The notes: a model not told the origin generated them from the letters alone. Counted from the stretch's first letter, positions 1 through 32,000 are shown. The stretch: DNA of 32,000 bases from Rhodobacter capsulatus SB 1003 (GCF_000021865.1 NC_014034.1:2670001-2702000), one strand, 5' to 3'. Program-made: numbers and translations.

Positions 1-637
1 GCGCGAAATCCATCTCGTCCCTGACCAGACGGCGGAAGCTGTCGCGATGCCGATCGACGCAGAACGGGTCGGAAAGCGAGATCCCGGCCCGCCCGCCGCC
101 GCGGTGGCAGCCCTGCGCGGCTTTCAGGAACCCCGCCTTGCCGTGATCCTTGTCGAAAAGATAGCCCTCAAGGAACAGCATCTCGGTGTTCTCGACCACC
201 TCAAGCGCCACATCCTCGGTCGAAAGCTCGGCCGAGATCCCCAGATAGGTGTTCATCGAGCGCTCGCCATCGGGCGTCACGAAGATCATCGAGCGCGACG
301 AGGGCAGATCGGCGCCCTTCACCGGCGGGTTCGGGAAATCCGTGCCCTCGGCATTCAGCGCGGCCTTGTAGAAATGGCCCAAAGTGTCATCGGCGACGCG
401 GCCGATGAAGGCCGCCGTCAGGCCAAGGTTGCCCAGCCCCGCGATCGTGTTGCCGACCGAGCCGCCGGGCGCCTCGGTCCGCTCGGCCATCGCGGCATAA
501 AGCTTTTCGGCGCGCTCGCGCTCGATCAGCTGCATGATGCCCTTTTCGATGCCCATCGCGGCCAGGAATTCATCGTCACATTGCGCGATCACATCGACGA
601 TGGCGTTGCCGATGCCGACAATCTGGTATTTCTTCAT
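1..637 (-). CDS. PfkB-family kinase (adenosine kinase-like), N-terminal part only; gene runs off the left edge
   Basis: Absent from the ORF track because it is open at position 1. The reverse complement from ATG 637..635 reads MKKYQIVGIGNAIVDVIAQCDDEFLAAMGIEKG...EAPGGSVGNTIAGLGNLG...FLEGYLFD. This is the N-terminal GxGNxxxD and GG pattern of ribokinase/PfkB kinases. Its ATG overlaps the nth stop (ATGA at 634..637). Confidence 0.7.
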   Translation of the reverse strand, partial: MKKYQIVGIGNAIVDVIAQCDDEFLAAMGIEKGIMQLIERERAEKLYAAMAERTEAPGGSVGNTIAGLGNLGLTAAFIGRVADDTLGHFYKAALNAEGTDFPNPPVKGADLPSSRSMIFVTPDGERSMNTYLGISAELSTEDVALEVVENTEMLFLEGYLFDKDHGKAGFLKAAQGCHRGGGRAGISLSDPFCVDRHRDSFRRLVRDEMDFA

Positions 638-1278
638 GCGGTCTTCTCCTCGTAACGGCACAGATCCCGGATCAGGCAATCGGCGCAGCGGGGTTTGCGG
701 GCGGTGCAGATGTAGCGCCCGTGCAGGATCAGCCAGTGATGCGCATGGCGCTGAAATTCCACCGGCACATTGTCTTCGATGGCGCGCTCGACCGCATCGA
801 CATCCTTGCCCGGACAGATGCCGCTGCGGTTGCCGACGCGGAAGATATGGGTATCGACCGCCTGCGCCGGGTGCCCCCAGCCCATGTTCAGAACGACATT
901 CGCCGTCTTGCGCCCGACACCGGGCAGGCTGACCAGCGCCGCGCGCGAGGACGGCACCTGCCCGTCGAAGCGCTCGACCAGCAGACGGCTCAGCGCGATC
1001 ACGTTCTTCGCCTTGGTGCGGTAAAGCCCGATCGACTTGATGTGATGGGTCAGGCCTTCCTCGCCCAGGGCCAGCATCTTTTGCGGCGTGTCGGCCACGG
1101 GCCAAAGCGCGCGCGTGGCCTTGTTCACCCCCACATCGGTCGCCTGCGCCGAGAGCGCGACCGCGACCAGCAGGGTAAAGGCGTTCACATGCTCCAGCTC
1201 GCCCTCGGGATGCGGATTGGCCTCCGCAAACCGGCGGAAGACCTCTTTCATCGTCGGATAATCAAGCTGTGCACCCAT
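634..1278 (-). CDS. nth: Endonuclease III (DNA-(apurinic/apyrimidinic site) lyase)
   Basis: 214 aa. Helix-hairpin-helix LVSLPGVGRKTANVVL. C-terminal 4Fe-4S ligand pattern CTARKPRCADCLIRDLC (C-x6-C-x2-C-x5-C). High GC3 in this frame. Confidence 0.93.
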   Translation of the reverse strand: MGAQLDYPTMKEVFRRFAEANPHPEGELEHVNAFTLLVAVALSAQATDVGVNKATRALWPVADTPQKMLALGEEGLTHHIKSIGLYRTKAKNVIALSRLLVERFDGQVPSSRAALVSLPGVGRKTANVVLNMGWGHPAQAVDTHIFRVGNRSGICPGKDVDAVERAIEDNVPVEFQRHAHHWLILHGRYICTARKPRCADCLIRDLCRYEEKTA

Positions 1279-1432
1279 GGCCCCCTTCTGCCCGCCGTTC
1301 CCGCACGGGGCAAGAGGGCGCGCGCAGGATTAACCGAATTCGGCAATTTGCGGACAATTCGCCGCCGCCGTTAACGATTCGTTTGCCGTGACGCGGAAAG
1401 ATGGGCGCGTATCTGCAGGTGCAGGAGGTCAC

Positions 1433-2380
1433 ATGGACTACGGTTATCCGGTTTCGGTGCTGGGCTTCGACGCCGAGCGCGGGCTTTGGTCGCTCGACCA
1501 TGATTTCGACACCGCCACGATGCTCTGGCAGCTTGTGCATGGCGCCGACGGGTCCGAACTGCGCTCCGAACTGCGCGATGCGATGGGCCATGTCGTCGCC
1601 GCGGGGCAGATGACCGCCGATGTGCCGCTGGTGCTGCAAAAACCGGACGGCGGCATGATCCGGCTCGACCGGATCGAGATTGCCGGGGTGCTGTGCCTTT
1701 ACATGGCCTCGGAGCCGCTGACCCCCGGCATCGATTACACCGAGGCCGAGCCCTTCGCCCTGCCCGCCCGCGCCGCCAGCCCCGAGGAAATCGCCGCCCT
1801 GCCCTGCCTGGGCACCGGCACGATGATCGCCACCGCCGAGGGCCCGGCGCCGATCGACTGGCTGCGCCCGGGCGACCGGGTGCTGACGCGCGACAACGGC
1901 TATCAGCCGCTTCTCTGGGTCGGCCAGCACACGATGCCGCGCCGCGCGCCGGCCGAAACCCGGCCGCTGCTGCTTTCCGCCGCCTGTTTCGGCGAGGCGC
2001 TGCCGGAACGCGACGTGCTGCTCTCGCCCGGGACCGGGGTGCTTCTGGCGGGGCATGAACTGGAACTCTGGTTCGGCGAATCCGAGATGTTCGCCAAGGC
2101 CCGTCACGCGCTGCCCAAGGCCGAGGCCGGGGCGGGGTCGCAAAAGCTCTACTCGATGCTGCTCGCCACCCCCGAGGTTGTGCTGGCCGAAGGGATGTGG
2201 GTCGGCTCGGTCCATGCCGATGCCGCCTATCTGTCGCTGCTGCCCGACCGCATCCGCGGCGCGATCAGCGCGCGCGTGACCGCGGGCCATGCCGATCCGG
2301 TCCGCGCCTGGCTTGAAGATTGGGAAGTGGCGATGTTCCGCCGCGAACGTCTGGCCCGCGCCCGCCGCGTCGCCGCCTGA
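1433..2380 (+). CDS. Hint (Hedgehog/intein-like) domain-containing protein, Rhodobacterales Hint_2 type
   Basis: Contains CLGTGTMIATAEGPAPIDWLRPGDRVLTRDNGYQPLLWVG, the typical Hint_2 N-terminal block starting with Cys. Start moved from GTG 1388 to ATG 1433, which has GGAGG at 1423..1427. Confidence 0.75.
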   Translation: MDYGYPVSVLGFDAERGLWSLDHDFDTATMLWQLVHGADGSELRSELRDAMGHVVAAGQMTADVPLVLQKPDGGMIRLDRIEIAGVLCLYMASEPLTPGIDYTEAEPFALPARAASPEEIAALPCLGTGTMIATAEGPAPIDWLRPGDRVLTRDNGYQPLLWVGQHTMPRRAPAETRPLLLSAACFGEALPERDVLLSPGTGVLLAGHELELWFGESEMFAKARHALPKAEAGAGSQKLYSMLLATPEVVLAEGMWVGSVHADAAYLSLLPDRIRGAISARVTAGHADPVRAWLEDWEVAMFRRERLARARRVAA

Positions 2381-2455
2381 CCCGCCGAAACCGCAGCTTT
2401 CGGGTCGCCCGCAGCGTCCGAACCGGGCTAGGATGGCGCAACGAAAGGCGTGCCG

Positions 2456-3355
2456 ATGTCCGACCCGATCCCGCTGGAAGACCGCTATCACTACCGCCTG
2501 ATCGCCCGGGCGATCACCGAAATCGACGCCGCCCAGGCCGAGGCCCGGGCCGCGGGCCGCCCGGTGCAGATCCCGCTCGACGCGCTTGCGGCACGGCTGG
2601 GCCTGTCGGCGGCGCATTTCCAGCGCGTCTTTTCCGCCTGGGCCGGGGTCTCGCCGAAACGCTACACGCAATATCTCTCGCTCACGCTGGCGCGCGAGCT
2701 TTTGGCGCAAAAGCTGCCGCTTGATCAGGTCGCCGAGACGGCGGGGCTTTCCGCCCCCTCGCGGCTGCATGATCTGATCCTGCGCTGGGAGGCGATGACC
2801 CCGGGCGAATTCGCCGCGGGCGGGGCCGGGCTGGTGATCCGCTGGGGCCGGTTCGACAGCCCCTTCGGCCCGGTGCTGGGGTTCGGCACCGACCGCGGCC
2901 TGTGCGGCCTTGCCTTCACCGAGGAGATGGGCCCGGAGGCCGCCTTTGCCGACATGGTCGCGCGCTGGCCCGGCGCGCGGCTGACCGAGGACCCGGCGCC
3001 ACTGGCAGGCTGGGTCGCGGCGGCCTTCGGCACCGGCGGCGAAGCGCGGCTTTGCGTCCTTGGCGCGCCGTTCCAGATCAAGGTCTGGGAGGCGCTTCTG
3101 GCCATCCCCTCGGGCGAGGTCCGCAGCTATTCCGACATCGCCGCGCGCATCGGCAGCCCGCGCGCGGTGCGGGCGGTGGGCACGGCGGTCGGGCGCAACC
3201 CGGTCGCGGTGCTGATCCCCTGCCACCGGGTGCTGCGCGCCTCGGGGGGGCTGGGCGGCTATCACTGGGGGCTGGGGCTGAAACGGGCGCTGCTGGCGCG
3301 CGAGGCGGCCAGACATGAGGCCGGGCATGGGGCCAGACACGAAGCCGGGCTCTGA
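2456..3355 (+). CDS. AraC-type HTH fused to methylated-DNA--protein-cysteine methyltransferase (Ada-like, lacking the N-terminal Zn methyl-phosphotriester domain)
   Basis: AraC HTH segment LAARLGLSAAHFQRVFSAWAGVSPKRY. C-terminal MGMT domain with active site IPCHRV, plus FQIKVWEALLAIPSGEVRSYSDIA. The ATG at 2456 has AAAGG 7 nt upstream; the track start is GTG 2450. Confidence 0.85.
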   Translation: MSDPIPLEDRYHYRLIARAITEIDAAQAEARAAGRPVQIPLDALAARLGLSAAHFQRVFSAWAGVSPKRYTQYLSLTLARELLAQKLPLDQVAETAGLSAPSRLHDLILRWEAMTPGEFAAGGAGLVIRWGRFDSPFGPVLGFGTDRGLCGLAFTEEMGPEAAFADMVARWPGARLTEDPAPLAGWVAAAFGTGGEARLCVLGAPFQIKVWEALLAIPSGEVRSYSDIAARIGSPRAVRAVGTAVGRNPVAVLIPCHRVLRASGGLGGYHWGLGLKRALLAREAARHEAGHGARHEAGL

Positions 3356-3478
3356 CCCTCTCGCCGGAATTTGATGCGCAAGAATCCGCCCAATGCGCAG
3401 AGGGCATGGAACCGCGACGAAAATCTGGGGTAGACTGGGGGCAACGGCCGCGATGGCCGCAAGCACAAGGGCAGATCC

Positions 3479-4153
3479 ATGACCAAGACCTCCACCCTCC
3501 TTCTCGCCTGCACCGGGCTTTTCGCACTGGCCGCCTGCACCGAACCCTACAGCCAGGGCTACACCGGGTCGTCCAGCGCCGACCCCAATGCCAACATGCG
3601 CGGCGGCGCGATCACCGGGGCGCTGATCGGCGGCGTTCTGGGCGCCACCAGCAATGGCGACGAGAAACTGGAAAAGGCCGCCGCCGGGGCGATCGTCGGC
3701 GGGCTGATCGGCGGCGCCATCGGCAACCAGCTGGACAAGCAGGCGCAGGAGCTGCGCCGCGATCTGGACACCAACGGCGTCTCGGTCGTGCGTCAGGGCA
3801 ACCAGCTGATCGTGACGATGCCGCAAGACGTGCTCTTTGCCGTCGACAGCGCCGCCGTGCGCCCCGATCTGCAACGCGATCTCTACACGCTCTCGGGCAG
3901 TCTGAACCGCTATCCCGACACCACCGTCGATGTCGTCGGCCACACCGATTCGGACGGCGATGCCGCCTATAACCAGCGCCTGTCGCAAGACCGCGCCAAT
4001 GCGGTCGCCCGCATCCTGATCGGCGCCGGCGTGCCCTCCTATCGCGTCGTGGCTTACGGCCGCGGCGAGGAACAGCCGGTCGCCTCGAACCTCAGCGCCG
4101 CGGGCAAGGCGCAAAACCGCCGCGTCGAATTCATCATCCGTCCGAACCGGTAA
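3479..4153 (+). CDS. OmpA-family lipoprotein with glycine-zipper region
   Basis: Signal peptide with lipobox LAAC. Gly-rich GAITGALIGGVLGA/GAIVGGLIGGAIG. OmpA C-terminal peptidoglycan-binding block VVGHTDSDGDAAYNQRLSQDRANAV...NRRVEF. Confidence 0.88.
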   Translation: MTKTSTLLLACTGLFALAACTEPYSQGYTGSSSADPNANMRGGAITGALIGGVLGATSNGDEKLEKAAAGAIVGGLIGGAIGNQLDKQAQELRRDLDTNGVSVVRQGNQLIVTMPQDVLFAVDSAAVRPDLQRDLYTLSGSLNRYPDTTVDVVGHTDSDGDAAYNQRLSQDRANAVARILIGAGVPSYRVVAYGRGEEQPVASNLSAAGKAQNRRVEFIIRPNR

Positions 4154-4170
4154 GCAGCGCCCCGGACAAC

Positions 4171-4200
4171 AGGCCGGGCTTCGCGCCCGGCCTGCCATTT
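4171..4200 (+). terminator. Stem-loop after the OmpA-family gene (possible intrinsic terminator)
   Basis: AGGCCGGGC (4171..4179) pairs with GCCCGGCCT (4185..4193) around a 5-nt loop. It is followed by a weak T-containing tract, GCCATTTCCCATT. Confidence 0.4.
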
Positions 4201-4221
4201 CCCATTGCCCGTCTTTCCCAT

Positions 4222-4240
4222 TGGTCATAGTTTCTGACCA
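4222..4240. promoter_or_regulatory. Candidate GntR/FadR-family operator (TGGTCA-N7-TGACCA)
   Basis: Perfect 6-bp inverted repeat TGGTCATAGTTTCTGACCA, 13 nt upstream of the GntR-family ATG (4253). It contains the GT...AC core typical of FadR-subfamily operators. Confidence 0.45.
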
Positions 4241-4252
4241 CGGGAGAGAGAA

Positions 4253-5026
4253 ATGCCATTCCAGAAGATCGAATCCGAGAAACTTGCCTCGGCCGTCGTG
4301 CGTCAGATCGAAAATCTGATCGTCGAGGGCGTGCTGCGCCCCGGCGAACGGCTGCCGTCGGAACGCGAATTGTCCGAACGCCTTGCGGTGTCGCGGCCCT
4401 CGCTGCGCGAGGCGGTGGCGGAATTGCAGCAGGAAGGCCTGCTGACCACCCGCGCCGGATCGGGGATCTTCGTCGCCGAAGTGCTGGGCTCGGCGTTTTC
4501 GCCCGCGCTGATCCGGCTTTTCGCCCGCAACGATCAGGCGGTCTTCGACTATCTCGCCTTCCGGCGCGATCTGGAGGGGATGGCGGCGGAACGCGCGGCC
4601 AAGATGGGCTCGGACACCGATCTGAAGGTGATCGACGCGATCCTGACGCGGATGGAAACGGCCCATGGCAAGCGCAACCCCGCCGACGAGGCGGCGCTGG
4701 ATGCGCAATTCCACATGGCGATCGTCGAGGCGAGCCACAACATCATCATGCTGCACATGATGCGGGCGATGTTCGACCTTTTGTCGGAAGGCGTGTTCTA
4801 CAACCGCCAGATCATGTTCCGCAACCGCTCCACCCGCGAGGCGCTGCTGGAGCAGCACCGGGCGATCAACGCGGCGATTCAGGCGCGCGACGGCTTTGCC
4901 GCGCGGGCGGCGGTGGCGGCGCATATGGATTTCGTCGAAGTGGCGCTGACCGAGTTGCGCAAGGCCGAACGCCACGAGGCGCTGGCCCGGCTGCGGCTGC
5001 AACATCAAAGCGCGAAAGCGCCGTAA
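4253..5026 (+). CDS. GntR-family transcriptional regulator, FadR/FCD subfamily (PdhR/LldR-like)
   Basis: N-terminal winged HTH LPSERELSERLAVSRPSLREAVAELQQEGLL. C-terminal FCD-like helical domain (FHMAIVEASHN...). RBS GGGAGAGAG upstream. Confidence 0.88.
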   Translation: MPFQKIESEKLASAVVRQIENLIVEGVLRPGERLPSERELSERLAVSRPSLREAVAELQQEGLLTTRAGSGIFVAEVLGSAFSPALIRLFARNDQAVFDYLAFRRDLEGMAAERAAKMGSDTDLKVIDAILTRMETAHGKRNPADEAALDAQFHMAIVEASHNIIMLHMMRAMFDLLSEGVFYNRQIMFRNRSTREALLEQHRAINAAIQARDGFAARAAVAAHMDFVEVALTELRKAERHEALARLRLQHQSAKAP

Positions 5027-5037
5027 CCGCGGCGCCG

Positions 5038-5433
5038 TCAGCCCCGCGGCGGCGGCGGCAGGGCCGGATCGCGCAGGCATTTCGCCAGCGGCAGCGCCTT
5101 CAGCCGGTCGATGAACCAGACCTCGCCCTCGGCGGCACGGCCGTAATCGCCCGCGGCGCAGGCGCAGCCATAGCCGTAAGACCCATTCGTCGCGACCCAG
5201 TCGTCGCCGAAATCGGCCTCCGACCAGTCCAGATTGTCCCAGCCGCCGACCTCGAGCGCGCCCTGCGCGGCGAACCACCAGTCCCCCTCGGCATCGGTCA
5301 GGTAGAAATTCCCCGGCGTCGGATTGACGAACCAGCCGCAGCGGGTTTCCGACCGCGCCTCGGCCAGGACCGCCCCCGCCCCCAGTCCCGTCCCCAGTCC
5401 GAAAGCCACGGCCAGCGCCACGATCTTACGCAA
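5038..5433 (-). CDS. Secreted DUF4087-like small protein
   Basis: 131 aa with signal peptide MRKIVALAVAFGLGTGLGAGAVLA. CGWFVNPTPGNFYLTDAEGDWW and YGYGCAC blocks as I recall for DUF4087. TTG start overlaps the fnrL 3' end by 8 nt. Confidence 0.55.
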   Translation of the reverse strand: MRKIVALAVAFGLGTGLGAGAVLAEARSETRCGWFVNPTPGNFYLTDAEGDWWFAAQGALEVGGWDNLDWSEADFGDDWVATNGSYGYGCACAAGDYGRAAEGEVWFIDRLKALPLAKCLRDPALPPPPRG

Positions 5434-6172
5434 TCAGACCGCCATCGCTGTCGTCGCCCGCCTCGATCAGCAGCCGGTCCATGTCGGGCACGGTGACGTG
5501 ACGTTTCCCCTCCAGCTCGATCACCCCGTCGCGTTTGAGCGCGGACATCTGCCGGCTGACGGTCTCCAGCGTCAGGCCAAGATAATCCGCCATCGCCTCG
5601 CGCGTCAGCGGCAGATCGAAGCTCAGACGGCCGCGCATCTTGCGGTGACGAATCGACGCATCGCGGCGCGCGACGATCGACAGAAGCGAGGCGATCTTCT
5701 CGCGCGCGGTCTTGCGACCGAGCAAAAGCATCCATTCGCGCGCGGCATCGAGCTCGTCCAAAGTCATCTGCAACAGCCGCTGCGCGATGTGCGGCGTGCG
5801 CTCCATCATCTCCTCGAAGGGCTTGCGGCGGAAGCAGCACATCAGGATATCGGTCGTCGCGGTGACATTGTAAGCCGCCCGGTCGCGGCCGGGTCTTCCA
5901 ACGAAATCAGAGGGTAAGAGCAATCCCACCATCTGCGTGCGACCATCTTCGAGGGTCTGGGTCAGGGTCGCGATCCCCGAGACGACCGAGGCCACGAAGT
6001 CCATCTTGTCGCCCGACCAGATCACCGTCTGCCCCGCTTCGAAGCTCCGGTAATACTTCGCGCCCTCGAGTTCATCGAGTTCGGAACTCTCGCATCTTGC
6101 GCAGACGGCCCGGTGCCTGATCGGGCAGTCTCCGCATTGCAGCGAGACCGGATGAGCGTCGTCGTGAGACAT
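5426..6172 (-). CDS. fnrL: FNR-type anaerobic transcriptional regulator FnrL (Crp/Fnr family)
   Basis: 248 aa starting at ATG 6172 (MSHDDAHPVSLQCGDCPIRHRAVCARC...). N-terminal Cys cluster for 4Fe-4S, cNMP-binding fold, C-terminal HTH TREAMADYLGLTLETVSRQMSALK. The track ORF 5426..7570 is this gene plus a spurious upstream extension antisense to hemN. Confidence 0.9.
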   Translation of the reverse strand: MSHDDAHPVSLQCGDCPIRHRAVCARCESSELDELEGAKYYRSFEAGQTVIWSGDKMDFVASVVSGIATLTQTLEDGRTQMVGLLLPSDFVGRPGRDRAAYNVTATTDILMCCFRRKPFEEMMERTPHIAQRLLQMTLDELDAAREWMLLLGRKTAREKIASLLSIVARRDASIRHRKMRGRLSFDLPLTREAMADYLGLTLETVSRQMSALKRDGVIELEGKRHVTVPDMDRLLIEAGDDSDGGLIA

Positions 6173-6180
6173 TGCCTTGC

Positions 6181-6194
6181 TTGATTTGGGACAA
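6181..6194. promoter_or_regulatory. FNR (FnrL) box in the fnrL-hemN divergent intergenic region
   Basis: TTGATTTGGGACAA versus consensus TTGAT-N4-ATCAA (TTGA-N6-ACAA, one mismatch in the TTGA-N6-TCAA core). A TACAAT -10-like hexamer at 6218..6223 lies about 32 bp from the box centre, which is class II FNR geometry. Confidence 0.55.
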
Positions 6195-6229
6195 TACTTT
6201 GTTCGCGTCGTGAAGGATACAATACGCCC

Positions 6230-7585
6230 ATGAAACATGAATCGCAACTCGCCCGGCTCGGCCTCTTCGATGCCAAGGTGCCCCGCTACACCAGCTACCC
6301 GACTGCACCCCATTTCTCCAAGGATATCGGCCCCTCGCAGTTCATCGAGTGGATCGAGGCGATTCCGGCGGGGGCGTCGATCTCGCTTTACATGCACGTG
6401 CCCTTCTGTCGGCGCCTGTGCTGGTTCTGCGCCTGCCGCACCCAGGGCACGCAGACCGACGCGCCGGTGAAGACCTATGCCGAGACGCTGATCAAGGAAG
6501 TTGCGATGCTGAAATCGCATCTTGCCCCGGGCGTGAAGCTGTCGCGGCTGCATTGGGGCGGCGGCACCGCGACGCTGCTTCCGGCGGACTCGATGCGCAA
6601 GATCGCCGAGGCGGTCTTTGAGGCGGTGCCGCTGGGCGAGAATGGCGAATTCTCGGTCGAGATCGACCCGAACGAGATCGACGACGAACGCATGGATGCG
6701 CTGGCGCAATCGGGGATGAACCGGGCCTCGGTGGGCATTCAGGATTTCGACCCCTTCATCCAGTCGGTGATCGGCCGCGAACAGACCTTCGAAGTGACGA
6801 AGATGGTCGTCGACATGATCCGCGACCGCGGCATCAACAGCCTGAACGCCGACATCCTCTATGGGCTGCCGCATCAGACGCCGCAGAAGATGACCGAAAG
6901 CGTCGAAAAGGTGCTGTCGCTGAAACCCGACCGTGTCGCCTTCTACGGCTATGCCCATGTGCCGTGGATGTCGCGTCGGCAATCGCTCATTCCGTCGGAA
7001 AACCTGCCGACCCCGCCCGAGCGGCTGGAGCTGTTCCACCTCTCGCGCGAGCTGTTCACCAAGGCGGGCTATGACGTGATCGGCATCGACCACTTCGCGC
7101 TGCCGCATGACGGGCTGGCCACCGCGCTGAAAGCGGGCAAGCTGCGCCGCAACTTCCAGGGCTATACCGACGATCAGGCCGAGGCCCTGGTGGGGCTGGG
7201 CGCCTCGTCGATCTCGCGCTTCCCGCAGGGCTTTGCGCAGAACGAAAGCCCGACCGGCACCTATACGGCGGCGATCCGCGAGGGCAAGTTCTCGACCCAC
7301 CGCGGCTTTGTCTTCTCGAAGGAAGACCTGATGCGCGGCCGTCTGATCGAGATGCTGATGTGCGACTTCAAGGCCGACAAGGCGGAACTTGTCAGCCAAT
7401 GGGGCGCCGATCCGGCGGTTCTGGATGCCGAATTCGCCGCTTGCGTGGCGAAATTCGAAGACATGGTGGTGGTGACCGAAGCGGGGCTGGAAATCCCCGA
7501 ACAGGGCCGGCCGCTGACGCGGATGATCGCGCGTCATTTCGATGCCTATGACCTCTCGAAAGCCGGGCACAGCTCGGCGATCTGA
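6230..7585 (+). CDS. hemN: Oxygen-independent coproporphyrinogen III oxidase (radical SAM)
   Basis: 451 aa. PRYTSYPTAPHF. Radical-SAM CRRLCWFCAC (CxxxCxxC). The divergent arrangement with fnrL matches the hemZ-fnrL arrangement described in Rhodobacter. Confidence 0.95.
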   Translation: MKHESQLARLGLFDAKVPRYTSYPTAPHFSKDIGPSQFIEWIEAIPAGASISLYMHVPFCRRLCWFCACRTQGTQTDAPVKTYAETLIKEVAMLKSHLAPGVKLSRLHWGGGTATLLPADSMRKIAEAVFEAVPLGENGEFSVEIDPNEIDDERMDALAQSGMNRASVGIQDFDPFIQSVIGREQTFEVTKMVVDMIRDRGINSLNADILYGLPHQTPQKMTESVEKVLSLKPDRVAFYGYAHVPWMSRRQSLIPSENLPTPPERLELFHLSRELFTKAGYDVIGIDHFALPHDGLATALKAGKLRRNFQGYTDDQAEALVGLGASSISRFPQGFAQNESPTGTYTAAIREGKFSTHRGFVFSKEDLMRGRLIEMLMCDFKADKAELVSQWGADPAVLDAEFAACVAKFEDMVVVTEAGLEIPEQGRPLTRMIARHFDAYDLSKAGHSSAI

Positions 7586-7615
7586 GGCGCTTCCATAACA
7601 AGGGAAGGGCAGACT

Positions 7616-7642
7616 GGGCGCCGCAAGGCGCCCATTTCTTTT
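7616..7642 (+). terminator. Rho-independent terminator of hemN
   Basis: GGGCGCC-GCAA-GGCGCCC (7-bp stem, GNRA loop) followed by ATTTCTTTT. Confidence 0.8.
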
Positions 7643-7836
7643 CCCGCCGCTTCGGGCTGGTATTTCGGCGCAAAGGGCGTAAACTGGCCGAAACCAGCAC
7701 AGGAGGGATGTTTGTCGGATCTTGCGCGCCTCCGGGCCGGGGTTTTCCGGGCGGTCTGACCGCCGAAGCCTCGTGCCCCCTGAATGTCACCGGCGCCCTG
7801 GCGCCTGTCTTTCAGTGTCCTGCGAGGATCACCTTG

Positions 7837-8871
7837 ATGACCGACACGTTCCCGCTCGCCGAGCTCGGCTGGGCGTCCGATTTCCTGCGTCAACTCACGC
7901 TTGACGAACTTGCCACCCTCACCCCCTGCCGCATCAGCGCGGTGCATCGCAGCCGGATCGAGGCGCTGTGCCCGACCGGGCCGCTCTCGCTTCTCCCGCC
8001 CGCGGGGCTCTCCACCGCCGAAATCGCCGTCGGCGATTGGGGCTTGTGTGACGGGACCCGGCTTTTGCGCCTGCTCGCGCGGCGCAGCACGCTGGCCCGC
8101 CGCGCCGCGGGCACCGGGGCGGACCGGCAGCTGATCGCCGCCAATGTCGACACGCTCTTCATCGTCACCTCCTGCAACGCCGATTTCAACCCGGCCCGGA
8201 TCGAGCGCTATCTGGCGCTCGCCCGCGCCGCCGGGGTTGCCCCGGTGCTGGTGCTGACCAAGGCCGACATCGCCCCCGACCCCGCGGCCTGGCAGGACCG
8301 CGCCGCAATGATCGACCGCCGCGTGCCGGTCGTGGCGCTGGACGCCCGCGCCCCGGGGGATCGGCTGGCGGACTGGTGCCGACCGGGGCAGACGGTGGCG
8401 CTGCTCGGCTCTTCGGGGGTCGGAAAGACCACGCTTGCCAATGCCTTGACCGGCGCGGATCAGGCCACGGCGGCGATCCGCGAAGACGATGCGAAGGGCC
8501 GCCACACCACCACCGGGCGGCATCTGCACCGGCTCGTGCAGGGCGGCTGGCTGATCGACACGCCCGGCATGCGGGAATTGCGGCTCAGCGATGCCGGGGC
8601 GGGGATCGCCGCGACCTTCGACGATCTCGACACGCTGGCGGGGGCATGCCGCTTTGCCGATTGCCGCCATCAGACCGAGCCCGGCTGCGCGGTGCAGGCG
8701 GCGATCGCCGCGGGGACGGTCGATCCGGCGCGGCTGGGGCGCTGGCAAAAGCTGCGCCGCGAGGACCGGATCAATTCCGAAACCCTGGCCGAGGCCCATG
8801 CCCGCGACCGCGCCTTCGGCAAGATGACCCGGGCGGCGCTGCGCGACAAATCCCGGCTGCGCGGCGACTGA
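7837..8871 (+). CDS. rsgA: Ribosome small-subunit-dependent GTPase A
   Basis: Circularly permuted GTPase: TKADI, then P-loop LLGSSGVGKTTLANAL, then DTPGMRE. C-terminal zinc motif CRFADCRHQTEPGCAV. Start set to ATG 7837 (MTDTFPLAELGW...). The ATG at 7708 has its SD only 1 nt away, and the extension has no homologous look. Confidence 0.88.
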   Translation: MTDTFPLAELGWASDFLRQLTLDELATLTPCRISAVHRSRIEALCPTGPLSLLPPAGLSTAEIAVGDWGLCDGTRLLRLLARRSTLARRAAGTGADRQLIAANVDTLFIVTSCNADFNPARIERYLALARAAGVAPVLVLTKADIAPDPAAWQDRAAMIDRRVPVVALDARAPGDRLADWCRPGQTVALLGSSGVGKTTLANALTGADQATAAIREDDAKGRHTTTGRHLHRLVQGGWLIDTPGMRELRLSDAGAGIAATFDDLDTLAGACRFADCRHQTEPGCAVQAAIAAGTVDPARLGRWQKLRREDRINSETLAEAHARDRAFGKMTRAALRDKSRLRGD

Positions 8872-8957
8872 CGCCGGTTCGGGGGCCGGTGGGGGCATCG
8901 CCCCACCGCGCCCGACGCGCGGCGGGCTTGCCCGCCCAAGGAGGGCGCCCCCGGATC

Positions 8958-10180
8958 TCAGCGCAACGTGCCGCCCGCCGTCTCGACAAAGCGGATCAGC
9001 CGCGGCAGGCACCGGCTTTCCAGATCATATTTCGCCACCACCGAGGCCCGCGCCGCCCGGCGCATCTCCAGGTAAGCCTCGGGCCGCGCCAGCGCATCGG
9101 TCAGCGCCGCCGACCAGCCCTTGATGTCGAAGAAATCGACCAGCCGCCCGTTCACCCCGTCCTCGATCACCTCGCGCAACGGCGCCGTGTCCGACCCCAC
9201 CACCATCGCCCCCGCCGACATCGCCTCCATCAAGGACCAGCTGAGCACGAAGGGATAGGTCAGATAGGCATGCACCCGGCCGATCTGCATGATCGCGATG
9301 AAATCCTGATACGGAACCCGGCCCAGAAAATGCACCCGGCGCAGATCCAGCCGATCCTTCACCTCGTCCAGAAACTTCTGCTTCCACGAGCCCTCGGGCG
9401 GGGCGGCGCCATAGCTTTGCCCCTCTTCGCCGATGATCAGCACCTGCGCCGCGGGCCGCGCCGCCAGCACCTCGGGCAGCGCCCGCATGAAAGTGTGATA
9501 GCCGCGGTAAGGTTCAAGCGAGCGGTTGATGAAGGTCACCACCTCGTCGCCCGCGCAAAGCGTCAAGCCGGTGCCCGGCACGGTGTAACGCGCCGCGGGG
9601 TTCGGCACCAGCCGCGCCGTGTTCACCCCGTCATGACAGATGGTGATCTTGGCGCGCAATTCGGGCGGAAAGGTCGAGGCCTGAAATTCCGTGGGCGAGA
9701 GCGCGGCATCGGCCTGAACGATCGACTGGATCAGATGCGCCGAGCGCGCCGTGGTCGAAATCCGGCTTTCCAGCCCGGGCTTGGCAAATTCCGGGTCGAA
9801 ATCGGTATCAAGCCCGGTGGTCTTGTACATCAGCTCGGCATAGACGAGCAGTTTCGCCTCGGGCCAGACTTCGCGCAGGAACAGGGTCTCGCCCCAGCCC
9901 GGATGGCCAAAGATCACATCGGGCACATAATCGTGTTGGCTGCGCAGCTGCCGCGCCGCAAAGGCCGCGCGCAGGCCCCGCTCGCTGACCTCGGCATACA
10001 TTTTCGTCAGCCGCGGCTCCAGCGTCACCTCGGCGGGCTTGCGGTATTTCACCACCTTCACCGGCGCGGGGCGGTTGTTGGTTTCGGTCGTCAGCGCCAG
10101 AATGTCGTGGCCGCGCGCGGCCAGCGCCGGGGCAAGATGCGGAAACTGGCCGGGGAAATTCTGATGGACGAACAGGATCT

Positions 10181-10184
<4 letters not shown>
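8958..10184 (-). CDS. Glycosyltransferase family 4 (GT-B, group 1) protein
   Basis: 408 aa. MKILFVHQNFPGQFPHLAPALAARGH start. C-terminal E-x7-E-like block LSWSLMEAMSAGAMVVGSDTAPLREVIEDGVNG. Its ATG overlaps the yejF stop (ATGA at 10181..10184). Confidence 0.8.
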
Positions 10185-11769
<1,585 letters not shown>

Positions 11770-11773
<4 letters not shown>

Positions 11774-12879
11774 TTGAACACCTTGCGCGGGTCAAAGGCA
11801 TCGCGCAGGCCCTCGAACACGAAGACGAGCAGCGACAGCATGGTGGCGAAGGTGACGAAGGCGGTAAAGGCCAGCCAGGGCGCCTGCAGATGCTGTTTCG
11901 CCTGCAGCGCCAGTTCCCCAAGCGAGGGCGCCGAGGAGGGCAGCCCGTAGCCGAGGTAATCAAGCGTCGCCAGCCCCGAGATCGCCCCGGTGATGACGAA
12001 AGGCAGCATGGTGATGGTGGCGACCATCGCATTGGGCAGGATGTGGCGGACCATGATCACGCGGTCGGAAACCCCAAGCGCACGGGCGGCGCGGACATAT
12101 TCGAAATTGCGCGCGCGCAGGAACTCGGCCCGCACCACGCCGGTCAGCGCGGGCCAGCCAAAGAGGATCGTGACCCCCACAAGCAGCCAGAAGCTGCGCC
12201 CCAGAATCGCGAACAGGATGATGATGACGTAAAGCGACGGGGTGGAGGACCAGATTTCCAGAAGCCGCTGGAAGATCAGATCGACCTTGCCGCCGAAATA
12301 GCCCTGCACCGCCCCGGCGGCGATGCCAAGGACGGAGGAGACCGAGGCGACGATCAGTGCAAAGGCGACCGAAATGCGGAACCCATAGATCACCCGGGCC
12401 GCCACATCGCGCGCGGTGTCGTCGGTGCCCAGCCAGTGGTCGCGATCGGGGGCCGAGGGCGCGGTGCCGACATCGTTGATCGTGCGGTAGTGATAGGGGA
12501 TCACCGGCCAGATCATCCAGCCCTTTTCAACGGCTTCGCCGCCGACGGTACCACGGGTCTCGGCCTCTTTCCGGGTCTCCTCGGGGGTATCCCAGCATTC
12601 TTGCCGCCCGCCGGTGACGATCAGGCATTGCACGGCGGGATCGGTGTAGATCGCCTCGGTGCGGAAATCGCCGCCAAAGGCGGTTTCGGGGTAGAACTGA
12701 TAGACCGGAAAGAAGAATTCGCCGCGATAGCGCACCACGATCGGGTGATCATTGGCGATCAGCTCGGCGAAAAGCGACAGGAGGAACAGCGTCGCAAAGA
12801 CGATCAGCGACCAGAAGGCGCGGCGGTTGGCGCGAAAGTTGCGCCAGCGGCGCTGGGCCAGGGGGGACAGGGGCATCAA
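11770..12879 (-). CDS. yejE: ABC transporter permease (YejE-type)
   Basis: 369 aa polytopic protein in the oligopeptide-permease style. 4-nt overlaps with both neighbours. Confidence 0.85.
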
Positions 12880-14027
12880 CCGGCCCTCCGCTCGAAGTCG
12901 ATGCGCGGATCGACAAGGGTATAGGTGATGTCAGAGAGGATCCCGATCACCAGCGAAATCAGCCCGAAGGCGTAAAGCGATCCGAAAACAACGGGATAGT
13001 CGCGCTCGACCGCGGCCTGATAGCCCAGCAGGCCCAGCCCGTCGAGCGAGAACATCGTCTCGATGATCAGCGAGCCGGAAAAGAGCACCGACAGGAACAG
13101 GCCCGGAAACCCGGCGATGACGATCAGCATGGCGTTGCGAAAGACATGGCCGTAAAGCACGCGAGATTCCGTCAGCCCCTTGGCGCGGGCGGTCATCACA
13201 TATTGCTTGTTGATCTCGTCCAGAAAGGAATTCTTCGTCAACAGCGTCAGCGTGACGAAGCTTGACAGCGTGATCGCGATGGTGGGCAGGCAGATGTGCC
13301 AGAGGTAATCGAGCACCTTGCCGCCCAGCGACAGCGTCTCGAAATCATCGGACGTCAGCCCGCGCAGCGGGAAGATCTTCCAGTAGCTGCCGCCCGCGAA
13401 AAGCACCATCAAAAGCACGGAAAACACAAGCGTCGGAATGGCATAGGCAACGATGATCGCCGCCGAGGTCCAGGTGTCGAAGCTGGTGCCGTCCTTCACC
13501 GCCTTGCGGATGCCCAAGGGGATCGAGATCAGATAGGCCAGCAGCGTCGACCAGAGCCCCAGCGAGATCGAGACGGGCAGTTTCTCGATCACCAGATCGA
13601 CCACCGACTTGTTCTTGAAGAAACTCTCGCCGAAATCGAAGACCAGATAATCGCCGATCATCTTGAAAAAGCGTTCATGCGCCGGGATCTTTTCGCGCGT
13701 GCAGGCTGGGTCCTTCAGGTTCGGCGTGCCGGTGAAGCCCGGGGCGCAGGTGATGCGCGAAAAGCCCATCTGCACCTCGAGCTGCGCCAGCAGATCGGGG
13801 GAAATCCCCCGCGCGCCCTGATAGCCCATGTCCTCGGCCGATTGGCCCTGCCCGGCATCGGCGCCGCCGGTCAGGTTGCGCGTCGCATCGGACTCGCCCT
13901 GCACCCGGGCGATGATGCTTTCGATCGGCCCCCCGGGCACGAATTGCGTCAGCGCGAAATTGATCAGCATGATGCCGAAAAGCGTCGGCAAAACCAGCAT
14001 CAACCGCCGCAGGATATAGGCGCCCAT
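12876..14027 (-). CDS. yejB: ABC transporter permease (YejB-type)
   Basis: Start moved to ATG 14027 (MGAYILRRLMLVLPTLFG...), matching the MGAYLIRRL N-terminus I recall for E. coli YejB, with AAGGGAA 5 nt upstream. The track start is GTG 14045. Confidence 0.87.
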   Translation of the reverse strand: MGAYILRRLMLVLPTLFGIMLINFALTQFVPGGPIESIIARVQGESDATRNLTGGADAGQGQSAEDMGYQGARGISPDLLAQLEVQMGFSRITCAPGFTGTPNLKDPACTREKIPAHERFFKMIGDYLVFDFGESFFKNKSVVDLVIEKLPVSISLGLWSTLLAYLISIPLGIRKAVKDGTSFDTWTSAAIIVAYAIPTLVFSVLLMVLFAGGSYWKIFPLRGLTSDDFETLSLGGKVLDYLWHICLPTIAITLSSFVTLTLLTKNSFLDEINKQYVMTARAKGLTESRVLYGHVFRNAMLIVIAGFPGLFLSVLFSGSLIIETMFSLDGLGLLGYQAAVERDYPVVFGSLYAFGLISLVIGILSDITYTLVDPRIDFERRAG

Positions 14028-14074
14028 CGTTCCCTTGCCTTGCACTTTTGCAACATTCTGGCGGGCCTGAAGGC

Positions 14075-15967
14075 TTAAAGCGCCCCTGCCGCTTTCAGTT
14101 TTGCAGCCTTGTCGGCGTTATACCACCAGAAGTCCAGCTCTCCCAGAGAATAGGGCGGCAGGGTTTCGGGGTGCTCGTAGATGTCGTAATAGGCGACGGT
14201 GTGGCTGTCCTTGAACCATTGCGGCACCCAGAAATACATCGCCCGCAGCGCCCGATCCAGCGCATGGACCCGGGGGATCATCTCTTCCTTCGTCGCCGCC
14301 TCCTCGACCTTGCGGATCAGCGCGTCGATGGCCGGATTGGCGATGCCCGCCAGGTTGAAGGCATCCGCGGTCGCGGCCGAGCCGAAATACTGCTGCAGAT
14401 CGGCGCCGGGCAGCAGCTCCTGGCCGAAATGGCCGGTGATCAGGTCGAAATCATGCCGCGCCTTGCGTTCCTGATGCTGCGCATCATCGACGCGCAGATG
14501 CACCGCATCCACCCCCAGCGCGCGCAGGTTTTCCACGAAAGGATTGATCACCCGGTCAAAGGTCTGGCTGTCGTTGATGAATTCGACATGCAGAAGCTCG
14601 CCCTTCGGATTGCGCCGCATCCCGTCCGCGCCCACGACCCAGCCCGCCGCATCCAGCAGCGCCGCCGCCTTGCGCATGTTGCCCCGGTCCAGCTGGCGCT
14701 CGCCCGACACCGGCGCCATCACCGCCGGATCGGTCAGAACGCCCTCGGGCAGGTCCTTGGCCAAGGGGGTCAGCAGCGCCAGTTCCTCGGCCGAGGGCAT
14801 TCCCGTCGCCGCCAGATCCGAGTTTTCCCAAGGCGAATTGATCCGCGCATAAAGCCCGTAAAACAGCGTCTCGTTCGACCAGTCGAAGTTGAACATCAGC
14901 CCCAGCGCCTGGCGCACGCGGATATCCTGAAACTTTTCGCGCCGCAGGTTGATCGCCCAGCCCTGCCCGTTCGCCACGCTGCCATCATGCAGCTGCGCCT
15001 TGACCACCGTGCCCGCCTGCACCGCGGGAAAGTCATATTGCGTCGCCCAGATGATCGAGCTGGCCTCGTTGCGGAACGTGTAGCTGCCCGCCTTGAACCC
15101 CTCGAAGGCGGATTGGTAATCGCCGTAATATTCGACGCGGATGCGGTCGAAATTGGCGCGCCCGACATTGATCGGCAGCTTTTCCCCCCAATAGGCGGGG
15201 TTGCGCTTCCAGACCACGGTCTGGCCCATCTTGAAACTGTCAAGCATGTAGGGCCCCGAGCCGATCAGCGCCACCGGCACCGGCTTGGCGAGATCGATCT
15301 TGTCGCGGGTAAATTGCGCCCGGGAAAAGACCGGGAAGCCGCCCGCCGACTGGATGATGTCGCGCTTCGGGTAATCGGGCTTGAAAGTGAATTTGATCCG
15401 GCGCGCGTCCAGCACCTCGACCGCGGCGATCTGCTGCGCGACGACGGCGCGGAAGCTCGACAAGCCCTTGTCGCGCATGGTTTCATAGGAAAACAGCACA
15501 TCCTCGATCGTTAGCGGCGTGCCGTCGGAAAAGGTGATGCCGGGGCGCAGGGTGAAGATCACCCAATCGCGCGAGGGCGGATATTCGAAGCTTTCGCAGA
15601 GCAGGCAATAGGCCTCGCCCACCGTATCCGCGGTGCCGGTCAGCATGCTTTCCTGCGGCGCGCTGGACAAGGGCGCCGCCCGCCCCTCGATCGTGTAGGG
15701 GTTGAAGTTGTCAAAGCCGTAGGCAGTCCATTCGGAGATCTCTCCGCCCTTCGGCGCATCCGGGTTCACATAGTCCAGATGCTTGAAATCGGGCGGATAT
15801 TTCACCGTGCCCAGAGTGGCGATGGCGGAAGCGGTGATGGTTTCCCCGGCGCGCAGCGGACCGGCAAGGCCCGCGGCCAGACCAAGCGCCAGAAGCCCGC
15901 CCCCCAGCGCCCGGAGCATCTGAGCCCGCTGATCCCGCACCGCCACCCGAACTGCCGCTTTCGCCAT
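14075..15967 (-). CDS. yejA: Periplasmic solute-binding protein, family 5 (YejA-type)
   Basis: 630 aa with a signal-like N-terminus LLALGLAAGLAGPLRAG. Family-5 SBP features (PDAPKGGE, GSGPYML). GGAGG 5 nt upstream of ATG 15967. First gene of the yejABEF-type operon. Confidence 0.88.
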   Translation of the reverse strand: MAKAAVRVAVRDQRAQMLRALGGGLLALGLAAGLAGPLRAGETITASAIATLGTVKYPPDFKHLDYVNPDAPKGGEISEWTAYGFDNFNPYTIEGRAAPLSSAPQESMLTGTADTVGEAYCLLCESFEYPPSRDWVIFTLRPGITFSDGTPLTIEDVLFSYETMRDKGLSSFRAVVAQQIAAVEVLDARRIKFTFKPDYPKRDIIQSAGGFPVFSRAQFTRDKIDLAKPVPVALIGSGPYMLDSFKMGQTVVWKRNPAYWGEKLPINVGRANFDRIRVEYYGDYQSAFEGFKAGSYTFRNEASSIIWATQYDFPAVQAGTVVKAQLHDGSVANGQGWAINLRREKFQDIRVRQALGLMFNFDWSNETLFYGLYARINSPWENSDLAATGMPSAEELALLTPLAKDLPEGVLTDPAVMAPVSGERQLDRGNMRKAAALLDAAGWVVGADGMRRNPKGELLHVEFINDSQTFDRVINPFVENLRALGVDAVHLRVDDAQHQERKARHDFDLITGHFGQELLPGADLQQYFGSAATADAFNLAGIANPAIDALIRKVEEAATKEEMIPRVHALDRALRAMYFWVPQWFKDSHTVAYYDIYEHPETLPPYSLGELDFWWYNADKAAKLKAAGAL

Positions 15968-16033
15968 GTCATCCTCCCTTTTGCCCCACTAAAGGGCGAA
16001 GCCCGCGCCGGGGCAAGTTGCAAAGATGTGAGG

Positions 16034-16068
16034 GCAAAAGGAAAGGGCCGCGCCTTGCGGCACGGCCC
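16034..16068 (-). terminator. Rho-independent terminator of cycY
   Basis: On the minus strand: GGGCCGTGCC-GCAA-GGCGCGGCCC followed by TTTCCTTTTGC. Confidence 0.75.
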
Positions 16069-16089
16069 CGGGCATTTCTGCAGCTGCGC

Positions 16090-16689
16090 TCAGCGCGGCA
16101 GCGTGTTCAGATAGGCGATCACGTTGGCACGGTCGGCAGCTTCGGGCAGACCGACGAAGGACATCTTGGTGCCGGGCACTTCGGCTTTCGGGCTGACCAG
16201 ATAGATGTCGAGACGCTCGGGCGTCCAGTTGCCGACATGGTTCTTCATCGCGGTCGAATATTTGAAGCCTTCGACGGTGGCGGTGGCGCGGCCGATCACC
16301 CCGTTCAGATGCGGGCCGACGGCGTTCTTGCCATCGATCTTGTGGCAGGCCTTGCAGGTCTTGTTGAACTTTTCCTCGCCGGCTTTCGCGTCGCCGGTGA
16401 TGGTGGCCGGGTCCACTTCGACATAGGCGGGCGGCGGCGGCGCGGCGGGCTCGGCCGGGGCAGCGGCTTCGGCCGTCTCGGCGGCGGGCGCGGCAGCGGC
16501 GGGCGCCTTGGCGGGCATGGCGGCCTCGTCGACCGACGGCAGCAGGGCTTTCCCGTCCGCACCGACCGCAACGGCGGTGGCCGGCCGCGTCGCAAAGAGC
16601 GAGTTGGAAAGCATGTAGATGAACCCGTAGAACAGAGCCACGGCGAACAGCGTGACCCCAATCTTCGTGATGTGCGTCTTGACGAGCAT
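16090..16689 (-). CDS. cycY: Membrane-anchored cytochrome c_y
   Basis: 199 aa from ATG 16689 (GGGGGAG SD). N-terminal uncleaved TM anchor [21 protein letters not shown]. Ala/Pro-rich linker ([28 protein letters not shown]). C-terminal class I cytochrome c domain with CKACH and Met ligand region GTKMSF. This architecture is diagnostic of Rhodobacter cyt c_y. Confidence 0.9.
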
Positions 16690-16889
16690 GGCTCCCCCGG
16701 CGGTTGGCATGTGCGGTTGGCGCATCTACGCGCTTCGCCTTGCACATTTCAAGGTTCATTCGCGCGGCAAAACGCGTTTGGGGCGCGATAAAAAGGCGCG
16801 GATCAGGGGCTTGACGGCAGATCGGCGCTTTTCTTGGCCCGGTCTTTGCGACATCAAGGGGGCGGATCGACTGTCAGGGGAATGCAAGC

Positions 16890-17729
16890 ATGGCGGGAAA
16901 TGGCGTGATCGCCTTTCAGGGCGAATTGGGGGCCTATTCGCACGAGGCCGCGAACCGGGCGCGGCCGGGGATGACGCCCCTGCCCTGCGCCACCTTCGAA
17001 GAGGTGATCGACGCCGTGCGCGAGGGCCGGGCCGAGCTGGCGATGCTGCCGGTCGAAAACTCGACCTATGGCCGGGTCGCCGACATCCACCGGCTGCTTC
17101 CGGAATCGGGGCTGCATATCCTCGACGAGCATTTCCTGCGCGTGCGCATCGCGCTGATGAGCCTGCCGGGCACGAAGCTGGAAGAGATCCGGCATGTGCG
17201 GGCGCATCTGGTGCTGTTGCCGCAATCGGCGCGGTTTTTGCGCACCCATGGCATCGCGGGCCATGCCGCCGCCGACAGCGCGGGCGCGGCGGCCGAACTT
17301 GCGCGCACGAAAACCCCGGGCGAGGGGGTTCTGGCCTCGGAACTGGCCGCCTCGATCTACGGGCTCGAAGTGCTCGCCCGCGACATCGAGGATCACGGCC
17401 ACAACACCACCCGCTTTCTGGTCATGGGCCGCGCGCCCGACGAGCGCCGCCGCGGCGACCGGATGATGACCACCTTCGTCTTTGAAGTGCGCAACATCCC
17501 GGCCGCGCTTTACAAGGCGATGGGCGGTTTCGCGACGAATGGGGTGAACATGACGAAGCTGGAAAGCTACATGCTTGACGGCTCCTTCACCGCGACGCAG
17601 TTCTATGCCGATATCGAGGGCCATCCCGAGGATGAAAACGTCCGCCTCGCGCTCGACGAGCTGCGCTATTTCACCTCCTATCTGCACATCCTGGGCACCT
17701 ATCCGGCCGATCCGCGCCGTCACGAATGA
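16890..17729 (+). CDS. pheA: Prephenate dehydratase
   Basis: 279 aa. IAFQGELGAYSHEA. LPVENSTYGRV. NTTRFLVMG. C-terminal ACT-like region with ESYMLDG. Confidence 0.92.
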   Translation: MAGNGVIAFQGELGAYSHEAANRARPGMTPLPCATFEEVIDAVREGRAELAMLPVENSTYGRVADIHRLLPESGLHILDEHFLRVRIALMSLPGTKLEEIRHVRAHLVLLPQSARFLRTHGIAGHAAADSAGAAAELARTKTPGEGVLASELAASIYGLEVLARDIEDHGHNTTRFLVMGRAPDERRRGDRMMTTFVFEVRNIPAALYKAMGGFATNGVNMTKLESYMLDGSFTATQFYADIEGHPEDENVRLALDELRYFTSYLHILGTYPADPRRHE

Positions 17730-17733
17730 AGAA

Positions 17734-17865
17734 GGGGGGCCTTGCCCCCCGTCCTTCGGACGCCCCCGAGCGTATTTGACCCAAGAAAAAACATCGCGTT
17801 TCCTTGGCAAAATACGCCGCGGGGGTGAATTGGCCGCAGGCCAAGAGGGGGGCGCGCAGCCCCCC
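17734..17865. terminator. Cluster of GC-rich stem-loops between convergent pheA and the SRPBCC gene (probable bidirectional terminators)
   Basis: GGGGGGC-CTT-GCCCCCC (17734..17750). GTCC-TTCG-GGAC (17751..17762). Long imperfect inverted repeat CCCCCGAGCGTATTTGACCCAAG / CTTGGCAAAATACGCCGCGGGGG (17763..17825). GGGGGGC-GCGCA-GCCCCCC (17847..17865). Confidence 0.45.
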
Positions 17866-17878
17866 TGCCCCGGCCCGA

Positions 17879-18337
17879 TCAGGCGGCGCGGCTTTCCAGA
17901 TCGCGCAGGAAGCTCTTGATCCGTTCGTCATAGCGGCGGTCAAGATTGGCCCGGCCGAGCCGCGCCGATTGCAGCAAAAGCCGCCCGCCCAGCGTGCGCG
18001 GCTTGATTTCAAGCAGCGTCGCCATCCGGCTGCGGCGCGGCGCAAGCGCGGTGAATTCCAGAACCAGCGTCAGCTCGAACCCCGAAGAGGTGCCGCAATA
18101 GTCGATCCGCGCCGGGGCTTCGTAGCGGGCGACGTCGACGATCATCTGCCGCGGCTTGCCGCGCAGCCGGAAGCCCACGTCCCAGGACATGCCCGCGCCC
18201 TTTTCCGGCAGCGAATCGAGCCGGTGCATCACCACGCCCTTTTTCATCGCCGCGCGTTCCAGCGCGGGAATGTCGGTGAGCTGTTCAAAAAGCTGGTCGG
18301 CGGGCAGGGCCACGTCGACGCGGTTGCTGAATTTCAT
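17879..18337 (-). CDS. SRPBCC-superfamily (polyketide cyclase/START-like) protein
   Basis: Start set to ATG 18337 (MKFSNRVDVALPADQLFEQLTD...) with GGAGG upstream. The N-terminal pattern and size (about 152 aa) are typical of SRPBCC ligand-binding proteins. Confidence 0.65.
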   Translation of the reverse strand: MKFSNRVDVALPADQLFEQLTDIPALERAAMKKGVVMHRLDSLPEKGAGMSWDVGFRLRGKPRQMIVDVARYEAPARIDYCGTSSGFELTLVLEFTALAPRRSRMATLLEIKPRTLGGRLLLQSARLGRANLDRRYDERIKSFLRDLESRAA

Positions 18338-18401
18338 GCCTGCCTCCGATGAGGTGACCGTCTCGGCCACCCGATTCCCTTGCCCAAAGCCCCCGCGGCT
18401 G

Positions 18402-19334
18402 TCAATCGGCCGGGCGCGCAAGCCAATCGCGCAGCATCCAGCGGGCCACAGTGCCGGGCCGCGGCGGCCGGATGTCGGGATCGCGGCCCGCCAGAACCGC
18501 GGCCAACCGGCTTCGGCCCACCCAAAGCGCCGCCTCGAGTTCCGTCGGATCCAGCGTGATCGCCCCCGGCTCGGCCGCGCCCGCGCAGCCCAGCATCAGC
18601 GAGGCCGGAAACGGCCAGGGTTGCGCCGCCAGAAACCGCACCGCGCCGACGCGGATCCCGGTTTCCTCGAAGACCTCGCGCCGGACCGCCGCCGCCGGGG
18701 TCTCGCCCGGTTCCATGAAGCCCGCCGGACAGGAATGCAGCCCCTCGGGCCAGCCCGGGCTGCGGGCCAGAAGCACCTGATCGTCGCGGATGATCCGCAT
18801 GATCACCACCGGATCGGTGCGCGGGAACTGCACCCGGCCGCAGCCCGGGCAATCGCGTTGCCACCCGGCATGGGTGATCCGCGTCGCGCCGCCGCAGGCC
18901 GGGCAGAAGCCGTGGAACCGGTGCCAGACGAAAAGTCCGCGCGCGGTCGCCGCCAATTCGGAGGCGCGCGGGCAGAGCCGCGGCAGCATCCAGCGCAGAT
19001 CGGCGCGTTCCGCCGCCGCGGGCGCCGCCGCCGCGGGCAGATCAAGCGCGAAGACCGGGGCGGCGCCGATCAGGCCCAGAAACAGCCGCGGCACCGCCTC
19101 CTGTCCCGCCGTCGGCACCGACCAGAGGCCAAGCCCGGTGACCGGATCGGGGGCGCTCCCCTCGGGCGCCATCAGCACATCGCCCGCGACGAAGCCGATG
19201 CAGCGCGCCGCCGGATCGGCCCAAAGCGCCGCCTGCGCCGCGGGATCGGCACGCAGCCTTGCCGCGCGGTCAAGACCGGGGCCCTCCTCGGGCCCGGTGA
19301 ACCCCAGAAATTCCTGCTCCTGCAGCGGCGTCAT
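18402..19334 (-). CDS. nudC: NAD+ diphosphatase (NADH pyrophosphatase, Nudix)
   Basis: Start set to ATG 19334 (MTPLQEQEF...). Zinc ribbon CPACGGATRITHAGWQRDCPGCG. Nudix box GFMEPGETPAAAVRREVFEETGI. NudC-specific AQPWPFPASLM. Confidence 0.88.
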   Translation of the reverse strand: MTPLQEQEFLGFTGPEEGPGLDRAARLRADPAAQAALWADPAARCIGFVAGDVLMAPEGSAPDPVTGLGLWSVPTAGQEAVPRLFLGLIGAAPVFALDLPAAAAPAAAERADLRWMLPRLCPRASELAATARGLFVWHRFHGFCPACGGATRITHAGWQRDCPGCGRVQFPRTDPVVIMRIIRDDQVLLARSPGWPEGLHSCPAGFMEPGETPAAAVRREVFEETGIRVGAVRFLAAQPWPFPASLMLGCAGAAEPGAITLDPTELEAALWVGRSRLAAVLAGRDPDIRPPRPGTVARWMLRDWLARPAD

Positions 19335-19605
19335 CGCATTGCTCCGGTTTGATCGCCCGCTTGTGGCACGGGCCGGGGCGCTTGGCCAGTCCCGGCCCCG
19401 CGCCCCGGTCAGGCGGGCCCGGGACTCACGCCTTTCTGGCCCGTTCATTGCTGCAGTGCCGCAATTTCAGGCGACGCCCCCGAAAAAGGGCTTCTTTTCG
19501 GACCAATGCCGGTTTTTGCGCCGCTTGCGCACCATTGCCCGTTCCCCTGCGCGCCGCGTCGCGGCAAGATCAGGAAAAGGAAGAAGAAAGTCCGACAGGG
19601 GACCC

Positions 19606-19677
19606 GCACCGCAAAGGTGCAAAGTGACCGTGCACCGCAAGGGTGCAAAGTGACGAAGCACCGCAAGGTGCTGACCC
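19606..19677 (+). repeat. Three tandem ~26-nt units, each forming a GCACC-loop-GGTGC mini-hairpin
   Basis: Unit 1 is gcaccgcaaaggtgcaaagtgaccgt. Unit 2 is gcaccgcaagggtgcaaagtgacgaa. Unit 3 is gcaccgcaaggtgc-tgaccc (truncated). Loops GCAAA/GCAAG/GCAA are GNRA-like on the + strand. They lie in a 446-bp non-coding gap. Confidence 0.85.
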
Positions 19678-19700
19678 ATCCGGCCGCGCGAGGCGGCCTT

Positions 19701-19738
19701 GGGGCGACGTGGCCTCCTCCTCCCTGCCACGTCGCCCC
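19701..19738 (+). ncRNA. Candidate sRNA stem-loop with anti-Shine-Dalgarno-like CCUCCUCCUCCC loop (cuckoo/CcsR-like motif)
   Basis: Perfect 12-bp stem GGGGCGACGTGG / CCACGTCGCCCC enclosing the 14-nt loop CCTCCTCCTCCCTG. Preceded by hairpin GGCCGC-GCGAG-GCGGCC (19682..19698). Strand is inferred from loop content. Transcript ends are unknown. Confidence 0.35.
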
Positions 19739-19780
19739 GACGATTAATGGGCCCCGACGATTCTCGGGCCAAGACTGCTC

Positions 19781-20230
19781 TCAGCGTCGGGCGGCGAAGA
19801 ACTCCTTCAGAAGCTTTTCGGCAGGTTCGGCGGCGATGCCGTCATAGACCTCGGGGACATGGTGGCATTGCGGATGCGCGAAGATCCGCGGCCCCTGCGC
19901 CACGCCGCCCGATTTCGGATCCCCCGCCCCGTAATAAAGCCGCGCGATGCGGGCGTTCGCCAGCGCCGCGGCACACATCGGACAGGGTTCGAGCGTCACG
20001 TAAAGGTCGTGCCCCGCCAGCCGCTCGGAGCCCAAAGCCGCGCAAGCCGCGCGAATCGCAAGGATTTCCGCATGCGCCGTGGGGTCGTTCAGCTCGCGCG
20101 TGCGGTTGCCCGCGCGGGCGATCACCCGGCCGTCGGGGGCAACGATCACCGCGCCCACCGGCACCTCGCCGCGCCTCGCGGCGGCCTCGGCCTCGGCCAG
20201 GGCGGCCTGCATGTGGCTTTTGAACTGCAT
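19781..20230 (-). CDS. tadA: tRNA adenosine(34) deaminase
   Basis: 149 aa. CDA zinc motifs HAE (TAHAEILAIR) and PCPMC. Confidence 0.92.
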   Translation of the reverse strand: MQFKSHMQAALAEAEAAARRGEVPVGAVIVAPDGRVIARAGNRTRELNDPTAHAEILAIRAACAALGSERLAGHDLYVTLEPCPMCAAALANARIARLYYGAGDPKSGGVAQGPRIFAHPQCHHVPEVYDGIAAEPAEKLLKEFFAARR

Positions 20231-20349
20231 CGCCTTTCATCGCCCGCAAAGCTTTCCCGATCAAGCCGCTTTCCAAACCGGCGCAAGAGGTGTAGGAAGG
20301 CCCCTTCGCCCGCGATGGTCGCGCGCCCCCTCCCCCTGAAGGATCGGTC

Positions 20350-22134
20350 ATGAACGATATTCACGAAACCCCCGCCCAGACTCTGACTGCCGATACGGCC
20401 GAACGCATCGCCAAGGTGATTGCGCGCTCGGGCGTCGCCTCGCGCCGCGATGCGGAAAAGATGATCCTTGCGGGCCGGGTGACGGTGAACGGCAAGAAGG
20501 TCGACAGCCCCGCGCTGGATGTGAAACCCGCGGACAAGGTGGCGATCGACGGCAAGCCGATCGACGCGCCGCAGGAAACCCGGCTCTGGCTTTACTACAA
20601 GCCGCTGGGCCTTGTGACGACCGAGAAGGACGAACAGGGCCGGCGCACGATTTTCGACGAGATGCCCGAGGAAATGCCGCGGGTGCTGAATGTCGGCCGG
20701 CTTGACCTCAATTCCGAGGGGCTGCTTTTGCTGACCAATGACGGCGGGCTGAAGCGGCGGCTCGAGCTGCCGGAAACCGGCTGGCTGCGCAAATACCGCG
20801 TGCGGGTGAACGGCCGCCCGACGACCGAGACCTTTGATCCCTTGCGCCGCGGCATCACCATCGACGGCGAGGATTTCCAGCCGATGGAAGTCAGCCTTGA
20901 CCGCCAGCAGGGCGCCAATGCCTGGCTGACCGTCGGCATCCGCGAGGGCAAGAACCGCGAGATCCGCCGCGCCATGGGCGAGGTCGGCATGACGGTGAAC
21001 CGGCTGATCCGGGTCAGCTACGGCCCGTTCCGGCTCAATGACATGGAACCGGGTGCCGTGGTCGAGGTGAAACGCAAGATGCTGCGCGACCAGCTGGGCG
21101 ACCGGCTTTTGCTGGGGGTCGAGGATGGCAAGCCGCCGCGGTCGGAACGGATGGCGCCGAAGCCCGGGGCCCGCAGACCGCGCCCCGAGGGCGGCGAGGG
21201 CGAGGAGCGCAAGGGCTTTGGCCGTCAGCGCGATTTCGCCGGGGCGGAGGGCGATCGCAAGCCGAAGTCCTTCGGCATGAAATCGCATCGCGAGGAGGGC
21301 GAGCGCAAACCCTTCGCGCGGCGCGAGGACGGCGAGCGGAAGCCCTATGCGCGTCGTGAAGACGGCGACCGCAAGCCCTACGCCCCGCGCGATGGCGAGA
21401 AGAAACCCTACGCGCGTCGCGAAGACGGCGACCGCAAGCCCTATGCGCCCCGCGATGGCGAGAAGAAGCCCTATTCGCGTCGCGAAGACGGCGACCGCAA
21501 GCCCTACGCCCCGCGCGACGGCGAGCGGAAGCCCTACGCCCGTCGTGAAGACGGCGACCGCAAGCCCTATGCGCCCCGCGATGGCGAGAAGAAGCCCTAT
21601 GCGCGTCGCGAAGACGGCGACCGCAAGCCCTACGCCCCGCGCGACGGCGAGCGGAAGCCCTACGCCCGTCGTGAAGACGGCGACCGCAAGCCCTACGCGC
21701 CCCGCGATGGCGAGAAGAAACCCTACGCGCGTCGCGAAGATGGTGACCGCAAGCCCTACGCGCCCCGCGATGGCGAGAAGAAACCCTACGCGCGTCGTGA
21801 AGACGGCGACCGCAAGCCCTACGCCCCGCGCGACGGCGAGAAGAAACCCTATGCGCGTCGCGAGGATGGTGACCGCAAGCCCTACGCGCCCCGCGATGGC
21901 GAGAAGAAACCCTATGCGCGTCGTGAGGATGGCGACCGCAAGCCCTATGCCCCGCGCGATGGCGAAGCGGGCAAATCCTTCGGGCCGCGCGGCGGCAAGC
22001 TCGGTTTCAAATCCGAGGGCTTCAAAAGCCACGGCGGCAAACCCGGCGGCAAACCGCGCTCGGAAGGGTTCAAAAGCCACGCGGGCGGCGACAAGCGCCC
22101 CTTCGGCGGCAAGCCCGGCCCGAAACGCGGCTGA
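20350..22134 (+). CDS. rluB: 23S rRNA pseudouridine synthase B (RsuA/RluB family) with long repetitive charged C-terminal tail
   Basis: S4 domain (RIAKVIARSGVASRRDAEKMILAGRVTVNGK). Catalytic block VGRLDLNSEGLLLLTNDG. REGKNREIRR. From about residue 300 onward there is a low-complexity K/R/D/E/P/Y tail with tandem repeats. Confidence 0.9.
   Translation: MNDIHETPAQTLTADTAERIAKVIARSGVASRRDAEKMILAGRVTVNGKKVDSPALDVKPADKVAIDGKPIDAPQETRLWLYYKPLGLVTTEKDEQGRRTIFDEMPEEMPRVLNVGRLDLNSEGLLLLTNDGGLKRRLELPETGWLRKYRVRVNGRPTTETFDPLRRGITIDGEDFQPMEVSLDRQQGANAWLTVGIREGKNREIRRAMGEVGMTVNRLIRVSYGPFRLNDMEPGAVVEVKRKMLRDQLGDRLLLGVEDGKPPRSERMAPKPGARRPRPEGGEGEERKGFGRQRDFAGAEGDRKPKSFGMKSHREEGERKPFARREDGERKPYARREDGDRKPYAPRDGEKKPYARREDGDRKPYAPRDGEKKPYSRREDGDRKPYAPRDGERKPYARREDGDRKPYAPRDGEKKPYARREDGDRKPYAPRDGERKPYARREDGDRKPYAPRDGEKKPYARREDGDRKPYAPRDGEKKPYARREDGDRKPYAPRDGEKKPYARREDGDRKPYAPRDGEKKPYARREDGDRKPYAPRDGEAGKSFGPRGGKLGFKSEGFKSHGGKPGGKPRSEGFKSHAGGDKRPFGGKPGPKRG
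21340..21969 (+). repeat. Ten in-frame tandem copies of a 63-bp (21-aa) unit inside rluB
   Basis: The unit KPYARREDGDRKPYAPRDGE(K/R) occurs 10 times. Variation is almost only at synonymous or K/R positions. Degenerate copies precede it at about 21301..21339. Each unit is itself two related KPYA half-units (11 + 10 aa). Confidence 0.95.
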
Positions 22135-22163
22135 GCCCGCGCAACGCCCCCTTCAAACCCGGC

Positions 22164-22192
22164 CCGGTTGCGCCTACCTTGAGCGCAACCGG
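22164..22192 (+). other. 10-bp perfect stem-loop between rluB and the sORF/xpaC-like genes
   Basis: CCGGTTGCGC (22164..22173) and GCGCAACCGG (22183..22192) with a 9-nt loop CTACCTTGA. No T-tract. It ends 9 nt before the GGAGGG SD of the sORF. Confidence 0.6.
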
Positions 22193-22209
22193 CAACCGGC
22201 GGAGGGCCC

Positions 22210-22293
22210 ATGTCGCGCAAGACCATGCAAACCATCGCTTTCGGACTGCTTCTGGCGCTGATCTTCTCGGTCGCGCTGAAAGGCACGGTCTGA
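22210..22293 (+). CDS. Candidate 27-aa single-TM small protein (not in ORF track)
   Basis: The ORF atg tcg cgc aag acc atg caa acc atc gct ttc gga ctg ctt ctg gcg ctg atc ttc tcg gtc gcg ctg aaa ggc acg gtc tga encodes MSRKTMQTIAFGLLLALIFSVALKGTV. GGAGGG lies at 22201..22206. About 21 of 26 third positions are G/C. Its stop is 1 nt before the xpaC-like ATG. Confidence 0.45.
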   Translation: MSRKTMQTIAFGLLLALIFSVALKGTV

Positions 22294-22294
22294 C

Positions 22295-23206
22295 ATGGCG
22301 CAGCGTTTCGGCGGCAAATATTCGCCCCGGCCCGGGGCGCCCACGCCGGGCTTTCCCGGCGTCGCCCCCGACCGGCTGCCAGATCCCGCGCCGCGCCACC
22401 GGCTGGCAGGCCGCCCGGCCTGGCTGGTCTTTGCGGCCTTCCCCTTTCTTTTCAATGCGTTCGGCGATGGCCCCCTGGCGCTTGCGCGCAATCTTGGCGC
22501 CTTTGCCACGATCGGCCTGGCCGCCTTTCTGCTGCGCGAGGGGCTGAAGGCCGAGGCCGCCTGGGACGCCCGCAAGACCGCCCGCCGCCCCGCCCTGCCG
22601 CGCAAGGCCCTGGGGTCGGTGCTGCTGGGGGCGGGGCTGGCCGCGGGGGCGCAGGCGCCCGAACTTGGCCTGATCGGCACGGGGGTCGTGGCCGCCGTGG
22701 GCCTGGCGCTTGGCCTGATCGGCTTCGGCCTTGATCCGATGCAGGACAAGGGGATGGAAGGGGTCGACGCGTTTCAGCAAGACCGCGTCGCGAAAGTGGT
22801 GGCCGAGGGCGAAAAGCACCTGACCGCCCTGCGCGAAGCCATCGCCCGGATCGACGACGCACGGCTGACCGCCCGGACCGAGGCCTTTGCCGCCTCGGCC
22901 CGCGGGCTGTTTCGCGCCGTCGAGGATGACCCGGGCGATCTGACCGCGGCGCGGCGCTACATGACCGTCTATCTGCAGGGCGCCCGCGACGCCGGGGTGA
23001 AATTCGCCGATCTCTGGGCGGGCAACCGCGACGAAACCGCCCGGGCCGCCTTCGAATCGCTGCTTGATGATCTGGAGGCGAATTTCACCGCCCGCACCCG
23101 GGCGCTGCTGGAAAGCGGCCGCGAGGGGCTGGAGATCGAAATCGAGGTCCTGCGCGACCGGCTGGCCCGCGACGGCGTGATCAGCGCCCCCGGAAGCGAC
23201 CTCTGA
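22295..23206 (+). CDS. XpaC-like (5-bromo-4-chloroindolyl phosphate hydrolysis family) membrane protein
   Basis: 303 aa. N-terminal hydrophobic helices (AWLVFAAFPFLF, LGAFATIGLAAFLL, VVAAVGLALGLIGFGL) followed by a helical C-terminal domain (ARRYMTVYLQGARDAGVKFADL...). The family call rests on recalled similarity and on synteny with telA. Confidence 0.6.
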   Translation: MAQRFGGKYSPRPGAPTPGFPGVAPDRLPDPAPRHRLAGRPAWLVFAAFPFLFNAFGDGPLALARNLGAFATIGLAAFLLREGLKAEAAWDARKTARRPALPRKALGSVLLGAGLAAGAQAPELGLIGTGVVAAVGLALGLIGFGLDPMQDKGMEGVDAFQQDRVAKVVAEGEKHLTALREAIARIDDARLTARTEAFAASARGLFRAVEDDPGDLTAARRYMTVYLQGARDAGVKFADLWAGNRDETARAAFESLLDDLEANFTARTRALLESGREGLEIEIEVLRDRLARDGVISAPGSDL

Positions 23207-23210
23207 CCGC

Positions 23211-23245
23211 GCGCGTTTCCCGCCCGGAAACGCGCCGTTCTTTTC
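23211..23245 (+). terminator. Rho-independent terminator after the xpaC-like gene
   Basis: GCGCGTTTCC-CGCCC-GGAAACGCGC (10-bp stem) followed by CGTTCTTTTC. Confidence 0.8.
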
Positions 23246-23336
23246 AAACCGCCCATTTTCCCGGCAGTTTTCGCAGCTTGGCCACAAAACGGCCGCACCG
23301 GAGGGCGAGTCTGGCCCCCCGTGTCAAAGGTGTCCC

Positions 23337-23879
23337 ATGGTCGAGACCGCCCCGCCGCCCCGCCTGCTTGCCGCCGCTCTTGCGCGGCTGGCGCAATGTC
23401 CCCGCCTTCTGCTCGGCCCGCTACATGCCACCCTGGCGCTGCGCCAAAGGCCCGGGCCGCTGGCGCCGCTCGCCCCCGCCAAGCATCTGGCCGAGGGCGG
23501 CGATCTGCCTGCGGCGGTGAAGCTGCGGATGACCGAGGTGCACCGGCAATTGCGCCGCCTTGCGCCGGAGCTGCTGCCCGTCTTCGCCGAATGCCGCGCC
23601 GCGCAGCTGCGGCTCCTGCATGATCAGCCCGGCCGCGCCCCCGAGGCCCGGCGCGAGGCCGAAACCGCCCTGATCGGCGCGCTGGTGCAGATCGAGGCCG
23701 CCACGCGCAAACTTTCGGTTGTCCTTCCCGAGACGACGAAGGAATATGCCCTTGGCAACTACGCCGACACGCTCGAAAAAGTCACGGGCGAGACGCTGGA
23801 TTGCCTGATTGCGCTGCGTGCCCGGACCAGGGGTGCTCTGCGTGGGGTGCAGATCGGGGGCGAGGTCGATCGGGCCTGA
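23337..23879 (+). CDS. Hypothetical protein (no family recognised), first gene of the telA operon
   Basis: 180 aa. Strong G/C third-position bias in this frame, while the antisense ORF 23421..23930 is Arg/Gly-rich junk. The C-terminal half looks alpha-helical (EAETALIGALVQIEAATRKL...). The start is uncertain because the SD before ATG 23337 is weak. Confidence 0.5.
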   Translation: MVETAPPPRLLAAALARLAQCPRLLLGPLHATLALRQRPGPLAPLAPAKHLAEGGDLPAAVKLRMTEVHRQLRRLAPELLPVFAECRAAQLRLLHDQPGRAPEARREAETALIGALVQIEAATRKLSVVLPETTKEYALGNYADTLEKVTGETLDCLIALRARTRGALRGVQIGGEVDRA

Positions 23880-23899
23880 CACTGCCCCAAGGGGGGACC

Positions 23900-25066
23900 A
23901 TGACCGAGACCGTCCGCGCCGAAGCCGCAAAGGCGCTTGCCGAGATCGAAACCGTGACCGCGACGCCTTTGGCCGAGCCCGCCCCGCCGCCGGTGCCGCT
24001 GGCCGAAGCCGCCCCGCCCGTGGCCGAGGCGATCCGCGCCCGGATGGCGGAAATCGACCTGCGCGACAGCGGCTCGATCACCCAGTTCGGCACCAAGGCG
24101 CAGGTGGAATTGCAGGCGATCTCGCAGGAGATGCTGGCCGATGTCCGCGCCAAGGATCTGGGCGCGGCGGGCGACAGCCTTTCGGCGCTGGTGACGACGA
24201 TCCGCGGTTTCTCCGAGGAGGAACTGGACGTGCGCCGCGAACGCTCGCTTTGGGACCGGCTGACCGGCCGCGCCGCGCCGTTTGCGAAATTCGTCGCCCG
24301 CTACGAAGAGGTGCAGGGCCAGATCGACAGCATCACCGATGCGCTTCTGGGCCATGAACAGCGGCTGCTGGTCGATATCAAGGCGCTCGATCGGCTTTAC
24401 GAGAAGACCCTGAAATTCTACGACGAACTGGCGCTTTACATCGCCGCGGGCGAGGCGAAGATCGCCGAGACCGACCGCGCCGACATCCCCGCCAGGGAAG
24501 CCGCGCTGGCCGCCGCCCCCGAGGCCGACAAGATGCTGCGCGCGCAGGAGCTGCGCGATCTGCGCGCGGCGCGCGACGATCTGGAACGGCGCGTGCATGA
24601 TCTGAAGCTGACGCGACAGGTGACGATGCAGTCGCTGCCCTCGATCCGGCTGGTGCAGGAAAACGACAAGAGCCTGATCACCAAGATCAATTCGACGCTC
24701 GTCAACACCGTGCCGCTGTGGGAAACGCAGCTGGCGCAGGCGGTGACGATCCAGCGCTCGGCCGATGCGGCGAAAGCGGTGAAGGAGGCGGCCGATCTGA
24801 CGAACGCGCTGCTGGCGGCCAATGCCAAGACCCTGCGCGAGGCCAATGCGACGGTGCGCACGGAAATGGAGCGCGGCGTTTTCGACATCGCGGCGATCCG
24901 CGGCGCCAATGCCGAGCTGATCGCGACGATCGAGGACAGTCTGCGCATCGCCGACGAGGGCAAGCGGCACCGCGCCGAGGCCGAGGCGGAACTGGTCACG
25001 CTGGAAGCCACGCTGCGCGAGACGCTGTCTTCGGCCCGGGCCAAGCCGGTGCAGGGCAAGGAATGA
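23900..25066 (+). CDS. telA: TelA-family toxic anion resistance protein
   Basis: Start set to ATG 23900 (AGGGGGGA SD). About 388 aa, long coiled-coil-like. Characteristic TelA blocks: ITQFGTKAQ, LLVDIKALDRLYEKTLKFYDEL.YIAAGE, MQSLPSIRLVQENDKSLI.KINST. Confidence 0.85.
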   Translation: MTETVRAEAAKALAEIETVTATPLAEPAPPPVPLAEAAPPVAEAIRARMAEIDLRDSGSITQFGTKAQVELQAISQEMLADVRAKDLGAAGDSLSALVTTIRGFSEEELDVRRERSLWDRLTGRAAPFAKFVARYEEVQGQIDSITDALLGHEQRLLVDIKALDRLYEKTLKFYDELALYIAAGEAKIAETDRADIPAREAALAAAPEADKMLRAQELRDLRAARDDLERRVHDLKLTRQVTMQSLPSIRLVQENDKSLITKINSTLVNTVPLWETQLAQAVTIQRSADAAKAVKEAADLTNALLAANAKTLREANATVRTEMERGVFDIAAIRGANAELIATIEDSLRIADEGKRHRAEAEAELVTLEATLRETLSSARAKPVQGKE

Positions 25067-26010
25067 CGCAAGGTCAAAGACTTGCGGCGCTTTTCGCGCT
25101 GACCACGGCGCTTTCGGGCTGCTTTTTCGAGACCGACAAGGGCGGGCTTGACCGCTCTCCGCGGCCTGCGCCCGCACCGCCCGCGCCGGTCTCGGTCAGC
25201 CCGCGCAGCGCCGAAAGTCTGGCCGTCGAGACCTATTACCGTCAGGTCGAAACGACGCTGCGCAGCCGCGGGCTGATGCGCGTCGATGTTGCGCCCCGCG
25301 ATGCGCCCTTTGCCACGCATCAGCTGATCGAGAATTTCATCCATATCGCGCTTTACGACGAATATTCCGCCTTTGGAGGCACTTACATCGCGCAGACCCG
25401 GGCCTCGCGGCTGCGCCGCTGGGAGGTTCCGGTGCGGATGTCGGTCAGTTTCGGCGATTCTGTGCCGCTGGCGCAGCGCGCCCGGGACCGGGCGATGATC
25501 TCGGCCTATGCGGGCCAGCTGGCCACCGCGACGCGCCATCCGGTTTCGGTCGTCAGCGAGGCGGCGAATTTCGACGTGCTGGTGGTGAACGAGGACGAAC
25601 GCCGCGCCCTCGCCCCGCGGCTGATGCAGCTGGTGCCCGGCATCGACGCCGCCTCGGTCACGGCGATCACCAACCTTGCGCCCTCGACCTTCTGTGTCGT
25701 CTTCGCCTTCTCGGCGGGCGACGCGCCTGCCTACAACCATGCGGTCGCGGTGATCCGCGCCGAACATCCCGACCTGATGCGGCGGTCCTGCGTGCATGAG
25801 GAACTGGCGCAAGGTCTTGGACTTGCGAATGATTATCCGAATGCGCGGCCCTCGGTCTTCAATGACGACGAGGAATTCGCGCTGCTGACCCGGCATGACG
25901 AGCTGTTGCTGCGGATGCTTTATGACCCGCGCCTGCGCCCCGGCATGACCGAGGCCGAAGCGCGGCCGATCATCACCGACATCGCCACCGAACTGACCGG
26001 CGGCAGCTAG
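25063..26010 (+). CDS. DUF2927-family lipoprotein (putative periplasmic metallopeptidase-like)
   Basis: Start ATG 25063 overlaps the telA TGA (ATGA). Lipobox LSGC. Conserved CVHEELAQGLGLANDY (HExxxQ..G) block typical of the Rhodobacterales DUF2927 family as I recall it. Confidence 0.7.
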   Translation: MTQGQRLAALFALTTALSGCFFETDKGGLDRSPRPAPAPPAPVSVSPRSAESLAVETYYRQVETTLRSRGLMRVDVAPRDAPFATHQLIENFIHIALYDEYSAFGGTYIAQTRASRLRRWEVPVRMSVSFGDSVPLAQRARDRAMISAYAGQLATATRHPVSVVSEAANFDVLVVNEDERRALAPRLMQLVPGIDAASVTAITNLAPSTFCVVFAFSAGDAPAYNHAVAVIRAEHPDLMRRSCVHEELAQGLGLANDYPNARPSVFNDDEEFALLTRHDELLLRMLYDPRLRPGMTEAEARPIITDIATELTGGS

Positions 26011-26018
26011 GAGGACCC

Positions 26019-27131
26019 ATGGGCATTCTCGATTTCCTGACCGGCGAATTCATCGACGTGATCCATTGGGTCGATGACACGCGCGACACCATGGTCTGGC
26101 GCTTCGAACGCGAGGGGCATGCGATCAAATACGGCGCGAAACTGACCGTGCGCGAGGGGCAGGCGGCGGTTTTCGTGCATGAAGGCCAGCTGGCCGATGT
26201 CTTCGGGCCCGGGCTTTATCAGCTTGAAACCAACAACTTGCCGATCCTGACGACGCTGCAGCATTGGGATCACGGCTTCCGCTCGCCCTTCAAATCCGAG
26301 ATCTATTTTCTCAACACCACCCGCTTCACCGATCTGAAATGGGGCACGAAGAACCCGGTGACCTGCCGCGATCCGGAATTCGGCCCGGTGCGGCTGCGCG
26401 CCTTTGGCACCTATGCGATGCGCATCGTCGATCCGGCTGTTTTCATGAAGGAAATCGTCGGCACCGATGGCGAATTCACCGCCGACGAGATCAGCTTTCA
26501 GATCCGCAACGTGATCGTGCAGGAATTCTCGCGGGTGATGGCCGCGGCGAAGATCCCGGTGCTCGACATGGCGGCGAACACGGCCGACATGGGCAGGCTG
26601 GTGGCGGGGGCGATCGATCCGGTGATTGCGGCCTATGGCCTGTCGATCCCGGAATTCTACATTGAAAACATCAGCCTGCCCGAGGAAGTCGAGAAGGTTC
26701 TGGATCAGCGGACCTCGATGGGGATCGTTGGCGATCTGAACCGCTACATGCAGTTCAACGCCGCGCAGGCGGTGGCGCAGCCGGGCAGCCCGATGGGCAC
26801 GGCGATGGGCATGGGCATGGGTGCAGGAATGGGGATGGGCATGGCTGCCGGGCCCTGGGGCGCGCCCGCCTCTGCCCCCGCCGCGGTCGCGGTCGCGCCG
26901 CCCCCTCCGCCGCCGCCGCCCATCGAAGCCGTCTGGCATGTGGCGGCGAACGGGCAGACGACCGGCCCCTTTGGCCGCGCGCAACTGGCGGCGATGATCA
27001 CCGCAGGCGGGTTCAGCCGGGCCAGCCTGGTCTGGGCACCGGGACAGGAGGGATGGAAACCGGCCTCTGACGTGCCGGATCTGGCCGCGCTTTTCGCCAC
27101 CACGCCGCCCCCGCCGCCGCCCGGGGTGTAA
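26019..27131 (+). CDS. SPFH/Band-7 (YdjI-like) domain protein with C-terminal GYF_2 domain
   Basis: MGILDFLTGEFIDVIHWVD...VFVHEGQLADVFGPGLYQLETNNLPIL is the typical SPFH Band_7_1 N-terminus. Met/Gly-rich linker. PPPPPPPP (26898..26921). GYF_2-like WHVAANGQTTGPFGRAQLAAMITAGGFSRASLVWAPGQEGWKPASDVPDL. C-terminal PPPPPP (27105..27122). AGGAGGA SD. Confidence 0.82.
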   Translation: MGILDFLTGEFIDVIHWVDDTRDTMVWRFEREGHAIKYGAKLTVREGQAAVFVHEGQLADVFGPGLYQLETNNLPILTTLQHWDHGFRSPFKSEIYFLNTTRFTDLKWGTKNPVTCRDPEFGPVRLRAFGTYAMRIVDPAVFMKEIVGTDGEFTADEISFQIRNVIVQEFSRVMAAAKIPVLDMAANTADMGRLVAGAIDPVIAAYGLSIPEFYIENISLPEEVEKVLDQRTSMGIVGDLNRYMQFNAAQAVAQPGSPMGTAMGMGMGAGMGMGMAAGPWGAPASAPAAVAVAPPPPPPPPIEAVWHVAANGQTTGPFGRAQLAAMITAGGFSRASLVWAPGQEGWKPASDVPDLAALFATTPPPPPPGV

Positions 27132-27134
27132 GCC

Positions 27135-28262
27135 ATGGCCCTGCCCAAGGTCAGCCGCGACAAGACCGAACATCACACCCCCTGCGAGGCCTGCGGCGCC
27201 GATCTGCGCTTCGCGCCCGGTCAGGAAAAGCTCGTCTGCGATCATTGCGGCCACGAACAGGCGATCCCGCGCGCCCTTGGCCGGGGCCGGTCCGGGCTGG
27301 CGGAACTGCCGCTGGCGGCCGGTCTGGCGGCGCGTCTGCCCGCCGCGGCGATGCAGGAGAGCCGGACGCTCACATGTTCGAATTGTGCAGCGCTGATCGA
27401 GATCACCGGCGCAAATCACGCGGTGCAATGTCCGTTTTGTGCAACTCCCGTGGTGATCGACACCGGCCTGACGCGGCAGATCAAGCCGCAGGGCCTGGTG
27501 CCTTTCGCGCTGACCGAAGCGCAGGCGCATGCGGCGCTGGGCAAATGGCTGTCCGGGCTCTGGTTCGCGCCCTCGGGTCTGACGCAATATGCCCGCAAGG
27601 GGCGCCGGATGACCGGCGTCTATGCGCCGTTCTGGACCTTCGACGCCGAGACCCGCTCGCATTACAGCGGCGCCCGCGGCGACGCCTATTACGAGACCGA
27701 ACAGGTCCGGGTCGAGGTCAACGGGAAGATGGAGACCCGCAGCCAGCAGGTGCGTCATGTCCGCTGGACCCCGGTCGCGGGCCGGGTCGCGCGCGATTTC
27801 GACGATGTGGTGATCTATGCCTCGCGCTCGTTGCCGCCCGCCTACATGGCGGCGCTGCAGCCTTGGGATCTGTCGGCGCTGACGCCCTATCACCCTGATT
27901 ACCTTGCCGGATTCGAGGCCGAGGGCTATACGGTCGATCTGTCGGACGGCCACGGTCAGGCCCGGACCGAAATGGCGCGGGTGATCGACATGGATGTGCG
28001 CCGCGACATCGGCGGCGACGAACAGCGCGTCGCCTCGATCGACACCGATTTCTCGGCCGAGACCTTCAAGCACATCCTGTTGCCGATCTGGACCGCCGCC
28101 TACAGATACCGCGACCGCTCCTATCGTTTCGTCGTGAATGCGCAAACCGGGCAGGTGCGCGGCGACCGGCCCTGGTCGGCCTGGAAGATCGCCTTTGCGG
28201 TCGCGCTGGCGGCGCTGGCGCTGGGGCTGGGCCTTTGGCTCTACAATATTCAACAACACTGA
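27135..28262 (+). CDS. Double zinc-ribbon protein with C-terminal transmembrane anchor (YdjG-like architecture)
   Basis: Two ribbons: CEACGADLRFAPGQEKLVCDHCGH and CSNCAALIEITGANHAVQCPFCAT. About 230-aa central domain of unknown function. C-terminal TM WKIAFAVALAALALGLGLWLY. Starts 3 nt after the SPFH stop. Confidence 0.7.
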   Translation: MALPKVSRDKTEHHTPCEACGADLRFAPGQEKLVCDHCGHEQAIPRALGRGRSGLAELPLAAGLAARLPAAAMQESRTLTCSNCAALIEITGANHAVQCPFCATPVVIDTGLTRQIKPQGLVPFALTEAQAHAALGKWLSGLWFAPSGLTQYARKGRRMTGVYAPFWTFDAETRSHYSGARGDAYYETEQVRVEVNGKMETRSQQVRHVRWTPVAGRVARDFDDVVIYASRSLPPAYMAALQPWDLSALTPYHPDYLAGFEAEGYTVDLSDGHGQARTEMARVIDMDVRRDIGGDEQRVASIDTDFSAETFKHILLPIWTAAYRYRDRSYRFVVNAQTGQVRGDRPWSAWKIAFAVALAALALGLGLWLYNIQQH

Positions 28263-28276
28263 TTTATTGCGCCCTG

Positions 28277-28308
28277 CCCCGCTTGGCGCTATGTCTCGCC
28301 AAACGGGG
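28277..28308 (+). other. Imperfect stem-loop overlapping the SD region of the fructokinase gene
   Basis: CCCCG(c)TTGGCG (28277..28288) pairs with CGCCAA(a)CGGGG (28297..28308) around an 8-nt loop. The 3' arm runs into the GGAGGGAAGG SD (28307..28316). No T-tract. Confidence 0.4.
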
Positions 28309-28316
28309 AGGGAAGG

Positions 28317-29240
28317 ATGATCCTGAGTTGTGGTGAAGCGCTGATCGACATGCTGCCGCGGCAAGGCACGGCGGGCGAGGCCTGTTTTGCGCCCCATGCG
28401 GGGGGGTCGGTGTTCAATACGGCGATCGCGCTGGGGCGTCTGGGGGTGCGGGCCGGGTTTCTGTCGGGGATTTCGACCGATCTTTTCGGCGAGGTGCTGA
28501 TCGGGACACTGGCGGCGTCAAATGTCGATGCGGGGCTGGCGATCCGCTCTGACCGGCCGACGACGCTGGCCTTCGTGAAGCTGGTGGATGGTCACGCAAG
28601 CTACGCATTTTACGACGAAAATACCGCCGGACGGATGATCCTTCCCGGTGATCTGCCCGCGCTTCCGGCCGCGGTGCGGGCGCTTTTCTTCGGCGGCATC
28701 TCGCTGCCCGTCGATCCCTGCGGCGGCACCTACGAAGCCCTGATGGCGCGCGAAGCGGCGAGCCGGGTCACCATGATTGACCCGAACATCCGCCCCGGTT
28801 TCATCCGCGACGAGGCCGCCTATCGCGCGCGCCTGGCGCGGATGATCGCGCTGGCCGACATCGTGAAACTCTCGGACGAGGATCTGCGCTGGCTGGAAGG
28901 CCCGGGCGAGATCGCGGCGCTGGCGCAGGGGCTGCTGCGCCGTGGGCCGAAGCTGGTCTTCGTCACCGAGGGCGGCACCGGCGCGCATGCTTTCGGCGCC
29001 GGACTGTCCGTTTTCGCCCCCGCGCAGCGGGTGACGGTGGTCGATACCGTCGGCGCGGGCGACACGTTCAACGCGGGCGTTCTGGCGGCGCTCGACCGGG
29101 CGGGACGGCTGACGAAAGCCGCTGTCGCGGCGGCCGATGCGCCGCTTGTGTCGGCCTGTCTGGCGCTTGGCAATGCGGCCGCCGCGATCACCGTCAGCCG
29201 TGCGGGCGCCAACCCGCCCTGGGCAGAGGAGCTGAAATGA
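28317..29240 (+). CDS. PfkB-family sugar kinase (fructokinase-like)
   Basis: 307 aa. [12 protein letters not shown] start. [11 protein letters not shown]. PfkB signature [12 protein letters not shown]. Confidence 0.85.
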
Positions 29241-29686
29241 GAGCCCTGATCCAGCGCGTCCGCCGCGCAAAAGTCGAAGTCGAGGAACGGGTTACCGGCG
29301 AAATCGGGCCGGGCCTGCTGATCCTTGTCTGCGCCATGCAGGGCGACACCGAAGCCGAGGCGGAAAAACTCGCCGCCCGGATCGCGAAGCTGCGCATCTT
29401 CAAGGACGAGGCCGGCAAGATGAACCGCGCGGTCACCGATATCGGCGGCGCCTGCCTCGTGGTGAGCCAGTTCACCCTTGCCGCCGACACTTCGCGCGGC
29501 AACCGCCCGGGCTTTTCCACGGCCGCCCCGCCGGACGAGGGCAACCGGCTTTATGTGCAGTTTTCGAACAATCTGCGCGCGCTTGGCCTTCCGGTCGCGA
29601 ATGGCGAATTCGGCGCGGACATGGCGGTCAGCCTGGTCAATGACGGGCCGGTGACGATCTGGATGGACACTGCCGACCGCGCCTGA
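29237..29686 (+). CDS. dtd: D-aminoacyl-tRNA deacylase
   Basis: 149 aa. MRALIQRV start. SQFTL. NDGPVT. ATGA overlap with the upstream kinase gene. Confidence 0.93.
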
Positions 29687-29933
29687 CCGATCGGCGAAAA
29701 TGCGCAAGATTGCGCGGATTGCCTTGACATGCGGGGCAATCGCGCCCATCTGCTTGGCATCCCGCCCTCGCTGCCGCGTGAGCAGCCGCTTTCCTTGCGA
29801 AAGCACGACCGGGACAATTGGCCTCACATTCACGCGGGGGGCCGGGTGCAACGCCTTGCACCGCCCGCCCGCCGTTGCCCCCGACCGGGGGCTTGATCCT
29901 TTGCGCGCCTGTGCGCCATGAAAGACGACCCCT

Positions 29934-31280
29934 TTGGAAACCTTTGAAAACCTCGGCCTTGCGCCGATGCTGCTGAAAAATCTTGCGGGCCTTGGCCTGA
30001 CCAAGCCGACGCCGATCCAGGCGCAGGGCATTCCGCATATCGTGCGCGGCCGCGACATCCTGGGCCTGGCCCAGACCGGGACCGGCAAGACCGCCGCTTT
30101 CGGCCTGCCGATGCTGACCCGCATCCTGGCCTATGGCAAGCGCCCGGCGCCGAAAACCGTGCGTGCGCTGGTGCTTGCGCCGACGCGGGAACTTGCGACG
30201 CAGATCCATGACAACCTTGCCGCCTATGCCGAGGGCGCCCCGGTGCGCATCCAGCGCGTCGTCGGCGGGGCTTCGCTGAACGTGCAGGCGGAAAAACTGT
30301 CCAAGGGCTGCGACGTGCTGATCGCCACGCCGGGCCGGTTGATCGACCTGATCGAACGCCGCGCGCTGGTGCTGAGCGAGACGAAATATCTGGTGCTCGA
30401 CGAGGCCGACCAGATGCTCGACATCGGTTTCATCCATGCGCTGCGCCGCATCGCCAAGCTGATCCCGGCAGAGCGGCAGACGCTGCTGTTCTCGGCCACG
30501 ATGCCGAAGCTGATGGAGGAACTGGCGGCCAGCTACCTCTCCGACCCGATCCGGGTCGAGGTCGCCACCCCCGGCAAGGCCGCCGAAAAGATCGACCAGG
30601 GCGTGCATTTCACCACCCAGGGCGAAAAGGCGGCCCTTCTGGCCGAATATATCTCGCGCCATCCGGGCGAATTGGCCGTGGTCTTCAACCGCACCAAGCA
30701 TGGCTCGGACAAGCTGACCAAGCTTTTGGAAAAATGGGGTTTTTCGGTCACCGCCATCCATGGCAACAAAAGCCAGGGGCAGCGGGAACGGGCGCTTTCG
30801 GCGTTCCGCGCCAGCGAGGTGCAGGTGCTGGTGGCGACCGATGTGGCCGCGCGCGGGCTTGATATTCCGCAGGTGGCGCATGTCTACAACTACGACCTGC
30901 CGAACGTGCCGGAAAACTACGTGCACCGCATCGGCCGCACCGCGCGGGCCGGGCGCGATGGCCGCGCCGTGGCCTTCTGCGGTCCGCTCGAAATGAGCGA
31001 TCTGCGCGCGATCGAAGCCGCGATGGGGGCGAAGATCCCGGTCATCGGCGGCGAAGCCCATGCCGAAGGCGGCAGCCGTCCCGCGCCGGGGCGCAGCGGC
31101 CAGCCGAAGAAACCGCATCGCGGTCAGGGCCCGAAACCCGCCCGCGAGGGCGAGGCGAAACCGGCCCGCAAGCCCGATGCGAAACCGGCGGCGAAACGCG
31201 GCGGCCGCGCCGAGGGACATGCGCCCGCGGGCGGACAGGCCGCGCCGAAGCGTCCGGCCCGTGCGCAACGCGGCCACTGA
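29934..31280 (+). CDS. rhlE: ATP-dependent DEAD-box RNA helicase (RhlE-like) with basic C-terminal tail
   Basis: Q-motif F..LGL...PTPIQ. AQTGTGKT. DEAD. SAT. HRIGRTARAG. Lys/Pro/Ala-rich tail. The only in-frame start upstream of the Q-motif Phe is TTG 29934, and no obvious SD precedes it. Confidence 0.88.
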   Translation: METFENLGLAPMLLKNLAGLGLTKPTPIQAQGIPHIVRGRDILGLAQTGTGKTAAFGLPMLTRILAYGKRPAPKTVRALVLAPTRELATQIHDNLAAYAEGAPVRIQRVVGGASLNVQAEKLSKGCDVLIATPGRLIDLIERRALVLSETKYLVLDEADQMLDIGFIHALRRIAKLIPAERQTLLFSATMPKLMEELAASYLSDPIRVEVATPGKAAEKIDQGVHFTTQGEKAALLAEYISRHPGELAVVFNRTKHGSDKLTKLLEKWGFSVTAIHGNKSQGQRERALSAFRASEVQVLVATDVAARGLDIPQVAHVYNYDLPNVPENYVHRIGRTARAGRDGRAVAFCGPLEMSDLRAIEAAMGAKIPVIGGEAHAEGGSRPAPGRSGQPKKPHRGQGPKPAREGEAKPARKPDAKPAAKRGGRAEGHAPAGGQAAPKRPARAQRGH

Positions 31281-31288
31281 GATCCGGC

Positions 31289-31309
31289 GCGGGGGCGGCC
31301 TGCCCCCGC
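31289..31309 (+). terminator. GC-rich stem-loop after rhlE (possible terminator)
   Basis: GCGGGGGC-GGCCT-GCCCCCGC (8-bp stem) followed by CTGCCCTCTTG. The T-tract is poor. Confidence 0.4.
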
Positions 31310-31351
31310 CTGCCCTCTTGCGCGGCCGATCCGGCTGACGCAGAAGGCGGC

Positions 31352-31942
31352 ATGGCCAAGCTTTACTTCCATTACTCGACGATGAATGCCGGCAAGAGCA
31401 CCGCGCTTTTGCAGGCCTCCTACAACTACATCGAACGCGGCATGCAGACCCTGCTGGTCACGGCGCGTCTGGATGACCGGGCCGGGCCGGGAAAGATCGG
31501 CAGCCGCATCGGCATCTCGGCCGCGGCGACCTGTTTCACCCCCCAGACCGACATGTTCGATTTGTGCAAGAATCGGCTGATCTCGGGCCCCTGCGCCTGC
31601 GTTTTCATCGACGAATCACAATTCCTCACCGAGGCGCAGGTCTGGCAGCTGGCCCGGGTCGTGGATGATCTGGGGCTGCCGGTGATGTGCTACGGGCTGC
31701 GCGTCGACTTTCGCGGCCAGCTGTTCCCGGGCTCTGCGGCGCTGCTTGCGCTGGCCGACGAGATGCGCGAGGTCCGCACCATCTGCCATTGCGGAAAGAA
31801 GGCGACGATGGTGGTGCGGATGGGGCCCGATGGCCAGGCCCTGCACGAGGGCGCGCAGGTGCAGATCGGTGGCAACGAGACCTATGTCTCGCTCTGTCGT
31901 CGCCACTGGCGCGAAGCCATGGGCGACGGCCCGCAAGCTTGA
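31352..31942 (+). CDS. tdk: Thymidine kinase
   Basis: 196 aa. P-loop MNAGKSTALL. FIDESQF. Zinc-binding CHCGKKA...CRRHW. Confidence 0.93.
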   Translation: MAKLYFHYSTMNAGKSTALLQASYNYIERGMQTLLVTARLDDRAGPGKIGSRIGISAAATCFTPQTDMFDLCKNRLISGPCACVFIDESQFLTEAQVWQLARVVDDLGLPVMCYGLRVDFRGQLFPGSAALLALADEMREVRTICHCGKKATMVVRMGPDGQALHEGAQVQIGGNETYVSLCRRHWREAMGDGPQA

Positions 31943-32000
31943 CCCGGCGGCCTTGAAATCCGCCCCCGCCGCGCAAATATATTCCGCAACGCGAATATGA

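Follow-up and report, generated by a model that had tools for sequence, protein, structure and literature searches.

A conserved Rhodobacterales gene cluster combining XpaC-like, TelA, DUF2927 and SPFH–zinc-ribbon proteins in Rhodobacter capsulatus

Described relatives of the locus

In Bacillus subtilis, the pspA-ydjGHI operon (pspA-samGHI) has a role in membrane stress (PMC8581546, PMC11237479, bioRxiv 10.64898/2026.02.06.704340), where YdjG/H bring soluble YdjI and PspA to the membrane (PMC8581546), and SamGHI serves as a stress sensor also without PspA (bioRxiv 10.64898/2026.02.06.704340). The operonic arrangement of ydjI and ydjG with pspA, stated in a sequence-only reading of the locus studied here, is documented (PMC8581546, PMC11237479). 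The adjacency of xpaC and yaaN that it gave for the same species was seen in our comparison, and an XpaC gene also lies immediately 5' of TelA in C. butyricum, Cytobacillus and Vescimonas. In Enterococcus faecium, this gene pair is tied to cell-envelope stress, xpaC/telA affecting daptomycin resistance and altering both daptomycin binding and phospholipid microdomains (PMC6811118). A passage of PMC6955997 that cites O'Gara et al. 1997 counts telA of Rhodobacter (Cereibacter) sphaeroides, a close relative of R. capsulatus, among the chromosomal determinants of tellurite resistance. That reading's statement that no component has an assigned activity is accurate in biochemical terms, but phenotypes are known for telA, xpaC/telA and SamGHI.

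The present locus lies in a 32-kb window (the whole stretch analysed, 32,000 nucleotides) of R. capsulatus SB 1003. It resembles pspA-ydjGHI in that a gene for a soluble Band_7_1 SPFH protein (as YdjI/SamI) adjoins one for a transmembrane (TM) protein with two zinc ribbons (as YdjG/SamG; hereafter ZnR), and in the internal terminator between an upstream effector gene and the scaffold genes. Unlike that operon, it has neither PspA nor the TPM protein YdjH, and no match to PspA_IM30 or TPM_phosphatase was found in the 34 window ORFs scanned; the description of the module as PspA-less therefore holds as a statement about the window. Further differences are the gene order (SPFH, then ZnR), a GYF domain with polyproline instead of a zinc ribbon at the SPFH C-terminus, and the presence of XpaC, TelA, a DUF2927 lipoprotein and a small TM peptide in place of the missing components.

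With the Firmicutes xpaC–telA (yaaN) pair of B. subtilis, E. faecium, Clostridium and Vescimonas, the locus shares an XpaC-family membrane protein encoded directly 5' of a YaaN-type TelA. However, the 303-aa XpaC of R. capsulatus contains about four hydrophobic segments and has a coupled 27-aa peptide encoded 5' of it, xpaC and telA are not contiguous in the Rhodobacter-like group, where a terminator and a lineage-specific gene come between them, and the pair is followed by DUF2927 and SPFH–ZnR. The RK2/IncP kilA-telA-telB determinant (klaABC) has the TelA family (PF05816) in common with the locus, at only 25% identity to KlaB, but it is plasmid-borne, whereas the R. capsulatus locus is chromosomal, core and devoid of KlaA and TelB; the KlaA–TelA arrangement was met solely on plasmids.

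Gene content and layout

Seven same-strand genes with spacings of -4 to 20 nt make up the locus, the sole break being the terminator (Table 1), and all seven ORFs have a coding GC pattern (low GC2, GC3 ~0.8). An ORF check of the window bore out the coordinates and junctions that had been read from the sequence, with one exception: the small ORF (sORF) ends where proposed, but the start assigned to it (22164) is impossible because of an in-frame stop at 22180-22182, and the true start is 22210. The five families named beforehand were all matched by HMM (PF10112, PF05816, PF11150, PF13421, PF14237), and both unannotated ORFs, of 27 and 180 aa, are genuine genes with homologues in relatives. The predicted terminator also stood, with a 10-bp stem at 23211-23235 (7 G-C pairs) followed by CGTTCTTTTC; in Rhodobacter sp. 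TJ_12 a hairpin and T-run likewise lie 3' of xpaC.

Table 1. Features of the cluster, with positions counted from the first nucleotide of the window.
Feature	Position	Strand	Supporting evidence	3' junction
sORF, 27-aa single-pass membrane peptide	22210..22293	+	ATG with Shine-Dalgarno; homologues	stop 22293, 1 nt before XpaC-like ATG 22295
XpaC-like membrane protein, 303 aa	22295..23206	+	PF10112	
Intrinsic-terminator-like hairpin and T-run	23211..23245	+	between xpaC and downstream genes	
Lineage-specific gene, 180 aa	23337..23879	+	homologues in same slot; coding GC pattern	stop 23879, 20 nt to telA ATG 23900
TelA, soluble helical protein, toxic anion resistance family	23900..25066	+	PF05816	TGA overlaps DUF2927 ATG (ATGA, 25063-25066)
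DUF2927 lipoprotein	25063..26010	+	PF11150; lipobox LSGC, Cys20	stop 26010, then SPFH ATG 26019
Soluble SPFH (Band_7_1) protein	26019..27131	+	PF13421 and PF14237	stop 27131, then zinc-ribbon ATG 27135
YdjG/SamG-type tail-anchored zinc-ribbon protein	27135..28262	+	8 Cys; C-terminal TM; gene context	gene end 28262

The sORF product (MSRKTMQTIAFGLLLALIFSVALKGTV) has a hydrophobic core at residues 4-27, and its gene is preceded by a Shine-Dalgarno motif, GGAGGG, at 22201-22206. In most Rhodobacterales loci the start of the XpaC gene is adjoined or overlapped by a homologue of 27-31 aa (MS.TGLQKLAF.LLVAL.LYVA.TGG); the membrane peptide is conserved across the order, and its ORF is translationally coupled to the XpaC-like gene. 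The XpaC-like protein matches PF10112 (Halogen_Hydrol) at E=2.5e-20 (73.7 bits, cut-off 29.8), with residues 133-286 covering profile positions 29-191 of 191. This helical domain is C-terminal, and conserved sequence includes an N-terminal MAQRFGGKYSP motif and the loop REGLxAEAAYxARKVARRPAxPRK. Since pairwise BLASTP detected no similarity to B. subtilis XpaC and the HMM alone recognises the protein, it is a distant member of the family. No profile similarity was found between XpaC and TelA, or between the 180-aa product and the other cluster proteins.

The 180-aa ORF is an insertion confined to Rhodobacter and close relatives. Its 31 homologues come, where the source is named, exclusively from Rhodobacter or Paenirhodobacter, and each of the three relatives examined has one in the slot separating XpaC from TelA; none was found in other Rhodobacterales loci, and the product matched nothing in Pfam, NCBIfam or PHROG. 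The homologues have 216-261 aa with hydrophobic N-terminal segments, and the window copy, in which ~50 aa are missing, is a truncated form without their membrane segment.

TelA matches PF05816 over its full length (profile positions 3-331 of 332; E=9.1e-102; 341 bits, cut-off 30), lacks a predicted TM segment and has a mean column identity of 79% across Rhodobacterales. The full-length match, a hit to PHROG 5890 'tellurite resistance' (5.9e-49) and the listing of R. sphaeroides telA among chromosomal determinants (in that passage of PMC6955997) would suit a cluster that serves mainly as a tellurite or toxic-oxyanion determinant, a chromosomal equivalent of RK2 kilA-telA-telB, with the neighbouring genes aiding detoxification or exclusion. 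We consider this unlikely, because KilA/KlaA, TelB and Ter proteins (TerC/TerD) were not found among the window ORFs, TelA is nearer the YaaN type (34% identity to B. subtilis YaaN) than KlaB, and the phenotypes of Firmicutes TelA/XpaC concern cell-envelope antibiotics rather than tellurite specifically. Tellurite resistance is moreover compatible with a general role in membrane stress, of which it may form one manifestation. The R. sphaeroides telA locus is probably an orthologous cluster; a telA mutant of that species reportedly lost tellurite resistance, the neighbours of the gene are said to be unrelated to kilA/telB, and SPFH, ZnR, DUF2927 and XpaC partners were reportedly not described. 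The DUF2927 protein matches PF11150 at E=4.1e-68, and both Cys20 (in 29 sequences) and the motif C-x-H-E-E-x-x-Q-G-x-G-x-x-N-D are invariant.

The SPFH protein matches PF13421 (E=5.3e-102) and PF14237 (GYF_2; E=5.5e-19) and is laid out as Band_7_1, a Gly/Met-rich linker, polyproline, a GYF domain and a C-terminal PPPPPPGV tail, with no TM segment predicted. PPP motifs stand on either side of the GYF domain in each of 73 SPFH proteins from Rhodobacterales, as well as in Vibrio and Tsukamurella, which share the linker and GYF adaptor; at this place Firmicutes have a zinc ribbon and Comamonas an HTH. ZnR comprises two N-terminal zinc ribbons, a central beta-rich domain and a C-terminal TM helix (residues 347-373), and carries eight invariant Cys, arranged as CxxC pairs, together with a DIGGDxQR motif. 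It belongs to no Pfam family, yet its relatives form 6869 clusters at 50% identity. The assignment to the YdjG type made in the sequence-only reading agrees with both this architecture and the SPFH-adjacent context; homology to Firmicutes members is established through an Enterococcus protein encoded between SPFH and TPM genes (25% identity, full length, E=3e-36) and a cluster with the Paenibacillus 'TFIIB-type zinc ribbon' protein WP_258384987 (E=3e-68). In YdjG/SamG a central YpeB/NTF2-like domain has been described (PMC11237479); for ZnR a weak match to PepSY alone was obtained (E=0.15, residues 319-344). The AF2 model of ZnR, which is confident (pLDDT 87.9), has long beta-hairpins, and a search against PDB returned no match at E<0.03, with TM-scores <=0.15 among the top hits listed.

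Conservation and gene neighbourhood

The locus is a real, Rhodobacterales-conserved cluster in which two widely distributed gene pairs of the membrane-stress type, XpaC–TelA and SPFH–ZnR, are combined with a periplasmic lipoprotein and a very small membrane peptide; it constitutes a new combination of known parts rather than a new type of system. XpaC–TelA–DUF2927–SPFH–ZnR is retained in 58 of 62 Rhodobacterales genomes (ZnR-anchored loci) and in 43-44 of 47 TelA-anchored metagenome loci, so that the co-occurrence extends well outside this strain, and the same gene order in 58 of 62 loci places the arrangement beyond chance. The proposal that two modules are joined in one alphaproteobacterial locus holds within Rhodobacterales, the only order in which the joined cluster was seen; elsewhere XpaC–TelA and SPFH–ZnR are apart. 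Six distant lineages (Cohnella, Sporosalibacterium, Vibrio, Comamonas, Tsukamurella and Enterococcus) have the ZnR gene directly after or next to one for a Band_7_1 SPFH protein, a recurrence that indicates an ancient functional pair, and the Enterococcus set, SPFH–ZnR–TPM without PspA, is YdjI/G/H-like.

Conservation alone could reflect inherited gene order, because the housekeeping genes flanking the cluster (rluB, pfkB and dtd) are also syntenic in Rhodobacterales and the joined cluster occurs in one order. It is therefore possible, though we hold it to be the less probable account, that sORF–xpaC, telA–DUF2927 (with the 180-aa ORF where present) and SPFH–ZnR are functionally independent units kept together merely by this synteny. 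The terminator 3' of xpaC, the separation of the pairs in every case outside the order, and several lineage-specific rearrangements fit such an account: XpaC is absent from the Paracoccus locus, which breaks between xpaC and telA; two taxa (L016 and L047) have lost telA–DUF2927 and keep SPFH–ZnR alone; SPFH–ZnR is inverted in one locus (L170) and missing from another (L175). Moreover, the distance exceeds 100 nt, frequently because of entire intervening genes, between SPFH and ZnR in 29 loci and between DUF2927 and SPFH in 16, and many roseobacters have unrelated insertions at one or the other of these junctions. Against independence stand the retention of the cluster in >90% of the loci of this diverse order and same-strand packing with near-abutting or overlapping junctions in most loci, the median spacing being 7 nt for TelA–DUF2927 (n=63 loci) and 26 nt for DUF2927–SPFH. 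In Vescimonas, XpaC, TelA and TPM genes are consecutive, which suggests that TelA modules, too, take up a component of the YdjH type and work with YdjGHI-type partners. The terminator, the lineage-specific breakpoints and the insertions that separate the sub-modules leave a single operon unproven.

An anti-phage or gene transfer agent (GTA)-related infection response, as raised in the sequence-only reading, was weakly disfavoured, and we regard it as very improbable. TelA is represented among phage moron families, a few phage records contain distant homologues of ZnR, and a Vibrio coralliilyticus plasmid carries an SPFH-GYF/ZnR copy beside TIR-domain and PLD-like genes. However, none of the seven cluster proteins matched a PADLOC model (E<=0.01), TelA alone among them has a PHROG match, and the surroundings are housekeeping, the 32 kb being free of mobile-element and defence genes and showing no shift in base composition. 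Unlike typical defence islands, the cluster is core and syntenic across the order.

A proposed membrane-surveillance assembly

Our main reading, to which we assign a probability of roughly 0.5, is that the cluster products form an assembly for surveillance and maintenance of the membrane, situated on the cytoplasmic side of the inner membrane, in which TelA/XpaC take the role that PspA has in Bacillus. The earlier idea that TelA sits where PspA does amounts to a positional analogy, as no sequence similarity of TelA could be detected, either to PspA or to proteins of solved structure. From the observed gene content, architectures, predicted topologies, conservation and adjacencies we infer physical interactions, a stress signal and an effector role for TelA within three separable sub-modules: SPFH–ZnR, sORF–XpaC and TelA–DUF2927.

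In this assembly, tail-anchored ZnR, as counterpart of YdjG/SamG, would dock soluble SPFH (the YdjI/SamI counterpart) at the membrane, where SPFH could oligomerise into a scaffold, with self-association or autoinhibition as a probable contribution of the GYF domain and the polyproline tails beside it. The sORF peptide and polytopic XpaC, with its cytoplasmic helical domain, may form the membrane partner and regulator of TelA, and TelA–DUF2927 would supply a soluble helical protein and a periplasmic lipoprotein in fixed ratio. TelA/XpaC could then act as the effector arm that stabilises or reorganises damaged membrane, similar to PspA in pspA-ydjGHI, with DUF2927 as an extracytoplasmic component in the role that the TPM protein YdjH has in Firmicutes. 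The xpaC terminator may set differing expression of the two halves, comparable to the terminator between pspA and ydjG.

More specifically, and with considerable reserve, we suggest that TelA might be a PspA-independent membrane-repair effector whose receptor at the membrane consists of XpaC and the small peptide and which is recruited and organised by the SamI/SamG-type platform of SPFH and ZnR, and that DUF2927 might couple the complex to the periplasm or outer membrane. If so, the Rhodobacterales cluster would be the first genetic tie between the TelA family and an SPFH scaffold, and would offer a direct experimental handle on the long unexplained function of TelA. An SPFH scaffold encoded with a dedicated membrane partner is likewise found in SPFH–NfeD and flotillin operons (YuaG/YqiK–YuaF/YqiJ); unlike NfeD/YuaF, the partner here is a tail-anchored zinc-ribbon protein, and the Band_7_1 SPFH protein is without a membrane anchor of its own.

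Gene calls and family assignments

An ORF check on the window reproduced the gene boundaries and junctions of the sequence-only reading apart from the start of the sORF, which had been placed at 22164; this frame is interrupted by a stop at 22180, and the sORF therefore begins at 22210 and encodes 27 aa. Codon-position GC values (GC1/2/3) were of the coding type in 7/7 ORFs, and the terminator behind the XpaC-like gene was likewise recovered. Long antisense ORFs across the cluster, including one of 796 aa over the SPFH and zinc-ribbon protein (ZnR) genes, were rejected as high-GC artefacts. The cluster is surrounded by housekeeping genes, base composition does not shift across the window, and Rfam and tRNA scans detected no RNA genes in it. 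The EcfG-type promoter motif GGAAC-N15-18-CGTT does not occur in the window, and no sigma-70-like promoter was found within the cluster.

Features of the cluster and its surroundings (positions in the window)
Feature	Position	Strand	Remarks
Upstream flank			nth, ada/ogt, OmpA-family gene, peptide ABC transporter, pheA, tadA, rluB
Hint-domain protein gene	1388-2380		PF13403
rluB	20350-22134		
63-bp repeat in rluB	21331-21965		10.1 copies, 88% matches
sORF	22210-22293	+	27 aa; GGAGGG Shine-Dalgarno ahead
XpaC-like	22295-23206	+	Halogen_Hydrol/XpaC, E=2.5e-20
Terminator	23211-23235		10-bp stem at these positions, then T-run
GGCCACAAA box	23283-23305		upstream of hyp180
hyp180	23337-23879	+	180 aa
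telA	23900-25066	+	TelA, E=9e-102
DUF2927 lipoprotein	25063-26010	+	DUF2927, E=4e-68
SPFH	26019-27131	+	Band_7_1, E=5e-102; GYF_2, E=5.5e-19
ZnR	27135-28262	+	no Pfam family matched
Antisense ORF	26007-28397	-	rejected
Downstream flank			pfkB, dtd, DEAD-box helicase, tdk

Pfam profile searches confirmed the XpaC, TelA, DUF2927, Band_7_1 and GYF_2 families expected from sequence alone (E-values in the table), and an NCBIfam search of the cluster products added nothing specific. PDB sequence and profile searches with TelA, DUF2927, SPFH and ZnR were at chance level except for one GYF domain (7z3c), the single match at E <= 0.001. A reported relationship between TelA and the major vault protein (Suprenant 2007, as cited in PMC3762200) found no significant counterpart in the PDB searches. 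Pairwise hhalign probabilities were all <1% for XpaC/TelA, hyp180/XpaC, hyp180/TelA, hyp180/DUF2927 and XpaC/SPFH, and there is thus no evidence for paralogy among the proteins compared. TelA was the sole cluster product matched in PHROGs; PADLOC models did not match any cluster product, mobile or defence genes are absent from the window, and we regard phage defence as a very improbable role for the locus.

Conservation of the cluster and its two constituent pairs

The expectation that these genes co-occur beyond R. capsulatus SB 1003 held, with the order XpaC-TelA-DUF2927-SPFH-ZnR present in 58/62 Rhodobacterales loci, these being the members of a ZnR-anchored scan (80 loci, all Rhodobacterales) with enough upstream sequence to count gene order. 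In the reciprocal scan of metagenomes, anchored on TelA, 43-44 of 47 loci had DUF2927, SPFH and ZnR downstream, and 54 of 57 had XpaC upstream. The median gap is 21.5 nt for XpaC-TelA, 7 nt for TelA-DUF2927, 26 nt for DUF2927-SPFH and 46 nt for SPFH-ZnR. The flanking genes rluB, pfkB and dtd are likewise conserved, so plain synteny accounts for part of this signal. The cluster is divisible: XpaC is missing at the Paracoccus locus, SPFH-ZnR alone is retained in two taxa, and many roseobacters carry extra genes between DUF2927 and SPFH or between SPFH and ZnR. These exceptions would suit a locus made up of three independent neighbours, and the order-wide arrangement and short gaps would suit a joint function; we hold independence to be possible, and the less probable of the two.

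Inserts of 0.4-1.9 kb between SPFH and ZnR occur in many roseobacter-group loci (L029, L036, L037, L043, L068, L076, L081, L082; also L079 and L083). One recurrent insert belongs to a family of hydrophobic ORFs of 140-180 aa, in which His residues are conserved and Pfam gave no match. PF01292 (cytochrome b561) is matched by the L083 insert (9377-9901), with which the L079 insert (9373-9858) clusters. A small cytochrome-b561-like membrane protein is a frequent insert.

The diverse-ZnR-alignment scan returned only Rhodobacterales because matches were ordered by how similar they were to the alignment's first sequence, and gene context across phyla was drawn from plasmid records and encoding contigs. 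A ZnR gene lies directly 3' of a Band_7_1 SPFH gene in Cohnella, Sporosalibacterium, Vibrio coralliilyticus, Comamonas, Tsukamurella and Enterococcus gallinarum, and TelA, XpaC and DUF2927 accompany it in 0/6 of these loci. The proposed joining of two modules in one locus was seen in Rhodobacterales only. SPFH-ZnR is an ancient, portable pair, its scaffold soluble and its partner tail-anchored, and forms a core that spans several phyla and combines with interchangeable partners (PspA, TPM, TelA/XpaC). XpaC-TelA is a second recurrent pair, found bare in C. butyricum, Cytobacillus and B. subtilis, where its adjacency had been anticipated; KlaA-TelA occurs on Pseudomonas and IncP plasmids. In Rhodobacterales both pairs share a tightly packed locus with a lipoprotein and a micro-peptide.

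The Enterococcus set SPFH-ZnR-TPM has the domains of B. subtilis YdjI, YdjG and YdjH, but lacks PspA. XpaC, TelA and TPM stand in a row in Vescimonas fastidiosa pMM35_01 (L096 3589-5995), an independent junction of a TelA module with a component of the YdjH type known from Bacillus pspA-ydjGHI.

The E. gallinarum cluster (L091 1-8907) adjoins dnaX-ybaB-recR-tmk-darA-holB, and B. subtilis xpaC-yaaN (L092 3203-8912) lies just upstream of tmk-darA-holB, part of the same conserved gene set. On a V. coralliilyticus plasmid (L088 611-8047), the SPFH-GYF/ZnR pair adjoins divergent genes for TIR-domain and TRAF-binding-domain proteins, with a PLD-like gene nearby. These surroundings resemble a defence island, in contrast to those of the R. 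capsulatus cluster.

Properties of the cluster products

ZnR of the window shares 99% identity with an R. capsulatus entry. It belongs to a very large family, of 6869 clusters at 50% identity, in which eight invariant cysteines form two ribbons and a conserved central domain of ~230 aa carries the motifs DIGGDxQR and NGxTGxVxGxRP. Since almost no residues follow its predicted C-terminal TM helix, ZnR is tail-anchored and cytoplasmic. The family extends into Firmicutes, with a representative match (36% identical, E=3e-68) sharing a 90% cluster with a Paenibacillus spongiae 'TFIIB-type zinc ribbon' protein, and the Enterococcus protein aligns with the window ZnR from end to end (25% identity, E=3e-36). 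A confident AlphaFold2 model (m2cfd2ef24d4f, 64 sequences; pLDDT 87.9, pTM 0.77) contains unusually long, charged beta-hairpins (residues 160-228 and 296-335, strands of ~30-36 residues) packed with three helices. Foldseek found no significant relative in the PDB (best E=0.03; TM-scores <=0.15 among the listed top matches), and the central domain of the YdjG family thus has no solved structural relative that we could find. Beta-barrel pore toxins and secretins head the nominal list, the toxins because the hairpins are long; pore formation was rejected, the hairpin being charged and not amphipathic. YdjG comprises two Zn ribbons, a YpeB/NTF2-like domain and a TM segment (Ravi et al., PMC11237479), and a weak PepSY match of ZnR (E=0.15) echoes the YpeB link.

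The SPFH protein has no predicted membrane anchor. C-terminal to the SPFH domain, a linker rich in Gly and Met leads through a run of prolines to the GYF domain, and the protein ends in an LFTxxPPPPPPG[AV] tail. PPP motifs occur in 73/73 Rhodobacterales SPFH proteins, and in the Band_7_1-GYF proteins of Vibrio and Tsukamurella they likewise lie on either side of the GYF domain. As GYF domains bind proline-rich PPG-type peptides, we infer that the domain may engage the protein's own tail in self-association or autoinhibition. Binding to XpaC or TelA through such a motif was rejected, since PPG[hydrophobic] occurs only in the SPFH tail. The C-terminal adaptor of this Band_7_1 subfamily varies between GYF, Zn ribbon (Firmicutes) and HTH (Comamonas).

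DUF2927 residues 235-271 include invariant or near-invariant H235, C243, H245, E246, E247, Q250, N256, D257 and D268-E271, within the stretch AEHPD...SC.HEELAQGLGLAND...FNDDEE. Together they resemble a metal-binding or catalytic site, and the invariant C-x-H-E-E-x-x-Q motif suggests the former. A single-sequence structure model was unusable (pLDDT 43.6). The DUF2927 gene of Aeromonas adjoins a YgjP-like metallopeptidase gene, and the neighbouring ORFs scanned there gave no TelA match.

Both unannotated ORFs proved to be real genes, with conserved homologues at the loci of relatives. The 27-aa sORF peptide is predicted to form one hydrophobic helix. Most Rhodobacterales loci have a 27-31-aa counterpart (MS.TGLQKLAF.LLVAL.LYVA.TGG) whose reading frame stops at the XpaC start codon or runs into it. 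The peptide is preserved despite nucleotide changes between species, and the gene caller left it uncalled in 2/3 related genomes inspected (L003, L004); the cluster analysis flags a conserved membrane peptide. Homologues of hyp180 (n=31) come, where the source is named, from Rhodobacter or Paenirhodobacter. In L003, L004 and L005, the three relatives examined, the gene lies between xpaC and telA. In other Rhodobacterales xpaC abuts or overlaps telA, with no hyp180 between, which marks hyp180, together with its terminator, as a lineage-specific insertion. The homologues are 216-261 aa long with hydrophobic N-terminal segments; ~50 residues of this region are missing from the window protein and from its close relatives P0121, P0122 and P0124, compared with P0126-P0147 and P0123, another R. 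capsulatus entry (229 aa) that retains it. Three genera share the GGCCACAAA box, which in R. capsulatus belongs to a small inverted repeat (GGCC-ACAAAAC-GGCC) and is a possible regulatory site.

A candidate envelope system and its setting

The TelA/XpaC and Band_7_1 SPFH/YdjG pairs are each widespread, and each has been connected with resistance to toxic anions or membrane-active antibiotics; to our knowledge, the mechanism of neither is established. In B. subtilis, YdjG/H bring both PspA and the soluble YdjI to the membrane (Scholz et al., PMC8581546), and SamGHI (YdjGHI) acts as a stress sensor even without PspA (bioRxiv 10.64898/2026.02.06.704340). With a probability of about 0.5, we propose that ZnR would dock the SPFH scaffold, that TelA/XpaC would form an effector arm analogous to PspA, that DUF2927 would replace the extracytoplasmic TPM component, and that the terminator may tune stoichiometry. 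A dedicated tellurite determinant, as could be supposed from an entry for R. sphaeroides telA among tellurite-resistance determinants (listing in PMC6955997), is unlikely. In E. faecium, XpaC depends on TelA to modulate daptomycin binding and phospholipid domains (PMC6811118). The components are known, their combination apparently undescribed: the literature searched neither combines TelA/XpaC with a Band-7/YdjG system nor mentions DUF2927, and the survey of PSP partners by Ravi et al. (PMC11237479) never mentions TelA. An order-wide stable cluster in the genetically tractable R. capsulatus places both pairs side by side, and its main value is that TelA function becomes testable, for example as recruitment by an SPFH platform in the manner of PspA in Bacillus.

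Two other genes of the window also deserve mention. The Hint-domain protein gene is located between nth and the Ada/Ogt-type methyltransferase gene, and the rluB repeat encodes a charged KPYARREDGDRKPYAPRDGE-type C-terminal tail of the pseudouridine synthase, whose length ranges from 381 to 639 aa among relatives.
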